A DNA stretch of 64,000 nucleotides from positions 5,291 to 69,290 of the forward strand of contig CASFXG010000003.1 in NCBI GenBank assembly GCA_949298635.1, read 5' to 3'. Below the pieces are notes generated by a model that made no database searches, was not told the origin of the DNA, and saw only the letters and a list, made by a program, of their open reading frames with translations. Of the stretch, positions 1 through 64,000 are shown one piece after another. The position numbers and the translations under genes were made by a program. Positions within the stretch are counted from its first letter, which is position 1; each line of letters starts with the position of its first letter. Origin of the DNA: an uncultured Coriobacteriaceae bacterium (GTDB lineage Bacteria > Actinomycetota > Coriobacteriia > Coriobacteriales > Coriobacteriaceae).

Positions 1-917
1 GCGTAGACTTCGCGGCGGCGGCGAGAATAGCGCTGGGAGAGGCGCTTCGCGATTGCCGAAGCAGGCTCGCCCGCCTCGAGCGCCGCCTTGATATCCGCGC
101 GGAGGGCGGCATCGGGATCTTGACCGGACGCATCGTCACGAGCTACGTCGCACGCATATTCAGCCGAACATGCCGCAAGCTCCTCTTCCGTCGGCGGAGC
201 CACCACGATTACGATCTCGCCCTTGATCTGCTCACGGGCGGCCATCTCCTCATACAACGCAGGAGTCGAGCAACGCACGACCTCCTCGTGGAGTTTCGTG
301 AGCTCGCGGCAGAGCGCCGCCTCGCGTGCGGGGAACACCTTGGCGATCGACTCAAGCGTGGCGACGGCACGATGCGGGGATTCATAGAAGAGCAACGCCC
401 CGGGAACCGCCGCGAGCTGGCGGAGCCTGCGCTCGCGTTCAGCGGTTTTTCGCGGAAGAAACCCCTCGAAGAAGAAATGATCGCACGGGATGCCCGACGC
501 CACGAGCGCCGTCGCGCAGGCGACGGGGCCGGGAACGACCTCGACGGGCACGCCCTCCGCGCGCGCCGCATCAACGAGCACCTGCCCCGGGTCGGAAATA
601 CCCGGCATGCCGGCATCGGAGGCGTAGGCGAGCACATCGCCGTCGAGCATCCGCTCCACCAGACCGGGTGCGCGCGAAGCGATGACGTTCTCGTCGCAGC
701 GTATGAGCGGCCGCTCCACGCCGATATGCGCAAGCAGCTTCGAGGTGACGCGCGTGTCTTCGCAGCAGATCGCGTCGGCACGGCGAAATGCCTCCGCCGC
801 GCGCGGGCTCAAATCCCCAAGATTCCCGATGGGGGTACCGACCACCAGCAGGCAACCCTGACGAGATGCCGCTTGGCCTGGCACCGCAGCCTCACTCATA
901 GCCATCACATCGTCCAT
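1..917 (-). CDS. rsmI: 16S rRNA (cytidine1402-2'-O)-methyltransferase, runs off the left edge
   Basis: Manual minus-strand translation gives LLVVGTPIGNLGDLSPRA...CCEDTRVT...SDAGMPGISDPG...FFFEGFLP...FYESPHR...RELTKLHEE, the RsmI signatures. Absent from the ORF track because it has no stop in the window. In-frame ATGs at 917, 905 and 899. Confidence 0.93.
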   Translation of the reverse strand, partial: MDDVMAMSEAAVPGQAASRQGCLLVVGTPIGNLGDLSPRAAEAFRRADAICCEDTRVTSKLLAHIGVERPLIRCDENVIASRAPGLVERMLDGDVLAYASDAGMPGISDPGQVLVDAARAEGVPVEVVPGPVACATALVASGIPCDHFFFEGFLPRKTAERERRLRQLAAVPGALLFYESPHRAVATLESIAKVFPAREAALCRELTKLHEEVVRCSTPALYEEMAAREQIKGEIVIVVAPPTEEELAACSAEYACDVARDDASGQDPDAALRADIKAALEAGEPASAIAKRLSQRYSRRRREVY

Positions 918-920
918 CGA

Positions 921-1985
921 CTACTCGAGCATGGCGCGCTCAAGCGTGCCGAGCGCGACACGCGCATCCCACGCCGCGATGCGCTTCTCCGTCTTCCAGG
1001 TTTGGAAGAACCAGCCGCGTGCCTTCGCGAAGGACGCCATCTGGCTCGAGATGAAGACACGCTCAAACGCCGAGCGTCCCTCGGGCGTGATCGAGGCGTT
1101 CGTGAACACCGCCGCGCCAGACCATTCACCCACGATTGCGGGGAACCCTGCGGCGGCAGCTTCATCAATGAGGCGACGGTTACGCGCGATAGCGGACGAA
1201 AGCCCGCGCGGCGTGGTGATATCGAGCGCCATCTCATCGCGATAATGGTACAGATGGATGTCCATGCAGACATTCTTGTACTTGTCGCCGCTCATGAACC
1301 GCTTCCACGCGGCCGGATGGCCCGACGCCGAGAAGACGACCATCTTCGTCTCCGGCATGTGCAAGCGAACGATCTCGTAGGCATCGCGGTAGAAATTGCG
1401 CAGGTAATGGCTGGGAATGCCGTTCGAGGTGTGAAACAGCCCGGTGCGAACGCTCATGATGGGCGAATCCAGAAGCTCGATACCCATGAGCTCGGAATGC
1501 ATGCCATATCGGGAGGCGAGCTGGTCGAGCGTCGAAAGCGCGATGTGCCTGCCGTTCGTCGAGGAATGCCAATCCGCGACGGACTCCGGCGTGCTCTTCG
1601 AATTGTTTGAATCGCCCTGACCGCCGGGGACCGTTGCCAGGTCGAGCAGCACCCGCATGCCGAATTTCCGCGCCCATTCGAAAGCACGGTCGATATAGTC
1701 GACGGCAGAGATATAGACCTCAGACTCCCCTTGCGAGCCGAAGGCATACCACGGCACGGGAAGGCGGACGGCATTGAGGCCGATCGCCGCCATACGGCGA
1801 AAATCGTCCTCGGTAATGAACGTCTCGTAGTGTTGGCGGATACGTTCGTTGTATGCGACGGAGCCCATCACGGTCTGGAGCTCGGTCTCGTTCGTTGCCC
1901 CGGTCGCGGCAAACAGCGAGGGCGTCACCCATGGCTCGGGGATAAACCAGCCCGAAAGATTGACGCCGTGGATCCTATCCATCAT
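921..1985 (-). CDS. Glycoside hydrolase family 5 (exo-1,3-beta-glucanase-like) fold protein with altered acid/base motif
   Basis: GVNLSGWFIPEPWVTPSLF, FITEDDF, LNAVRLPVPW, VLLDL, DIHLY, VGEWS, GWFFQTWK. The usual ELLNEP reads ELLDSP. Confidence 0.85.
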   Translation of the reverse strand: MMDRIHGVNLSGWFIPEPWVTPSLFAATGATNETELQTVMGSVAYNERIRQHYETFITEDDFRRMAAIGLNAVRLPVPWYAFGSQGESEVYISAVDYIDRAFEWARKFGMRVLLDLATVPGGQGDSNNSKSTPESVADWHSSTNGRHIALSTLDQLASRYGMHSELMGIELLDSPIMSVRTGLFHTSNGIPSHYLRNFYRDAYEIVRLHMPETKMVVFSASGHPAAWKRFMSGDKYKNVCMDIHLYHYRDEMALDITTPRGLSSAIARNRRLIDEAAAAGFPAIVGEWSGAAVFTNASITPEGRSAFERVFISSQMASFAKARGWFFQTWKTEKRIAAWDARVALGTLERAMLE

Positions 1986-2092
1986 TCCCTCTCTCCCCAC
2001 CAAACGCGCGCTCCTTGCCGTCGCTCGGTGCTCGTTTGGACTAAGAGTATACCGCCTCTTCTCTGCTTTGTTGGGTAATCGAAGATTTTGAC

Positions 2093-2120
2093 TTGACGGG
2101 CGCGGACAATTTGGTATAGT
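2093..2120 (+). promoter_or_regulatory. Sigma70-type promoter of tRNA-Phe
   Basis: TTGACG (2093-2098), 16 nt, TATAGT (2115-2120) preceded by TGG; 23 nt upstream of the tRNA. Confidence 0.7.
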
Positions 2121-2143
2121 AATCGAGCTGTTGCTAGCAGCCC

Positions 2144-2219
<76 letters not shown>

Positions 2220-2231
2220 TAGAATCCGCAG

Positions 2232-2268
2232 GTAGACGGCTTGTCATTGACGAGCCGTCTACTTTTTT
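2232..2268 (+). terminator. Intrinsic terminator after tRNA-Phe
   Basis: GTAGACGGCT...AGCCGTCTAC stem followed by TTTTTT. Confidence 0.85.
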
Positions 2269-2335
2269 ATGCATGGTCGAACGCCGCTTGCAACCAGCTT
2301 TCCCGACCATAGGACGATATCCGAGAGGTCAGCAG

Positions 2336-2581
2336 CTAGGCTACGGCGGCCTTCCGGGCGGCACGACGGTGCGTGAGTGCTTCATCACAGAGCATCTTGA
2401 TGACGGCCTGGCGGTTGATTCCCAGGCATTCCGCCTCCGCATCAAGCTCCTCGATCATTCGAACCGGGAAATCGACGTTCACTCGCTTTGAACGATTCGG
2501 TCGCTCGGCAGCGTCAAAATCGAAGTGCTCCGCCATGTCCTCGCCAGAATCAAACGCTGTAATAAGCGAATCCTCAGCCAT
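2336..2581 (-). CDS. BrnA/CopG-like ribbon-helix-helix antitoxin, no cognate BrnT seen
   Basis: FDSGEDMAEHFDFDAAERPN..KRVNVDFPVRMIEELDAEAECLGINRQAVIK; RBS AAAGGAG upstream of ATG 2581. Confidence 0.75.
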   Translation of the reverse strand: MAEDSLITAFDSGEDMAEHFDFDAAERPNRSKRVNVDFPVRMIEELDAEAECLGINRQAVIKMLCDEALTHRRAARKAAVA

Positions 2582-2656
2582 GATATACACTCCTTTCCCG
2601 CTCTGTTGCCCATCTCGCCGAGATAAGCCGCACGTTTGCAATCATACGATAGCGAG

Positions 2657-2989
2657 CTACAGATCATGCAGCAGGCGCCGCTCATATGCGGCTCGATAGA
2701 CCTCCTGGTGCGTACGAACCCCAACCACGACGACCACCATGCGTCCCTTCCGGCGTTCGAGCTTGTAGACGACTCTGATGCCATCGGAGCGGAGCTTGAC
2801 TTTCATCATCCCGGTCAAATCGATTCCCTTATGCTTACCCAACGGTTTGCCGTAGCCGCCTTCGTTTACCGGGAGCGGATTTTGGGATACACGCTGAACT
2901 GCTTTGAATACGCGCTTGCGCACCGAAAGGTCGAGTCTCTTTAGGTCTGACTCAACCTCGGGCAAACGGTCTATCGTCCATCTTGTCAT
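2657..2989 (-). CDS. RelE/ParE-family type II toxin
   Basis: DLKRLD...NPLPVNEGGYGKPLG...KVKLRSDGIRVVYKL...VVVVGVR; 4-bp overlap with the upstream antitoxin. Confidence 0.88.
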   Translation of the reverse strand: MTRWTIDRLPEVESDLKRLDLSVRKRVFKAVQRVSQNPLPVNEGGYGKPLGKHKGIDLTGMMKVKLRSDGIRVVYKLERRKGRMVVVVVGVRTHQEVYRAAYERRLLHDL

Positions 2990-3309
2990 TCAAGCTCAAC
3001 CTCCGGCATAGCATCAAGCTCTTCCTGCGTGATGCCGAACTCGTCCATCAGCTCATCCCATGGCCTATAGTCCTCCGGCCCATGCTTCGCGAGACGCTCC
3101 TGCGCAAGCTCAAGTAAGTACAAATCCTCGGCGGCCTCCATGAGCCGCTGGTATTCCTTGACATCAACGATTACGGCGGCGGGAGCGTTGTTCTTCATCA
3201 CGACGACCGTCGCCCCATCCATGACGCGCGAAAAAATCTTGGACGACTTTCCATGGTTGAAATCGCTGATAGAAACCGTGTTCTTAAGCAAATCGCTTAC
3301 CGACATCAT
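2986..3309 (-). CDS. Phd/YefM-family antitoxin
   Basis: VSISDFNHGKSSKIF...VVVMKNNAPAAVIVDVKEY; acidic C-terminus; RBS AAGGAG. Confidence 0.88.
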   Translation of the reverse strand: MMSVSDLLKNTVSISDFNHGKSSKIFSRVMDGATVVVMKNNAPAAVIVDVKEYQRLMEAAEDLYLLELAQERLAKHGPEDYRPWDELMDEFGITQEELDAMPEVELE

Positions 3310-3355
3310 GATGAAACTCCTTTGTAGTGGTCCCTCCCTATACATCGTATCTACT

Positions 3356-3388
3356 ATCTTATATACATTCATATTTGAACTCAAATAT
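3356..3388 (-). promoter_or_regulatory. TA promoter with overlapping operator palindrome
   Basis: Minus strand TTGAGT-N17-TAAGAT; palindrome ATATTTGA-AC-TCAAATAT (3371-3388) covers the -35 box. Confidence 0.7.
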
Positions 3389-3410
3389 ACTTTTGAATCT
3401 GAATATGTCC

Positions 3411-3773
3411 TCATGGCGCAATTCTCTCAATCACCGAAGCGGCCTCGCGACACGAGAGCACGCGCCATGGGGCAACCTCGCGGCAAACCGCGAGGACCTC
3501 GCCCGTTTGAGACAGAAATGCCACATCGAGCGCCCGTCGCATGAAGCAGGTGTGGATCGATCTGCAGCGCGGAAACCCCATGGCGACTGCTTCGGAATGC
3601 GCATTTCGAACACCATATGAGCGAGGGATCATGCCGAGCAGCCTCGTCCAGGGGCGATTTGCCACCACCAGATGCGCTGACTTCCAGCCAAGACAGGTCA
3701 TGGCGTGCCTGAACCCATACGGATCGAGCGCGCCCTTTGCCCGCTTTCTGCCATATTGCAAGCAGCCGCACAT
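3411..3773 (-). CDS. DUF192-domain protein, last gene of the Tad operon
   Basis: VANRPWTRLLGM...FPRCRSIHTCFMRRALDVAFL...VAPWR...VIE. Confidence 0.8.
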   Translation of the reverse strand: MCGCLQYGRKRAKGALDPYGFRHAMTCLGWKSAHLVVANRPWTRLLGMIPRSYGVRNAHSEAVAMGFPRCRSIHTCFMRRALDVAFLSQTGEVLAVCREVAPWRVLSCREAASVIERIAP

Positions 3774-3774
3774 C

Positions 3775-4329
3775 CTACATCACCACCCCAGGGCGCCACG
3801 GATCGACCGTCACCTCGCGAGCATGCTCGAGCACGACGGGCGCGCCCATATCCACGCCGGCGAGCACGATGTTTCCCGGCCAGGGAACATACTTCATGAC
3901 GCAGTGGTATGTCCTCTGCCCTCCAACGAGCGAAAACACGGAGCCGGCGCCCGAGCTCCCCTCTTCCGCGCACGTGACCTCAATCTCCACGTCATATGAA
4001 CCCATCGCCTCCGAAAGCTCCGCTGCAACCATATCCGCAACCGACCTGCCCTGATCGTCGACGCCAGCCGGCGAGGCGGCATGAGCAAGCACGATATCGG
4101 GTGCCACCCGGTCGAACCGTGCCGTCGCGGAAAGAAACATCATGATGTTGTAGACGATGAGCGCAAGCACAATGAGCACCGGTGCCACGACCGCCATCTC
4201 AACGGTTGCCTGTGCACACGTCTCACGATGAAGGGACGTAGCGTGTGCTAGATGCGGCCGACGCACCTCTCGAAGGAACCGCGGCACAATCGCCCTTGTG
4301 CGCCGTTCACGCCTTCTACGCTCATTCAT
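3775..4329 (-). CDS. TadE/F-like pseudopilin
   Basis: AQATVEMAVVAPVLIVLALIV prepilin-like motif and hydrophobic helix. Confidence 0.75.
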   Translation of the reverse strand: MNERRRRERRTRAIVPRFLREVRRPHLAHATSLHRETCAQATVEMAVVAPVLIVLALIVYNIMMFLSATARFDRVAPDIVLAHAASPAGVDDQGRSVADMVAAELSEAMGSYDVEIEVTCAEEGSSGAGSVFSLVGGQRTYHCVMKYVPWPGNIVLAGVDMGAPVVLEHAREVTVDPWRPGVVM

Positions 4330-6377
4330 CCTGAACCTCCCCCGCCTACGACGCCCATCACGTCCCGCACGCGAATCGTGAGCGGAATCGTGGTGCCACC
4401 CGGCAGCGGGATTTCTGCGATGGTGATGCTGGCATCGAGCATCTGCTCTTCGACCTCGTAGCCAATCGCTTGCAAGACGTCCGCGGGATCCGTCGAGCCA
4501 ATCGGTAGCGAGCGCAGCAGTTCCTGGGCGTTGGAAAGCGCCAAGACATCGGCGTGCGCGAGCACGTTGCTACTATCCGTGAGCACGGGTTTGAGCGAGC
4601 TCAAATCGACCGGCTCGAATCCAAGCGCTCGCACGGCGCCGTCAACGCGATCGCTCAACCATGTTGCCAAAGGCCCCATCCCGAACGACGTGAGACCTCC
4701 GAGCAAATCGTCCATGAGCTCGGACAATCCCTTGCTCATGTCTCCATAGGCGACGAGTACCTTGCCCCACAGCCCCATCACGTCATCGATGAGTCCCGCC
4801 ACGCCACCTCCATCCGTACGTGAGGACAGCGACGAAAAGAACGAGGCGAGGACGTTGCTCTCGTCGGTCGCGGCGTCCGGCGCAAGCGCGGCGGCGGAAA
4901 TCGCTCCCTGCACCCCGCCGTCTGGCTGAGCGGCGAAGGTCGTCGAAAGCTCCCCGGGAGCCTGCACCTCGCTCGACACCACCACTGCGATTGCGCCGTA
5001 CCTCCCAGGCGGCGCGATGCGCGGGCGACGAGCCGCAAGCGCATCGAGCGCGGCGTCGAACGCGTCGCCTGCATCTTCGGAGGCGCCGCGCGCCTTCTGC
5101 TCGAGCTCGATCTCATGCTCCCGGCACGTCTCGTATTCGTCGAGCGCCAGCGTGAATTCGCGAAGATGATACTCGTAGCCGTTATCGATGGATGTCGATG
5201 CTGCGGGAACCTTCCCTACGTCCCCGATGCTGAATTTGCACACCGGACACTCCCGTACACGCCCCGCATCGATATCCTCCAGCGCCGCCATGCCACCAGA
5301 AGCCCCTTGGGCTCCAGGGCACTCCATGCCATAGTGAAGCGTTCTGCCGGCATCCTCCTGCGTCGTCGGCCATGAGGCGTCGGTGTAGAGCGTCGTCGCA
5401 CGCGCCTCACTCGTGTTCTTCGGAAGCAGCGGAACAGAAACCGTCACGCCGGTATCCGTTTCGATCACCGCAGCGGAGGTGAACTCTTCTGCAGCGAATG
5501 CGTAAAACGCCTTGCGCGCAGCGGAGTCCGCCACAGCCTCGACGCCAGACCCTTCAGGCATATCATTTTCCAAACGCCATCGGTAATATGCGCGCGTGCG
5601 ATCGAGCGCCACGTTGGGATCCCAGGTGAGACTCGACGCGTAATCTGGATTCTGCGCAGTGGAAAGACCGGAGAGCCGCGCGGCGCGCTCCTGCATATTC
5701 CGCCCTTCCCTCCCGCAGTCGGCAAGCCACGCAGCCTCCTTCGCCTGCGCGGTCTTCTCTTGCGCTTCGGCGAGCTCATCTGCCGCAACGTCTAGCTCAT
5801 CCGCCGTATCCTCGATCGCGCTGGTGGAGACCTCGTCGCCCTCGAGCGCGGGAAACTCAGACGCAGATGCGCGCGGCACGGCGAGGGCAGTTCCCGTATA
5901 CGACACCGCATCCCCCGATTGTGCTGCGCACGTACGCGTACCATTCGCCGCCACGAGAAACGGCAGAGCAGATTCAAGCGTCTTGAGACCGCGCGATGCA
6001 GAGGCGGCAAGGCTGTTCCGCGCGTTGAGCATCCTGATTCCTACGTCAATCGTTTGCGCGGCGAATGCGTTCACGCCGGGTATGAGCAGCCCCACGAGCC
6101 CTACGCCTGTAACGCAGAGCCCGGCAAGCCCCATGCTAAGCACCGCGGCATCGAGCACCGTCGCTGTCGTGTGATACGAAGAGACGACGTTTGCACCAGC
6201 AAGCGCTGTCGCATCGGCCGCAACCTGTACATCACCCGAACGTGACATGCTCCAGATGCCGCTCGCAACGGCGAATAGAAGCGAGAGCGTCACAAGGATC
6301 GAAACAGCCGCGGCAAGGCTCGTATACGCACCATCCTCAATAAAGAGCTCAATTCCACCGACGAACCCACGTCTCAT
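4326..6377 (-). CDS. Large TadG-like pilus-associated protein
   Basis: EDGAYTS + TM helix + VQVAADATALAGA (TadG N-terminal motif); coiled coil and H..C...CPVC motif. Start uncertain (6377 or 6410). Confidence 0.65.
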   Translation of the reverse strand: MRRGFVGGIELFIEDGAYTSLAAAVSILVTLSLLFAVASGIWSMSRSGDVQVAADATALAGANVVSSYHTTATVLDAAVLSMGLAGLCVTGVGLVGLLIPGVNAFAAQTIDVGIRMLNARNSLAASASRGLKTLESALPFLVAANGTRTCAAQSGDAVSYTGTALAVPRASASEFPALEGDEVSTSAIEDTADELDVAADELAEAQEKTAQAKEAAWLADCGREGRNMQERAARLSGLSTAQNPDYASSLTWDPNVALDRTRAYYRWRLENDMPEGSGVEAVADSAARKAFYAFAAEEFTSAAVIETDTGVTVSVPLLPKNTSEARATTLYTDASWPTTQEDAGRTLHYGMECPGAQGASGGMAALEDIDAGRVRECPVCKFSIGDVGKVPAASTSIDNGYEYHLREFTLALDEYETCREHEIELEQKARGASEDAGDAFDAALDALAARRPRIAPPGRYGAIAVVVSSEVQAPGELSTTFAAQPDGGVQGAISAAALAPDAATDESNVLASFFSSLSSRTDGGGVAGLIDDVMGLWGKVLVAYGDMSKGLSELMDDLLGGLTSFGMGPLATWLSDRVDGAVRALGFEPVDLSSLKPVLTDSSNVLAHADVLALSNAQELLRSLPIGSTDPADVLQAIGYEVEEQMLDASITIAEIPLPGGTTIPLTIRVRDVMGVVGGGGSG

Positions 6378-6834
6378 AGCTCCCCTCGAGCCAGCTCGGT
6401 CTTCCCGCATAGCTCACCTCCACGCGCATCTCGACATCGCCCTGCCCGTTCGTCGTACCCAGCGCCCCGGCAAACGCGCCAAGTACTGGAAGCGGCGTCA
6501 CCGCACCCGTAATCGCAGCCGTCACCGTCCCCTCCTCGTCGGCACGGATGAGCTCGATATCCCATGCGAGCGAGCCCCCTGCATGAAAGATCGAGAGGTT
6601 GGGGACGGCGGAGAGCCTGCGAAGGGCGAACGCTTCGCAGGAATCCATCGCCTCTCCGTCCGTTGTGACCATAAGCCGCGCCGTTTCGCTTGCCGCCGCC
6701 TCCATGACCGAACGCGTATACAGCATGCAGAGTGGCTGCAGCGCCAACAGCAGCAACGTAAGAAACGTCGGGAGGAGCAGGGCGGCTTCTACTGTTGCCT
6801 GCGCCGCATCTTCGCGAATGCCCATCGGTTCCAC
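6349..6834 (-). CDS. tadE: TadE-family pseudopilin
   Basis: AQATVEAALLLPTFLTLLLLALQ...AAASETAR. Confidence 0.82.
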   Translation of the reverse strand: MEPMGIREDAAQATVEAALLLPTFLTLLLLALQPLCMLYTRSVMEAAASETARLMVTTDGEAMDSCEAFALRRLSAVPNLSIFHAGGSLAWDIELIRADEEGTVTAAITGAVTPLPVLGAFAGALGTTNGQGDVEMRVEVSYAGRPSWLEGSYETWVRRWN

Positions 6835-6852
6835 CCCCCCTCATCCCTCGTT

Positions 6853-7113
6853 CTAGTACAGTGCGATATCGAGCAGACCCATCCCATCGAGCACGTGCGA
6901 GCAAGCGTCTTCCACCAGTTGTGCCAGTGCGCCCGTCTCGCCCGCACGCCACAGCAGCGCGAGCGCGACGACGACCGCCATGAGTGCCGCGATGGTCAAG
7001 GCGTACTCGAGCGTCGCTTGTGCGCGCTCATCGAAGGCTGCTTCCCGCGCCCTTGCAAGGCGCTGTCCGCAACGACGCATCACGCCTACCGTCCAGTCGT
7101 CATGCATGTGCAT
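6853..7113 (-). CDS. Small Flp-like pilin/pseudopilin
   Basis: DERAQATLEYALTIAALMAVVVAL. Confidence 0.7.
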   Translation of the reverse strand: MHMHDDWTVGVMRRCGQRLARAREAAFDERAQATLEYALTIAALMAVVVALALLWRAGETGALAQLVEDACSHVLDGMGLLDIALY

Positions 7114-7121
7114 GGTGCCTC

Positions 7122-7715
7122 CTATTCACCCTGCCGAGTCGTCCCGCTCGATAACCGCATCACCCGGGCAGTTGATGCGTCGTCGCCCTCCTCCGCCACG
7201 ACCGTGACGATATCTACCCATCCGCTCTCGTCGAGCACGATGGCGCCCCATGCGTTTCCCTTAAGATCGAAGTATCCGCTCGTCATGAGCTGAGCGCCGG
7301 AAACTCCCTGGTACGCGCGAAGCACGTCGGCGGCGAGCTCGTTGATGGGCTGTTCCGAAGTCCAGGTACACGACGCTTCGCCATCTGCATGCATCGACGC
7401 GACATGGTCGAGTTTTGCCAGAAACGAACTCGTATCAAGCACGCGTCCTTCAGTCAGCGCAACATCCTCCTCCTGCGAATTTCTGCTCGGCACTTCAGAC
7501 TCTTCGCTCGGCGTGCGATCACTCGAAACGGCACCTGATCCTGCTCTTTGAGCAACAGCGGAATCCGATGTCGTCCTAGAAGGCAACGCAGCTCCCAGCC
7601 AAAGTGCACACGCCGCGCAGATCAGGCAGAGCGCCGGCGCCAGCCAACGCAGGCGAAGCGCCTTGCGCGGTTCCGTCGCACCCGCACCTCGCTCCATATC
7701 CTTTCCCCGCATCAA
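7122..7715 (-). CDS. Hypothetical membrane-anchored protein in the Tad operon
   Basis: N-terminal TM helix, Ser-rich linker; co-oriented and tightly spaced with neighbours. Confidence 0.6.
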   Translation of the reverse strand: MMRGKDMERGAGATEPRKALRLRWLAPALCLICAACALWLGAALPSRTTSDSAVAQRAGSGAVSSDRTPSEESEVPSRNSQEEDVALTEGRVLDTSSFLAKLDHVASMHADGEASCTWTSEQPINELAADVLRAYQGVSGAQLMTSGYFDLKGNAWGAIVLDESGWVDIVTVVAEEGDDASTARVMRLSSGTTRQGE

Positions 7716-7726
7716 CGCATACCTTG

Positions 7727-7954
7727 CTACAGGCTGTTGATACCGTTAGCGATGGCATCCCAGAGCTCCGTCACCTTACCGCGAAACGCTACGATGGCCA
7801 GAATGGCGATGACGACGAGAACTCCTACGAGAATCGCGTATTCCGTCGTGCCCTGACCGGATTCCTCGGCAGCAAGGCTGCGCACCTTGCGGAAAGTGTC
7901 GACCGACACAGCGGGTACCTTCGAGATGAACCCTTCGAGAATCTGCTTTCCCAT
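7727..7954 (-). CDS. flp: Flp family type IVb major pilin
   Basis: EESGQGTTEYAILVGVLVVIAILAI Flp motif; RBS GAGGAGG. Confidence 0.9.
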   Translation of the reverse strand: MGKQILEGFISKVPAVSVDTFRKVRSLAAEESGQGTTEYAILVGVLVVIAILAIVAFRGKVTELWDAIANGINSL

Positions 7955-7964
7955 AACAACCTCC

Positions 7965-8606
7965 TCACAACATGCCGCTCGCAGCGAGCAGCGGTCCTAC
8001 AATTGAAAGCAAGAGCGCCGGCAAGATGAGCGTTCCGGTAGGTATGAGCAGCTTGACCGGTGCCCGTTCGATATCCCGTTCTATCTGCGCGCGATGGGCG
8101 GAGCGAATCTCCCGACTCTGCGCAGCAAGCGTTTCGGAAAGCGGCGAGCCCAGCTTCAGCGCCTGATCGACCGCGATGCCAAACGATTCCAGCGAGCGCT
8201 CTCCTAGGTCGCAGGCCGCGCGTTCGAGCTCCTCCCCGCGCGCCGCTATCCCCATCTGCCAGGACAACCGTGCCCGCATCATGCGGTCTGGCAGCGCGCC
8301 CGTTCGATGCGTGCAATACAGCTCGAGTGCAGCATCGAACGAAAGCCCGGCAGAAAGCCCGAGGCGCACCACATCGACCATCTCGGCGATATCCCCCAGA
8401 ACGACCTTTTCGCGACTCCCGCCCGCGAAGCGTCCGGCAAGCGAACGGATGGCGGCGACCACCAACGAACCTTCTCGCTTCGCCTCGCCAACACCGTGCG
8501 CGAGCAGCGCCCGAAGCCACGCCTTATCCTCTCCCCTCCAGCTTGTCGCCATCCAGGCTGCAGCCATCACGGCCGCACCGATGGGCAGCGCGTCCACGAC
8601 TATCAC
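7965..8606 (-). CDS. tadC: TadC (T2SS F family) platform protein
   Basis: GLSAGLSFDAAL...QALKLGSPLSETL...ERAPVKLLIP..LILPALLL; GTG start overlaps the tadB stop. Confidence 0.85.
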   Translation of the reverse strand: MIVVDALPIGAAVMAAAWMATSWRGEDKAWLRALLAHGVGEAKREGSLVVAAIRSLAGRFAGGSREKVVLGDIAEMVDVVRLGLSAGLSFDAALELYCTHRTGALPDRMMRARLSWQMGIAARGEELERAACDLGERSLESFGIAVDQALKLGSPLSETLAAQSREIRSAHRAQIERDIERAPVKLLIPTGTLILPALLLSIVGPLLAASGML

Positions 8607-9616
8607 CCCACATCGATCCTCATAATCTTTCGGATGATCATCCATGCGCAGATATCCAGCGCGAATGCGACCGCGACGCTTCCCGCCCCAAGGGGCGTGG
8701 CGATGCCGCGACGAAAATCTGCGGAAACCGTCGCCAGCGCGCATGCCATGGCAACGGGCATCCATGCGACGAGGCGCGCGGACATTCTCGCCTGTGACGT
8801 CTTGACCTCAAGCTGGCGCGTAAGCGCGATACGTTCGTTGGCCATATCGGCGGCTTCCGCAAGGAGCCCACGGAGCGGCGCGCCCGTGCGCTGCGAGATC
8901 TTGAGTGCGAGCGACACCAAGCCAAGACCTGGCGCGGGAAGCCGATCGAGCAGGTCGTCGAGGACATCGGATGCAGGGACGCCGCATTCGATAGCGCAGG
9001 CGACGCGCAGGAACTCGCCGCGCACGGGTTCCTCGGCATGACTGCCCACGAAACGCATCCCCTGCGCAAGCGTATGCCCAGAACCCAGCGCGATGGAAAG
9101 CGCTGCGAACGCCTCCGGCATCGCCGCGGCGACACGACGGCGTTCCTCATGCGCACGGTGCGTCGCACGAAGACGCAGATATGCAACGACCGCCACAGCA
9201 CCCACTACAACACCCAGCACCGACCCTAGACCAATCGATCCCGCGAGCCCGCCAGCCAGCACCGCGGCGACAAGTACGCCCATCTCGAAATCACGCACAG
9301 GAACGCGCGCCGCGGGGATAGCTTCAGACGATGATGCGCCGAGCAGCACCTTGATAACCCGAGCGAACAATTGCGTCTGTCGAAGCTCGTCCCGGCAGAT
9401 CCTCACGGCCGCGGCATCGCGAACCGCGACGGGCACCGACGCGCCCGCTCGGCAAAGCAGGACAACGACAGCTTCTTGCGCGCCGCCTCCACGAACCCCG
9501 CCCTGGAGCGTGCCTCCTATCCAGATCCCCTCCCCATTTCGGGGAAGGCACCCCGTTATGGTGAAAACGCCTCCTGCAACGGCTCCCGCGATCATCATGG
9601 GCACATAGTCCGCCAT
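8603..9616 (-). CDS. tadB: TadB (T2SS F family) platform protein
   Basis: MPEAFAALSIALGSGHTLAQG...SQRTGAPL...VKTSQARMSARLVAWMP. Confidence 0.85.
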   Translation of the reverse strand: MADYVPMMIAGAVAGGVFTITGCLPRNGEGIWIGGTLQGGVRGGGAQEAVVVLLCRAGASVPVAVRDAAAVRICRDELRQTQLFARVIKVLLGASSSEAIPAARVPVRDFEMGVLVAAVLAGGLAGSIGLGSVLGVVVGAVAVVAYLRLRATHRAHEERRRVAAAMPEAFAALSIALGSGHTLAQGMRFVGSHAEEPVRGEFLRVACAIECGVPASDVLDDLLDRLPAPGLGLVSLALKISQRTGAPLRGLLAEAADMANERIALTRQLEVKTSQARMSARLVAWMPVAMACALATVSADFRRGIATPLGAGSVAVAFALDICAWMIIRKIMRIDVG

Positions 9617-10926
9617 GCATCCACCTCCTCCTGCAAAAGCCTCCCTGCATGCAGGGCTTCTTCAATGAACGGCGGCTCGCACACCAGCTCCCACGCAGCC
9701 TCCGAGCTATCGAACGAGACGTAGCGTTCAAGCTCCACGCCACCGCGCGCGCCGCGTCGAACTCCCGAATACGAAGACACGAAGCGCCTGCCATCTGCCC
9801 TGCGCTCGGACATGACGATGCCGTCGAGCGCCATTGCAACCTGCTCCTCGATAAGCTCCGAGGGAAGGTTGATGCCGTAGCGCGCGAGCAACACGAGACG
9901 TACGATTGCCTCTTCCTCGGTGCCCGCATGAAGCGTGGTGAGCGACCCATCGTGACCGGTATTCATCGCCTGGAGCATGTCGATGCATTCGGCGCCGCGC
10001 ACCTCGCCCACGACGATGCGGTCCGGCCGCATGCGAAGCGCGTTCGTCACCAGATCGCGAATGCTCACCTCTCCCTCCCCTTCAATCGAAGCCGCACGTG
10101 CCTCGAGCCGAACCACATGCGGGTGCCGAGCGAACTTGAGCTCCGCGGAGTCCTCGATCGTCACGATGCGCTCACCCACTGGGATCTCGCACGACAGCGC
10201 ATTGAGCAGCGTCGTCTTACCCGACCCCGTCCCACCGGCGACGGCAAGATCTTGCCGCAAAACGACGGCATACGAGAGTAGCCGCGCATACCAATCGGGC
10301 AACGATCCAAGGCCGACGAGTTCCGCAAGCGAGCTGATTCGATCGGAGAACTTCCTGATCGTGAGCGCCGTGCCATCAATCGCCACTGGCGGTACGACTG
10401 CGTTTACGCGGTAGCCGCTCTGCAGCCGTGCATTCACGATAGGGCTCCGCTCGTCCACGCGACGACCCAGCGGCGACAGGATCCGATCGATGAGAATCCT
10501 AATCTGCTCGTCATCATCGAAGAGCGCTCCCAGTGGATGCAGCATGCCCTTCCGCTCGATATACGTGGAGGAGCAGCCGTTCACCATGATCTCGCTCACC
10601 GCCTCATCCTCAATGAGCTCTTGCAAAGGACCCAAGCCCACTACGTCGTCGAGGGCTTCGGCAACGATGCGTTCACGCTCATCGTCCTCCATGTCCTCGT
10701 GCCCCTGTGCGTTGAGCACCGCCTCGATCGCCGGCTTCAACTCGGCACGGGCGCGCTTCGTGTCCGGCTCTGCAGCGAGGTGCGCAACCTCGGCAAACCC
10801 CACCCGTTCCATGGCGGCGCGCTTCACCGCTCGAAGGGTCTCCCTATGCTCAGCAGAGCACGTACCGGAGCCGCGTGCCACGCGGCCGCTCTTTCGCACA
10901 CGCTGCGCGCGCTCGAGAACGCTCAT
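9595..10926 (-). CDS. tadA: TadA/CpaF pilus assembly ATPase
   Basis: [14 protein letters not shown], Walker [47 protein letters not shown]. Confidence 0.95.
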
Positions 10927-12404
10927 GCCGCTTCACCGACGTTCTTCCAAGGAAGATGCAAGCGAGGGCGCGCAGACGCCTCGCGACAAGCGTCTTCTCG
11001 AGTGGGCTCCTCCACAACAGGGCACCCCAACTCACGTAAGAGCTGCGAAGCCAGCCGTCGGATGCTCTGGCCGAACGGCGTCTGCGCACGCACCGCTTCG
11101 TCCATGCGACCGATTTCTGCAAGCGCAGAGAGATTGCTCCCGCCATCGGCAACGCGCGCCTTGGAGCTCAGCGCCACCTTCATCTCGATGCGCAGTGCCG
11201 TGTCTCCGGGACACCCACGCTGACCGACGCGGTTCACCACGCAGGTCATGCGTGTACGCGGGATCCCGAACCTCCCTATCATCGCGACGAGCCGCTGCAT
11301 GGCCTCCGCGCTGCCCACGGCGTCATCGCCCACCACAAGGCAGCGATCACATGAAGAGACCATCGCCGCGACAGCGTCTGTCCATGTGGTGGAGGTATCG
11401 ACGATCACTACATCCGCTTCGGCGCGCAGCACGCCTAACAAGAGCTCGAGCGGCTTGCCTAAAAGTTCGGCACGCTCCGGCACGCCAAGAGGCCCCCACA
11501 GGGTCAGTCCCGGCGCAATGCGCACCGACGCCCTCACGATATCCTCCTCCGAAAGCACACCCGACGCCGAAGGCTCGACGATCGTCCCTATATCGCGTGG
11601 CTCCTCCACGCCGAGCATCATGTAGGCGTTACCGAACATGAGGTCAAGATCGAGCAGGGCGGTTCGCAATCCCGAACGAGCCGCGAAACATGCCATTGCC
11701 GTCGCAATCGTCGTCTTGCCCGAACCCCCACGGCCAGAAGCCACGCATATCACAGGAGCTCGTCTTCCCTTACCCGCTTCCGCAGGGCGCGAAGAGGCGC
11801 GCGCCGCAAGCGGCGGTTCCGGCTCCGGTTCATCGAGATCTTCCGTCTCGACGATCTCCAACCCTGCAGCCCGCATGGGCGCCACGCGAGCCGAGGCATC
11901 CCCCGCACACGCGGCACGATTTCTGTGCGCAGCCGCTTCCCGCTGCCCGCTCGACCTGGGCAGAGACGCGTTCGCCATCCCGAGATTGCCCGTATCTTCA
12001 GGCGAAAGCCCCGGCGCCAGCGACGCCGTCTCACTCTCATTCCGCTGCGCCGTCTCAGTTCGCCGACACGTCCGCACCGCCTCGAGGGGAATCACCTCGG
12101 CGGCGCCCGCATAGAAGAGCGGCGCGATGCGCGCAGGGTCAACATCCTCGACAAGCACAACCACGCGCCCCACCCCTTCAGCCCGAGCCATGCGCTCGAC
12201 AAGGGTTGCGTGCGCCTCGATACCCAAACCTCGCGCAAGTACCATCGTGCCCGACACCTTGCCCGCGAACGACGTCGCAAGTCGCTCGAGAAGCACCGGG
12301 TCATCTATGCGCAGCACGCATGCACCTCGCTCTCGCTGTTCGATCTCCCGCTGGACGATTGCGTAGTCATCGCTCGAGCAATACGCGAACCATAGCTGTC
12401 TCAT
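10923..12404 (-). CDS. cpaE: CpaE/TadZ MinD-like pilus localisation ATPase
   Basis: Degenerate receiver-like N-terminus, [24 protein letters not shown]. Confidence 0.85.
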   Translation of the reverse strand: MRQLWFAYCSSDDYAIVQREIEQRERGACVLRIDDPVLLERLATSFAGKVSGTMVLARGLGIEAHATLVERMARAEGVGRVVVLVEDVDPARIAPLFYAGAAEVIPLEAVRTCRRTETAQRNESETASLAPGLSPEDTGNLGMANASLPRSSGQREAAAHRNRAACAGDASARVAPMRAAGLEIVETEDLDEPEPEPPLAARASSRPAEAGKGRRAPVICVASGRGGSGKTTIATAMACFAARSGLRTALLDLDLMFGNAYMMLGVEEPRDIGTIVEPSASGVLSEEDIVRASVRIAPGLTLWGPLGVPERAELLGKPLELLLGVLRAEADVVIVDTSTTWTDAVAAMVSSCDRCLVVGDDAVGSAEAMQRLVAMIGRFGIPRTRMTCVVNRVGQRGCPGDTALRIEMKVALSSKARVADGGSNLSALAEIGRMDEAVRAQTPFGQSIRRLASQLLRELGCPVVEEPTREDACREASARPRLHLPWKNVGEAA

Positions 12405-13243
12405 GCTGTATCTCCTCCAGATTCTGCTTCCATGTCTGTGGCGTCACCGCTATCGGCGGCATCCTCACCGCGCGCAGAACTCGCGTTTCCGGCAGGCTTT
12501 GTCTCCCGTGCCGCAGCTTCGTCATCGCTTGCAACGCCCGTGACTTCCTCAGACTGTTCCGTTTCACGCACTTCGTCCGTATCAGACGAAGCCTCGTCGT
12601 CCGTGCTTTCGACCTCAGATCCTGGAACCACCAGGTTTATCGATCCTTTCGCCGTGGCGGCAAGGAGCTCCGAGACGCGATCTGGCGCGACCGCAACCGT
12701 CACCCAGCTCAGATCTGCCGACGCTCCACCGGCTTCGTCCGCACTCGTTGCGATGACTTGTGCGCGGCAGATGCAATCGGCGATACCGGTTCCCGCCAGA
12801 TACACGTCGACCGTATCCCCGTATGCGAGCGTGCCGCCCGCCGCATGCGCGGAATCCACCGGCACCGAGACGGCGACCATTCCCTCGGGAACCTCGAGTG
12901 CGTCGCCGCGCTCTTGAAAATACACCGGACAGAGCACGGCTCGCGCGGGTATGTTCGATGTGGCTCGCTTGCCCACGATCTCGTCTACCGACGTTGCAGA
13001 ATCGGCCGGCAGAAGCCCCGCGACCCACTCCGTAAGCTCGATATCTCCCTCGTCGATCAGCTCACCTGCAGCGACATCGCGCGTCGCGACGCAAACGCTC
13101 ACCACGTCGCCGCCGTACGCAGCAAGAAGTTCTTGCCGCTCGCGCGCCGCCTCCGCCCGAATAGACGCGCCATACCACGATGCCAGGGCAAACGCCAAGA
13201 TGCCCGAAGCAACGCTTATCGCCAGCCGAACCCCGCGCCTCAT
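12401..13243 (-). CDS. cpaB: CpaB/RcpC SAF-domain pilus assembly protein
   Basis: TM helix, VATRDVAAGELI (SAF), PEGMVAVSVPV...GDTVDVY, VTVAVAP; acidic tail. Confidence 0.88.
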   Translation of the reverse strand: MRRGVRLAISVASGILAFALASWYGASIRAEAARERQELLAAYGGDVVSVCVATRDVAAGELIDEGDIELTEWVAGLLPADSATSVDEIVGKRATSNIPARAVLCPVYFQERGDALEVPEGMVAVSVPVDSAHAAGGTLAYGDTVDVYLAGTGIADCICRAQVIATSADEAGGASADLSWVTVAVAPDRVSELLAATAKGSINLVVPGSEVESTDDEASSDTDEVRETEQSEEVTGVASDDEAAARETKPAGNASSARGEDAADSGDATDMEAESGGDTA

Positions 13244-13566
13244 CTCGCACTCCCTGCCCCGTGGTCTGCGTGTTCGATTCAATTGTGAAAAGGGCGACGT
13301 ACTAGCCGACTGGAAATATGAGAAAGTCCCTCGCGACCTTGCAGAATCCTTGTCGCAATCTTTCTCGGTGTGCCAGAAGCGTGCAAGATTCACCAGGATA
13401 TGCGACAAGATTTTTTGAAGCGCTCCACTCGACCCCAAGCAGGGCGAAGAAACGAACTATTCAAGTTTTAAGCAAATCTATACGCTCATAGGGCACCATG
13501 CTGCAGACATCTCGCCCGACGCACCGCGACGAGAAGCCGTTCGCACGTCGCAAGCCCCACACGTCA

Positions 13567-14718
13567 CTACAGATGGATATCCGGGTCGAGGCTCTGGGCG
13601 CTCACGCGCATCTCCTCGGCTAACCCCTGGAACACCTCGAGCCGGAGCTCGTCAATCTCGCCCGACGCGACCGCCGCGCGCACCATGCACCCGGGCTCGT
13701 GCGTATGCGTGCAATCGTTGAAGCGGCATCCGCGTGACGCCTCGACGACCTCGGGAAACATGCGCGCGAGTCCGCGCTCGTGCCCGACGAGCGGCAGGCT
13801 GCGCAGTCCAGGGGCGTCCGCGATCACGCCGCACGAACCAGGGAGCTTCACCATCACGCGTGCCACTGTGGTATGGCGGCCGGCATCGTCGCGCGCACGC
13901 ACCGCGCCCGTCTCCAGCGCCTCGTGTCCCAACAGGGCGTTCAACATGGTCGACTTGCCCGCGCCCGATTCTCCGAGGATCATCGCGCAGGTTTGGGTCG
14001 GCACGCAGGCACGCACCTCATCAAGCCCCTCGCCCGTGGCAGACGAAGAAATGATCACGCGAACATCCTCGCCCACCAGGCGCCTCACACGGCCAAGCTC
14101 GCGCTCGAGCTCGTCGGGAGCGCAGCGATCTGCCTTGGTGAGCACCACGACGGCACGCGCTCCGCAATCCGCCGCGAGCACGAGCGAACGGGCGATGCGC
14201 CCCAAGAGCACCTCTCCGGCACCGAGCGGCTGCACCACGAGGATTGTATCGACATTCGCACAGAGCACCTGGCGCTCACCGCGGTTCTTGCCACGCCAGC
14301 GCTCGAAGACCGTGCGCCGGGGCAGCACGCACTCGATCACGCCCATGTCATGCCCGGGCGCGCGACGCAGCGCCACCCAATCGCCCACGGCGGGGAGCAG
14401 CGACGCTTCATCTTTGCGCTGCTTGGCAAAGCCGACCGCATGCTCGGCGCGAAGCGTTTCGTGCTCGGTCGCCACCAGGGGAAATCCTCGGTCGAGCCGA
14501 ACGACGCACCCTATCTGCATCTGCTCAGCATCTTCAACGTCCGAACAAAAGGCGTCGAAGGCCGCACGCTGGGCATCATCGAGCCGAAGATCACGAAATG
14601 CCGGGACATCATGCAAGGCATCGATCTTGGGAAGCGCGGCGATGACGCCGCTTTCGTCTGTTGTCGCAGCACGCCGCTTCCCCGTGCGCCGCGCCTTGCC
14701 CTGTGCCCGTTTTGCCAT
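13567..14718 (-). CDS. rsgA: Ribosome small subunit-dependent GTPase A
   Basis: AVGDWV, ANVD, TKAD, GESGAGKST, GRHTT, DAPG, CRFNDCTHTHEPGC. Confidence 0.95.
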   Translation of the reverse strand: MAKRAQGKARRTGKRRAATTDESGVIAALPKIDALHDVPAFRDLRLDDAQRAAFDAFCSDVEDAEQMQIGCVVRLDRGFPLVATEHETLRAEHAVGFAKQRKDEASLLPAVGDWVALRRAPGHDMGVIECVLPRRTVFERWRGKNRGERQVLCANVDTILVVQPLGAGEVLLGRIARSLVLAADCGARAVVVLTKADRCAPDELERELGRVRRLVGEDVRVIISSSATGEGLDEVRACVPTQTCAMILGESGAGKSTMLNALLGHEALETGAVRARDDAGRHTTVARVMVKLPGSCGVIADAPGLRSLPLVGHERGLARMFPEVVEASRGCRFNDCTHTHEPGCMVRAAVASGEIDELRLEVFQGLAEEMRVSAQSLDPDIHL

Positions 14719-14725
14719 GGATGCC

Positions 14726-15310
14726 TTAGCCGACCACGAGCGGCACGCCGCAGTCCGCGCAGAAGTTCATATCGTCATCCCAGATCTTGCCGCACTGCGG
14801 GCAGCGCTTGTGCACCTCTGACGGCTCGACCGGGAAAAGCTCCGCCACCGGATGCGCGCAGCCGGGACAGAAGTTGAAGTGAGCCTCGATAACAGCGCCG
14901 CATACCGGGCAGATGCGAGCCTGCTGCTCGGGCTCGGGAGCATCGACCACAGGCTCTTCCGCAACCGGCTGCTCCGCCATCGCCGCAGCCTCGGCCTCAG
15001 CCTCAGCAGCCGCGGCAGCTTCCGCCTCAGCAGCCGCAGCAGCCTCCGCCTCAGCAGCCGCGGCAGCCTCGCGCGCGCGGGCTTCTTCGAGCTGAACCCG
15101 AACCTCGGCAAGCTTCGCCTCGTACTCGGCTGCCGTCTGATGCTTCGCCTCGACCTCGGCCTCAAGCTGCGTCACCGCCGCCTGCGCCTGCTCAATCACG
15201 GCCTTGTTCTGCTCAATCTGGCCCGTCGCCTCGGCGATGTCGGAATTCACCGCCGCCAACGCCTCCTCGATCTCGCCCATCTGCTGCTCGAGCGCCTGAA
15301 TATCCTCCAT
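14726..15310 (-). CDS. Coiled-coil + Ala/Glu repeat + double zinc-ribbon protein
   Basis: Heptad-rich N-terminus, (AAAAEAE)n linker, CPVCG..FCPGC and CPQCG..FCADCG; RBS GGAGG. Confidence 0.75.
   Translation of the reverse strand: MEDIQALEQQMGEIEEALAAVNSDIAEATGQIEQNKAVIEQAQAAVTQLEAEVEAKHQTAAEYEAKLAEVRVQLEEARAREAAAAAEAEAAAAAEAEAAAAAEAEAEAAAMAEQPVAEEPVVDAPEPEQQARICPVCGAVIEAHFNFCPGCAHPVAELFPVEPSEVHKRCPQCGKIWDDDMNFCADCGVPLVVG
14981..15070. repeat. Imperfect 21-bp tandem repeat encoding AAAAEAE
   Basis: Units like GCAGCCTCCGCCTCAGCAGCC repeated about 4 times. Confidence 0.75.
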
Positions 15311-15574
15311 TGGCAACCTGCCTCCCACTCGCAGGCGCGACGATCAAGTTCCGCGCCCAACCAAGCGAACCATTGCTCCCATTGTCTCACGAAGCGCCCC
15401 GTTTGCACGCATGAACGGAAATTTGGATACAGACGGACACACCGATTGTCCCCGCAACAGGTAGACGCCCCAGGCACCTCACATGCCCCTCGCGCTCTAT
15501 ATACTGTCCTACCACCGCTGGCCATCATGCGCGTGGACAAGAAGACACGCGCCGCCGCGAGCGCGTTAACAGAA

Positions 15575-15653
15575 GACCCTCCCGGATCTCCCCCTGAGCG
15601 ATTCCGCAGGCGCGAAGCGCCGAGGACAAGCGAAGGGGAAATCCGGGAGGGTC
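15575..15653. repeat. Long intergenic hairpin with GCGAAGC centre
   Basis: GACCCTCCCGGAT...ATCCGGGAGGGTC arms. The core TTCCGCAG..GCGAAGC..CGAGGAC recurs at 30309-30336. Confidence 0.7.
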
Positions 15654-15679
15654 GACAGGACGATATCAAGCGGCGAAGC

Positions 15680-18361
15680 TTACTTCTCCTTCTCCACCGC
15701 GCGCATGATGGCCTTGTAGATCTCCACGATCGGGATGATCAGGAAGCCGAGCGCAAGCGCGGTGACCATGCCCTTGAGCTCGAGGTGCTCCACGCCGAAG
15801 AAGATCATCGAGAGCGCGTCGACCTCGACCACGATGAGCGTGAGGACGAGCGCGAGGAATGCGGCGCCCCACAGCCACTTGTTCTGCTTCTTCATGTGGA
15901 AGATCGAAGCACGACGGCTACGCATGTTGAAGCAGTGGAAGATTTCGACCATGTTGAGCGTGATGAACGCCATCATGACGCCCTCTTCGTCGGCCATGGA
16001 GGTGGCGAGCTGGGAGAGGTCGATCTCGCCCAGGTCGAAGTACACGCCGCAGAAGAAGCTGATGAGCACCAGAACGGCGATGACGACGCCCTGTACCACG
16101 GTGTCGAGACCCATGTTGCCGGCGAACACGCCGTCGGTGGCGTTACGCGGCTTGCGCTTCATGACGTCGCCCTCGGCCTCTTCCATACCGAGCGCGAGCG
16201 CGGGGAAGCAGTCGGTGACGAGGTTCACCCACAGCAGCTGGATGGGCTGGAACAGGGTGAAGCCCATGAGCGTCGCCGCGAACACGCTGAAGACCTCGGC
16301 GAGGTTCGCGGAGAGCAGGAACTGGATAACCTTGCGGATGTTGTCGTAGATGCGACGACCCTCTTCGCACGCGTTGATGATCGTAGCAAAGTTGTCGTCG
16401 GCAAGCACCATGTCGGCGACGTTCTTCGTAACGTCGGTGCCGGTGATGCCCATGCCGATGCCGATGTTCGCATGCTTGATCGAGGGCGCGTCGTTTACGC
16501 CGTCGCCCGTCATGGCAACGATCTTGTCCTTCGCCTTCCACGCCTCGACGATGCGGGTCTTGTGCTCGGGCTGGACGCGCGCGTACACGCGGTAGTTCTC
16601 GATCTTCTGGTCGAGCTCTTCGTCGCTCATCTTATCGATGTCGGCACCGGTGATGGCCTGGCTGCGATCCTCGACGATACCGAGATTCTTGGCGATGGCC
16701 ACGGCGGTATCGATATGGTCGCCCGTGATCATGATGGTGCGGATGCCGGCGCCCTGAGCCTCGGCGATGGCGGGAGCCACCTCGGGGCGCTCGGGGTCGA
16801 TCATGCCGGAGAGGCCGCAGAACACAAGGTTGTTTTCGAGCGCCTCGGGCGAGCAATCGGAGGGCTTTTCGTCATAGGTGCGGCTCGCAAGGGCAAGCAC
16901 GCGGAGCGCCTCGTCGGCCATGGACTTGTTGGCGGCGAGCAGCTGCTCGCGCTTCTCATCCGTCATGGGAACGATCTGATCGTTCTCGTACACGCTCGTG
17001 CAGAGGTTGATAACGACGTCGGGAGCGCCCTTCGTGTACTGCTCGAACTTGCCGTCGGCCTCCTCGACGATAACGGACATCATCTTGCGGCCAGAGTCGA
17101 ACGGAGCCTCGCCCACGCGCGGGTGCTCGACATCGAGCCCCTGCATGCCAGCCTTGGCAGCATCGTTCACCAGGGCGCACTCGGTGGGCTCGCCCACGGC
17201 CTCGCCGGCCTCTTCGTCCCACTTCGCATCGGAGCAGAGCGCCATACCGGCAAGGAGCTTCTCCTCGGAGGAGGCGAGCTCGTGCTTCACGACCGTCATC
17301 TTGTTCTGGGTGAGGGTACCGGTCTTATCCGAGCAGATGACCTGGGTGCAGCCGAGGGTCTCGACGGCGCTCAGGTTGCGGATGATGGCCTGGCGCTTCG
17401 CCATCTTGGTCACGCCGATGGAAAGGACGATCGTCACGACGGCGACCAAGCCCTCGGGGATGGCGGCGACGGCAAGCGACACGGCAACCATGAAGGTGTC
17501 GAGCAGCAGGTGCGGCTCGGCGGCGACGGTGCCAAAGCCAGCGCGCAGCACGTCGACCGCGAAGACGACCACGCAGATCACGATGACCAAAATGGTGAGG
17601 ATCTTCGAAAGCTCGGCGAGCTTCATCTGGAGCGGCGTGAGCTCTTCCTTGGCGTCGTTGAGGGCGCCGGCGATCTTGCCCATCTCGGTGTCCATGCCGG
17701 TACCGCACACGACGGCGCGGCCGCGGCCGTACACCACGGTGGAGCCCATGTAGCACATGTTCTTACGGTCGCCGAGCGGCACGTCATCCGTACCCTCGGC
17801 AAGCTCGATGACCTCGGTGTGCTTCTCGACCGGGACGGACTCGCCGGTGAGGGCGGCCTCCTCGATCTTCATGGAAGCGCTCTCGAGCACGCGGCAGTCG
17901 GCCGGGACGGCGTCACCGGCCTCGAGCAGCACGATGTCGCCAGGCACGAGCTCGGAGGAGTGCAGCGAGATCTGCTTGCCGTCGCGGATGACCTTCGACT
18001 GGGCGGCGCTCATCTCCTGCAGTGCAGCGAGCGCCTCCTCGCTCTTTGCCTCCTGGATGACGCCGAGCGCGGAGTTGATGATGACGACCGTCATGATGAT
18101 GATGACGTCCGCCCACTCGGACTCGCCCTGGATCATGCCGGTCACAGCCGAGATGACGGCAGCAACGATAAGCATGATGACCATGGGGTCGGCCATCTGC
18201 TGGAAGAAGCGGATCCACAGCGGGGTCTTCTCTTCCTCCTTGAGCTTGTTGGGGCCGAACTTCGCCGCGCGCGTCTGCGCCTCGGCAGAGGTTAGGCCGG
18301 TTTCCGCGTTCGTGGACTGCTCGACGAGCACGTCCTCTGCGGAAGCAAGATACTCCTTCAA
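15680..18361 (-). CDS. P-type IIA (Ca2+-type) cation-transporting ATPase
   Basis: LTGES, IPEGL, CSDKTGTLT, KGAP, MITGD, MTGDGVNDAP, LLWVNLVTD; TTG start after GGAGGG. Confidence 0.95.
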   Translation of the reverse strand: MKEYLASAEDVLVEQSTNAETGLTSAEAQTRAAKFGPNKLKEEEKTPLWIRFFQQMADPMVIMLIVAAVISAVTGMIQGESEWADVIIIMTVVIINSALGVIQEAKSEEALAALQEMSAAQSKVIRDGKQISLHSSELVPGDIVLLEAGDAVPADCRVLESASMKIEEAALTGESVPVEKHTEVIELAEGTDDVPLGDRKNMCYMGSTVVYGRGRAVVCGTGMDTEMGKIAGALNDAKEELTPLQMKLAELSKILTILVIVICVVVFAVDVLRAGFGTVAAEPHLLLDTFMVAVSLAVAAIPEGLVAVVTIVLSIGVTKMAKRQAIIRNLSAVETLGCTQVICSDKTGTLTQNKMTVVKHELASSEEKLLAGMALCSDAKWDEEAGEAVGEPTECALVNDAAKAGMQGLDVEHPRVGEAPFDSGRKMMSVIVEEADGKFEQYTKGAPDVVINLCTSVYENDQIVPMTDEKREQLLAANKSMADEALRVLALASRTYDEKPSDCSPEALENNLVFCGLSGMIDPERPEVAPAIAEAQGAGIRTIMITGDHIDTAVAIAKNLGIVEDRSQAITGADIDKMSDEELDQKIENYRVYARVQPEHKTRIVEAWKAKDKIVAMTGDGVNDAPSIKHANIGIGMGITGTDVTKNVADMVLADDNFATIINACEEGRRIYDNIRKVIQFLLSANLAEVFSVFAATLMGFTLFQPIQLLWVNLVTDCFPALALGMEEAEGDVMKRKPRNATDGVFAGNMGLDTVVQGVVIAVLVLISFFCGVYFDLGEIDLSQLATSMADEEGVMMAFITLNMVEIFHCFNMRSRRASIFHMKKQNKWLWGAAFLALVLTLIVVEVDALSMIFFGVEHLELKGMVTALALGFLIIPIVEIYKAIMRAVEKEK

Positions 18362-18536
18362 ATGTATCCCTCCCGATACATAGGAACGACGGGCGTCGAA
18401 GCGCCCCGGTACTACCATGGCCCCGATCATAATTCCAGGAAGGCAAGGGCTTGCCACGTAAACTTATATATTAGCTGAAGTTTGCACATATCTGCGCAGG
18501 AATTCGGCCAATTTTGAATGTTCTTCCGACCAATAC

Positions 18537-18567
18537 CTGTCAAATAACCCCAAGGGTTTTTCGGCAT
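18537..18567 (+). repeat. REP-like palindrome family A (copy 1 of 6)
   Basis: Consensus ATGTCAAATWACCCCAGGGGTTTTTCGACAT; other copies at 20091, 21862(-), 42879, 59702, 59806(-). Confidence 0.85.
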
Positions 18568-18580
18568 GCGGCGAGTTGCG

Positions 18581-19993
18581 TCACTCGCAGGGTTCACTCT
18601 TGACCATCCCCTCAATGCTGAGCAGATGGAGCCGCTCGTCGCGTTCAGCCTCCTCTCTCAAGCCCTCGGTAAACCCCGTCTTTGAGAAGATGAAGCGCTG
18701 TGCATGAGACGACGCATGGATAAGACCGCCCCGGTCACCGAGGGTCTTGGCAACATCCAAGCCGACCTTCTCTTGCTGCCACTTGCACTCGCCGAGCACC
18801 GTCGGAACACCCTCGGTAAGCCCAACGATGTCGATCTCTTCTTCACGGCGCTCCCGGGGGTTGTTACCCCACCAGCGTCCGATTTCGTCGACGTCCTCCC
18901 CGAGCTTACCCGCAACGTTTTGACGCCACAACCACTCGCGACAGATGCGCTCGAAGGCATCGCCCATGTACTCTGATAGATGCTTTTGAATCAGAGCGAG
19001 GGCGCGACGGGGCATATGTCGCTCGATCGTAGATCTGTTCGGCGCGATAAATCGATACCAGAACCGGAAGAGGTTATCCGCAAGCCGATACGTCGGACGG
19101 CGCCCGCCACCGCACACGGGGAATTCTTTCTCCACCAGACCGATACGCTGGAGCTCCTTCAGATAGTACGTGAGCTCTCCTGCGGTCAGTCCAACCGTCG
19201 TCGCGATCTCGTTGTTCTCCGTCTTGCCCGACGCAATCGCCTCGATAATCGAATTGTAGGCCGCGGATTTCTGAACCTCCTGCTTGAGCAGGTTCAACGG
19301 CTCCTCAAAGAGAATCGAGGAGGGATCCAGGAAGGCTTCGGCGATGTTCTCGTCCAGAGAGCGACCATCGCTGAATTGTTGAAGGTACAGGGGAATGCCG
19401 CCCGTCATACCATAGACCTCGGCAGCCTCAATCGGCTCTAAGGCGGGGAAGAACCGGCGAGATTCGAAGAAGTCAAGCGGCCGTAACTCAAGCTGCGCGG
19501 TTCGCCGGCCGTAGAGCGGACTCTGCTCGCCAAGCACTTGCTCCCGCATAAACGAAAGCGAAGAACCACAGAGCATCAGATAAAGCTGGGAGGTGTCCTT
19601 CGATCGGTCGATCAGTGCTTGCAAGATGGACGAGACACTTGAATCGGCCTTCGCCAGGTAGGGATACTCGTCGATGATGAATACGATGCGCTGCTGAGAT
19701 GCCCGTGCAAACACCGCCTCAAATGCCGTTTGAAAATCTGAATACTGAGGTGCGAGCTGAGGGTCGGCATCAGGTTGGTCGAAGGCATAGATCGCTCTGC
19801 TGAGATTGCGCAAATTTGCCGTGACGTTATCCTCGACAGCGGTGAAGAAGATCGCACGCTTATCCTTCACGAATTCCGACATCAGGTAGGTCTTGCCCAC
19901 GCGACGACGCCCAAACAAAACGGGGAACTGAAAGCCACCGCGCTCATAGAGGCGTTGCAATGTTCTGAGCTCTGTCTTACGACCGATTATCAT
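18581..19993 (-). CDS. Archaeal-type AAA ATPase with wHTH and C-terminal DUF234 (PD-(D/E)XK) domain
   Basis: IGRKTEL, GRRRVGKT, IIDEYPYL, LCGSS, SPLYGRRT, DNLFRFWYRF, GRWW, EEEIDIV, GECKW. Confidence 0.9.
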   Translation of the reverse strand: MIIGRKTELRTLQRLYERGGFQFPVLFGRRRVGKTYLMSEFVKDKRAIFFTAVEDNVTANLRNLSRAIYAFDQPDADPQLAPQYSDFQTAFEAVFARASQQRIVFIIDEYPYLAKADSSVSSILQALIDRSKDTSQLYLMLCGSSLSFMREQVLGEQSPLYGRRTAQLELRPLDFFESRRFFPALEPIEAAEVYGMTGGIPLYLQQFSDGRSLDENIAEAFLDPSSILFEEPLNLLKQEVQKSAAYNSIIEAIASGKTENNEIATTVGLTAGELTYYLKELQRIGLVEKEFPVCGGGRRPTYRLADNLFRFWYRFIAPNRSTIERHMPRRALALIQKHLSEYMGDAFERICREWLWRQNVAGKLGEDVDEIGRWWGNNPRERREEEIDIVGLTEGVPTVLGECKWQQEKVGLDVAKTLGDRGGLIHASSHAQRFIFSKTGFTEGLREEAERDERLHLLSIEGMVKSEPCE

Positions 19994-20047
19994 GTTTGCC
20001 TCCTCAGATGCCTCAGAAATGCTCTTCCTCATACTAACATGATTCGT

Positions 20048-20088
20048 TTTTACATAAGTTGACTTTACTAAAGTTGACTTATGTAAAA
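20048..20088. promoter_or_regulatory. Operator-like inverted repeat upstream of the AAA-DUF234 gene
   Basis: TTTTACATAAGT-N17-ACTTATGTAAAA with an internal direct repeat AAGTTGACTT x2. Confidence 0.65.
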
Positions 20089-20090
20089 TC

Positions 20091-20119
20091 ATGTCAAATT
20101 ACCCCAGGGGTTTCGACAT
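20091..20119 (+). repeat. REP-like family A copy; supplies the MFS stop codon
   Basis: ATGTCAAATTACCCCAGGGGTTTCGACAT. Confidence 0.85.
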
Positions 20120-21335
20120 CGCCTCTTTGGCATGCGGCAAGTACGAGAGCGAGCGGGATGCAGAGCATGAGCGCCGGGTAGAACCACGCTACCGGCACAG
20201 CGCCATATATCACACCACCAATCGCTGGACCGAGGAACATTCCGATATCGAACCCCATGTAATACGTGCTGTTCGCAAGACCCGTCTTTCCTGGCCCCGC
20301 GAGCTTCACGGCGGTAGATTGACACACCGAGCACATGATGCCGTAACCGCCCGCCAAAAACACCGCGGCCGCCGCCATAGCAAGGTTGCCGTGCATGACC
20401 CACAGGAGCGCGAGCGCTGCAAGCATCGACGCTGCCGAGCAAACCGTGAACGTGCGGAACGACACGCGGTCGAACACATCGCGCAGCACCACACGCATTG
20501 CAAGGAGCACCACGGCGTAGATGGTGAAGAACCATTCCTCCGCCACCGGCAGCACACGATCGGCAACGTAGCTCACCAAATACGACTGAGTCGCGAAGTA
20601 GGGTATGGCGAAGAGGATGATCATCACCGCAGCGGGAAGAGACGCGACAGACAGCAGCTTGAAACCGCTGCCCCGCTTGCCGCCGGATGCTCCGCCATCG
20701 GCGCGCTGAGTTGCCGCAGGCTTCTCCGCTGCCACGCCAGAATCGCGCACACAGTTCATGAAGACGAGCGCGAGCGCGGCCATCAGGGCGGAGCATATGA
20801 ACGTCGCCTGGTAACCGAATGTCTGGTACAGCAGAATCCCGAGCGCCGGACCCACCGCCACGCCAAGCGCATTCATCATGCCGAACAAGCTCATCGCAGC
20901 GCCAATACGGTTCTGCGGGAGCGTTTGGGCGAACCACGTGGACATGCACACGGAGCAAAACGAATAGCCTACCCCGCCGATAACGCGGAACAGCACGAGC
21001 TGCACCGGGGACGTTGCGATAACGTGCCCGGTCGAGGAGACCAACATGAGCACGGCACCCACCGTGGCGAGGCGCCGCTTGCGCACGCGATCGGTGGCGT
21101 TGCCGGCGATGGGTCGACACACGAGCGAGCACAGGCTCATGCTTCCGCTCACCACGCCCGCGAGCGCGACCGTCGCGCCGAGCGACATCGTGAAGCCCGC
21201 GATAACCGGCCCCGTCACCATGAAGCACGCCATATAGCAGAACGTCGCCGCGAGAATAAACGCCGCGTCGCGCGTGACAAGCCGCTCACGCCTTTGAGTC
21301 AAATGAACCCGGTTCAATTGGCTCACTCGCTCCAA
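20094..21335 (-). CDS. MFS transporter
   Basis: About 12 hydrophobic segments, RPIAGNATDRVRKR motif A, LVLFRVIGG, GLANSTYY..FDIG. Start uncertain. Confidence 0.9.
   Translation of the reverse strand: MERVSQLNRVHLTQRRERLVTRDAAFILAATFCYMACFMVTGPVIAGFTMSLGATVALAGVVSGSMSLCSLVCRPIAGNATDRVRKRRLATVGAVLMLVSSTGHVIATSPVQLVLFRVIGGVGYSFCSVCMSTWFAQTLPQNRIGAAMSLFGMMNALGVAVGPALGILLYQTFGYQATFICSALMAALALVFMNCVRDSGVAAEKPAATQRADGGASGGKRGSGFKLLSVASLPAAVMIILFAIPYFATQSYLVSYVADRVLPVAEEWFFTIYAVVLLAMRVVLRDVFDRVSFRTFTVCSAASMLAALALLWVMHGNLAMAAAAVFLAGGYGIMCSVCQSTAVKLAGPGKTGLANSTYYMGFDIGMFLGPAIGGVIYGAVPVAWFYPALMLCIPLALVLAACQRGDVETPGVI
21295..21325. repeat. REP-like palindrome family B
   Basis: TGAGTCAAATGAACCCGGTTCAATTGGCTCA; related copies at ~21824-21856 and 45556-45585 (reverse). 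Confidence 0.7.
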
Positions 21336-21811
21336 TAGTCATCGGCAAGCACCTTGAAGCAGATCTTCCGAAGAGCGCCCGGCTCCTCGCCCGGAAGCAC
21401 GACGTTGGGACAATGGGGCTCGCCCACCCAGAACAGCGCGAAACGACCGTGGTCGAGCGACCCTTCCAGCAGATCATCGTTTTCCGGCACAGGCAGGCAG
21501 TACCCCTTATCCGTGCCTTCGTCGAACTCTTCGACAGGCTTCACCGCACCGGGCGTGGTGAAGAAACGCTCCGCGCCCTCAAGATCGATTTGAACATCGT
21601 GATAGCGACGATGTACCTCGAAGCGCGCATCTTCAAGGTGCTTCGTACGCGCCTCCATGACGTTCGCGTACACGCGATCGCCGTCGATCCGCGTGATGCC
21701 AAGCGGCAGCGTCGCCGGATCGTTCTTTGCCAACCAATCAATCAAAACATCGAGCCCACGCGAAATCCCGCGATAGCGCCCGATGGCATCTAGCCCATCG
21801 TAAATCATCAC
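21323..21811 (-). CDS. YhcH/YjgK/YiaL (NanQ-like) protein
   Basis: IDGDRVYANV, FEVHRRYHDVQ, FALFWVGEPHCP, KICFKV. Confidence 0.9.
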   Translation of the reverse strand: MMIYDGLDAIGRYRGISRGLDVLIDWLAKNDPATLPLGITRIDGDRVYANVMEARTKHLEDARFEVHRRYHDVQIDLEGAERFFTTPGAVKPVEEFDEGTDKGYCLPVPENDDLLEGSLDHGRFALFWVGEPHCPNVVLPGEEPGALRKICFKVLADDYWSE

Positions 21812-21861
21812 AGCCTCCCTTCAGGAGTCAATGGGGACCGGGTTCAATCGGCTCACCCGCT

Positions 21862-21892
21862 ATGTTAAAAAACCCCTGGGGTAATTTTACGA
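21862..21892 (-). repeat. REP-like family A copy (inverted), next to a family B copy
   Basis: ATGTTAAAAAACCCCTGGGGTAATTTTAC. Confidence 0.8.
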
Positions 21893-21894
21893 TT

Positions 21895-23058
21895 TTACGC
21901 CGTGCGAGCGCCCTCGCCGGAGGTGGGGTTGTATGTACCCTCGCCGCGCACCTTGCCCATGACGTCTTCCTCGGAAAGCGCAACCCACTTGATGCCGCGA
22001 CGCGTCTGGTAGGCATAGGCCACGTGAATCATGCCATCCGAAGCCTGGATGATGCAGGGATACTCATACTGGCGGTTGTTGAATTTGTTCTCGTCGCCCA
22101 CGTAGCCCTCTCCGCGCTCGATGTGGCGGATGAGCGGGAACGTAAGTCCGCCGTCTTCGGAGAGCGCGATGGACACCGGATTGCGCAGCGCCGGCCACGC
22201 GCCCGTCTTGCCGTACGTCGCCGGCGCGGAATTGTGGTTGTACGTGATGGCGATGCGCCCGCTTGTAAGCTTCACCACGCCGATGCCGGAGTTGTTGTTG
22301 GGCAGCGGCGTAGGCACCGGCGGAGTCCAGGTATCGCCGAAATCGTGCGACTCGCTGCGATAGATCCAGTCCGCCTCACGGCTGCGCATGAAGGCGACGA
22401 GATGCCCCGGTTCGAGCTCCACGAGGCTCGGATGCACGCGACCAGAGGAATTCGGCATGTCCACGCGACGCCATGTGGCACCCTCATCGTCCGAGATGGC
22501 GAACGCACTGGGGTCGCCCGCCAGACCGGTGGCGCTATCCGTGCAGAGCCACAGGCCATAGACCCAACGACCGTTCGAAAGCACCTGGATCGCCTGGCGC
22601 GCGAACGTGCCCTCCTCGGACAGCACGACCTCGGGCTCGCTCCACGTGCGCCCGTCATCGGTCGAAACCTGCTTCTTCACGACGCTCGTGTACTGCATGT
22701 TGTTCTTGCCCGGCTCGCGCCCACGCTGCGAGGTATACATGCACCAGATCTCGCCACTCGGAGCCAGGAACAGCGACGGGTTCTGGTTGGAGAACTCGTT
22801 GTCGGTCGAGATCATCGTGGGCTCGCTCCACTGCTCGGCACCCTTGTCGAGCCGCGACACCACGATGTTCACGTCCGTATCGCCCTCGAACGTGCCGGCG
22901 AACCAGCAGCACAGAAGCGTGCCCGCAGGCGTCTCGAGCAAGCCCGGGCCATGATGCGAGCTCCATGCCCCAGGCGAGAGCATAGCCTCGGTGACCTGCA
23001 TATCTTCGTCGAAATAAACCTGGCCATCCGGCGTGAGGCCGGGAAGCGTCTTCGGCAT
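21895..23058 (-). CDS. BNR-repeat sialidase-like beta-propeller protein
   Basis: Asp-boxes STDDGRTW, SDDEGATW, SHDFGDTW, SEDGGLTF; WFAGTFEG, PNNNSG, YEYP; no signal peptide. Confidence 0.88.
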   Translation of the reverse strand: MPKTLPGLTPDGQVYFDEDMQVTEAMLSPGAWSSHHGPGLLETPAGTLLCCWFAGTFEGDTDVNIVVSRLDKGAEQWSEPTMISTDNEFSNQNPSLFLAPSGEIWCMYTSQRGREPGKNNMQYTSVVKKQVSTDDGRTWSEPEVVLSEEGTFARQAIQVLSNGRWVYGLWLCTDSATGLAGDPSAFAISDDEGATWRRVDMPNSSGRVHPSLVELEPGHLVAFMRSREADWIYRSESHDFGDTWTPPVPTPLPNNNSGIGVVKLTSGRIAITYNHNSAPATYGKTGAWPALRNPVSIALSEDGGLTFPLIRHIERGEGYVGDENKFNNRQYEYPCIIQASDGMIHVAYAYQTRRGIKWVALSEEDVMGKVRGEGTYNPTSGEGARTA

Positions 23059-23279
23059 CGTATCTCCTCCTGATAGATAACTCGTTTGGGGGCGGGGGTC
23101 GAAATATGTCACGCAACGTGTCTTGAGTTTCTCGCCTCGCCTTATTCAGGCGCCGCAAGAACCAGACCTTCATCGAAATGCATCATTTCAGCCATTAGCA
23201 GACAAAATCCTGTCCGTAATGACTATTTGAGATGATTTCGATGAACGAAGCCCGATTGAAGCCATCGCAAAACCGCCCC

Positions 23280-25067
23280 CTAATCGATTCGCCTGAGCGA
23301 GCCGTCTTCGTTGCGCCCGTAACGCCTCACGATCTCCCAGCCCATCTCGACCTCGCGCAGATCGACCGCATGCGGCATGCGCTTGGCAACGATGAAGTGG
23401 TAGAGCTCATCAGCCCCTTCGTCCGCGGTCTCCCAGGCCTGGTGAATGAAGCGGGCATCCTCGCCGCCCTCTTCCACCTTGCGCGGAGCCACGAAACCGC
23501 TCGCTGTATCGCCGTACATCGGCTCGACGGGAATGTTGTTGAACCGCTTCCAGAACGCAACCGTGGGACCCCAGGTGCCATCGCCGTCGGACGTGACGGG
23601 GAACAGATGCCCCTTCTCGAATCCCACGTTGTCTACCATGCCAACAAACTGGACGAACGGCATGCGATATGGATACGCGGCGCGCTTCTGGTCAGCTAGC
23701 TTGTGCGTTGGGGAAGGCTCGTCCTCGCCCTTGGGAAGATCCTTGAGCGCGGAGTTCTTATTGAAGAGCAGCATGCCGGGAATAGACTCGTCCAAATTCG
23801 CAAAGTAGCTCATATGCGGGCCGTTAAGCGCCACGACGCCGGCGAACACATCTGGGTAGGAGCTTGCAAGAGCGTTCGAGAACATCGAGCCCATAGAGAA
23901 GCCCGAGATATAGATGCGCGAACGGTCGATGGGATGAACCTCGGCCATGTGCTCGATGAGCGCCATGACAAAATCGATGTCCGTGGGGATGCGGGGGTCT
24001 GCCCATGCATTCCAGCGCATCTCTACCGTCGCATCGGGGAAAACGCAGATAACGTCGTCACGGTCGGCGATATCCGCCCAGCCGCTCTGCTCGGCGCCAT
24101 ACAGGCCGCAGCAGTTGATACCGTGGAAGTAGAGCACCAGCGGCACGGGATCGGCGGTGCCTCGCAGCTGCGGAGGCACGTACTCGAACCACGTACGCGG
24201 AAGGCCATCTTCAAGACCAAGCGACGTGTCTTCCACATGCGGTGTGAACCCACGTCCCTCGAAATCGATGCGCGCCTGGTAGGTGCCAAAATCATCGTTG
24301 CGCCACCGGCGGCAGCCCGCGAACATGCGCGCCCACGCAGCTTCGACCTCAGCGGCGGAAAGCCCCTTGTCGCCCACATGGTAGGTGACGTTGGCATTCG
24401 CCGCCCGCACGTGGCAAACGCGACCATCATCCTCGATGACCTCGCCATCCGCCCCGTTCGCCTGCGCTAGCGCCGCCTCGACGGCGGCGTTGCGCTCATA
24501 GAGCCATGCGACCTGTTCGGCACCCTTGCCGGCACCGGGCTCGAAGCCCTTGGGGAACGCGCCCAGCATGATGGCGGCTACGTCGAGCGGATGCTCGGCG
24601 GCAAGCGTCCACGCCACCGCGGAAGCTTCGGGCGAGCACGCCAGATGGAAGATCATGCCGTTGAAGCCCGAAACGCCCACCGTGGGCTTGAGCACGGCGA
24701 AGCAGCGAACGATGAACTGCGTGTCGTCATCGCGCGCAGGATCCTGCGCGTAGTTCCAACCCTCTTCGAGCGGGTTGGGGAACACCACGATCACGTGCTC
24801 GCGCTCGGCAAGCGCGGCGAGACCAAGCTCATCGAGCGTACGCTGGGCGCTCGCAAGGTCGCTGCCGTTGCGAAGCACCATGAGCACCTGCGCCTGCTTG
24901 GGATGCGGAACTCCGGAGGCAGGGATGTACACGCACATGGTGCGCTCGATACCCTCCGCCGCATCGACCTCGTTCTCGGGGTTGGGAACCGCAACCACGG
25001 CACCCGGAACGGTAACCTCGACCAGTTCCCCGCCCCGCGGCGAGAACTGAATGATCGGATCCATCAT
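23280..25067 (-). CDS. Two-domain alpha/beta-hydrolase (PHB-depolymerase/LpqC-like esterase)
   Basis: PLVLYFHG, VICVFPD, IDRSRIYISGFSMGS nucleophile elbow, C-terminal MPH. Confidence 0.8.
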   Translation of the reverse strand: MMDPIIQFSPRGGELVEVTVPGAVVAVPNPENEVDAAEGIERTMCVYIPASGVPHPKQAQVLMVLRNGSDLASAQRTLDELGLAALAEREHVIVVFPNPLEEGWNYAQDPARDDDTQFIVRCFAVLKPTVGVSGFNGMIFHLACSPEASAVAWTLAAEHPLDVAAIMLGAFPKGFEPGAGKGAEQVAWLYERNAAVEAALAQANGADGEVIEDDGRVCHVRAANANVTYHVGDKGLSAAEVEAAWARMFAGCRRWRNDDFGTYQARIDFEGRGFTPHVEDTSLGLEDGLPRTWFEYVPPQLRGTADPVPLVLYFHGINCCGLYGAEQSGWADIADRDDVICVFPDATVEMRWNAWADPRIPTDIDFVMALIEHMAEVHPIDRSRIYISGFSMGSMFSNALASSYPDVFAGVVALNGPHMSYFANLDESIPGMLLFNKNSALKDLPKGEDEPSPTHKLADQKRAAYPYRMPFVQFVGMVDNVGFEKGHLFPVTSDGDGTWGPTVAFWKRFNNIPVEPMYGDTASGFVAPRKVEEGGEDARFIHQAWETADEGADELYHFIVAKRMPHAVDLREVEMGWEIVRRYGRNEDGSLRRID

Positions 25068-26678
25068 CTAAACCACCTCCACGCGCTTGGAGCCCACCGG
25101 GCGCCGGAAACGCTTCATAAACTCCCACGCAGCACGCGCCTCGTCCACGATCGCACCATGCGGCATGTTCTTCATACGGGTCTGCGCCACCATCTCCACA
25201 CCTTGAGCGTTGCGGTAGACCGTGGTATCGAAGCGGTCGCCCTGTGAATACCCGCGGTCCGCGACGTACGCTTCGGCGGGGTCAAGGCGCTCACCCGTCG
25301 CGCGATCGCACGCGTTGGCGGAAAGCACCACGTCAACCTCTTCGGTCGTAAGCTCCCCGGCCTTATCATCGGAATCGCCTGCAGCGATCCAGAAGGGCAT
25401 CTCGTACTCACCATCACCAAAGCCGGGGGCGAACACGAAGCGCCCAAGGCCGCTCGAGACGATCGCTTCGAGGCACGGCCCGTTCCACGGCGACGCCGCG
25501 GTGAAGAGCTCCGGATGCAGCGAGGCCATCTGGCAGGTGAAAACCGCCCCGTTCGAGAATCCCGTGATATACGTGCGCTCTTTGCACAGGCCAAACGACG
25601 AGACCGTCTGCTCGACCATCTTTGCAAGCGCCGGCGCATCGCGCTCCTCAGACCATACGTTGCCGGGAGAATCGGGCAGCATGACAGCGAAAGCCTTCGT
25701 TTCGTCTGCCAGGCGCTCCCAACCGTTCTTCTCGGCGAAAATCCACGTGGGCTCGCCGCGCCCGTGGATGGAAATCACGAGCGAGAGGTTGCGCGCTTGG
25801 TCACGCGTGAAACCTTTAGGCAGGTACACAGCATAGTGATACCGTTCGCCACCGTGCTCCACCTCGTCGTGGAAATACGCGCCATCGTGGTAGAACTCAT
25901 CTTTCGTGCGACGGGGCGCGAGCGTGCCGTCTGGCCCGTTCTTCCAACGAATCACACGGCAGAAGAAGTCCATACCCGCAGCGGCGATCGCAGGGTCCGC
26001 GCCCGTGAGACCGGGCGTCACGCGAACCTGCATCCCCGCGTTGGCCGGATTCGCGAACACCTGCGTGGCGTGGCCGGAAATCTCGACGTCCTCGGCGGGT
26101 TCGGCCGCATCGACCGCAACGGCGTGCTCAAGCATGGCCTGGGCATTTCCAGCGCCCATGAACCACGCGGCGATGGGAATGTCACGGTTCTTGACGTCAT
26201 AGTCGACCGGATCTTTCACGAGCCAATGCTCGGAGGGCTCGTCGAGCGCCGCGAGGGCATTCGGGGAGCCGTCGACGAGCACGCTCGCCGCCGCGAACCC
26301 CGGGCAAGAAAGCTGGTAGTTCCCGGCAAACGTTGCTCCATCGCCATATCCAACCAGGTAGATGAGCGTCTCCCATGCCCAGAGCGACCCACCGGAAGCC
26401 GCGCTTCCAGCGCCCGCCGCCTTGAAGCTCCGGCGATTCTCCTGGTAGAGCCTCATGGGCATGTCGGCCGGACAAGAATCCCAACCGTCGCCCGCCACCG
26501 CGACCATAAGAACCGCGGCATCGCTCTCCACCGCATCGATCCAACCGGATTGCTGGGCGAATTCTTGAGCGGCAGCCTCCGTGCGGGCTTGATCTACTGG
26601 CGGAAATAGAATGACGGTCTTCACCGGGTCGATCGAAGCCCTGGTGGAAACGTATACATAACGAGGTTGTTCTGACAT
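25068..26678 (-). CDS. Two-domain alpha/beta-hydrolase (PHB-depolymerase/LpqC-like esterase), paralogue
   Basis: LVISIHGRG, RTYITGFSNGA, MPHG..AWEFMKRF; the N-domain elbow is degenerate (GYGDG). Confidence 0.8.
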   Translation of the reverse strand: MSEQPRYVYVSTRASIDPVKTVILFPPVDQARTEAAAQEFAQQSGWIDAVESDAAVLMVAVAGDGWDSCPADMPMRLYQENRRSFKAAGAGSAASGGSLWAWETLIYLVGYGDGATFAGNYQLSCPGFAAASVLVDGSPNALAALDEPSEHWLVKDPVDYDVKNRDIPIAAWFMGAGNAQAMLEHAVAVDAAEPAEDVEISGHATQVFANPANAGMQVRVTPGLTGADPAIAAAGMDFFCRVIRWKNGPDGTLAPRRTKDEFYHDGAYFHDEVEHGGERYHYAVYLPKGFTRDQARNLSLVISIHGRGEPTWIFAEKNGWERLADETKAFAVMLPDSPGNVWSEERDAPALAKMVEQTVSSFGLCKERTYITGFSNGAVFTCQMASLHPELFTAASPWNGPCLEAIVSSGLGRFVFAPGFGDGEYEMPFWIAAGDSDDKAGELTTEEVDVVLSANACDRATGERLDPAEAYVADRGYSQGDRFDTTVYRNAQGVEMVAQTRMKNMPHGAIVDEARAAWEFMKRFRRPVGSKRVEVV

Positions 26679-26801
26679 ATTTCCCTCTCCTCCCTTTCGG
26701 GATCTGCGGGCCTTGGATGCGGGAAGACCGCCGCCAGCCAAGCTCATCTGGATAGAATACGCCCCGCGCGACATGGTCGAACGGGGCGCAAACGGACTAG
26801 A

Positions 26802-28121
26802 TTACATCGGGAAGGCGATAGTGGCACCAAGGGCGAGGAAGACGATCTTCACGATGTACATCGGAACCGAGAACTTCCAGAACTCGACCATGGTGTAGTT
26901 GCCCATACCCATGATAAGCGCGGGCAGACCGTCGATGGGCAGGAAGCCACCAGACCAACCGGCCAGCGTCACGGCGACAGCGGCCGCGGCGGGGTTCAGA
27001 CCGAGCGACATGCAGGTTGCAACCGCGATGGGAGCGAAGATGAACACGGAGCCCATGTTGGAGCCGGTGAACGTAGCGCAGACCGAGGTGAGCACGCAGA
27101 AGACGAGCACGACCACGAATCCGGGCATGGCACCGCCCATGGCGCCGGCGACCATCTCGCCGATCATGGCGGTGAAGCCAGAGTCCGCAAGGGCGTTCGC
27201 GACCGGGATGACGCCGCCCATCATGAGGATGAGGGGCGAGAAGATGCCGTCACGCATCTCCTTGAAGTTGATGACCTTGGCGAACAGCAGCACAAAGGCG
27301 CAGAGGCCGGGGAGCACGTAGGCGATGTTGCCGAGGTTGGAGGCGAACATCATGCCAAGCACGGAGACCACGAAAGCCAGGATGACGAGGATCTCCTGCC
27401 AGCTGGCGAGCTTGGGGGCGGCGTCCTGCGCCTTGCCCTTGTTCTGGTCCTCGATGCTCGCGGCGGCATCGTCTGCGAGCGGGTGATCGGGGAGTAGCTT
27501 GTAGCCCACGATAGCCCATGCGAGGAACGCGATGGAAGCGATGGAGCTCGCGACCATGACGCCCGTCATGCTGGGAGCCTCGGTTACACCGGCGGCCTCG
27601 AGAATGCTCACGGCGATGCCGAAGAACATGGCAACGTTCACGGAAACGAGGGGGTTGCCCGTGGCGAAACCGAGCGGCATGAGGAGCTTCGAGGTGGGGA
27701 GCTTCTTGTTATACGGAATGGTGGCAACGAGCGTGAGCACGAGCATGTAGTAGCCCGTGGTGTTGCCCATGAGGATGGCGCCGAGCATGACCACGACGAG
27801 GAGCAGGACGTAGCTCTTGAAGCCGCCCTTCTCCACGAGGTTCAGCATGACGTCCTTCAACTTATCGATGAAGCTCGTTTTCTGAAGCGCTGCGATGACC
27901 GCCATGAAGAACGCGACCATCCACACCGTGGAGTTCGTGAAACCGGCAAACGCGTACGGAATATCCCACTGAACTTCCCAATCGGCGCCGAAGAGCGAGC
28001 TCGCGACCACGAGCAGGCAGCACGCCAGGATGGGAGGCGCGCCAAACGGAAGAGCGTCCGTCATGATGAGGACAATCATGATGACAAGAATTGCCAATGC
28101 GAGAATCATCTGCAATGTCAT
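26802..28121 (-). CDS. SLC13/DASS (CitMHS-like) carboxylate transporter
   Basis: Highly hydrophobic; AFAGFTNS, SKLLMPLGFA, ATFTGSN, IMGMGNY..EFWKFSVP. Confidence 0.82.
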   Translation of the reverse strand: MTLQMILALAILVIMIVLIMTDALPFGAPPILACCLLVVASSLFGADWEVQWDIPYAFAGFTNSTVWMVAFFMAVIAALQKTSFIDKLKDVMLNLVEKGGFKSYVLLLVVVMLGAILMGNTTGYYMLVLTLVATIPYNKKLPTSKLLMPLGFATGNPLVSVNVAMFFGIAVSILEAAGVTEAPSMTGVMVASSIASIAFLAWAIVGYKLLPDHPLADDAAASIEDQNKGKAQDAAPKLASWQEILVILAFVVSVLGMMFASNLGNIAYVLPGLCAFVLLFAKVINFKEMRDGIFSPLILMMGGVIPVANALADSGFTAMIGEMVAGAMGGAMPGFVVVLVFCVLTSVCATFTGSNMGSVFIFAPIAVATCMSLGLNPAAAAVAVTLAGWSGGFLPIDGLPALIMGMGNYTMVEFWKFSVPMYIVKIVFLALGATIAFPM

Positions 28122-28255
28122 TGTCTTCCCCTTTCCTTACGAGTGAATGTGTAAGAATCAGGCTGGGTCGTTACCATTTCCTTAGGCTTCGACCCACCTT
28201 CTGGTCTGCGGAGCCATACGCTTCCACACCTGTGGCTCCGCAGCCGCACTTTGGC

Positions 28256-29320
28256 TTACCCCCTCCCCTTAGCCATGCGCAGCGCGTAATCTATTGCGTT
28301 CACGAGCGAAAGCTCGTTGGACGTCCCGGTACCGGCAAGTGCAAACGCCGTGCCGTGATCCACGGAGGTGCGGATGATGGGCAGGCCGAGCGTGATGTTC
28401 ACGCCCTCGACCGCCTCCCAGTTCTTGACCTCGCGGTCATACACGAAGCCGAGTGTCTTAGTGGGAATATGACCCTGGTCGTGGTACATGCACACAACCA
28501 TGTCGTACCAACCGCCGTTCATCTCGGAAAAAACGCTATCGGGCGGGCACGGACCCACGGCATCGATGCCCTCGGCGCGAGCGAGCTCGATAGCAGGGAT
28601 GATCTCGTTGATCTCCTCATCGCCGAAGAGCCCGTGCTCTCCCGCGTGCGGGTTGAGCCCGGCAACGGCGATCTTGGGCGACTCGATACCCAAGTCACGA
28701 CAGGTTTGCCAGCCAAGCTTGATAACCTCGAGCACACGCGGCGTCTTCACGCGGTCGCACGCCTCACGCAACGAGCAATGCGTGGACACGTGGATGACGC
28801 GGAAGTCGTGCCACGCGAGCATCATGGCGTAGCTCTTCGTGTGCGTATAGGTGGCGTAGATCTCGGTGTGGCCGTCGAAGTGCATGCCCTGCGGTTCGAG
28901 CGCGAGGTTCATGGCCTCTTTGTTGAGCGCGTTCGTCACGGTGGCATCTACCTCGCCCGCCATAGCAAGCTCGATAGTGCGCTTCACGCTTTGGAACGCG
29001 GCCATGCCGCCTTCGACGGAGACTTCGCCCAGCTTGAACGCGGCAACGTCCTTGACGAGATCCATGTGGAAAACGTCAACCGTACCGGGCTCGAAGACGG
29101 CATCGCCGACGTTCTCCACAGCATGAATAGCGATCTCAGGATGGCCCACGAAACCCTTGGCCTGCTCAATCATCTTGGCGTCGCCCACCACAATGGGGCG
29201 ACAGCGCTCATAGAGCGATGCGTCGGCAAGCGCCTTGACGGTGATCTCCGGGCCGTTGCCAGCTGGATCGCCCATGGTGATGGCAACAATGGGGCGCGGA
29301 TCGTTCGCGGCGGTGGTCAT
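28256..29320 (-). CDS. pdxA2: PdxA2-type 4-phospho-D-threonate/erythronate (4-hydroxythreonine-4-phosphate) dehydrogenase
   Basis: ITMGDPAGNGPE, GHTE, GLNPHAGE, MYHDQG, RTSVDHGTA; next to a DUF1537 kinase. Confidence 0.92.
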   Translation of the reverse strand: MTTAANDPRPIVAITMGDPAGNGPEITVKALADASLYERCRPIVVGDAKMIEQAKGFVGHPEIAIHAVENVGDAVFEPGTVDVFHMDLVKDVAAFKLGEVSVEGGMAAFQSVKRTIELAMAGEVDATVTNALNKEAMNLALEPQGMHFDGHTEIYATYTHTKSYAMMLAWHDFRVIHVSTHCSLREACDRVKTPRVLEVIKLGWQTCRDLGIESPKIAVAGLNPHAGEHGLFGDEEINEIIPAIELARAEGIDAVGPCPPDSVFSEMNGGWYDMVVCMYHDQGHIPTKTLGFVYDREVKNWEAVEGVNITLGLPIIRTSVDHGTAFALAGTGTSNELSLVNAIDYALRMAKGRG

Positions 29321-29322
29321 GG

Positions 29323-30249
29323 CTAGCACATCCCCTTCGCGCGGTCGGCCTCGAGCGTGGCAGCGAGCGCTTCCATGCCCTCGGGGCACAGATAGTTAAA
29401 CGGCGCGCGACAGGCGCCAACTGGGTAACCCAGTAGCTTGACCGCGGTCTTCACCACGGTGTTGGGGTTGCCGTACTTGAAGCAATCGCGCAGCGGAGCC
29501 ACAGCCGCCTGACACTTCTCGGCAGCCTCGAGGTCGCCGGAAGCCCAGTTCTCATAGATGCCCACCATGTTCTTGGGGTACACGTTCGCGCAGCCGGCGA
29601 TGGCGCCCGTGGCACCGGCCTGGAGCGCGCGCAGGATGAGCGCATCGTTGCCGGAAAGCACGCTGAAGCCCATGTCCGCCGTGGCATCGATGTAGCCCTT
29701 GAGGTTATCCCAATCGCCCGAGGAGTCCTTCGCGCCCAAGATGTTCGGCACCTGCGCGAGCTCGGCCACGGTATCGGGCTCGATGGCGTTACCGGTGCGC
29801 GCGGGGATGTTGTAGAGCACAATGGGCATGTTCGGCACCGCCTCGGCGACCTTCGTGTAGTGCACGACAAGCTCGTGCTGCGAGGCCTTCGCGAAGCTCG
29901 GCGTGATCACGGAGAGCACGTCGGCACCGGCCGCCTCGGCCATCTTGCACTGCTCGATGGTCTCCCTGGTGGAGATGCAGCCGGTACCGGCGTACACGGG
30001 GACGCGACCCGCCGCCTGGTCGATCACGGTGGTGAGGACGGCTTCCTTCTCCGCACCGGAGAGGATGTAGCCCTCACCGTTCGTGCCGAACGGGAAGATG
30101 CCGTGAATACCCGCCTCGATCTGGCGGTCAACCTGGCGGCGAAGCTCCTCGAGATTGATCGATTCATCCTCATTCATGGGCGTCACAATGGGAACGATGA
30201 TGCCCTTGAGCTCTATCTTCTTCATATCTGTCATAGTTGACGATGCCAT
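29323..30249 (-). CDS. DHDPS/NAL-family class I aldolase
   Basis: GIIVPIVTP, GTNGE, LYNIPARTG, GAKDSSG, LSGND. The start may be at 30234. Confidence 0.92.
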   Translation of the reverse strand: MASSTMTDMKKIELKGIIVPIVTPMNEDESINLEELRRQVDRQIEAGIHGIFPFGTNGEGYILSGAEKEAVLTTVIDQAAGRVPVYAGTGCISTRETIEQCKMAEAAGADVLSVITPSFAKASQHELVVHYTKVAEAVPNMPIVLYNIPARTGNAIEPDTVAELAQVPNILGAKDSSGDWDNLKGYIDATADMGFSVLSGNDALILRALQAGATGAIAGCANVYPKNMVGIYENWASGDLEAAEKCQAAVAPLRDCFKYGNPNTVVKTAVKLLGYPVGACRAPFNYLCPEGMEALAATLEADRAKGMC

Positions 30250-30387
30250 TCCTTTCGTGTCGTGGCGCGTGTACGTCGCCGGACATCGGGTGAATAGTCC
30301 GCCGCGAGTTCCGCAGCGAGCGAAGCGAGCGAGGACTGTCTGAAGCGCCGGGGGATAAGCCCGATGCCAACAGCCCCAAGGTCATAC

Positions 30388-31542
30388 CTACAGGATCTGC
30401 GCGTAAATCTCCTTCGCATCCTCGAGCGTGACCTCGCGCATGTTGTTCACCAGCAGGCGCTGCACGCTCATGCCCGCTTCGGCGAGCTCGTCGATCGGCG
30501 CATCCTCAATCCCAAGCTCGGCAAGCTTCTTCGGAATGTTCAGGTGCTCAACAATCTCGTCCATGCGCTGAATCACCGCAGCCGCCTTCTCCTCCACCGT
30601 CCCAGCGCCCGTGTGGATGGCGCGGTCGTACGCCGCAGCCAGGCGCTCCGCGATGGCAGGCTCGTTGAAGTGCATGACGGGGCTCAGCAGGATGGCGTTC
30701 GACACGCCGTGCGCCACGTGGTACTTACCGCCAAGCGGGTACGAAAGCGCGTGTACCGCCGTGGTGCCGGAAGCCGTGATGGCAATGCCCGCATAGAAGC
30801 TCGCGAGCTGCATGGCGCGCTTCGCGTCGAGCGCCTCGGGGTCGTCGCACGCGCGCTCGATGTTGTTGATGATGAGGTCGAAGGCCTCGAGCGCGAACGT
30901 ATCGCTCATGGGATTGGCCTTCGTGCTGGTGTAGCACTCGATAGCGTGGCAAAGCGCATCGATGCCCGTGGCCGCCGCGATGGAGCGCGGCAGGTTCTTG
31001 ATCATGTCCGCCTCGAGGATCACGGCGTCCGCGATCATCGCGTCGTTCACGATGCCCACCTTGAGCTCGTCTTCCGGCACAGCGACGATCGCGTTGGGCG
31101 TTGCCTCGGCACCGGTGCCCGCCGTGGTGGGAACCATGACCGTGTAGACCTGCTTCTTTGCAAGCGAGGGGTTCCCCAGCAGGTCGTGCACCGTGTACTC
31201 GGAGGTGGCGAGCACGCTCACGAGCTTCGCGGCATCCATAACCGATCCGCCGCCGATAGCAAGGATGAAATCCGCGTCTTCGCCCGCAAACCAATCGACG
31301 GTCGCCTGCACCTCGCTGTACGTGGGCTCAATGGCAAGATCGCTCTGAACGGCAACCTCAACGCCGCGCGCCTCGATGATCTTGCGAGCACCATCCGTAA
31401 GTCCCAGGTCGAAGATGCTCTTATCGCAGAAGAGCGCCACCTTCCTGGGCGAACGGTCTGCAAGGATTCCGTCGAGCTTGTCGAGAGCGCCTTCTCCCGC
31501 ATAGACCGCGGTGGGGAGTTTTAAGCAATAGGACTGGAGCAT
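30388..31542 (-). CDS. Iron-containing alcohol dehydrogenase
   Basis: GGGSVMD, PTTAGTGAE, GIDALCHAIE, VHALSY, HGVSN. Confidence 0.93.
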   Translation of the reverse strand: MLQSYCLKLPTAVYAGEGALDKLDGILADRSPRKVALFCDKSIFDLGLTDGARKIIEARGVEVAVQSDLAIEPTYSEVQATVDWFAGEDADFILAIGGGSVMDAAKLVSVLATSEYTVHDLLGNPSLAKKQVYTVMVPTTAGTGAEATPNAIVAVPEDELKVGIVNDAMIADAVILEADMIKNLPRSIAAATGIDALCHAIECYTSTKANPMSDTFALEAFDLIINNIERACDDPEALDAKRAMQLASFYAGIAITASGTTAVHALSYPLGGKYHVAHGVSNAILLSPVMHFNEPAIAERLAAAYDRAIHTGAGTVEEKAAAVIQRMDEIVEHLNIPKKLAELGIEDAPIDELAEAGMSVQRLLVNNMREVTLEDAKEIYAQIL

Positions 31543-32909
31543 GCTGCCAACACCTTCTCTTTCTTAGTTGAACGCGCTGTATGGGCTTCGTTCGGCGTAC
31601 TCGGCTTGGACGCCCTCTGTGAGAACTTGTCACTTTCAGCCGGCGCAACGTCCGATGCGAGCCGGCGTGCAAGAGAAACGAACAGGTCGGGCTCGCCGAA
31701 TCCTCCCGATTTCGAGATGACCCGCATCGTGGAGCCCTCGTATTCGAACTCAGACATCACCACGCCGGTCGCGACCTCTTCGATGAGTGAGATGCTCGAT
31801 ACACCCAGCTCGTCCAAAAAGCTTTGTAGCACGTCGCCGCCCATGACGAACACCGTGCAGGAGCCCTCACAGAGCTGCTTCAAGATGCAACCGAGGTTGC
31901 GCGCTACCAGTTTGCGCAAGTCTTCGCTAGAACTCGCATGGTCCACACCTTCTACCGATTCAGAATCGAGGCATTCCCCAGATTCGACCACGGTGAGCAG
32001 ATGCGAGCTCCAGCTCGCGCGAACCTGCGCCTTGAACTCCTTGAACTCCTCGGTTTCCACCCATGAAGAATCGAACTTGCTCTCGGCAGAAAGCGAGAAC
32101 GTCGGATACCCCGCAGCGCGCGCATACGCGCATTGGGCAGTCGAAACATCGTTCACGCTACCGCAGAAGACGAGCAGATTACCTTCATCGAGCGCCGCAT
32201 GCCCCAGCTCAGCGCGTTCGGCTCCCGCTCCCAGCAGCAAAGCCAAAGCCCGCGTCATGCCAGCACATCCAGCAAGCAGCGAAGGCGACGGGCCGTCAAG
32301 CGCCTTACGGCAACGGGAGAGCATCTCGTCCTCGGACTCGATGTCGTACACGATCACGTCGGCAGTCCCAAGGGCGGAGTTGACCGCCTCTTCGGGAGCG
32401 GTCGCTTCGATTTCCGCAATCGAGAGCTTAGGAGCCTGAGCTGCCACGATATCGCGTACCCTAGCATCCGTCACCGGCTCGAAAGGATCCTTCCCGAACA
32501 CACTCTTATCGACAGGAACACCATCAATGTATTGGATGCCGTCGCGCGTAATCCTCTGCATCTCTGGAAACGCCGGCATGAAATGCACGGGCCCTGCCGC
32601 GGGAACAGCATCGAGCATGCCCGCGAGTTCCGCTCCAACATTTCCGCGCAGAGCGGAATCGGTCTTCTTGACGATAATCTTCGCCCCGGCATCGATACCT
32701 GCCGCAGCGATGCGCTTCACGCGTTCGCGCGCCTCGCTTGGTGCGACATGCCGGGTATCGGCGTTCACGGCAAGCACGCGAGCATCGGTGCGAAGAGAAG
32801 CCGCATTATGGAGATCGGCGCGCACGTGAACTTCGACACCGGCTCCAACCAGTGCCGCAGCGCCATCAAGCGTGCCGGTGAGGTCATCTGCGATGAATAG
32901 GATCTCCAT
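31521..32909 (-). CDS. Four-carbon acid sugar kinase (DUF1537, DtnK/DenK family)
   Basis: IADDLTG, KKTDSALRGNVGAE, PAFP, GSVN, MGGD, SKSGGFG. Confidence 0.92.
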   Translation of the reverse strand: MEILFIADDLTGTLDGAAALVGAGVEVHVRADLHNAASLRTDARVLAVNADTRHVAPSEARERVKRIAAAGIDAGAKIIVKKTDSALRGNVGAELAGMLDAVPAAGPVHFMPAFPEMQRITRDGIQYIDGVPVDKSVFGKDPFEPVTDARVRDIVAAQAPKLSIAEIEATAPEEAVNSALGTADVIVYDIESEDEMLSRCRKALDGPSPSLLAGCAGMTRALALLLGAGAERAELGHAALDEGNLLVFCGSVNDVSTAQCAYARAAGYPTFSLSAESKFDSSWVETEEFKEFKAQVRASWSSHLLTVVESGECLDSESVEGVDHASSSEDLRKLVARNLGCILKQLCEGSCTVFVMGGDVLQSFLDELGVSSISLIEEVATGVVMSEFEYEGSTMRVISKSGGFGEPDLFVSLARRLASDVAPAESDKFSQRASKPSTPNEAHTARSTKKEKVLAACSSPIA

Positions 32910-33054
32910 GAAGGCTTCTCCTCCTTGTGCGTATGGTTGTCAGTATCGGCATTCCGCGATAAACCCGATATCTTGCGTAGTGCAAAAATTGTTCAGTATA
33001 TGTACAATCTCTTTGAAGTGATGTGTCCATTATTTAAACAGTTCGAGGAAGCTC

Positions 33055-34809
33055 ATGGCCCATACACGCATCTTGGTCGTCGCACCCTATCCAGAAATGG
33101 TTCCCGAACTCAAGGCTGTTGCGGAGGAGTTCCCCGATGCGGAATTCTCTATAGAAACCGGCGACATCGAGGGCGGCCTCGAAAGCGCCCTCTCGGTCTT
33201 TCACCTCAACTTCGATGTCATCGTTTCGCGTGGCGGCACCGCGCAGATCCTCGAAGACGAGCTGTCGCTCCCCGTCATCGAGATCGAGCTCACGATTCCC
33301 GAGCTTCTGCGCATGCTTCGCAACGTCCCCGAAGGAACCTCCGCGGTGGCGCTCGTGGGCTTTCGCAACGTCCTTCGCAACGCGCGCGAGCTCGACCCGT
33401 TCTTTCCCTTCGACATCGACATCTACGGCGTCGATTTCGAAGACGAGATGCCCGACGTGCTTGTAGATATCTCGCAGAACGACTATGACCTCGTGCTGTG
33501 CGACGTCCGCTCGTACACCATTGCCTGCGAGATGAACCTGCCGGCGCAGCTGCTCTTTTCCGGACGAAGCGGCATTCGCAACGCCTTCGAGCGCGCCATC
33601 GCCGTATGCGAGCAGCAAACATCTCTTGCCGCGGGGAATCAGCTACTCCGGGATATCCTACATGCAAGCGAGGTCACGTTCGTCGCATTCGGCAACGACC
33701 AGCGCATCGTCTTCTCCAACCTTTCCGATCAAGACCGGGCGATCTTGGGTGATCTGCAAGAGCGCATGGCGGCGACGCCCCCCAAACGCTTCATCATTCA
33801 GCGCGAGGGCAAGCTCTATACCATCACCACGAGCCCGTTGAGCGATAAGAAGGGGGTTGTTTTCGCGATAACTTCGATCGCCACCCCCAACGCAAGCCGC
33901 ATCGCGGGCATCGAGTATCTCAGCGCCGACGACGTGCGCAAGGCTCTGGAGCTTAGCCCCCTCCACGCTATGCAGGCAGAACAGGTGCTCGAGCCCATTG
34001 CGCGACCTGCGGCAGACAAGCAAAGACCCGTATTTGTTACCGGTTCGCATGGCGATGCGGAGCGTTTCACGGCCGGATTGATCTACCTTTCGAGCGAACT
34101 GGCCGATCAGCCCATGGCTTCTATCGATTGCGGCCTTCTCACCGAGCGCAGCTGGGACTTCCTCATAAACAGCCATCGCTCCCCGCTCTATGGCTCCGGT
34201 ATGACGCTGCTCTTCCGCAAAGTGAGAGCACTCGAACGCGCGTGGGGCAAGCAGCTTGCCACCGTAGTCGTTCAAAGCCAGCTGGCAAAGCGATGTAAGA
34301 TCATCTTCACCGATACGCCGTTGCGCGAACAGGGGGTTTCAGAACAGCCTCCCATCGCCGACGCGATCGACACGTTCAATATTATCGTCCCGCCGTTTCA
34401 CACGTGGGAAATCCTCCCCTACGTGGCGCCGCGCTATCTCGATTACCTAGCGGCGGAAGCCGGAACTGAAGCGCCTGTTCTCGTCCCCGAGGCGAATGAC
34501 GTGCTGCTTGAACAGCCGTGGCGCGGAGACATCTCGGAGTTCATGTGGGTCGTCAAATGGCTTTTCGCCGCAAACACCAATGGCGTCATCACCACAAACG
34601 ACGTGATGGATGCCCTCGCTGCCACGCACCTGGAAAGCACGTCGGCGAGCCCGGATGGTGGAATCGCGCGCCTGGGGCTTAACAGACCACTTGCAGATCT
34701 CAACCGCGATATCGCACGCATCGTGCTTAATCAGTGCCATGGAAACAAGTCGCAAGCCGCCAAACAGCTCGGAATCTCGCGGACAACGTTGTACGCCCTG
34801 CTGGGGTGA
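33055..34809 (+). CDS. PrpR_N / degenerate AAA+ / Fis-HTH transcriptional regulator
   Basis: DVIVSRGGTA (PrpR_N), PWRGD, GNKSQAAKQLGISRTTLY; divergent from the catabolic operon. Confidence 0.85.
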   Translation: MAHTRILVVAPYPEMVPELKAVAEEFPDAEFSIETGDIEGGLESALSVFHLNFDVIVSRGGTAQILEDELSLPVIEIELTIPELLRMLRNVPEGTSAVALVGFRNVLRNARELDPFFPFDIDIYGVDFEDEMPDVLVDISQNDYDLVLCDVRSYTIACEMNLPAQLLFSGRSGIRNAFERAIAVCEQQTSLAAGNQLLRDILHASEVTFVAFGNDQRIVFSNLSDQDRAILGDLQERMAATPPKRFIIQREGKLYTITTSPLSDKKGVVFAITSIATPNASRIAGIEYLSADDVRKALELSPLHAMQAEQVLEPIARPAADKQRPVFVTGSHGDAERFTAGLIYLSSELADQPMASIDCGLLTERSWDFLINSHRSPLYGSGMTLLFRKVRALERAWGKQLATVVVQSQLAKRCKIIFTDTPLREQGVSEQPPIADAIDTFNIIVPPFHTWEILPYVAPRYLDYLAAEAGTEAPVLVPEANDVLLEQPWRGDISEFMWVVKWLFAANTNGVITTNDVMDALAATHLESTSASPDGGIARLGLNRPLADLNRDIARIVLNQCHGNKSQAAKQLGISRTTLYALLG

Positions 34810-34887
34810 GCGGGCGGCCGACGCGCCGAAACAATCCACGCCCCGTTCACGCTCGCGTGTGTGGCTAGCTCACGCGCCCGCCTCCGG

Positions 34888-35808
34888 TTATGCGCCCGCG
34901 CAATCCGGAACCAGGAAGCGCTTCTCAACCTTGCAGATATAGGGGCTGAACGGGCCGTCGTCGCCGTGAAGCATGGTGCAGCGCGCTTCAAGTACCTGCC
35001 CAAGCAGCAGGTAGGCTTCCTTGGGATCGAAACCGTAATCGTCCATCATCCAATGGATGAGCTCGCGGCACGCCGCGCAGAACGAGTCCTTCATGCGATC
35101 GTGGCACGCGATGGTCATGATGTGCGTATCGGACTCCGCACGAAGCCACTCATGTGCGGCGTAGCCCGACCTCACCGAGAGGCGTAGCGTCACCGTTGCA
35201 GCGCACTCGATTGCTCCTCCGTGCGGGATCTCGCCGTCGCCCATGATCGCATGTACGTCACCCACGTGCAGAAGCGCGCCCTCGACTGCGGCGGGCAGGT
35301 ACAGCGTGGTGCCCGGGCAGATCTCCTGGACATCCATGTTGCCGCCGTTGTGGTAGGCGTACCGGTTGGTCTGCTCGCCCTCGGCAGGCGCCGTTGCAAT
35401 CGTGCCGATCATGGGCCGCACGGGCAGCGCAAGCCGGTCGCTCCACCGCACGAAACCGTCCTCTATACGCACCGTACGCGTTACCACGTCCCAATCGTTT
35501 TCCCATATGAGCTGCGAAAGCGGGTTGCGCCATCCCGCAAAGCCGGTATAACCCAACGGCCCGGGCTCGATATCCAGAATCTCCACCACGAGCGTATCGC
35601 CCGGGTGCGCGCCCTCGACCCCTACAACCGTGGCGAGGTTCGGGCCATTGCTCTTGCTGGGATCCCACGTGTCGGTCGGCGCGGAAAGCCACCCACCACC
35701 ATTGAGCTCGGTCTCAATCTTGACGACGCTCCCCGCGGGCACCATCGCCGCCGGCTCGTGCTGCGCGCTCAGTGTGTTGTACACCCGCTCTTTGCCCACA
35801 TGAATCAT
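34888..35808 (-). CDS. Acetamidase/formamidase family protein
   Basis: VEGAHPGDTLVV, PMIGTI, GGNMD, GALLHVGDVHAIMGDGE. Confidence 0.9.
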   Translation of the reverse strand: MIHVGKERVYNTLSAQHEPAAMVPAGSVVKIETELNGGGWLSAPTDTWDPSKSNGPNLATVVGVEGAHPGDTLVVEILDIEPGPLGYTGFAGWRNPLSQLIWENDWDVVTRTVRIEDGFVRWSDRLALPVRPMIGTIATAPAEGEQTNRYAYHNGGNMDVQEICPGTTLYLPAAVEGALLHVGDVHAIMGDGEIPHGGAIECAATVTLRLSVRSGYAAHEWLRAESDTHIMTIACHDRMKDSFCAACRELIHWMMDDYGFDPKEAYLLLGQVLEARCTMLHGDDGPFSPYICKVEKRFLVPDCAGA

Positions 35809-36072
35809 GGCTGTCTCCCGTCATTCTGGCTGTCCCGCCACTCCTGGTTTCCAACCTGCGTCCGCGCGTTTCGCACGCAGCCCGATACATCGAACTCTGT
35901 CCTGCAACTTTGCCTCCAACTTCTCAAGAGCGCAAACGTACCCATGTCACAAAAATCGGTAATCGGTAGCAATTCTTCGATAAACGGTATCATTGCCCGC
36001 TATTTCACCTATAATGCTCAATGACATACCGGGATATCGAGCCGTTCCACCACCATTTTTTTGGAGGTCTGC

Positions 36073-37542
36073 ATGTATAAACGCACCAAGATCGTCTGCA
36101 CGATGGGTCCCGCTTGCGACAGCGACGAGACGCTGCGCGAGATGATGAAGGCGGGTATGAATATCGCCCGCTTCAACTTCAGCCATGGATCCTACGAGGA
36201 GCACCACGAGCGCATTCAGCGCGTTCGTCGCGTCGCCGCCGAGCTCGATATGACGATCGGCATCATGCTCGACACGAAGGGGCCAGAGGTTCGCACCGGC
36301 CTGCTCGAGGGTCACGAGAAGGTCTCCGTACACACCGGCGACAAGGTCATCGTCACTGCCCGTCCCACGTCCGAGGAGTTCCTGGGCACCGCCGAGCACA
36401 TCTCGCTCGACTACCTCAACCTCCCCAACGAGGTCGAGCCGGGTTCGCGCATCCTCATCGACGACGGCATCGTCGAGCTCGTCGTTGAGAGCGTGGACGG
36501 CCAGGATATGTACTGCGTCGCCAAGAACGACGGCGAGATTGGCGAGCACAAGGGCGTGAACCTGCCCAACGTCGAGATCGGCCTGCCGGCAATCACCGAG
36601 CGCGACCGCGAGGACATTCTCTTCGGTCTCAAGGAAGGCATCGACTACATCGCCGCGTCGTTCATCCGCAACGCCGCCGCCGTGCGCGAGATCCGCGAGC
36701 TCTGCCGCGAGAACGGCGGGGAGCACGTGGGCATCTTCCCCAAGATCGAGAACGCGCTGGGCGTCCAGAACTTCGACGAGATCCTCAAGGCTTCCGACGG
36801 CATCATGGTCGCTCGCGGTGACCTGGGCATCGAGGTTCCCGCCGAGCACGTTCCGCACCTGCAAAAGAAGATGATCAAGAAGTGCAACGCCGCGTATAAG
36901 CCGGTCATCACCGCCACGCAGATGCTCGACTCCATGATTCGCAACCCGCGCCCCACGCGCGCCGAGGTCGCCGACGTCGCAAACGCCATCTACGATGGCA
37001 CGGACGCCGTGATGCTCTCCGGCGAGTCCGCTGCCGGCAAATACCCTGTCGAGGCCGTGAAGATGCAGGCCAGCATCGCGCACGAGACCGAGCAGTACCT
37101 CGGCCTCCACGCCGAGCTTAAGGTGCCCGAGGGCAGCCAGAGCACGCGCGTCATCAACAACGTCGTGGGTCTCTCCGCCGTGAACATGGCCACCACGGTG
37201 GATGCGAAGTGCATCATCTGCCCCACCACCACCGGCCGTACGGCGCGCCTCATCTCGCACTTCCGTCCCGCGGTGCCGGTCGTGGCGTTCTCGCGCCACC
37301 AGTGGGCGGTGCAGAAGATGCTCATGTACTGGGGCATCGAGCCGCACCTCGCCGCCATCACCCGTGGCAGCGTCGACGACACCGTCGCCACGGCGATCGA
37401 GTCCGCTAAGGAGCGCGGCTATGTGGAGCCGGGCGACGTCGCCGTCGTGACCGTGGGCGACCCCAAGACCGCTGTCGAGTCCACGCTTGGCGACGGCAAG
37501 CGCAGCTCTACGAACGTTGTGTACGTGGCGCAGGTGCGCTAA
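36073..37542 (+). CDS. pyk: Pyruvate kinase
   Basis: RTKIVCTMGPA, RFNFSHG, LDTKGPE, KIEN, MVARGDLG, ATQMLDSM, DAVMLSGE. Confidence 0.98.
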   Translation: MYKRTKIVCTMGPACDSDETLREMMKAGMNIARFNFSHGSYEEHHERIQRVRRVAAELDMTIGIMLDTKGPEVRTGLLEGHEKVSVHTGDKVIVTARPTSEEFLGTAEHISLDYLNLPNEVEPGSRILIDDGIVELVVESVDGQDMYCVAKNDGEIGEHKGVNLPNVEIGLPAITERDREDILFGLKEGIDYIAASFIRNAAAVREIRELCRENGGEHVGIFPKIENALGVQNFDEILKASDGIMVARGDLGIEVPAEHVPHLQKKMIKKCNAAYKPVITATQMLDSMIRNPRPTRAEVADVANAIYDGTDAVMLSGESAAGKYPVEAVKMQASIAHETEQYLGLHAELKVPEGSQSTRVINNVVGLSAVNMATTVDAKCIICPTTTGRTARLISHFRPAVPVVAFSRHQWAVQKMLMYWGIEPHLAAITRGSVDDTVATAIESAKERGYVEPGDVAVVTVGDPKTAVESTLGDGKRSSTNVVYVAQVR

Positions 37543-37634
37543 ACCGGAATATAGCACGTCACGTCGCTACGCTTAACCGTCTTGACAAGAGCGCGAACAT
37601 TGCGTTTGATTCTTGCCATCTTCACTTTATAGAC

Positions 37635-37675
37635 AGCCCCCGTTCGGTGGATTCCGTCCATCGAGCGGGGGCTTT
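37635..37675 (+). terminator. Probable pyk terminator hairpin
   Basis: AGCCCCCG...CGGGGGCT followed by a short T run. Confidence 0.6.
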
Positions 37676-37719
37676 AGCGTTCTTGCATTGTGTTTTCGCC
37701 TGAATGGACACTCGAGCGC

Positions 37720-37859
37720 GTTCGCCCGCCGAGTATGAGTGGAATTCGCGTCCCGCCGTGTAGAAGCCGTTTTTCGCGAGCCGCCAACAGGCATTTTGCT
37801 TGGCGTTGGGCGCCGCTACTCAGCTGATCGCGAATCTCGCTCATACTCGGCGGGCGAAC
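37720..37859. mobile_element. 140-bp MITE/REPIN-like palindromic element, copy 1
   Basis: Terminal inverted repeats GTTCGCCCGCCGAGTATGAG / CTCATACTCGGCGGGCGAAC; near-identical direct copy at 39195-39334. Confidence 0.8.
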
Positions 37860-38956
37860 TGTTTACGCTTCCGCGGCGCGCGTCGAATCTCTCCGAGATT
37901 CCACCAGTTAATTGATAGCTCCTCGAGCAGCACTCGCTCCGCATCTTTAAGGCGCTCGCTCTTTGGCTTCAGCTCCGTGCCCAAAAGACCTGCGATACAT
38001 TTTGCGGTGTCATCAAGATGCACTTCGTCCGAAATTTGCTCCGATCGCAAACGTAAAACGCTATACCCCATACTTTGGAGCGCCATAGCCCTGTTGTCGT
38101 CTTCCTCGCTCTTCTTGTAGCCACCGTGGAATGCACTTCCCTGGCACTCGATAATCAGCGGGGCACCCTCGCCTCCTCCGAGATACAGATCAACCGTGCA
38201 CGTTTTCTTCCTGGAAATCCTCCTTGCTTGCGCAGTCAATTGGATGCGACGATTTAACTCTAGCGGCCTGAAACCCTGGCCTCCCCTTCGTCTCGTCATG
38301 CCGAGTAGCATTGCCGTCCTCGCTTCAAACGGAGATGCAGCACAACCGAACACGTTTTTCGCAGCGCTCTCAAGGCGAACAACTCCAGAAACACCTTTCA
38401 TTCGCTCAACGAAGCGATTAAATTCCTCCCACGTTACAAGCGGCGGGCGCTTCCACAGGTCGGTAAGCTCGCCCTCTGGATCTAGCGACGGCTCCCATCC
38501 ATCCACAGTCGCCAAGTTCCCAGCTTTAATGTGCCCCTGCAAGGCTTTCCGAATCTCTTTCGTCGGTTTGTAGACGGTAAAGTTGCCCATGAACTCATAA
38601 AGGAGCATGGTTATCTGCGCCTCCGTGAGCCATGATGCGAGATTCAGCAAGGTGAACAACACCGACGTTACGGAGAAGCCGTAGTCGGTGTCCCTTATCA
38701 AACCAGGATCTATCTCCCCGCTCCATACATGGTGGTGAAAGGACTCGGACTCATATGTATCCGTCCGACTCGAGACGAGGAGGTGCAGCGGCAGGCTTAT
38801 TGCTCCAAAAGGTGCCTCTCCGGATTTCGCCATGCGAACGACTTGCCTCTTGCCTTGCTCATAGTCGAGGTCGGGATAATGCTCATAGAGAATGTGCACC
38901 TGAGGGGGCGTCCTGAGGTACTGCAAAGCGGATGTATGTGAAAAGACGGCGCACAT
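37841..38956 (-). CDS. AbiEi-like / DUF559 (Vsr-like) endonuclease-domain protein
   Basis: VFSHTSAL, VTSVLFTL, AASPFEAR, LNRRI, TVDLY, IIECQGSAFH, DDNRAMALQSMGYSVLRL. Confidence 0.75.
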   Translation of the reverse strand: MCAVFSHTSALQYLRTPPQVHILYEHYPDLDYEQGKRQVVRMAKSGEAPFGAISLPLHLLVSSRTDTYESESFHHHVWSGEIDPGLIRDTDYGFSVTSVLFTLLNLASWLTEAQITMLLYEFMGNFTVYKPTKEIRKALQGHIKAGNLATVDGWEPSLDPEGELTDLWKRPPLVTWEEFNRFVERMKGVSGVVRLESAAKNVFGCAASPFEARTAMLLGMTRRRGGQGFRPLELNRRIQLTAQARRISRKKTCTVDLYLGGGEGAPLIIECQGSAFHGGYKKSEEDDNRAMALQSMGYSVLRLRSEQISDEVHLDDTAKCIAGLLGTELKPKSERLKDAERVLLEELSINWWNLGEIRRAPRKRKQFARRV

Positions 38957-39194
38957 GGCATGAGCGTAGCAGGCGCTTGCCGCTCTCAAAGTAGGATAGG
39001 GAAAGTATTCACTCGCGACCTTGCACCGTTCTAAAATCAATCTTGCACAACGGCAATCGTGCAGGTAGATAGCATCGATATTGGTATCTGATTTCTAGAC
39101 CGCAAAAAATCTATTTCGAAAGTATGCATTATTTGGCAGGCGTAAAGATTTCAGGCCACCGTTGGACCATGCCGCGTCTTGAACGTAGTTTTGG

Positions 39195-39334
39195 GTTCGC
39201 CCGCCGAGTATGAGCGGGATTCGCGACCCGCAGAGTAGAGGCCGTTTTTCGCGAGCCGCCAACAGGCATTTTGCTTAGCGTTGGGCGCCGCTACTCGGCC
39301 GTTCACGAATCCCGCTCATACTCGGCGGGCGAAC
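39195..39334. mobile_element. 140-bp MITE/REPIN-like palindromic element, copy 2
   Basis: 29-bp perfect terminal inverted repeat GTTCGCCCGCCGAGTATGAGCGGGATTCG. Confidence 0.8.
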
Positions 39335-39368
39335 GCTTCTTAGCAAGAGGCCTATCCCTATCGCCTGT

Positions 39369-40253
39369 TTACAAACGCTCCGCGACGAGCGCGTCGGCGC
39401 ACTCTGCGACCTCGACGAACACCGACTCGAAGAATTCGCTGGTTAGCAGCCGGTAGCTCACTGAATCAGAGGGGAATGTGTTCCCGCGCACGGTCTCGTG
39501 AGCAACCCCCACCGTCATGAGGATGGCGCGCTCATCAATTCGATACTGCGGAAACGCCGCTGCGGTTGCCGCGAGACGCGGCGTGGCGCGCGGCACAAGG
39601 TCGATGGAAAGCGTCTTCCCGAACGCGTCGAAGTCCCCCTGCTTCTTGACGCGGAATTCCTCGCTGGGCGCAATGCCCTCGCGGTCGAGGAACTCGTTGA
39701 CCCGCGTATTCCATATGCAATCCGCCAGCAGGTGCGCCCAAACGCCGAGTTCGAAATCGAAGAGCGAGCGCGCAATGTCCATCGGCGACAACGCCTCATC
39801 GAGCCCGCTGCCCTCTTGCGGCGGAGCGCTGGCACCCTCGTAGCGGCGCGGATAGTGGACACGGCTCACGCGATCGGCCTCGAGCTTAAGAGACGAGGCG
39901 GCGATAATCGGCGCACCGGCACAGCCTACGACGGCAGATTTCGCAGCGCCTGCATCCTTCGAGCCCGCCTGCAGCGCGCCGCCCTCGGCTCGCAGCGCAT
40001 CCTTCGCAGCGGGCATGACGTAGGTGTCCCAGAACTCACGCTCGCGCGGTTTGGGGATGAACGCCGGCTCGGCAAAATGCGTGATACGGTACGCGATAGG
40101 GTTCTCAATACCCGGCGTCATATACCCTACGGGGATATCGGGCGCAAGGCTACCGAACAAGAACGCGTTGCGGTCGAAAACCGTGCGCATCACGGCGCCC
40201 CCGCGCGAGAACAGCCGCTCGGCATGTGCGATATGAATGTTCCAGCTGGGCAC
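39369..40253 (-). CDS. Zinc-dependent phospholipase C-like protein
   Basis: (M)PSWNIHIAHA, FLFGSLAPD, ITHF, LGVWAHLLAD..W; GTG start after GAAAGGA. Confidence 0.7.
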   Translation of the reverse strand: MPSWNIHIAHAERLFSRGGAVMRTVFDRNAFLFGSLAPDIPVGYMTPGIENPIAYRITHFAEPAFIPKPREREFWDTYVMPAAKDALRAEGGALQAGSKDAGAAKSAVVGCAGAPIIAASSLKLEADRVSRVHYPRRYEGASAPPQEGSGLDEALSPMDIARSLFDFELGVWAHLLADCIWNTRVNEFLDREGIAPSEEFRVKKQGDFDAFGKTLSIDLVPRATPRLAATAAAFPQYRIDERAILMTVGVAHETVRGNTFPSDSVSYRLLTSEFFESVFVEVAECADALVAERL

Positions 40254-40268
40254 GAGCAATCCTTTCAA

Positions 40269-40378
40269 GGGTGGGACTTTTGCACCGGGTCTAAAAGTCC
40301 CACTCCTTGCGGCCGGCCAAACGAAGGCGCCAGGCCAGCGGGGTGGGACTTTTAGACCCGGTGCAAAAGTCCCACCCC
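40269..40378. repeat. Inverted pair of REP-like palindromes, family C (REPIN-like)
   Basis: GTGGGACTTTTGCACCGGGTCTAAAAGTCCCAC and its reverse complement about 40 bp apart; third degenerate copy at 61265-61297. Confidence 0.85.
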
Positions 40379-40388
40379 GTTGTGAGTG

Positions 40389-42860
40389 TTAGCCGCGCAC
40401 CTCGCCGCCCACGGCCTTCGTGACCTTGGTGACGAGCTTACCGTGTACGCGCTCGACCTCGTCCGAGGTGAGCGTGTGGTCATCCGCGCGATAGGTCAGC
40501 GCGAACGCCATGGACTTCTTGCCCGCGCCCACGCGCGCCTCGTCGCGATACACGTCGAAGAGGCGCACGTCGCGCAGGAGCTTGCCTCCGGCAGAACGCA
40601 GACGACGCTCGAGGTCTTCGCAGGTAACGCTCTCATCGACCACGATAGCGAGGTCGACGTCGACCGACGGGAACATCGAGAAGTCCTGGTACGCCTGCTG
40701 GTCGCGGGCGCACTTCATAAGCGCATCGAGGGAGAGTTCGAACGCCACCACCGGCAGGTCGATATCGTAGGAATCGCGCACGTTGGGATGGATTTCGCCC
40801 ACCCAACCAAGCTCCACGCCGCCGGCAAGCACCTCAGCGCCGCGGCCGGGCTGCAGGAACGCATAGCCCTCGCCCTCGGCAGGACGGAAGCGCACCTTCT
40901 CGACGCGCAGCTGCGAGAGCAGCTCTTCCACGATGCCCTTGCCGTCGAAGAAGCGCAGCGGCTGGTACTTCTGGCTCCAAGTCACATCGCCCCAAGCGCC
41001 GGAAAGCACGCCGGCGATTGAGCGACGCTCCTTGGGCAGGCTTGCGTTTTCGCGACCACAGAAGAGCGTGCCCATCTCGTACAGGTGGACGTTCGCCGTG
41101 CCGTGCGCGCCGTTATAGGCCACAGACTGCAACAGCCCGGGCAGAAGCGAGCGACGCATCTCGGTCTGTTCGGCGACGAGCGGGTTCATAAGCACCACGG
41201 GCAGGCCGCGGCCTTCGGCGCTCATCTGCGTCTTCTCAAGGTCGCCGGGGGCGGCGAAGGAATACGTCGTGGTCTCGTTCAGGCCGCAGGAGCGCATAAT
41301 GGCGCCGATGCGGCGAAGCAGCCGCTGGTCGTGCGTAAGCCCGCCGATGTGGTTCTTCGCGGCGGGAATCGTCGCCTCGACGCGACCCATGCCCCACAGG
41401 CGCAGCACTTCCTCGATGAGGTCGATCTCGCGCTCGAGGTCGGGGCGGAACGTGGGCGGTACCACACGGAAGACGGGCTCGCCGTCGGACGCTGCGCGCT
41501 CAACGGTGCAGCCCAGACGCACAAGCGAGCGCTCCACGAACTCCGGCTCGATCGCCGCGCCGCAGATGAGCTCCACGCGGCTTTGGCGCAGCGTGAGCTC
41601 TTCGCGCTCAACGGGTGCCGGGTACACGTCGATCGCACCGGAAACCACGGTCGCGCCGCAGCACTCCTCGAAGAGCGCCGCCGCGATGGCCGAAACCTGG
41701 TCGCAGCGCGTGCGATCCACCTGGCGCTCGTAGCGGATGGACGCCTCGGAGATAAGCGCGAGGTCGCGGCTCGTGCGCGAGATGTGGCTCGAGTCGAAAC
41801 ACGCCGCTTCGAGCAGCACGTCGTGCGTGGTCTCGTCGATCTCGGAATCGAAGCTGCCCATCACGCCGGCGAGGCATACCGGGCGCGCGCCGTCGTCAGT
41901 GATGACGCACATGTCATGCGTGAGCTCGCGCTCCTGCTCGTCGAGGGTCACGATCTTCTCGCCATCGTGCGCGGCGCGCACCACCACGTGCCGGCGGCCG
42001 TCGCGCTCGGTGAGCTTACCCAGGTCGAAGGCATGGAGCGGCTGGCCGGTGAGCATCATGACGTAGTTCGTGACGTCCACGACGTTGTTGATGGGGCGCA
42101 TGCCCGCCGCCGTGACGCGCTCGGCAAGCCACTCAGGCGAAGGGCCGATCTTCACGCCGCGCACCACGCGCGCGGTATAGCGGCTGCAAAGCTCGGGGTC
42201 GTCGATGCGCACGTCGACAAGGTCATCCACATGCACCGAGGTGTCCTCGTGCTTGATGGCGGGCAGCTCGATGTGCGTGTCGCGATCGAAGATCGCACCC
42301 ACCTCACGCGCGATGCCCACCATGGAAAGGCAGTCCGGGCGGTTCGGCGTGATCTCGCAGTCGAGCACAGTGTCGGACGAGCCATGATACTCGGCGAACG
42401 GCACGCCCACAGGCGCGTCCTTCGGCAGAATCATGATGCCGGAATGGTCGCCCGAAAGCCCCAGCTCACGAGCAGAGCAGTTCATGCCGCAACTCACCTG
42501 CCCGCGGAGCTTGCTCTTCTTGATCGTAATGCCACCGGGCAGCTCCGCGCCCACGAGTGCCGTGACGATGTGGTCGCCCTGCTCGAAGTTCTGCGCGCCG
42601 CACACGATCTGAAGCGGCTCGGGCTCGCCGTCCTCGCCCAGGTTGAAGCGACCCACGTCCACCCGGCACACCCACATGTGGTCGGAATCCGGATGTGGCT
42701 CCTTCGAAACCACCTGCGCCGTGACCACGTTCTCGAACGCCTCGCCCACGGTGTCGACCGACTCGACCTCCGTGCCGGTGCGAATGAACTCCGCCGCAAG
42801 CTCCTCCGGCGATTCCGGCACATCTACCAGCGTCTTCAGCCAGTTATAAGATACTTTCAT
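40389..42860 (-). CDS. pheT: Phenylalanine-tRNA ligase beta subunit
   Basis: QIVCGAQN, SCGMNCS, ITPNRPDCLS, INNVVDVTNY, PTFRPDLEREIDLIEEV, FDX-ACB C-terminus. Confidence 0.98.
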   Translation of the reverse strand: MKVSYNWLKTLVDVPESPEELAAEFIRTGTEVESVDTVGEAFENVVTAQVVSKEPHPDSDHMWVCRVDVGRFNLGEDGEPEPLQIVCGAQNFEQGDHIVTALVGAELPGGITIKKSKLRGQVSCGMNCSARELGLSGDHSGIMILPKDAPVGVPFAEYHGSSDTVLDCEITPNRPDCLSMVGIAREVGAIFDRDTHIELPAIKHEDTSVHVDDLVDVRIDDPELCSRYTARVVRGVKIGPSPEWLAERVTAAGMRPINNVVDVTNYVMMLTGQPLHAFDLGKLTERDGRRHVVVRAAHDGEKIVTLDEQERELTHDMCVITDDGARPVCLAGVMGSFDSEIDETTHDVLLEAACFDSSHISRTSRDLALISEASIRYERQVDRTRCDQVSAIAAALFEECCGATVVSGAIDVYPAPVEREELTLRQSRVELICGAAIEPEFVERSLVRLGCTVERAASDGEPVFRVVPPTFRPDLEREIDLIEEVLRLWGMGRVEATIPAAKNHIGGLTHDQRLLRRIGAIMRSCGLNETTTYSFAAPGDLEKTQMSAEGRGLPVVLMNPLVAEQTEMRRSLLPGLLQSVAYNGAHGTANVHLYEMGTLFCGRENASLPKERRSIAGVLSGAWGDVTWSQKYQPLRFFDGKGIVEELLSQLRVEKVRFRPAEGEGYAFLQPGRGAEVLAGGVELGWVGEIHPNVRDSYDIDLPVVAFELSLDALMKCARDQQAYQDFSMFPSVDVDLAIVVDESVTCEDLERRLRSAGGKLLRDVRLFDVYRDEARVGAGKKSMAFALTYRADDHTLTSDEVERVHGKLVTKVTKAVGGEVRG

Positions 42861-42878
42861 CTCTTCGTCCTTCTCGAT

Positions 42879-42909
42879 ATGTCAAATTACCCCAGGGGTT
42901 TTTCTACAT
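42879..42909 (+). repeat. REP-like family A copy between pheS and pheT
   Basis: ATGTCAAATTACCCCAGGGGTTTTTCTACAT; followed by another hairpin at ~42939-43025. Confidence 0.85.
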
Positions 42910-43038
42910 GCTCTTAAATCTACGACGGGGACGGCTTTCTCAAGTGCCCGAGATTGGCGTGAAAGAGGAGGAAGCTGGCCTAAGGGCCGCGACCGACGAT
43001 TGAACGCCAAGGTCGGGTGCTTGAGGAAGCCACCGGGA

Positions 43039-44115
43039 CTAGAACTGATTTAAGAAGCGCATATCTCCCGTCATAAGCGTCCGCAGGTCGGGCAGGTCGT
43101 AGCGAAGCGCCGCAACGCGCTCCACGCCAATGCCGAACGCGAAACCTGTGTAGCGCTCCGGATCGACGCCGCAGTTCACGAGCACGTTGGGGTCGATCAT
43201 GCCGCAACCCAAGATCTCAATCCAGCCGCTGTGCTTGCAGAAGCTGCAACCCTTGCCGCCACATACGTGGCACGAAACGTCGAGCTCGCAGCTGGGCTCG
43301 GTGAAGGGGAAGAAGTGCGGGCGGTAACGCGTCTTGCGATCCGGGCCGAACATGGCCTTTGCGAAGTAGTCGAGCGTGCCCTTGAGGTCGCCGAACGTGA
43401 TGCCTTCGTCCACGACCAAGCCTTCGACCTGGTTGAACTGCGGCAGATGGCAGGCGTCGGCCGTGTCGGGACGATAAACCGTGCCCGGGACGATGGCATA
43501 GATGGGCGGCTTCTGGTGCTCCATGATGTGAATCTGCACACCCGAGGTCTGCGTGCGCAGCAGCACGTCGCTCTCGCCATGGGCATGCTCCTCCGGGTGC
43601 GGCACGCTGCCCGGGGCGTTGTCCACCACGTAGAACGTGTCGCGCGCGGAGCGGCTGGGATGATCCATGGGGGCGTTCAGCGCCGTGAAGTTGTACCAGG
43701 AGGTCTCGACCTCGGGGCCAGATTCCACGGTATAACCGATACCGCAGAACACGTCCTCGATCTCTTCCTTGATCTGGTTGATGAGATGCGCATGGCCGAT
43801 CGTGGGGCGCGCGCCGGGCAGCGTCACGTCGACGGCCTCGGTGGCCATGAGGTTCGCCATGGCCTCGCGCTTGAGGTCGCCCTGAACGCGCTCGATGAGC
43901 CCTTCCGCCATGCGACGCAGCTCGTTCGCACGCTTGCCGAGCACCGGGCGCTCCTCGGGCGCGACCTTGCCCATCATGTGCATGACCTGTGTGATCTCGC
44001 CCTTCTTGCCGAGCAGCGCAACGCGTGCCGCTTCGAGCTTCTCGCTGTCGGTCGCGGAGGCGATCAGCTCCTTAGCGTGCGCCTCAAGCGCATCGAGCTC
44101 TTCGACCAATCCCAT
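43039..44115 (-). CDS. pheS: Phenylalanine-tRNA ligase alpha subunit
   Basis: NFTALN, HPSR..DTFY, LLRTQTS, FNQVEGL, FFPFTEPS, GFAFGIGVER. Confidence 0.98.
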   Translation of the reverse strand: MGLVEELDALEAHAKELIASATDSEKLEAARVALLGKKGEITQVMHMMGKVAPEERPVLGKRANELRRMAEGLIERVQGDLKREAMANLMATEAVDVTLPGARPTIGHAHLINQIKEEIEDVFCGIGYTVESGPEVETSWYNFTALNAPMDHPSRSARDTFYVVDNAPGSVPHPEEHAHGESDVLLRTQTSGVQIHIMEHQKPPIYAIVPGTVYRPDTADACHLPQFNQVEGLVVDEGITFGDLKGTLDYFAKAMFGPDRKTRYRPHFFPFTEPSCELDVSCHVCGGKGCSFCKHSGWIEILGCGMIDPNVLVNCGVDPERYTGFAFGIGVERVAALRYDLPDLRTLMTGDMRFLNQF

Positions 44116-44183
44116 ATGCTTCCCTTTCTTCGCCGCGCCGAACGCCGAACGCCCGGCGATTGTTACTGTGTCCATGTCCCAAA

Positions 44184-44218
44184 GTGATAATTTCAGTACC
44201 AGGTACTGAAATTATCAC
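44184..44218. repeat. Perfect 17-bp inverted repeat (family D)
   Basis: GTGATAATTTCAGTACC-A-GGTACTGAAATTATCAC. Confidence 0.85.
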
Positions 44219-44231
44219 CGCCGGACGCTGT

Positions 44232-44530
44232 CCCAAAAAACGAAAAGCCGCCCTCGGGACGAACCCAAGGACGGCATAGTTACCGCGGTACCACCTTGAT
44301 TGACTGCCGGATGTCTGCCCGGCATGCCCTCTTTTGCCCGCTCTCGTTTGGGCACACGGCTTCCCTACTCAGCTGCGCGTGCCGCCGAAAAACCCGGTAG
44401 GCGCGCTGCCGTTCAAGTCGCTGCTCGGGAGTGAACGCTGCGTCCTTGTCCCCGCAGGAAGGCTTTCAGCCGGTGACCCTCCCTCTCTATGCGGCGACGC
44501 GGCGGGCGCAACCCTCTCCGTCAACGCGTT
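44232..44530 (-). promoter_or_regulatory. Phe T-box riboswitch with terminator
   Basis: Minus strand: stem I with AGAGA and GCTGAAA motifs, UUC specifier (GCGTTCACTCC), T-box AAGGTGGTACCGCG, terminator GCCGTCC...GGGCGGCTTTTCGTTTTTT. Confidence 0.92.
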
Positions 44531-44598
44531 GGTCGACATGATAGCACAGGTCGAAGGGAAGATGGTGCACGTCTTCGCCCTGCGTCATCCACATCGCC

Positions 44599-45045
44599 CT
44601 ACGCGTCCTGCGACGGCTCTTCTTCCGGTGAGGGGACGTGCATCTCGTGAATGCAGCCCACGCCCTCGCGCTCGCACAGCGCATTCAGGCGTTTGTCGAG
44701 CGTGAGCAGCGTCGCCGCGTTTCGTCGCGCAAGCACGAAGTAAAACATGTCGTAGATGGAGTGATTGAGGCGAAGAGATTCGAAGAACGCCTCTTCATAT
44801 AGGCCCTCCATCTCAACGAAGGTATCGGGAACCGAAACGACCGCGTCCACAAACCGTCCCGCTGTTTCCTGGTCGTACACGCCAGCCTTCACATACTTAG
44901 CCATGGTGCTCCCCGCTTCGGCATAGAGCAACGTGGGCGCAAGCACCTCCCGTGGACCTTCCGCTAACGCATATCTACAGGGCAGGGCTTCGTCGAGGTG
45001 CCGCGCCATACCGATTCCCGCGCTGCAGTCCAAAACGAACTTCAT
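44599..45045 (-). CDS. VapC/PIN-domain toxin
   Basis: FVLDCSA, APTLLYAE, HSIYDMFYFVLA, LLTLDKRL; 4-bp overlap with the antitoxin. Confidence 0.9.
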   Translation of the reverse strand: MKFVLDCSAGIGMARHLDEALPCRYALAEGPREVLAPTLLYAEAGSTMAKYVKAGVYDQETAGRFVDAVVSVPDTFVEMEGLYEEAFFESLRLNHSIYDMFYFVLARRNAATLLTLDKRLNALCEREGVGCIHEMHVPSPEEEPSQDA

Positions 45046-45398
45046 CGAGAATCCCTGTCCTCTCTAATCAACTCAGCGACGCTCGGGAAGCCCTCGGGAT
45101 CTTTGGCAATCGGAAGTGCATCGATCCGTGCAAACACCTCGCGCCGGCGCTCGAGCCGCGCTTGAGCCGCCGCCCGGCTCCGTTGCCAGTCGCGATACCC
45201 TGGCTCCCACGGCTTGGGGACGGGAGGAATTCCCGCATCGACCACTGCTTGCACCTCCTTTTCGCGCTTGCGGCGCGCCAGGTAGTCCTCAATTGCAACG
45301 AGCGCCTGCTGCGCGATGCTGCGGTGTTCCTCTTCCGCGCACGTTTTTAAGTCTTCATATACCTGCGGCGGAAGATCGCGCACTTGTAACGCTGGCAT
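45042..45398 (-). CDS. FitA/Arc-like RHH antitoxin
   Basis: MPALQVRDLPPQVYEDLKTCAEEEHRSIAQQ...AELIREDRD; GCATGC repeats at 45412-45428 may be its operator. Confidence 0.85.
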   Translation of the reverse strand: MPALQVRDLPPQVYEDLKTCAEEEHRSIAQQALVAIEDYLARRKREKEVQAVVDAGIPPVPKPWEPGYRDWQRSRAAAQARLERRREVFARIDALPIAKDPEGFPSVAELIREDRDSR

Positions 45399-45588
45399 GT
45401 TGGCCTCCTTCGCATGCGTTTTGCATGCGTATAGCATAACAGCGTCAACAGCTGTATGCAAGAGAGGTAGTTTTCGCAGCTAGATGGGGAAAGTCGAAAC
45501 TTGCAAAAATAGTCGAAACTTGCAAAAGGCGCCCGGTTGAGCACCGCGCGCCTTCTGAGTCATTGAGTCGGGTTCATTTGACGCAAAA

Positions 45589-45621
45589 GGGATTGGCTGG
45601 AACACGTCCCCGACCAACCCC
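45589..45621. repeat. REP-like family E (GGGTTGG...GTCCCC..CCAACCC)
   Basis: GGGATTGGCTGGAACACGTCCCCGACCAACCCC; related clusters at 46732-46846 and 48190-48310. Confidence 0.75.
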
Positions 45622-45636
45622 TCAGCTCGCTTGGCG

Positions 45637-46152
45637 CTACTTCGCCGTGCGCAGTCTGTACCCGTGCACCAAATCGCTTACCGCGCTCCAGGGAATCTGG
45701 CGATCCACCCAGAACATGAGCTGGACAAGGTACCGCTCGAGGCCGCGGGCCAGGTCGCGGAACATCGCGAGGTCGCAAACGTCGCCGAAACACTCCCCCG
45801 CGCGGGCGAGGATCGCCACGGCATCGTCCATCTTTGCCGTCGTGTCGAACTGGCCGGAGTACCAAACGCACAGGCGCTGCATGCTCCGCGCGAGCGTCGC
45901 CGTGTCGCCCGGCTCCTCGCCGCGCTCGGCGGCCTCAGCCTGAGCGCGCAGCACGCAGATCTGATCGGAGAAGTTCATACAGTACCCCATGACGTATTCC
46001 CACACCGCGAACTCGCGACCGGTCTCGAGCTTTCGCGCGCACAGGCGCTCGATGTCCTGGGGCTCGTTGCAAACCATATCGTCCGCGAGGTCGCGCAGCG
46101 CCGCAGCCAGCTCGCTCGCCGTCAAGCTCGAAAGACGCTCAATCGTTGCCAT
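45637..46152 (-). CDS. Hypothetical helical protein, cucumopine-synthase C-terminal-bundle-like
   Basis: All-alpha pattern, EPQDI near the N-terminus, YLVQLMFWVDRQIPW near the C-terminus; 3 bp downstream of the DUF3830 gene. Confidence 0.5.
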   Translation of the reverse strand: MATIERLSSLTASELAAALRDLADDMVCNEPQDIERLCARKLETGREFAVWEYVMGYCMNFSDQICVLRAQAEAAERGEEPGDTATLARSMQRLCVWYSGQFDTTAKMDDAVAILARAGECFGDVCDLAMFRDLARGLERYLVQLMFWVDRQIPWSAVSDLVHGYRLRTAK

Positions 46153-46155
46153 GGC

Positions 46156-46575
46156 TCACGCCTCCTCATCCTCGACGTCGACGATCTCGTTGCGTATGAG
46201 CGCACCTTGATCGTCCCACACGGCGCGGCACGCAGCGGCGAAGCGCTCGCGATCGCCCTCGCAGATGCGCGCAAACATGTTGCAGGTGCCATACGGCTCG
46301 CAAATGTCGAAGAAGATGCAGATGGACGACCACGCGCCATACCACACAACGGCTCCTGCAGGCTCCTCGAACTTGGGATTCTCCATAAGGTCGAGGTCGG
46401 CAATCTCGCCGGGCACCGGGTACGTGACCTCGGCGTCGCAGATCTTCGCCGAGAAGATGCGCGACTCGAACGGGCACGCGGCAATGAACGCCTCGCACGT
46501 GCGCGGCGCCTCCTGCCAGAGCAGATCGGCGAGATATGTCTCGCCACCAAGGGTAATTTTGAGCTGTTGTGCCAT
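46156..46575 (-). CDS. DUF3830 cyclophilin-like fold protein
   Basis: ADLLWQEAPRTCEAF...PF...ENP...GAVVW...NMFARI...VWDDQG. Confidence 0.75.
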   Translation of the reverse strand: MAQQLKITLGGETYLADLLWQEAPRTCEAFIAACPFESRIFSAKICDAEVTYPVPGEIADLDLMENPKFEEPAGAVVWYGAWSSICIFFDICEPYGTCNMFARICEGDRERFAAACRAVWDDQGALIRNEIVDVEDEEA

Positions 46576-46731
46576 GGAAGCCTCCTTGATCCGTCGCTCA
46601 AAGGGCTCGCTGGCGGATAAGGAGCAAACGGTGCACGGGGTCGCCGAGCCCCAACTTCACGCCGGTCGAAAACCGTCGCCCCAGCCCGTGCTGTCCGTTT
46701 GGCTCCTTCATCTTACCACCGGCACGGTCGA

Positions 46732-46846
46732 TGGGTTAGCTGGGGTTGGGTTCGTTTCAACCTATTTTGCCAATGGGGGCTGCCAATGGGGACGGGGGAT
46801 ATTGGCAGGGCCCGTTCCCAACCACTTTAACCCCGACTCCAATAAC
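46732..46846. repeat. REP-like family E cluster
   Basis: GGGTTCGTTTCAACC and GGGGACGGGGGATATTGGC motifs, shared with 48190-48310. Confidence 0.7.
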
Positions 46847-48121
46847 TCACTTTCCGGCAAGCTCCAGCACATAGCGCCATGCGGGAACCACTCGAATGAC
46901 AATCCCGCCGGTCTCTATATCTTCCGTCTCGTTCTTGGTAACAATGACAAATGATGTAACCGAAGCATCGACCTGATGCAATTTCACGAGGTTCCCGACC
47001 TCACGTGTGTGCGCATTCCCTTCGATTGAGTACGCCACCTGCACCGCTGCTCCCGCATCGGGGACATAGAAGTCTATATCGATGCCGTGCTTGGGCGACT
47101 TGAGGTAGTGCAGGCCCTCTCCATAGGCATCCCGCAGTGCAATGGCAACCTGGTTCTCAAGCAATGCGGTATCCCTGTTGTATAGGAAGAGGTTCAAAAG
47201 CCCATTATCTGAGAAGTAGTATTTTGGATTGCTTTCTTGATCAACGAACTTGCTCACCGCATTGCTGAGCGAAAACAGCAGGTATGCATCGTGCGCGTAA
47301 CCTAGATACGAGATAACCGTTTCCTTTGCGATAGAAAAACCAACGCTCTTAAGCGTGTTGTAAAGCGAGCTGTAACTTATATCGCTACGAACGGTCTCTG
47401 CCACCTTCTTCATGAGCACGCGCAGGGCTGCGGGATTCCGCACGTTATTACGAGCAGCGATGTCGCCAAGAAGAACCTTCTGATAGACATTCTCAACATA
47501 CTCACGAGGCTGCTCGAATCTAATGGCCTCGGGGAAACCTCCAAAGCGATAATAACGATCGAACAGGCGCATGATAGCGCCCGCCTCGCGCGTCGTATAC
47601 AGTGCGCGCATATCATGAGCCTGGCCACGAGCATCGAGATACTCATCGAAGCGATATGTGCCGACCTGACGAACAAGATAGCGCCCACCCAACGTCGATG
47701 CCATCTGGCTGCTTAACATGGTCGCGTTGCTGCCGGTGATGTACACGCGCTCGCCCGCGTCTGCCATACGGCGAGCGAACTTCTCCCAACCCGGAACATT
47801 TTGAATCTCATCAAAGAAGTAGTAACCGCGCTCATCGCTGAGCTCGCTTTGCACCTGCACGATATCCTGAAAATCTGCGAGCGAAAACTCCGCCAAACGC
47901 TCATCTTCGAAGTTCAGGTAGATGATGCGCTCCCACGCGACACCCTGCTCGACAAGATCGCGAGCAATCGAGTAGAGCAGCGTAGACTTACCCGCACGCC
48001 TCAAACCGGTGATGATGTAATTGCCCTGCGGGTCAAGATGATAGCGACGTGGAACGATCTTCGCATGGCGAATAACTTCGTGCTGATCGAAGATAACCTG
48101 TTTGAGCACTTCTCGGTTCAT
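46847..48121 (-). CDS. AAA_14 ATPase with DUF4143 C-terminus
   Basis: GLRRAGKST, YLNFEDERL, FFDEIQ, ITGSNA, GGFPE, KYYFSDNGL, LENQV, IDF. Confidence 0.9.
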   Translation of the reverse strand: MNREVLKQVIFDQHEVIRHAKIVPRRYHLDPQGNYIITGLRRAGKSTLLYSIARDLVEQGVAWERIIYLNFEDERLAEFSLADFQDIVQVQSELSDERGYYFFDEIQNVPGWEKFARRMADAGERVYITGSNATMLSSQMASTLGGRYLVRQVGTYRFDEYLDARGQAHDMRALYTTREAGAIMRLFDRYYRFGGFPEAIRFEQPREYVENVYQKVLLGDIAARNNVRNPAALRVLMKKVAETVRSDISYSSLYNTLKSVGFSIAKETVISYLGYAHDAYLLFSLSNAVSKFVDQESNPKYYFSDNGLLNLFLYNRDTALLENQVAIALRDAYGEGLHYLKSPKHGIDIDFYVPDAGAAVQVAYSIEGNAHTREVGNLVKLHQVDASVTSFVIVTKNETEDIETGGIVIRVVPAWRYVLELAGK

Positions 48122-48189
48122 TGTCGCCTCCATGTGTCGAGTATACTGAACAGTATACTCAAATTATTGTCGAATATACTCGACATGGA

Positions 48190-48310
48190 GGGGTTGGTTG
48201 GGGACGGGTTCGTTTCAACCCATTAAAAAGGGGTTGGCTGGAACACGTCCCCAACCAACCCCGGTTCGTTTCAACCCCTGAACCAGCCAATAACCCCCGT
48301 CCCTAATGGC
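48190..48310. repeat. REP-like family E cluster
   Basis: GGGTTGGTTGGGGACG...CGTCCCCAACCAACCC inverted pair, GGTTCGTTTCAACCC x2, GCCAATAACCCCCGTCCCC. Confidence 0.8.
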
Positions 48311-48314
48311 TGGT

Positions 48315-49517
48315 TTACTCGAGCAGGCTCACCGTGTAGGTGTTCTCGTAGTCCATGCCGGTGGCGATGGTCGCGGTAAGGTCGTCCAGGTTGTAGACCA
48401 CCGACCACTGGGTCGCGCTCTCCTCGCCGCGGCTGTTCAGGTGCGTCTCCTGAGCGCAGGCAGCGAGCAGATCCATGGCCTCGCCCTCGCTCACCACGCC
48501 ATCGGCCGCCGTAAGACCGCTCATCACGATCTCATAGCGATCCTGGCCGCCGCCGAAATCGTAGTCACCCGGCGTAAGGAGGAAGTTCGTGGCAGCCATG
48601 TACGTACGGCCCTCAACAGCCACGCCCGCCGTGGTCGCGTCGTCCGCCTCGAGCACGGAAAGCTCGTCGTCGATGTACTCCACGACCACGGTGCGGCCGC
48701 TCGCGTCGGCGATCTGGAAGTGGTAGCAGCTGTTCGCGCTCGAATGCATGTCATACTGCTCGAGCAGGGCGATGGCCTCGTCAACCGTGGCGCATTTGTC
48801 CAGCATGAGGCGGATGGCGGTCGTGGTGGTGATGTCGACCTTGTCCGTCTGCTGGTTCGTAGGGTCGGTGTCGATGAGCAGCACGCCCACGGCAAGGCCG
48901 GCCTCGTTCATGCCGTCGAGCGGGGCATAGGGAGCCGCGAGCGCGGTGATGCTCGAGGTAGGCGAATCGAGCAGCTTGTCCTCGCCGTAGCCCAGGAAGC
49001 CCAGGTTCACCATGGAAATGCTCGCATAACCGTCTTCGGGATCGGTGCGCACGAGCATGCTCGGCGAATAGCTCAGATCGAAGTTGCGACCGAAAACATC
49101 GTCGCCTTCGGGCGTGACCGCGTTGAACGTGGAGCACGCAAGATCAGGCAGCTCGATGGTGATGGGCAGACCCTTCATAAGGTGCTGAATCACGAACTCG
49201 ATGAGCTCGGCGTCGTTCGAGGCGCCGCCCTGCTCCAAGAACTCGTCGATACCGTAATCGCCCGCGTACGTCATGGTGTAGAACGGATAATCGTTCACCT
49301 TCTTGATGGACGCGATGGTCGCGATCTCGCCGCGGAACATGAAGGCGATGCCGCCCACCGCAAGCACGACGAGCGCCACAAGAGCGATGAGCACGCGGAC
49401 GACGATCTTCTTCGCGCCGCCGGAGCGCTTGGGTGCGCCGGGCTCGGTGGAAGCGGACGGCTGAGTAACGGCGGGCTGCTCGTTCGCCGCGTCCTCGCGC
49501 TTGATATCTTCTGCCAT
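48315..49517 (-). CDS. Membrane-anchored Ntn-hydrolase (choloylglycine hydrolase/linear amide C-N hydrolase family)
   Basis: N-terminal TM helix, pro-region, A|CSTF...VFGRNFD, DGMNEAGL, ATNF, TQWSVVY. Confidence 0.85.
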   Translation of the reverse strand: MAEDIKREDAANEQPAVTQPSASTEPGAPKRSGGAKKIVVRVLIALVALVVLAVGGIAFMFRGEIATIASIKKVNDYPFYTMTYAGDYGIDEFLEQGGASNDAELIEFVIQHLMKGLPITIELPDLACSTFNAVTPEGDDVFGRNFDLSYSPSMLVRTDPEDGYASISMVNLGFLGYGEDKLLDSPTSSITALAAPYAPLDGMNEAGLAVGVLLIDTDPTNQQTDKVDITTTTAIRLMLDKCATVDEAIALLEQYDMHSSANSCYHFQIADASGRTVVVEYIDDELSVLEADDATTAGVAVEGRTYMAATNFLLTPGDYDFGGGQDRYEIVMSGLTAADGVVSEGEAMDLLAACAQETHLNSRGEESATQWSVVYNLDDLTATIATGMDYENTYTVSLLE

Positions 49518-49836
49518 GTAGACCCCCTGGGTTCGATTCGCATTCCAGCTGCAAGATGCCGAAGCACCCTGCGGCGGCGCACCATGCTAGCACGAATCGC
49601 CATGGATGCTGACGTTTTCTATATTTTCGTCAAAATATGAACCCAACTATTGAACCGCCAAAAAACGCGTTGAAATGACGATGCTGAGCATCATAGTTAT
49701 CGCGCTCGAAAATCGCGTCCAGATTTCCGTGAGAATCGAGTCTGGAAACCCGTGAAAATCGAGTATGCCGTTGCTCCCATTTCACTGCTCGGGCGGCAAT
49801 CACCAAAGTCTCCCCTCAGCCCACCCGGCGCGCTGG

Positions 49837-50016
49837 CTATCGGAAAGATTTCGTACATTCTTTCAGTAGCCATCTGTCAATCCTTCCTATCGGAAAGAAA
49901 TCGCGATTTCTTTCTTTTAGTGTCATTTTTATCTATCTATCGGAAAAATCTGGCCGATTTTTTCTTTTTGAGCGCTAGAATTCAAGCTATCGGAAAACAA
50001 ACACGTATTGTTTTCG
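49837..50016 (+). repeat. Four-unit array with an exact 50-bp period upstream of the Fic gene
   Basis: CTATCGGAAA at 49837, 49887, 49937 and 49987, each overlapping a GAAA...TTTC palindrome. Confidence 0.85.
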
Positions 50017-50025
50017 GAGGAAGGT

Positions 50026-51276
50026 ATGCCCTACCCCACGCTCGAAAAGTTGTTCTACGCCGACACTACCTCAGATCGCTTTGCCAACCACGAGCGTCTT
50101 CTTCAGTCGCGGCTATCTAACGAGTCGACATTCCGCACGGGCATTCAACTCGAATACGGAGAACTCTTCTTGGCAGTTCCCCGCGAGCTCTCACGTGAGA
50201 CGGAGCATGCCCTTCGTCGCGAGCGTCGCGTCTCCGCCTTATGGCGTACCCTTCCTCCCGTTGCCCTTGGCGCTTACATCCGCTCCCTCATTCTTGATGA
50301 GGTTGTATACAGCAATGAGATGGAGGGGGTTCACAGCACGCGGCGAGAGATCGAAATCGCCCTCGACCACGTCCAAGCGGCAGCGCAAGGGGCGCGGGGA
50401 GACAGCCACGTTGAACATACGCCCTTTGTGGAACTGGCACGTCTCTATCTCAATCTCACCAAAGCGCCCGCGATGCCCTGTTCGCTCGAAGACATTCGCG
50501 CGATCTACGACTCGGTTGTTGCCGATGCCATCGATCCAAAGGATCTGCCAGGCGATGCCCTGTTCCGCTCTGGCCAAGTTGTCGTGGAAAACGAGAGAGG
50601 CAAGGTCATTCACCGAGGGGTCTCGCCTGAGCCCGAAATCGAGCGAATGATGACGCAGTGGCTTGCGCTCTCGAACGATGACGAAATGCCCGAGCTGTAT
50701 AGCACCCTCATGTGCCACTTCCTGTTTGGATACATCCACCCCTTCTATGATGGAAACGGAAGAACGGGAAGATACCTGCTCGCGCTGCACCTGAGCAATC
50801 CCCTATCACAGCCGACCGCGCTCTCGCTCTCGCGCGTCATCGCGGAAAACAAAGCCGCGTATTACAAAGCCTTCGACACAACGGAACGCAAGCTCAACCA
50901 TGCCGAGGGAACGCATTTTGTACTAGGACTGCTTAATCTCATTGGCTTGGCGCAAGAAAGCTTAATCGCCGACCTCGAGGAAAAGCGCTCAGCGCTCGAT
51001 ACCCTCAGCGAGCGTCTCAATACGCTTGAAGGGAAGCTGTCGCAGCGCGAATGCTCAACGCTCTATTACGCTGCCCAAATGCAACTCTACAACTCGTTCC
51101 ACGAGACCAAACTCGATGACCTGTCACGCTATCTTGAAGTATCCAAGCCCACAGCGCGGAAAACCCTTGCGGCGCTCTGCGACGAACACGGCCTGATGGA
51201 ACGCGTGTCCCAACGTCCACCTGTCTACAAACTCACGCAAAAGGGCGTGGATGAGTTGGGGCTCGCGGGAGTGTAG
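50026..51276 (+). CDS. Fic-family protein with C-terminal wHTH
   Basis: SNEMEG inhibitory-helix motif, HPFYDGNGRTGR, C-terminal LSRYLEVSKPTARKTL. Confidence 0.92.
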   Translation: MPYPTLEKLFYADTTSDRFANHERLLQSRLSNESTFRTGIQLEYGELFLAVPRELSRETEHALRRERRVSALWRTLPPVALGAYIRSLILDEVVYSNEMEGVHSTRREIEIALDHVQAAAQGARGDSHVEHTPFVELARLYLNLTKAPAMPCSLEDIRAIYDSVVADAIDPKDLPGDALFRSGQVVVENERGKVIHRGVSPEPEIERMMTQWLALSNDDEMPELYSTLMCHFLFGYIHPFYDGNGRTGRYLLALHLSNPLSQPTALSLSRVIAENKAAYYKAFDTTERKLNHAEGTHFVLGLLNLIGLAQESLIADLEEKRSALDTLSERLNTLEGKLSQRECSTLYYAAQMQLYNSFHETKLDDLSRYLEVSKPTARKTLAALCDEHGLMERVSQRPPVYKLTQKGVDELGLAGV

Positions 51277-51878
51277 TTATGGTTATCGAATGTGTCTAAG
51301 GGGAGCTTACGGCGATCGAAGCATGGCATTGGTTTAGAACGTGCGCCGTTCGATTCGTTTTAAATCAAACAAACTCGATACTATGACGACCCCAATAGCT
51401 CGCTTCGCCTGCGATGAGCCTTTTGAAAATCGATCCTAATTGCTTGTCCGAGGACGGGCGGTTCATGCCGAGTAGTAGCCACGCTTGATAGCGCAGTTAC
51501 CACTCAACCTGTCAGAACGTGGACAAACATCAAAATCAAACTCGGCGGAGGCAAGACACCAAACGGCATTTGACATCTTTTCCGCCTAAAGGCGCGTCGC
51601 GTCTAACCCAGCAGCCAGAAACCTTAGATTGGCGTTTAAAGTAATGCTTAACACGAACTCGCCATTTGCGCATTATGGCTGCGGCGACGATGCGTATATC
51701 GCCCCTCATCTCGATGCTCAAACCGTAAGTGCTGGCTCAACATAACTCTTGACACGTGTGTCCACAGCAACCAATCTTTTCCATCTATTACGGGACGCTG
51801 ACTTTTTATACCCCGAGACGTCCAGTGCTGATAATTGTGAGCTCTGACCGGTAGGGAAGAGCGTCGCCAAGCGTATTC

Positions 51879-52337
51879 TCAGTCGCTTTTACCGCATGGC
51901 GCGAGCTGCCCATCGGGCTTAAAAACACACCGTGAGACGTCAAGCAAATCGAGAAATACCCCCTCGTCAATATAACGAAATGACTGCGGGGCAGAAGAAA
52001 GACCAATCTCCGAAAGCGATATGGGATTATTGGTTTTGAAAACTTTTCCAAGATGATATGCGCACGCGTTTCTTTTAGACTCAGAAAAATAGTCATAGAA
52101 AAAAGCCCGCGTAATCCCGGCATCGCGCTTGGTAGCATTCCATAATTCTCTTTTTGAGCCGCTAAGCTTACCAACAACTTCGACAAAACCAGTAATAGCG
52201 GCCACAGGTTTTGTCTCATAGAGAACGACGTAATCGACAGAGCTGGAAGCAAGGCGCTTTCTATACTCAAAGCGTTTTTCACCTGAGTATATTTTGTCTG
52301 CAAAGCTGCTATGTATAGAGAGGATAATTACTCGCAT
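51879..52337 (-). CDS. ASCH/PUA-like domain protein
   Basis: ILSIHSSFADKIYSGEKRFEYRK, VLYETKPVAAITGF, APQSFRY. Confidence 0.85.
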   Translation of the reverse strand: MRVIILSIHSSFADKIYSGEKRFEYRKRLASSSVDYVVLYETKPVAAITGFVEVVGKLSGSKRELWNATKRDAGITRAFFYDYFSESKRNACAYHLGKVFKTNNPISLSEIGLSSAPQSFRYIDEGVFLDLLDVSRCVFKPDGQLAPCGKSD

Positions 52338-53818
52338 ATCTGTCTACCTTTGACAAGAGCTAAATATGATTCGTGATCCACCCTACAAATCGATTGCGAA
52401 ACCTGAAGGCCAGCGTTATGCATATCTGCAATAGTAATACAGGGCCTATAGTATCCAATTAAGTCGAAAGTTATAACTAATAACCCCCTCGCAGCTCCGT
52501 CGAACATGGAGTATAACTCGCTACGAGAATAAACGGTTCTCCTCTCCACCGACCTGCACAATGTTTCAAAATCGGTGTAGCTAACAGCAGACTTAACAAC
52601 GCCGAGGGGCTCAACGTTCTTCCTATCCGCACTCCGATAGAATAAGAGTAAGTCTCCTGGACGAATGCTCTTTATGCCAGACCTCGAAATATAAACCTTT
52701 CTTATCGTGTTGCTCTCCGATGAATACATCTCTGTATAATCGCTGAATAAGCTCTCCCTGTAAAAGGTAGAAATATCAGGGAATAGCCTTTCGTGCCATT
52801 GGGGCTGAATGGGTACCAGATACTTCTTAACCTGACTTCCGTCTAGATAAGAAGGGAAGTAACTGTCGACATATTTTGCCGCGTCCGCCTCTTCAAGCCC
52901 ATCCGGGCAATCTGTATATTTACCGTATACGGCATCACCGGTGTAATCGCCGAGAAATCGAAAACCAAACTCTTCCACCAGTTTGATCAAATAGGTTTGC
53001 TTATCGGGATTCGTATGAAGATAGACAAACCCAAGATTGTTTTTACGGCAAAACTGAAAGGCCGTATATAAAAGTCGCTCGCCTACTTTTGCTCCACGTA
53101 ATGTCTCCGACACTTTAAATGTGCACAGCTTGAGAACCTTGCCCTTAATTCCAGGAACACTCATCCCACAATCGGGAATATCCTCAATCTTCCATATGCA
53201 TAGAGCAGCAAGTTCCTCGTCTTTTCGGATTGTCCAACACTGGCGTTGGCTCCTAGAACATTTTTCAAACCACTCGGAAAATGCCGGATAGTCCTCCCTT
53301 ATCGAATCGAAAAAAGAATCGTTGACGTTGAGAGTCCTGCAGTACTCATCATTGACACAAGCCAGATCGCTCGAATTGGTTTGTGCGATTCCGCCGAGCA
53401 AAGAAATAAACTCTATTATGCTCAGGACTCGGCTGCGCATCTGGGATTTCTCTGCTTTACGATGCATCTCCTTATCTTCCGTGACCAGATAATCGACTTG
53501 TGAAGTCAGGATGCAATAAAGCAGCTCATTATCAATGAGGTCATTTGCTGACGAATGAGACCATCCCTGCCCTTTCGCAATCTCCGCATTAATGGTTGGG
53601 GCGAACTCGAGAGGCTTGAACTGACCAATTCGCGACAGGACAATCCGTCGTCTGGCGTCATTCCGATCCCTATTAATGTCTTTTATCTGATCAGGATGAT
53701 AATAGTACGCGACGTGCCCTTGCGAGAGCCTCATCATAGCCGAAACGTCCCCGGGCATTTCTTTCCCGGTATCTTCCATTTTTATCAGCACATTAGTGTC
53801 AAGCAAAACATTAATCAT
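52328..53818 (-). CDS. PIN + GNAT acetyltransferase + ASCH/PUA fusion protein
   Basis: VLLDTNVLI...YLVTEDK (PIN); LKLCTFKV..LRGAKVGERLL...FGF (GNAT); VPIQPQWHERLF...IRKVYI...RPGDLLLFYRS (PUA-like). Confidence 0.8.
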   Translation of the reverse strand: MINVLLDTNVLIKMEDTGKEMPGDVSAMMRLSQGHVAYYYHPDQIKDINRDRNDARRRIVLSRIGQFKPLEFAPTINAEIAKGQGWSHSSANDLIDNELLYCILTSQVDYLVTEDKEMHRKAEKSQMRSRVLSIIEFISLLGGIAQTNSSDLACVNDEYCRTLNVNDSFFDSIREDYPAFSEWFEKCSRSQRQCWTIRKDEELAALCIWKIEDIPDCGMSVPGIKGKVLKLCTFKVSETLRGAKVGERLLYTAFQFCRKNNLGFVYLHTNPDKQTYLIKLVEEFGFRFLGDYTGDAVYGKYTDCPDGLEEADAAKYVDSYFPSYLDGSQVKKYLVPIQPQWHERLFPDISTFYRESLFSDYTEMYSSESNTIRKVYISRSGIKSIRPGDLLLFYRSADRKNVEPLGVVKSAVSYTDFETLCRSVERRTVYSRSELYSMFDGAARGLLVITFDLIGYYRPCITIADMHNAGLQVSQSICRVDHESYLALVKGRQICE

Positions 53819-55094
53819 TGCCTACACCGCCTGGTTCGCTTTCCCTCCGCACCATCGCTTTCCCAATCCGATGCGGAATGCCCGTCACCAGTGCATTTCC
53901 CATGCAGAACGCTCGCTGGCCGTCGGTCATGCCGGTGTTGGTCCAGCCTTTGGGGAAGCATTGCAGCTGATCGAGCTCATCGGGAACAAGGCGACGGAAT
54001 CTGCCGTCGGGACACTTGATGATGTGCTTAAAACGCGACGGTGTCACACCGCCCTCTCCGGTGAGAATCGTACGCGAGGGAGCATCGGTCGCATCTGGGA
54101 ATGCCATTTGACCTTCTGAATAATGATATGTATGACCGCTCTTGCTCACACGCTCGATTGACTTCGACCCTTTCAGGTACTCCCAATCCTTGATCTTATC
54201 CTCGGCAACATAAAATTCGGCAGGCACATCGCACTCATTAACCAGGACATCACCAAGCGTGCGTGATTCACCAGAGTAAACGGCTTCAGCGTTTGCGGTC
54301 ACCACGTGCAGACCCTGCATAACGCCCGCCGCTTTGAACTGAGAAACCTTGCGCCCCACGCCAAACTGCTCCGAGTTATCTGCAGGGTTCTCAAGCAAAT
54401 CGAACTCATCCACGTCATCAATCTGATTGATCGGGAACGCATCGGCCATAACGCCATCGTTCAGTCGCTCAGCCAAATCCCACTGCTCGTCCGTCTTCTC
54501 TGCATAGATGTACACGCGCTTGCGCCGCTGCGGATAGCCGTACTCCGCGCTGTTGATGACGCGCCACTCAACTGCATAGCCAAGCGAAGCCAAGCACGAC
54601 AAAATGATTGCAAAATCACGACCACGCTGAGAAGCGGGGCTCTTTAGCAAGCGGTCAACGTTCTCAAATAAGCAATACTTAGTCTTAGGCTTAAGCTGCA
54701 AGAAGCGATAGATATCCCACCAGAGCACGCCCTTCTTGCCCTCAATACCATCTGCCTGGGAAAGCGTACGTGCCACCGAATAATCCTGGCACGGGAAGCC
54801 GCCGACGACCATATCCACATCGGGAATCTCGCGCTCTCCAGCCTCAAATTCATCGAGCACCCTATGGATGTCCTCGTTGACAAACTCGCCCTCGTGGAAG
54901 CGCGCGGCATAACAACGTGCTGCGAATTGCCGCCTGTCAGTGCCCGGCTCCCATTGATTCGCCCAAATCGTCTTAAAGTTGCCCGCGGCAGGCATATCGA
55001 ATTCCGGATGCTCCGGATTGCTATAGCCCTCAAGACCCAAACGAAAGCCGCCGACGCCCGCAAAGAGCTCGGCTACTGTAATCTGTGAAGACAC
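53811..55094 (-). CDS. DNA (cytosine-5) methyltransferase, Sau3AI-like
   Basis: ELFAGVGG, GGFPCQDYS, ENV, QRRKRVY, RTILTGEGG, MGNA; GTG start after AAGGAG. Confidence 0.95.
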   Translation of the reverse strand: MSSQITVAELFAGVGGFRLGLEGYSNPEHPEFDMPAAGNFKTIWANQWEPGTDRRQFAARCYAARFHEGEFVNEDIHRVLDEFEAGEREIPDVDMVVGGFPCQDYSVARTLSQADGIEGKKGVLWWDIYRFLQLKPKTKYCLFENVDRLLKSPASQRGRDFAIILSCLASLGYAVEWRVINSAEYGYPQRRKRVYIYAEKTDEQWDLAERLNDGVMADAFPINQIDDVDEFDLLENPADNSEQFGVGRKVSQFKAAGVMQGLHVVTANAEAVYSGESRTLGDVLVNECDVPAEFYVAEDKIKDWEYLKGSKSIERVSKSGHTYHYSEGQMAFPDATDAPSRTILTGEGGVTPSRFKHIIKCPDGRFRRLVPDELDQLQCFPKGWTNTGMTDGQRAFCMGNALVTGIPHRIGKAMVRRESEPGGVGND

Positions 55095-55255
55095 GTTTCT
55101 CCTTTGCTACTGTGCCTCATTTCGTCCCATTGTATTTGATCGAGCAGACAAATACCAGATCCCCGTTCCAGTCAGCGGAACAGAATGTAAGGTCACCATG
55201 TTTTGTCCGCATGCTCGCCTACAATAGCTTAAGCAGAGGAAAGTGAGGTTGCACC

Positions 55256-56764
55256 ATGTCGCCCCTTGCCGGCCATGTTGAATTCAAGAAGCTCCATGAT
55301 TCCCTCGATGTCTCGAGCGCCGAAAGCATTGAACGCTACGCTGTTCACCTTGAAGGAATGACCTTCAAAGAAGTGCTTGAACTCGGTATTGAACCAGAAG
55401 ACTACAATCCTAAGAATTACGGTGACAAGCACTACAAGGGCGGCATGGGAAACCTCCTTGAAGAAAGATATTTCGGCTATCCCGCCAACAGTGACGATGA
55501 ACCAGATTTTCCTAAAGCTGGCGTAGAGCTAAAGGCCACTCCCATCGACATAAAAAAGAACGGCGACCCCTCGGCAGGCGAACGTCTCGTTCTCACAATG
55601 ATCCCATATGACAAGCCAATCGCAGGCGACTTCTTTGATTCGCACCTTTGGAAGAAATGCAAGCTCATCCTGCTCGTGTTCTATAACCGCGACAGAAATG
55701 TTGGATCATACGACCAGCAAATCACCCACGTTAAGATGTTCACGCCTCCGGAAGAGGATCTTCGCATCATCGCAGACGACTACAAAACGATTGTGTCATA
55801 CATCCAATCGGGTCGAGCGGACGAACTGAGCGAGAGCCTTACCACCTATCTAGGGGCTGCGACAAAGGGCGCAACAGCCGACAAATCTTGGGTGCCGCAG
55901 TACTATCCCTTCATCGACGAAAACGGCAACGTAGTTCATCGCCAAGCAAAGAAGCGATCGTTCTCATTCAAGCGCCAGTACATGGACTATGTTTTGCATC
56001 GATACGTTCTCGAAGAGGCTTCCGAAGTTGAGAAGATCCTCGCACCTGGCGTGCTTGAGCACGAGACGTTCGAACAGCACATCACCGGTCTCATCAACAG
56101 CTTCGTTGGCATGTCTGATCGGGAACTCGCCGCACATTTCAACATGCCGTATACGGGCAACAAGGCGCAATGGACCCAGCTCATATACCGCATTCTTGGA
56201 ATTAAGGGCAACCAAGCCGAGGAATTCGTGAAAGCGGGCATCACGGTAAAGACCGTTCGCATTGAAGAAAATGGCATCATCCGGGAGAGCGTTTCTCTGC
56301 CTCCATTTAAATTCAAAGGTCTCGCGCAAGAGACATGGGAAGACTCGCAACTTCGAGAGTATTTCGAAGAAACGCGCTTCTTCTTTGTTGCCTTCAAAAA
56401 ACGAGACGGCGAGTATCGCCTAGCGGGGAGCGTATTCTGGAATATGCCCGTAAGCGATATAGAGGGAGATTTGAAACGATGCTGGACAGAAGCCCAAGCA
56501 GCGATTCGAGATGGCGTTGAGCTTGTACCGGAAAAGCGGGGGTCTAGGGTTCGCTACAGGAACAATCTACCCAGCGAATCGCAGAATCCCATCTCCCACG
56601 TCCGTCCACATGCGAGTCAGGCCGCCTACCGCCTCTTAGATGGATCCGTGGTTGGAGACCCAGATAAAGATGCAAACGAACTCCCCGACGGCCGTTGGAT
56701 GACCACGCAGAGTTTTTGGCTCAACAGGGGGTACGTACAAAAGATCGTTTGCGATTTCCTGTAA
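55256..56764 (+). CDS. Sau3AI/MutH-family type II restriction endonuclease
   Basis: KGGMGNLLEERYFGY..NSD.EPDF...GVELKATP, ERLVL, second MutH-like domain (KTVRI..E, HVRPH, FWLN); divergent from the methylase. Confidence 0.92.
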   Translation: MSPLAGHVEFKKLHDSLDVSSAESIERYAVHLEGMTFKEVLELGIEPEDYNPKNYGDKHYKGGMGNLLEERYFGYPANSDDEPDFPKAGVELKATPIDIKKNGDPSAGERLVLTMIPYDKPIAGDFFDSHLWKKCKLILLVFYNRDRNVGSYDQQITHVKMFTPPEEDLRIIADDYKTIVSYIQSGRADELSESLTTYLGAATKGATADKSWVPQYYPFIDENGNVVHRQAKKRSFSFKRQYMDYVLHRYVLEEASEVEKILAPGVLEHETFEQHITGLINSFVGMSDRELAAHFNMPYTGNKAQWTQLIYRILGIKGNQAEEFVKAGITVKTVRIEENGIIRESVSLPPFKFKGLAQETWEDSQLREYFEETRFFFVAFKKRDGEYRLAGSVFWNMPVSDIEGDLKRCWTEAQAAIRDGVELVPEKRGSRVRYRNNLPSESQNPISHVRPHASQAAYRLLDGSVVGDPDKDANELPDGRWMTTQSFWLNRGYVQKIVCDFL

Positions 56765-56841
56765 TTCCACTATGCTTCGAGTCACACGGATATCTAAACA
56801 CGCCTTGTAATTGGCAAGCCACCATCAAGCACCACGCCGCG

Positions 56842-57993
56842 TTATCGCAGTAGGAAGTCGCAAGCCGGAACAACCTGCACGCCGTCGGCTCGATAGTTCA
56901 TCTCTCCCCGGTACACCACGCAGCGCCGGTCTTCGGCTATCCCCAGCTCCTCCGATACAACGGTAAGGTGGTGCGCGAATTGGCGGCGATACGTCTCGCC
57001 GGCCTTAATCTCAACCGCCTGCGGCTCCGCTGCGCGCGTGTAGTCGAGCAAATCAATCTCTCGCTTCGTATCATCGCGATAGAAGTAGAGCGTGGGCTCG
57101 TCCCCGTTGTTAAGATGGTGTTTGATTCGCTCTGAGATAACAAGGTTCTCGAACACCTCGCCGCGCTTTTGATGCAGCGCAAACGCGCGCACATCGTCGA
57201 TTTGCAGCAAGCTGCAAAGCAAGCCCGTGTCGTAAAAGTAGAGTTTGGGGGATTTCGCCAGGCGTTTCCTTCCATTCGCATAGCACGGCGGCAGTAAATA
57301 AATGATGTAGCTCGCCTGTAGGAGAGACATCCACGATTTGACGGTTCGTACGTCAACTCCGGTATCCGACGCAATTGACGTGTAGTTCACGATTCCGCCC
57401 ACCGAGTGCGCCAGTATGCCGAGCATCCTGCGGAACTCTGTGAGATTCCGCACGTTGAGAAGCGCCCCGACATCGCGCTCGACATACGCGTCGAGGTAAC
57501 TCCGCATAAACACATCACGCGGCATGTCAGCGTCGTACATGCGAGGGTAGCCCCCCGCCAGCATAAACGAATCCAGTCCGTCACACATGCTATGAACCTC
57601 GGAATACGAGAACGGCAGAAGCGTCAACCGACCCACCCTGCCGGCAAGCGACTGTTGAATTGCCTTCGTGAGCAAGAAGTTTTGTGATCCCGTGAGGACG
57701 TACTGACCGGTGCCGCCGCGAGCATCCGAAAGCACTTGAATCATGCTAAAAAGCTCGGGAGCGTATTGGGCCTCGTCGATGATAAGATGCTCGGGCTGCG
57801 ACTTCAGAAAACCCACTGGATCGGTTACCGCAGCCTCCCGATAATCCGGCTGCTCGAGATTGATGTACGCGAACTCGGGAAAAGCGCTCTTGACCAACGT
57901 GGATTTTCCGCTTTGCCGCGGACCGGTCAAAGAGACAACAGGAAACCACCCAGCAAGCTCCTTGAGCCTATTGGTGAGCGCTCGCTGTATCAT
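56842..57993 (-). CDS. AAA_14 ATPase with DUF4143 C-terminus
   Basis: GPRQSGKST, IIDEAQ, LTGSQN, SLAGR, GGYP, YVERD, KSPKLYFYDTGL, FENLV, EIDL, EIK. Confidence 0.92.
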   Translation of the reverse strand: MIQRALTNRLKELAGWFPVVSLTGPRQSGKSTLVKSAFPEFAYINLEQPDYREAAVTDPVGFLKSQPEHLIIDEAQYAPELFSMIQVLSDARGGTGQYVLTGSQNFLLTKAIQQSLAGRVGRLTLLPFSYSEVHSMCDGLDSFMLAGGYPRMYDADMPRDVFMRSYLDAYVERDVGALLNVRNLTEFRRMLGILAHSVGGIVNYTSIASDTGVDVRTVKSWMSLLQASYIIYLLPPCYANGRKRLAKSPKLYFYDTGLLCSLLQIDDVRAFALHQKRGEVFENLVISERIKHHLNNGDEPTLYFYRDDTKREIDLLDYTRAAEPQAVEIKAGETYRRQFAHHLTVVSEELGIAEDRRCVVYRGEMNYRADGVQVVPACDFLLR

Positions 57994-58022
57994 GGCCCCT
58001 CCTCACATTTGCTGTGCTTGTT

Positions 58023-58110
58023 TTCCACAATCATACATTAGCAGCTTCCATAATCATACATTAAAATACTCCACAATCATGCATTAGAAGCTTCCACGAT
58101 CATGCAATGA
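58023..58110. repeat. Four direct repeats with a 23-bp period in the divergent promoter region
   Basis: TTCCACAATCATACATTA / TTCCATAATCATACATTA / CTCCACAATCATGCATTA / TTCCACGATCATGCAATG. Confidence 0.85.
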
Positions 58111-58200
58111 GATGCGCTTGGCTCGAGGCTCGGATTGGTGCCCGTCGTGAAGTGATAACCTGATAACCAGCATTGGACGATCATCAGATTGGAGCTGCCT

Positions 58201-59712
58201 ATGCCCGCCACACCCGAAGCCGTCGCCCAGTTCCGCCAGCTCGAACGCGAGCTGTGGATGCGCCGGTATCTTATGGGAATCCTCGAGTTCGACGGCGAGA
58301 CCGTCGCGCCGCCCAAGGGTGCTCCCGCCCGAGCCGAGGCTATGGGCGCGCTCGCGGGCGAGTACCACAAGCTGCTCGTCGATCCGGCAGCGCGCAAGCT
58401 CGTCCTCGACCTGAAAGACCAAGTGGCGGAACAGGACGACCAGCAGCTCTACCTGGAGCTCCGCACCCTCGGGCGCGAGCAACAGGAGGCCATGGCGATC
58501 CCCACAGAGGAAGCAGCCGCGTTCTCCCAGCTCACGAGCGAAGCGAACGCCGTGTGGCACAAGGCGAAGCTCGCGAACGACTGGGCGAGCTTCGAGCCAT
58601 ACGTCGGCCGCATCGTGGAGACGCTCAAGCGCCATGCCACCTACATGAACCCCAACCGTGACGCGTACGACGTGTGGCTCGACCAATACGAGCGCGGCAT
58701 GGACGCCGCCTCGTACGACGCGTTCTTCGACCAGGTGCGCAAGACGGTCGTGCCCCTTGTACACGAGATCGCCCAGCGCCCGCAGCCGGAAGCGTCCTTC
58801 CTTTCCGCTTACGTTGACACGCCCACGCAGCTCGCCATCGCGCGCGACCTCATGGGGATCGTCGGCCTCGACCCCGAGGCAACCGTCCTCTCTTGCGTGG
58901 AGCACCCCTTCACGAACGGCATGGCGGCAGGCGACGTACGCATTACCACGCACATCTACGAGGACAACCTCATCTCCAACGTGTACTCGGTCATCCACGA
59001 GGCCGGCCACGCCATCTACGAGCAGAATGTCGACCCTTCGTATGCTTACACCTGCTTGGGCACCGGTTCCACCATGGGTATCCACGAGAGCCAGTCACGC
59101 TTCTTCGAGAACATCATCGGCCGTTCGCGCGCCTTCATGACGCCGCTGCTCGAGGTGCTGCGCCGTCATGCGCCCGAGGTCTACGGCAGCGTGACGGAAG
59201 ACGAGCTCTACCGCGCCGTCAACATCGCCACACCGTCGCTCATCCGCACCGAGGCAGACGAGCTCACCTACCCGCTGCACATCATGGTCCGCTACGACAT
59301 CGAGCGCCAGCTCTTCGCAGGCGACGCCACCGCGCGTGACATCCCCACGCTCTGGCAGAAGTACATGCACGAGTATCTGGGCATCGACGTGCCCAACGAC
59401 ACGCTTGGCTGCCTGCAGGACACGCACTGGTCTGGCGGCAGCTTTGGCTACTTCCCCAGCTACGCGCTCGGCAGCGCATACGGCGCGCAGATGGTGCCCT
59501 CCATGGAGGCCGCCGGCGTCGATCTTGCGGGCGCTTGCGGCTCTGGAGAGCTCGCACCGGTGTGCGATTGGCTGCGCGAGAAGATCTGGCGCTGGGGCGC
59601 GGGCAAGGACGGCGTCAAGCTGCTGCGAGAGGCGTGCGGTGCACCCTTCGACGCCGCGTTCTACTGCACCTACCTGCAGAACAAATTCTCCGACCTGTAT
59701 AACGTCAAATAA
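58201..59712 (+). CDS. M32 carboxypeptidase
   Basis: HPF, DVRITT, IHEAGH, HESQSR, IRTEADE, GCLQDTHW, GYFPSY. Confidence 0.95.
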   Translation: MPATPEAVAQFRQLERELWMRRYLMGILEFDGETVAPPKGAPARAEAMGALAGEYHKLLVDPAARKLVLDLKDQVAEQDDQQLYLELRTLGREQQEAMAIPTEEAAAFSQLTSEANAVWHKAKLANDWASFEPYVGRIVETLKRHATYMNPNRDAYDVWLDQYERGMDAASYDAFFDQVRKTVVPLVHEIAQRPQPEASFLSAYVDTPTQLAIARDLMGIVGLDPEATVLSCVEHPFTNGMAAGDVRITTHIYEDNLISNVYSVIHEAGHAIYEQNVDPSYAYTCLGTGSTMGIHESQSRFFENIIGRSRAFMTPLLEVLRRHAPEVYGSVTEDELYRAVNIATPSLIRTEADELTYPLHIMVRYDIERQLFAGDATARDIPTLWQKYMHEYLGIDVPNDTLGCLQDTHWSGGSFGYFPSYALGSAYGAQMVPSMEAAGVDLAGACGSGELAPVCDWLREKIWRWGAGKDGVKLLREACGAPFDAAFYCTYLQNKFSDLYNVK

Positions 59713-59836
59713 CCCCAGGGGTTTTTCGACATTACAACACAAACCGCCCCGGGAGCTTATTCGCAAGGCGAGGTAGCTCCCGGGGCGGTTTTCTTCTCTC
59801 TGCTGATGTTAAAAAACCCCTGGGGTAATTTAACAT
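59702..59836. repeat. Inverted pair of family A REPs enclosing a hairpin
   Basis: Copies at 59702-59732 (+) and 59806-59836 (-). Confidence 0.85.
59741..59792. terminator. Bidirectional terminator-like hairpin between convergent genes
   Basis: AAACCGCCCCGGGAGCT...AGCTCCCGGGGCGGTTTT. Confidence 0.75.
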
Positions 59837-59837
59837 C

Positions 59838-60881
59838 CTAGACGGTGAGGAACACCATCACGATGATCGCGGCGAAGCCGACGATATCCGTACCCGTAAA
59901 GACCGTGCCCAGCACAAGGGCGCTCGTCACGGCCGCCGAAACCGGCTCGATGGTGCCGATGAGGCTCGCGCGCATGGAGCCGATGTCCTTCACGCCCTGC
60001 ATGTAGAGCGAGTACGCCAGGCACGACCCCACCGCCGCGAGCACGATGAACGCCGCCCAGCCGATGCCGTCGAGCGCGGGCATATGCGCCCAAGGCTGAA
60101 CGAATGCGCTGGTAACAATACCTGAAAGCAGCATACCCATACCGGTCACGACCGATGCGCCGTACTCGCGCAGAAGGCGTGCGGGGATGATGGACATACA
60201 CGCCGCGCCAACAGCAGCAAGCAGGCCGACGACCAAGCCCTCGAACGGGATGGCGAGATTCGACGGATTGCCGCCCGTCGCAAGCAGATACGTCCCCACA
60301 AGCGCGAGCACCACGCCCGCGAGCTCGCGCTTGCGCGGCGCACGATGCGTGGTGAGGCACGCGTACACCATAATGATGATCAGCTGCAGGCATTGCAGCA
60401 CCGTCGCCGTTCCCGCATTGGTGAGGCGAATCGTCATGAGGTAACCCAGCTGGTTGAGGAGAACGCCCGAAGCGGCGAACACGGCGAGGATGCCCATATC
60501 ACGCTTGTTGCGCAGCAGCGCGAAGAGCTTATCCCGCTGGGTAAGGAGGATGACGACGAGGAAGATGCCGCCCGAAACCAGTTGTCGCATGCAGGCAAGC
60601 CAGAGCGTGTCGACCGCGTAGTTCTCGAAGAGAAAGTCCGCGCACGTGCCGGAGAAACCCCAGAACAGGCCGCCAAAAAGCGTAGCCAGCACGCCCGAGA
60701 CCGCGCGGCGCTCGCCTTCCGCATTCGCCTTCTCGCGCTTGCGGCGACGCCAGGCGCGCGAAACAGCATCGGTGCCAAGGTGCTCCTCCGCCAACTCGCG
60801 CTCGAGGATCTGATCTGCTTCCAGCGCCACGGCACTTCCCTCCCCATGTGTTTCGGCATACTGCGTCCGCACGTCTCGCAA
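59838..60881 (-). CDS. DMT/EamA-family transporter
   Basis: GLFWGFSG, NAGTATVLQ, AYSLYMQG, IEPVSA; about 10 TM segments. Confidence 0.9.
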   Translation of the reverse strand: MRDVRTQYAETHGEGSAVALEADQILERELAEEHLGTDAVSRAWRRRKREKANAEGERRAVSGVLATLFGGLFWGFSGTCADFLFENYAVDTLWLACMRQLVSGGIFLVVILLTQRDKLFALLRNKRDMGILAVFAASGVLLNQLGYLMTIRLTNAGTATVLQCLQLIIIMVYACLTTHRAPRKRELAGVVLALVGTYLLATGGNPSNLAIPFEGLVVGLLAAVGAACMSIIPARLLREYGASVVTGMGMLLSGIVTSAFVQPWAHMPALDGIGWAAFIVLAAVGSCLAYSLYMQGVKDIGSMRASLIGTIEPVSAAVTSALVLGTVFTGTDIVGFAAIIVMVFLTV

Positions 60882-61296
60882 CGTTCGACAAAATGTAACC
60901 TTACCGTATAAATTGGCAGGTAGACATAGTTAATTTCAATCTTTGTCCATGCTCGGCGAAGCCGCTTTATCCCGCCGGAGCATCCGCTTGGGAAACTCGT
61001 TCCCAACGCTTCGCGCGCTGCTCGCCGCGCATCGTGCTGCATATTTTCGCCACACAATGCGAAGTGAGAATTTCCGTCCAGGACTCAGATGCTCGCGTGC
61101 ATCGCGCAGCCACTCTCTTCACCGCCGCATGCCACGCTGTGCGAATCCGCTTATCGAGTCAAATCTCGCCTTTTACACAACTAGACGATCTTGAAAGCGC
61201 CTTATTGAGACTTTTCCGCATTTTTGCACGATAAGGTTCTCAAGGGCGAGCATTCGAATCGTTCGTGGGACTTTGGCACCAGGTCTCAAAATCCCA

Positions 61297-61487
61297 CTTC
61301 TCGTAGAAGAGCCCCGTTTCCCAAATCGCTCCAAATGAACAGTTTTCACGGTGCCGCCGAAGTAGCCGGGCGATTTCACTGGATGAAACTGCAGGTACAA
61401 GGATTAGGCATGTTCGCGCTACTTCGCAATCCCCCCGAAAACTGTTCATTTGACGCGATCTGGGAATCGGGACGCCTCTATTACAAG
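61297..61487. repeat. About 70-bp imperfect long inverted repeat (MITE-like relic)
   Basis: Arms 61297-61366 and 61418-61487 share the core CAAATGAACAGTTTTC / GAAAACTGTTCATTTG and CGAAGTAGC / GCTACTTCG. Confidence 0.75.
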
Positions 61488-61594
61488 GATTTCTGTCAAG
61501 GATCCAAATCCCCGCTCCCGCTTGCGCTGTCCGAGCAAGGGGGTATAACAGAATCCGTACGCATGTTGCCGAACATCCAACGAAAAGGAGTCGT

Positions 61595-64000
61595 ATGAGC
61601 ACCGCGTCCACGAACACCACCGCAACCTCGCCTGCCACCAGCGCAGCCGACGTATCTTCCGTCCGCACGTCAGCATGCGAGGCACTTACACCTGGCACCA
61701 CCACCTGCGGCTTCATTGTTGAGCGCACGGAAACCATCGACGAGCTCGACGCCGACGCGTACGTGCTGCGCCATGAGGCATCCGGCGCGCGCCTGCTCTA
61801 CCTCGCCTGCGACGATGAAAACAAGGCCTTCGCCATCGCCTTCAAAACGCCGCCCGCCAACAGCACCGGCGTCTTCCATATCCTCGAGCACTCGGTGCTC
61901 TGCGGGTCGGCAAAGTTCCCGGTCAAAGAGCCGTTTGTCGACCTCATCAAAAGCTCGATGCAGACGTTCTTGAACGCCATGACCTACCCCGACAAGACCG
62001 TCTACCCCGTCGCATCCACGAACGAGCAAGACCTGCTGAACCTCATGGACGTCTACATGGACGCCGTGCTCAACCCCATGATCTACACCAAGCTGACCAT
62101 CTTCCAGCAAGAAGGCTGGCACTACGAGCTCGACGTTCCCGAGGGCGCCAGCCTGTGCGACGGCGAGCTGCGCTATAACGGTGTTGTGTTCAACGAGATG
62201 AAAGGCGCGCTCTCCGACCCCATGAGTGTGCTCGACGATGCCATGAACGCCGCACTCTTCCCGAACACGCCCTATGCATTCGAATCTGGCGGCGACCCGC
62301 GTTGCATCCCGCAGCTCACCTACGACGAGTTCCTCGACACGCACGCACGCCACTACAACCTTGCGAACAGCTATATCGTGCTCTACGGCGATTTCCCCGA
62401 CGTGCGCCGCGAGCTCACGTTCTTGGACGAGCGCTACCTCTCTCGCGCGAACGCTGCAAGCGAGCGCATCGCAACCAAGCGCGCGGAGGGTGCCGAGGAG
62501 CCCGCGCTTGCACCCAATCCCCTGCCCATGCAGCAGCCTATCGTCTGCGACTACCGGCGCGTCGAGATGGAGACCACGCCCGAGAACGCGCTCGCTGGCA
62601 TGGCATATGTGATCGGCCAAGCGCTCGACGTGTTCCGCACCGTCGCGTCGGACGTGCTGTTTGAAGCAATCTTGGGCTCCAACGAGGCACCGGTTAAGAA
62701 GGCGATCATCGAGGCCGGCCTTGGCGGCAACGTGACGAGCTACACCTCGAACGCCTGCCAGCAGCCCTACGAGATGATCATGCTGCAGAATGCCAAGCCC
62801 GACGCCGCGCGCGAGCTGCGCCGTGTGATCGAGGAAACCTGTCGCGACCTTGTGGAGCACGGTGTTCCGCGCGACCGCTTGGAGGCCGTGATCTCGAACA
62901 ACGAGTACTCGCTGCGTCAGCGCGACTACGGTGTCGCAGACGGCGTGGCGCTCGCGTGCGATGCCCTCTCGACCTGGCTCTACGACGACGCTGCCGCCAC
63001 CGATGCCCTCAGGCTCGGCACCGTCTATGCGGATCTGCGCGATGCCCTCGAGGGAGATTTCTTCGAAAACCTGCTGCAAGAGCTCGTCTTGAACAGCGAG
63101 CATTGGGCGCTCGTGGAGCTCGTGCCGGTCGAGGAGCGTGCAGCCGATAGCGATCCTGGCGAGGCGGCAGAGCTCCAGGCACGCAAGGCCGCAATGACCG
63201 AGGCCGATCTGCAGAACGTCGTCGACCAGGTCGCCGAGCTGCGCCGCCAGCAAGAGGCCGAAGATGCGCCCGAAGATCGCGCCAAGCTGCCGCGCCTGCA
63301 CGTTGCAGACATTGGCGACGCCCGCCCCGAACCGCGCTTCGAGCTGGACGAGACGACGCCCCTGCCGTGCCTGCACCACCACATCGCCACGCACCGGCTT
63401 GCCTATGCGCTCACGTACTTCGACCTCAGCCACCTGAGCTTCGCCGAACTTCCCTATGCGAAGATCCTCTGCCGCCTCATGCAGCAGCTTCCCACAGCAC
63501 AGCGCACGGCGGCCGAGCTCGACAGCTACATTGGCTCCAACCTCGGCTTCCTCTCGTTTACCACCGAGGTGTACCTGCAAGAGAGCAACTGGCACCTTGC
63601 GCGTCCGCTGCTGCTCGTCTCTGCGGGCGCGCTTTCGGAGAAGATCGACGCGCTCGCGAACATTCCGCGTGAGGTTTGGGCGGAGACGCTATTCGAAGAC
63701 ACCGGTCGCATCCGCGACGTGCTCACGCAGATGCGCATCGGCATGGAGCAGGCATTTTTGAACGCCGGCCACCAAGCGGCACTCGGACGCGCACTCACCT
63801 ACGTCTCGCCGGCCGCAGTGGTCTCCGACCAGCTCGCCGGCGTGGAGTTCTACCGCTTCCTGCGCGATTTGCTCGACAACTTCGACGACCGCATCGATAG
63901 CCTGTGCGATACCCTCCGCGACCTGCAGCGCCGCATCTTCACGAGCACAGGCACCATCGCAAGCTTCACCGGCTCGGACGAGGACTACGCGCGCTACTGG
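61595..64000 (+). CDS. M16C (insulinase/presequence protease-like) metallopeptidase, runs off the right edge
   Basis: Manual translation: HEASGARL, FKTPP..STGVFHILEHSVLCGS.KFPVKEPF, FLNAMTYPDKTVYP, QEGWHYE, GVVFNEMKG; RBS AAGGAG. Confidence 0.93.
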   Translation, partial: MSTASTNTTATSPATSAADVSSVRTSACEALTPGTTTCGFIVERTETIDELDADAYVLRHEASGARLLYLACDDENKAFAIAFKTPPANSTGVFHILEHSVLCGSAKFPVKEPFVDLIKSSMQTFLNAMTYPDKTVYPVASTNEQDLLNLMDVYMDAVLNPMIYTKLTIFQQEGWHYELDVPEGASLCDGELRYNGVVFNEMKGALSDPMSVLDDAMNAALFPNTPYAFESGGDPRCIPQLTYDEFLDTHARHYNLANSYIVLYGDFPDVRRELTFLDERYLSRANAASERIATKRAEGAEEPALAPNPLPMQQPIVCDYRRVEMETTPENALAGMAYVIGQALDVFRTVASDVLFEAILGSNEAPVKKAIIEAGLGGNVTSYTSNACQQPYEMIMLQNAKPDAARELRRVIEETCRDLVEHGVPRDRLEAVISNNEYSLRQRDYGVADGVALACDALSTWLYDDAAATDALRLGTVYADLRDALEGDFFENLLQELVLNSEHWALVELVPVEERAADSDPGEAAELQARKAAMTEADLQNVVDQVAELRRQQEAEDAPEDRAKLPRLHVADIGDARPEPRFELDETTPLPCLHHHIATHRLAYALTYFDLSHLSFAELPYAKILCRLMQQLPTAQRTAAELDSYIGSNLGFLSFTTEVYLQESNWHLARPLLLVSAGALSEKIDALANIPREVWAETLFEDTGRIRDVLTQMRIGMEQAFLNAGHQAALGRALTYVSPAAVVSDQLAGVEFYRFLRDLLDNFDDRIDSLCDTLRDLQRRIFTSTGTIASFTGSDEDYARYW

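What the first reader, a model, noticed from the sequence alone, without database searches (positions are those of the whole stretch)
51879..56764. Sau3AI-like R-M system whose methylase heads an operon with a PIN-GNAT-ASCH fusion and a stand-alone ASCH gene: candidate composite anti-phage system
Seen: the methylase stop overlaps the PIN-GNAT-ASCH start (53811-53818), whose stop overlaps the ASCH start (52328-52337). This suggests one translationally coupled operon, divergent from the REase. The PIN-GNAT-ASCH/ASCH part is visibly AT-richer than the flanks and the block sits between Fic and AAA-DUF4143 genes. Known: PIN domains are RNases, GNATs include tRNA-acetylating toxins, and ASCH/PUA domains read (modified) nucleic acids. 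Inference: the module could be a guard or abortive-infection backup for the R-M system, or could sense modified phage DNA that escapes restriction, or could write/read a second base modification. I know of no characterised system with exactly this arrangement, but could not search.
Basis: partly seen in the sequence, partly recalled or inferred. Interest (0 to 1): 0.8.

Follow-up and report, generated by a model that had tools for sequence, protein, structure and literature searches.

The report
Restriction system with inserted toxin-antitoxin cassette
An ordinary restriction-modification gene pair has a separately acquired two-gene cassette inserted right behind its methylase gene; the cassette belongs to an already catalogued but biochemically unexplained family that likely works as an anti-phage toxin-antitoxin pair, so this is one more member of a known kind and not a new composite system.

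Summary
All four genes, both overlaps (8 and 10 nt) and the AT-rich patch are real. The 496-aa and 152-aa proteins match PADLOC candidate PDC-M11A/B (E 4e-116, 9e-35), the (PIN)-GNAT-EVE + ASCH operon of Iyer 2013 and Bell 2020, already reported beside type I R-M. The R-M is a standard Sau3AI-family system. They are separate modules. A same-genus genome has the same R-M at the same site without the cassette. None of 66 other family genomes with this REase has a full-length copy. None of 80 homologous loci has a C5 methylase directly upstream. The methylase overlap is the insertion junction. The cassette is defence-associated (R-M within 8 kb in 40 of 80 loci), and the junction recurs at about 91% identity in two other studies' metagenomes. 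A PIN-less phage homologue is annotated 'GevT toxin / GevA antitoxin' in GenBank; I found no paper on it. Most likely the fusion is the toxin and ASCH the antitoxin. The ASCH keeps the S7/K21/E24/R26 residues of the EOLA1 deacetylase clade, so it may erase the acetyl mark (untested). The scan met this family before in other genomes.

The parts
55256..56764 (+). Sau3AI-family type II restriction endonuclease (502 aa)
   Evidence: NCBIfam NF040973 511 bits vs cut-off 300; two MutH stretches; D...E-x-K catalytic-type motif at about residues 85-98
53811..55094 (-). C5-cytosine DNA methyltransferase (427 aa), divergent from the REase; last ~12 residues differ from orthologues and come from the insertion junction
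   Evidence: PF00145 E 1.3e-53; TIGR00675 above cut-off; motifs I, IV (PCQ), VI (ENV), VIII, IX, X present; C-termini compared
52328..53818 (-). PIN-GNAT-EVE/ASCH-fold fusion (496 aa) = PDC-M11A; predicted toxin
   Evidence: PADLOC E 4.4e-116 over residues 3-491; AlphaFold mean pLDDT 91; fold matches; conservation; 28% identical over 351 aa to phage GevT
51879..52337 (-). Stand-alone ASCH protein (152 aa) = PDC-M11B; predicted antitoxin; keeps S7, K21, E24, R26, Y40
   Evidence: PADLOC E 8.6e-35; ZmASCH E 1.5e-9 and Z 18.2, rmsd 2.1, 138 aligned; invariant columns in 55 sequences; 35% identical to GevA
51730..53849 (.). Approximate extent of the inserted cassette (left edge uncertain by tens of bases)
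   Evidence: Nucleotide similarity to same-genus G004 stops at 53849; remnant of the neighbouring gene ends near 51706
51411..51706 (+). Remnant of the 3' end of an AAA-DUF4143 gene that is intact and lies right behind the methylase in G004
   Evidence: tblastn E 1.2e-11, three pieces covering residues 312-441 of 447; Pfam of the G004 gene
50008..51276 (+). Flank: Fic-domain gene
   Evidence: PF02661; PADLOC SoFic E 3.5e-36 but far below the NCBIfam cut-off
56842..57993 (-). Flank: AAA_14-DUF4143 gene (PADLOC candidate PDC-S01)

Best explanation
This is a standard Sau3AI-family restriction-modification pair plus a separately acquired PDC-M11 (PIN-GNAT-EVE + ASCH) cassette that sits in the 3' end of the methylase gene and likely acts on its own as an anti-phage toxin-antitoxin pair. 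Shown: the genes, folds and conserved active-site-type residues; the R-M without the cassette at the same site in a sister genome; the cassette without this R-M in most other loci. Inferred: the R-M methylates and cuts GATC, by family assignment. The cassette is probably read through from the methylase promoter. The 496-aa fusion is probably the toxin: its C-terminal PUA-fold domain would bind a nucleic-acid target (tRNA or other RNA most likely), the GNAT would acetylate it and the PIN would cut RNA, stopping translation in an infected cell. The ASCH protein probably keeps it in check, by binding or by hydrolysing the acetyl mark. Any backup given to the R-M would be generic layering inside a defence hotspot, not a dedicated partnership.
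For: Family: PDC-M11A/B hits; Bell 2020 describes the same architecture with an ASCH gene in almost all operons and predicts toxin-antitoxin function (passages). Pair linkage: ASCH follows on the same strand in 76 of 80 loci, is adjacent but convergent in 2, upstream in 1, and 1 locus ends at the contig edge. Independence of the R-M: G004 has methylase 90% and REase 85% identical at the orthologous site with an AAA-DUF4143 gene instead and no match to the fusion. 66 of 250 other family genomes carry a Sau3AI-like REase; none has a full-length fusion, and two (G184, G210) have a PIN-less homologue on a different contig. Independence of the cassette: C5 methylase within 8 kb in 3 of 80 loci, Sau3AI-like REase in 1, neither ever directly upstream. 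The four nearest relatives in the tree and 4 further same-class genomes out of 400 have no such R-M nearby. Polarity: orthologous methylases end about 8 residues earlier, as in G004; a remnant of G004's neighbouring gene flanks the cassette; cassette GC is 0.44-0.45 vs 0.51-0.55 for the R-M. Toxin-antitoxin: GenBank PV340567 labels a PIN-less homologue 'GevT toxin' and its ASCH 'GevA antitoxin', next to cI in a lambdoid phage; both are PDC-M11 and homologous to the window's proteins. Residues: PIN D7, D93, D96, D115 invariant and D47 D/E in 65 of 65; GNAT R-G-x-K-x-G with G242, K244, G246 invariant, aligning with motif A of solved GNATs.
Against: No activity, expression or phage data exist for this locus. 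The GevT/GevA names come from one GenBank record; I found no paper behind them, and GevT lacks the PIN domain and is only 28% identical. Matelska 2017 argue that PIN-associated GNATs lack motif A and are probably inactive. The methylase-fusion junction is kept at about 91% identity in contigs from two other studies, so the linkage has lasted within one lineage, which a useful partnership would also give. Half of the loci do have an R-M neighbour, mostly N6-adenine type I/IIG. Half have none detected, so defence itself is inferred; no random-locus background was computed.
Confidence: 0.6

Rival explanations
1. Dedicated guard or backup of this R-M: the cassette monitors the methylase or its 5mC-GATC mark and kills the cell when phage blocks restriction.
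For: 8-nt overlap puts it in the methylase operon. The junction is conserved at about 91% identity in contigs X10 record 12 and X14 record 17. PUA-fold relatives such as THYN1 and McrB-N bind 5mC DNA (rows). The family is often next to R-M (Bell 2020).
Against: The R-M is found without it in G004 and, for the full-length fusion, in all 66 other REase-positive family genomes. A contig of run X5 has the G004-type allele. No C5 methylase lies directly upstream in 80 loci. The overlap arises from junction-derived codons. Upstream partners are mixed: HsdS, HsdR, HsdM, GmrSD, HNH, KAP NTPase.
Confidence: 0.1
2. Base-modification system: the GNAT writes an acetyl mark on DNA or RNA bases as a self mark or regulatory mark, and the two PUA-fold domains read or remove it, as Iyer et al. 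proposed.
For: Proposal reported in Bell 2020 and Matelska 2017 (Iyer 2013 itself not held). The GNAT motif is conserved. The ASCH has the K21/E24/R26 set of the EOLA1 ac4C deacetylase clade.
Against: The toxin/antitoxin annotation of the phage homologue. An intact PIN active site points to RNA destruction. The fold matches are protein and small-molecule N-acetyltransferases, which does not favour a DNA substrate.
Confidence: 0.15
3. Sensor of modified phage nucleic acid: the PUA-fold domains recognise modified bases of phages that escape restriction and switch on the PIN/GNAT effector.
For: EVE/ASCH domains are modified-base readers in type IV restriction enzymes (Bell 2020). Structural neighbours include McrB-N, VcaM4I, THYN1 and YTH. 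GmrSD lies directly upstream in 2 loci.
Against: The closest solved relative, ZmASCH, stands well above these readers (Z 18.2 vs 8.5-9.4); it binds and weakly cuts ssRNA regardless of the methylations tested. No DNase domain is present. This rival may be only the trigger step of the best explanation.
Confidence: 0.1
4. Selfish addiction module with no anti-phage role, drifting into an insertion hotspot.
For: Patchy distribution: 1 of 9 genus genomes, 5 of 401 class genomes. Near-identical copies occur in different Bacteroidales genera. No R-M or defence gene was detected in 26 of 80 loci.
Against: Frequent placement in R-M/defence clusters. PDC candidates were defined by embedding in BREX/DISARM/type I R-M. 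The phage homologue sits directly behind cI, the slot of lambda rexAB (recalled).
Confidence: 0.08

Closest known systems
PADLOC candidate PDC-M11 (PDC-M11A + PDC-M11B); Payne et al. 2024, bioRxiv 10.1101/2024.01.29.577857
   Same: Both proteins hit the two models over nearly full length and are adjacent in the usual order. The PDC set was defined by embedding in BREX/DISARM/type I R-M and described as untested.
   Different: Here the neighbour is a type II Sau3AI-family C5 system. The main text does not name M11; its supplementary tables could not be seen.
(PIN)-GNAT-EVE + ASCH (+ AAA_17) operons: Bell, Wolf & Koonin 2020 (PMC7641849), crediting Iyer et al. 2013; PIN_15/PIN_17 of Matelska et al. 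2017 (PMC5499597)
   Same: Same domain order, second PUA-like ASCH gene, association with R-M and other defence genes, predicted toxin-antitoxin role.
   Different: No AAA_17 or HTH component here. The partner R-M is type II, not type I ('Sau3AI' has 0 hits in Bell's main text). A motif-A-like R-G-x-K-x-G is conserved here, against Matelska's statement that motif A is missing.
GevT/GevA of Escherichia phage PhiR47_2 (GenBank PV340567)
   Same: GNAT-EVE + ASCH pair, PDC-M11 by PADLOC; 28% and 35% identical to the window's proteins; annotated toxin and antitoxin.
   Different: Lacks the PIN domain and is prophage-borne next to cI. The evidence behind the names was not found in the library.
Sau3AI-family type II R-M (NCBIfam NF040973 + C5 methylase)
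   Same: REase above the equivalog cut-off, intact methylase motifs, and divergent layout shared by all 30 REase loci fetched, the window's included.
   Different: Methylase has a junction-derived C-terminal tail. GATC specificity is assumed from the family; GATC observed/expected in the genome is 0.79, third lowest of 16 palindromes, which is weak support.
ZmASCH (PDB 5GUQ; PMC5615036), EOLA1 (bioRxiv 10.64898/2026.08.01.741249) and YqfB (PMC9599836)
   Same: ZmASCH is the closest solved structure. Its Y47 aligns to invariant Y40. EOLA1's S7, K21, E24, R26 match the ASCH's invariant residues.
   Different: ZmASCH is reported as a weak ssRNase and EOLA1/YqfB as ac4C deacetylases; YqfB has Thr, not Glu, at position 24. 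EOLA1 activity was not seen for the mouse protein in another study. None was tested as an antitoxin.

Membership tests
PDC-M11 / (PIN)-GNAT-EVE + ASCH operon | Large protein matches PDC-M11A | tested here: met
   E 4.4e-116, residues 3-491 vs profile 2-491/501
PDC-M11 / (PIN)-GNAT-EVE + ASCH operon | Adjacent co-oriented ASCH gene matching PDC-M11B | tested here: met
   E 8.6e-35; 10-nt overlap
PDC-M11 / (PIN)-GNAT-EVE + ASCH operon | Domain order PIN, GNAT, PUA-like | tested here: met
   GNAT 153-305 and ASCH-fold 329-496 by structure; PIN by motif and sub-cutoff Pfam hits
PDC-M11 / (PIN)-GNAT-EVE + ASCH operon | C-terminal domain is EVE specifically, as Bell 2020 class it | tested here: inconclusive
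   No Pfam EVE hit; best solved match is ZmASCH. The PUA/ASCH superfamily is shown, the subfamily label is not.
Sau3AI-family type II R-M | Sau3AI-family REase with catalytic motif | tested here: met
   NF040973 511 bits vs 300; motif
Sau3AI-family type II R-M | Adjacent intact C5 methylase | tested here: met
Sau3AI-family type II R-M | GATC methylation and cleavage | not testable with these tools
   Only indirect: GATC O/E 0.79
Toxin-antitoxin / abortive infection (GevTA-like) | Two-gene operon homologous to an annotated toxin and antitoxin | tested here: met
Toxin-antitoxin / abortive infection (GevTA-like) | Toxicity of the large protein, rescue by ASCH, phage protection | not testable with these tools
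   Needs expression and phage challenge
VapC-like PIN ribonuclease | Three to four conserved acidic active-site residues | tested here: met
   D7, D93, D96, D115 in 65 of 65; D47 D/E in 65 of 65
VapC-like PIN ribonuclease | PIN fold match to a solved structure | tested here: inconclusive
   Not listed in whole-protein fold searches; profile hits to PIN chains 1o4w E 0.044 and 3ix7 E 0.18; domain not folded alone
Active GNAT acetyltransferase | Acetyl-CoA-binding motif A (R/Q-x-x-G-x-G) | tested here: inconclusive
   Variant R-G-x-K-x-G: G242, K244, G246 invariant, R241 in 49 of 65; aligns to motif A of solved GNATs; Lys replaces the middle Gly; activity untested
ASCH ac4C deacetylases (EOLA1/YqfB) | K21, E/T24, R26 catalytic set | tested here: met
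   Invariant in 55 of 55; residues as. This is also the general ASCH signature (recalled), so it is necessary, not sufficient.
ASCH ac4C deacetylases (EOLA1/YqfB) | Amidohydrolase activity | not testable with these tools
   Needs enzyme assay
   0 of 80 loci directly behind a C5 methylase; 0 of 4 other class members; 0 of 66 other REase-positive family genomes with the full-length fusion; linkage seen only in close relatives

The most novel reading that the evidence does not exclude
PIN-GNAT-EVE + ASCH is a writer-eraser toxin-antitoxin system. The GNAT acetylates an RNA base or nucleotide, the fused PIN destroys marked RNA, and the ASCH antitoxin is an enzyme that removes the acetyl group with its EOLA1-type K21/E24/R26 site. 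Docking into the operons of unrelated R-M systems, here a 5mC methylase, would make it a general-purpose guard that fires when phage shuts down R-M expression.
Probability: 0.12. Interest if true: 0.75.

Novelty: new member of a known kind. Interest (0 to 1): 0.3.

Why it matters
As a locus it is ordinary defence-island layering. Its value is as a clean natural pair of alleles (same R-M with and without the cassette in one genus) for a widespread family, over 1,400 protein clusters in one search, whose chemistry has been predicted since 2013 but for which I found no published characterisation. If the ASCH proved to be a deacetylating antitoxin, it would give the bacterial ASCH proteins of this clade a function and define an acetylation writer-eraser type of anti-phage toxin-antitoxin system.

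Tried and rejected
Complex prediction of GNAT-PUA (150-496) with ASCH gave no verdict (score 0.00, mark 0.32) and is not used either way. No RNA holder was listed among public runs. Promoter and terminator scans gave counts near shuffled levels (5 vs 5.5; 10 vs 6.0, sd 2.9), so operon limits could not be placed. No terminal repeats or target duplication were seen at the cassette edges among the repeats listed. IMG/VR search with the single protein found no relative. Literature searches for a characterisation of PDC-M11, PIN-GNAT-EVE/ASCH or GevT/GevA found only predictive papers; PDC-M11 is mentioned once in each of two 2026 preprints seen as listings only. Iyer 2013 and a guessed source paper for GevT were not held. 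PMC10853773 and PMC12704722 passages were not relevant. The tree is the quick version with 75 of 81 rows (6 short or split rows left out) and long branches at the window, so no donor is claimed. Rejected: novelty of the divergent R-M layout (30 of 30 fetched loci share it); a deletion in G004 in place of an insertion here (orthologous methylase ends match G004).
Full report
Observation. The four ORFs are present at the stated coordinates: ASCH 51879-52337, fusion 52328-53818 and methylase 53811-55094 on the minus strand, REase 55256-56764 on the plus strand. They lie between a Fic gene and an AAA_14-DUF4143 gene. The overlaps are 8 and 10 nt. The two cassette genes are 44-45% GC, the R-M genes 51-55% and the genome 62.6%. 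The R-M is itself foreign-looking, and the cassette more so.

The R-M part. The REase passes the NCBIfam Sau3AI equivalog cut-off (511 vs 300 bits), and the methylase has all C5 motifs. It is common in this family: 67 of 251 genomes match the REase (51 stand-alone full length including the window's, 15 in long fused frames, 1 fragment). All 30 loci fetched have the same divergent layout. GATC specificity is inferred from the family only.

The cassette. Both proteins match PADLOC candidate PDC-M11 (A: E 4.4e-116; B: E 8.6e-35). Payne et al. 2024 defined the PDC set by embedding in BREX, DISARM and type I R-M and call it untested (passages; M11 is not named in the main text; supplements closed). 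Bell et al. 2020 describe (PIN)-GNAT-EVE fusions, almost always with an ASCH gene and often near type I R-M, predict toxin-antitoxin function, and state that none was characterised (passages). They credit Iyer et al. 2013, which I could not read. Matelska et al. 2017 list the same architecture under PIN_15/PIN_17 (passages). The model of the fusion is confident (pLDDT 91) and matches GNATs at 153-305 (Z 16.1) and ZmASCH at 329-496 (Z 15.4). The PIN domain rests on sub-cutoff Pfam hits in 12 of 37 homologues and on invariant D7, D93, D96, D115 and D/E47. The GNAT has R-G-x-K-x-G at motif A; Matelska regard such GNATs as probably inactive, so activity is open. The small protein is an ASCH closest to ZmASCH (E 1.5e-9; Z 18.2), with invariant S7, K21, E24, R26 and Y40 in 55 sequences.

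Is it one system? From the cassette's side: 272 genome stretches encode a relative and the best 80 were returned. ASCH follows on the same strand in 76, overlapping in 73; it is convergent in 2, upstream in 1, and cut off in 1. I scanned 172 of 854 neighbouring ORFs against Pfam and spread the labels by BLAST, so the counts are lower bounds. R-M genes lie within 8 kb in 40 of 80 loci (18 of 43 with at least 5 kb on both sides). By type: N6-methylase 27, HsdS 20, HsdR/Res 17, C5 methylase 3, Sau3AI-like REase 1. With other defence-type genes (my grouping, which includes Fic, RhuM, YhcG, HNH, RloB, Thoeris) the count is 54 of 80. A same-strand gene ends within 30 bp upstream in 27 of 73 loci, and it is of many kinds but never a C5 methylase. 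In L013 the order is Sau3AI-like REase, methylase, two other genes, then the cassette. No random background was computed. The window's protein groups with four other actinobacterial copies (support 99, quick tree, long branches); none has this R-M nearby. Of 400 other genomes of the class, 4 have the fusion, one of them beside type I R-M and none beside a C5 system.

From the R-M's side: same-genus genome G004 is syntenic, with methylase 90% and REase 85% identical, but has an intact AAA-DUF4143 gene where the cassette sits and no match to the fusion. Nucleotide similarity stops at window 53849, inside the last codons of the methylase. G004's methylase ends like three other orthologues, while the window's has a different, longer tail that produces the 8-nt overlap. 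A remnant of the 3' end of G004's AAA-DUF4143 gene lies at 51411-51706. The simplest reading is an insertion of about 2.1 kb between those two gene ends. None of the 66 other REase-positive genomes has the full-length fusion; two have a PIN-less homologue on another contig, and G017 has a full-length homologue but no REase match.

Result against that reading: the arrangement is not a one-off. Contigs from two other studies bridge the methylase-fusion junction with 50 differences in 546 bases (X10) and 106 in 1154 (X14), and one from a third links Fic to ASCH (X6). A contig of X5 leaves the window's sequence at 53847 and continues like G004 (compared by eye). Both alleles therefore circulate, and the coupled one has persisted over about 9% divergence. 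That fits one old insertion kept in a lineage, useful or merely stable. X1 holds the whole stretch in one contig but may be the source of this DNA.

Mechanism. The best lead is GenBank PV340567, where a PIN-less homologue is labelled 'GevT toxin' and its ASCH 'GevA antitoxin', directly behind cI of a lambdoid phage; 8 phage records carry that pair at 99% or more identity. Both are PDC-M11 and are 28% and 35% identical to the window's proteins. I found no paper for these names. I therefore commit to a stand-alone toxin-antitoxin pair with anti-phage effect (0.6): the fusion binds RNA through its PUA-fold domain, acetylates and/or cleaves it, and ASCH neutralises it. Every step of that sentence is inferred. 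How ASCH neutralises is open. A 2026 preprint reports human EOLA1 as an ac4C deacetylase using K21/E24/R26, notes bacterial homologues in R-M operons, and notes that mouse EOLA1 was inactive in another study (passages). YqfB uses K21/T24/R26/E74 (passages). ZmASCH is a weak ssRNase (passages). The window's ASCH keeps the EOLA1 set, which makes an enzymatic eraser testable, but the motif is the general ASCH signature (recalled).

Verdict. Earlier notes of this scan reached the same family assignment for other genomes; none covers this sequence or place. Interest 0.3.

Noticed in passing
L102:5605-8274 (also L101, L103-L107): Single-chain fusions (about 850-920 aa) of a Sau3AI-like REase to a C5 methylase in 15 family genomes; PADLOC REase_II at 34-406 and MTase_II at 481-834 in L102.
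   Followed up: partly
window 49837-50018: Four copies of a ~32-nt repeat at an exact 50-nt period just upstream of the Fic gene; possible operator array, unexplained.
   Followed up: no
window 58023-58103: 23-nt tandem repeat, 3.5 copies, upstream of the AAA-DUF4143 gene; a 23-nt copy is missing in run X5. G004 also has short repeated copies of window 49708-49767 upstream of its own AAA-DUF4143 gene.
   Followed up: no
L010, L013, L015, L023, L025, L031, L042 (about 7100-8004; L031 467-1363): An HNH_5 gene of about 300 aa lies directly upstream of, and mostly overlaps, the PIN-GNAT fusion in 7 Bacteroidales loci.
   Followed up: partly
L003:9464-10384 and others; L035:3300-4763: ASCH partner is longer than 280 aa in 18 loci; an AAA_17 fusion in L003 and a RhuM/Fic fusion in L035.
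   Followed up: partly
L001:8001-9869; L002:3724-5589: In the two closest homologues the ASCH gene is convergent with the fusion instead of co-oriented, so translational coupling is not required for the pair.
   Followed up: no
window 44599-45461: RHH + PIN gene pair, VapBC-like, a second probable toxin-antitoxin module 6 kb away.
   Followed up: no
window 46847-48133: A second AAA_14-DUF4143 (PDC-S01) gene; with 56842-57993 and the remnant at 51411-51706 there are three copies or traces in 11 kb.
   Followed up: partly
L123:4004-5849: Archaeal prophage psiM100 carries a full-length PIN-GNAT-PUA homologue (31% identity) mostly inside its 'inserted fragment IFa', overlapping a small downstream ORF.
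   Followed up: no
L118-L121: PIN-less GNAT-EVE + ASCH pairs in four genomes of another genus of the family, behind unannotated ~113-130 aa and ~313-322 aa genes.
   Followed up: partly
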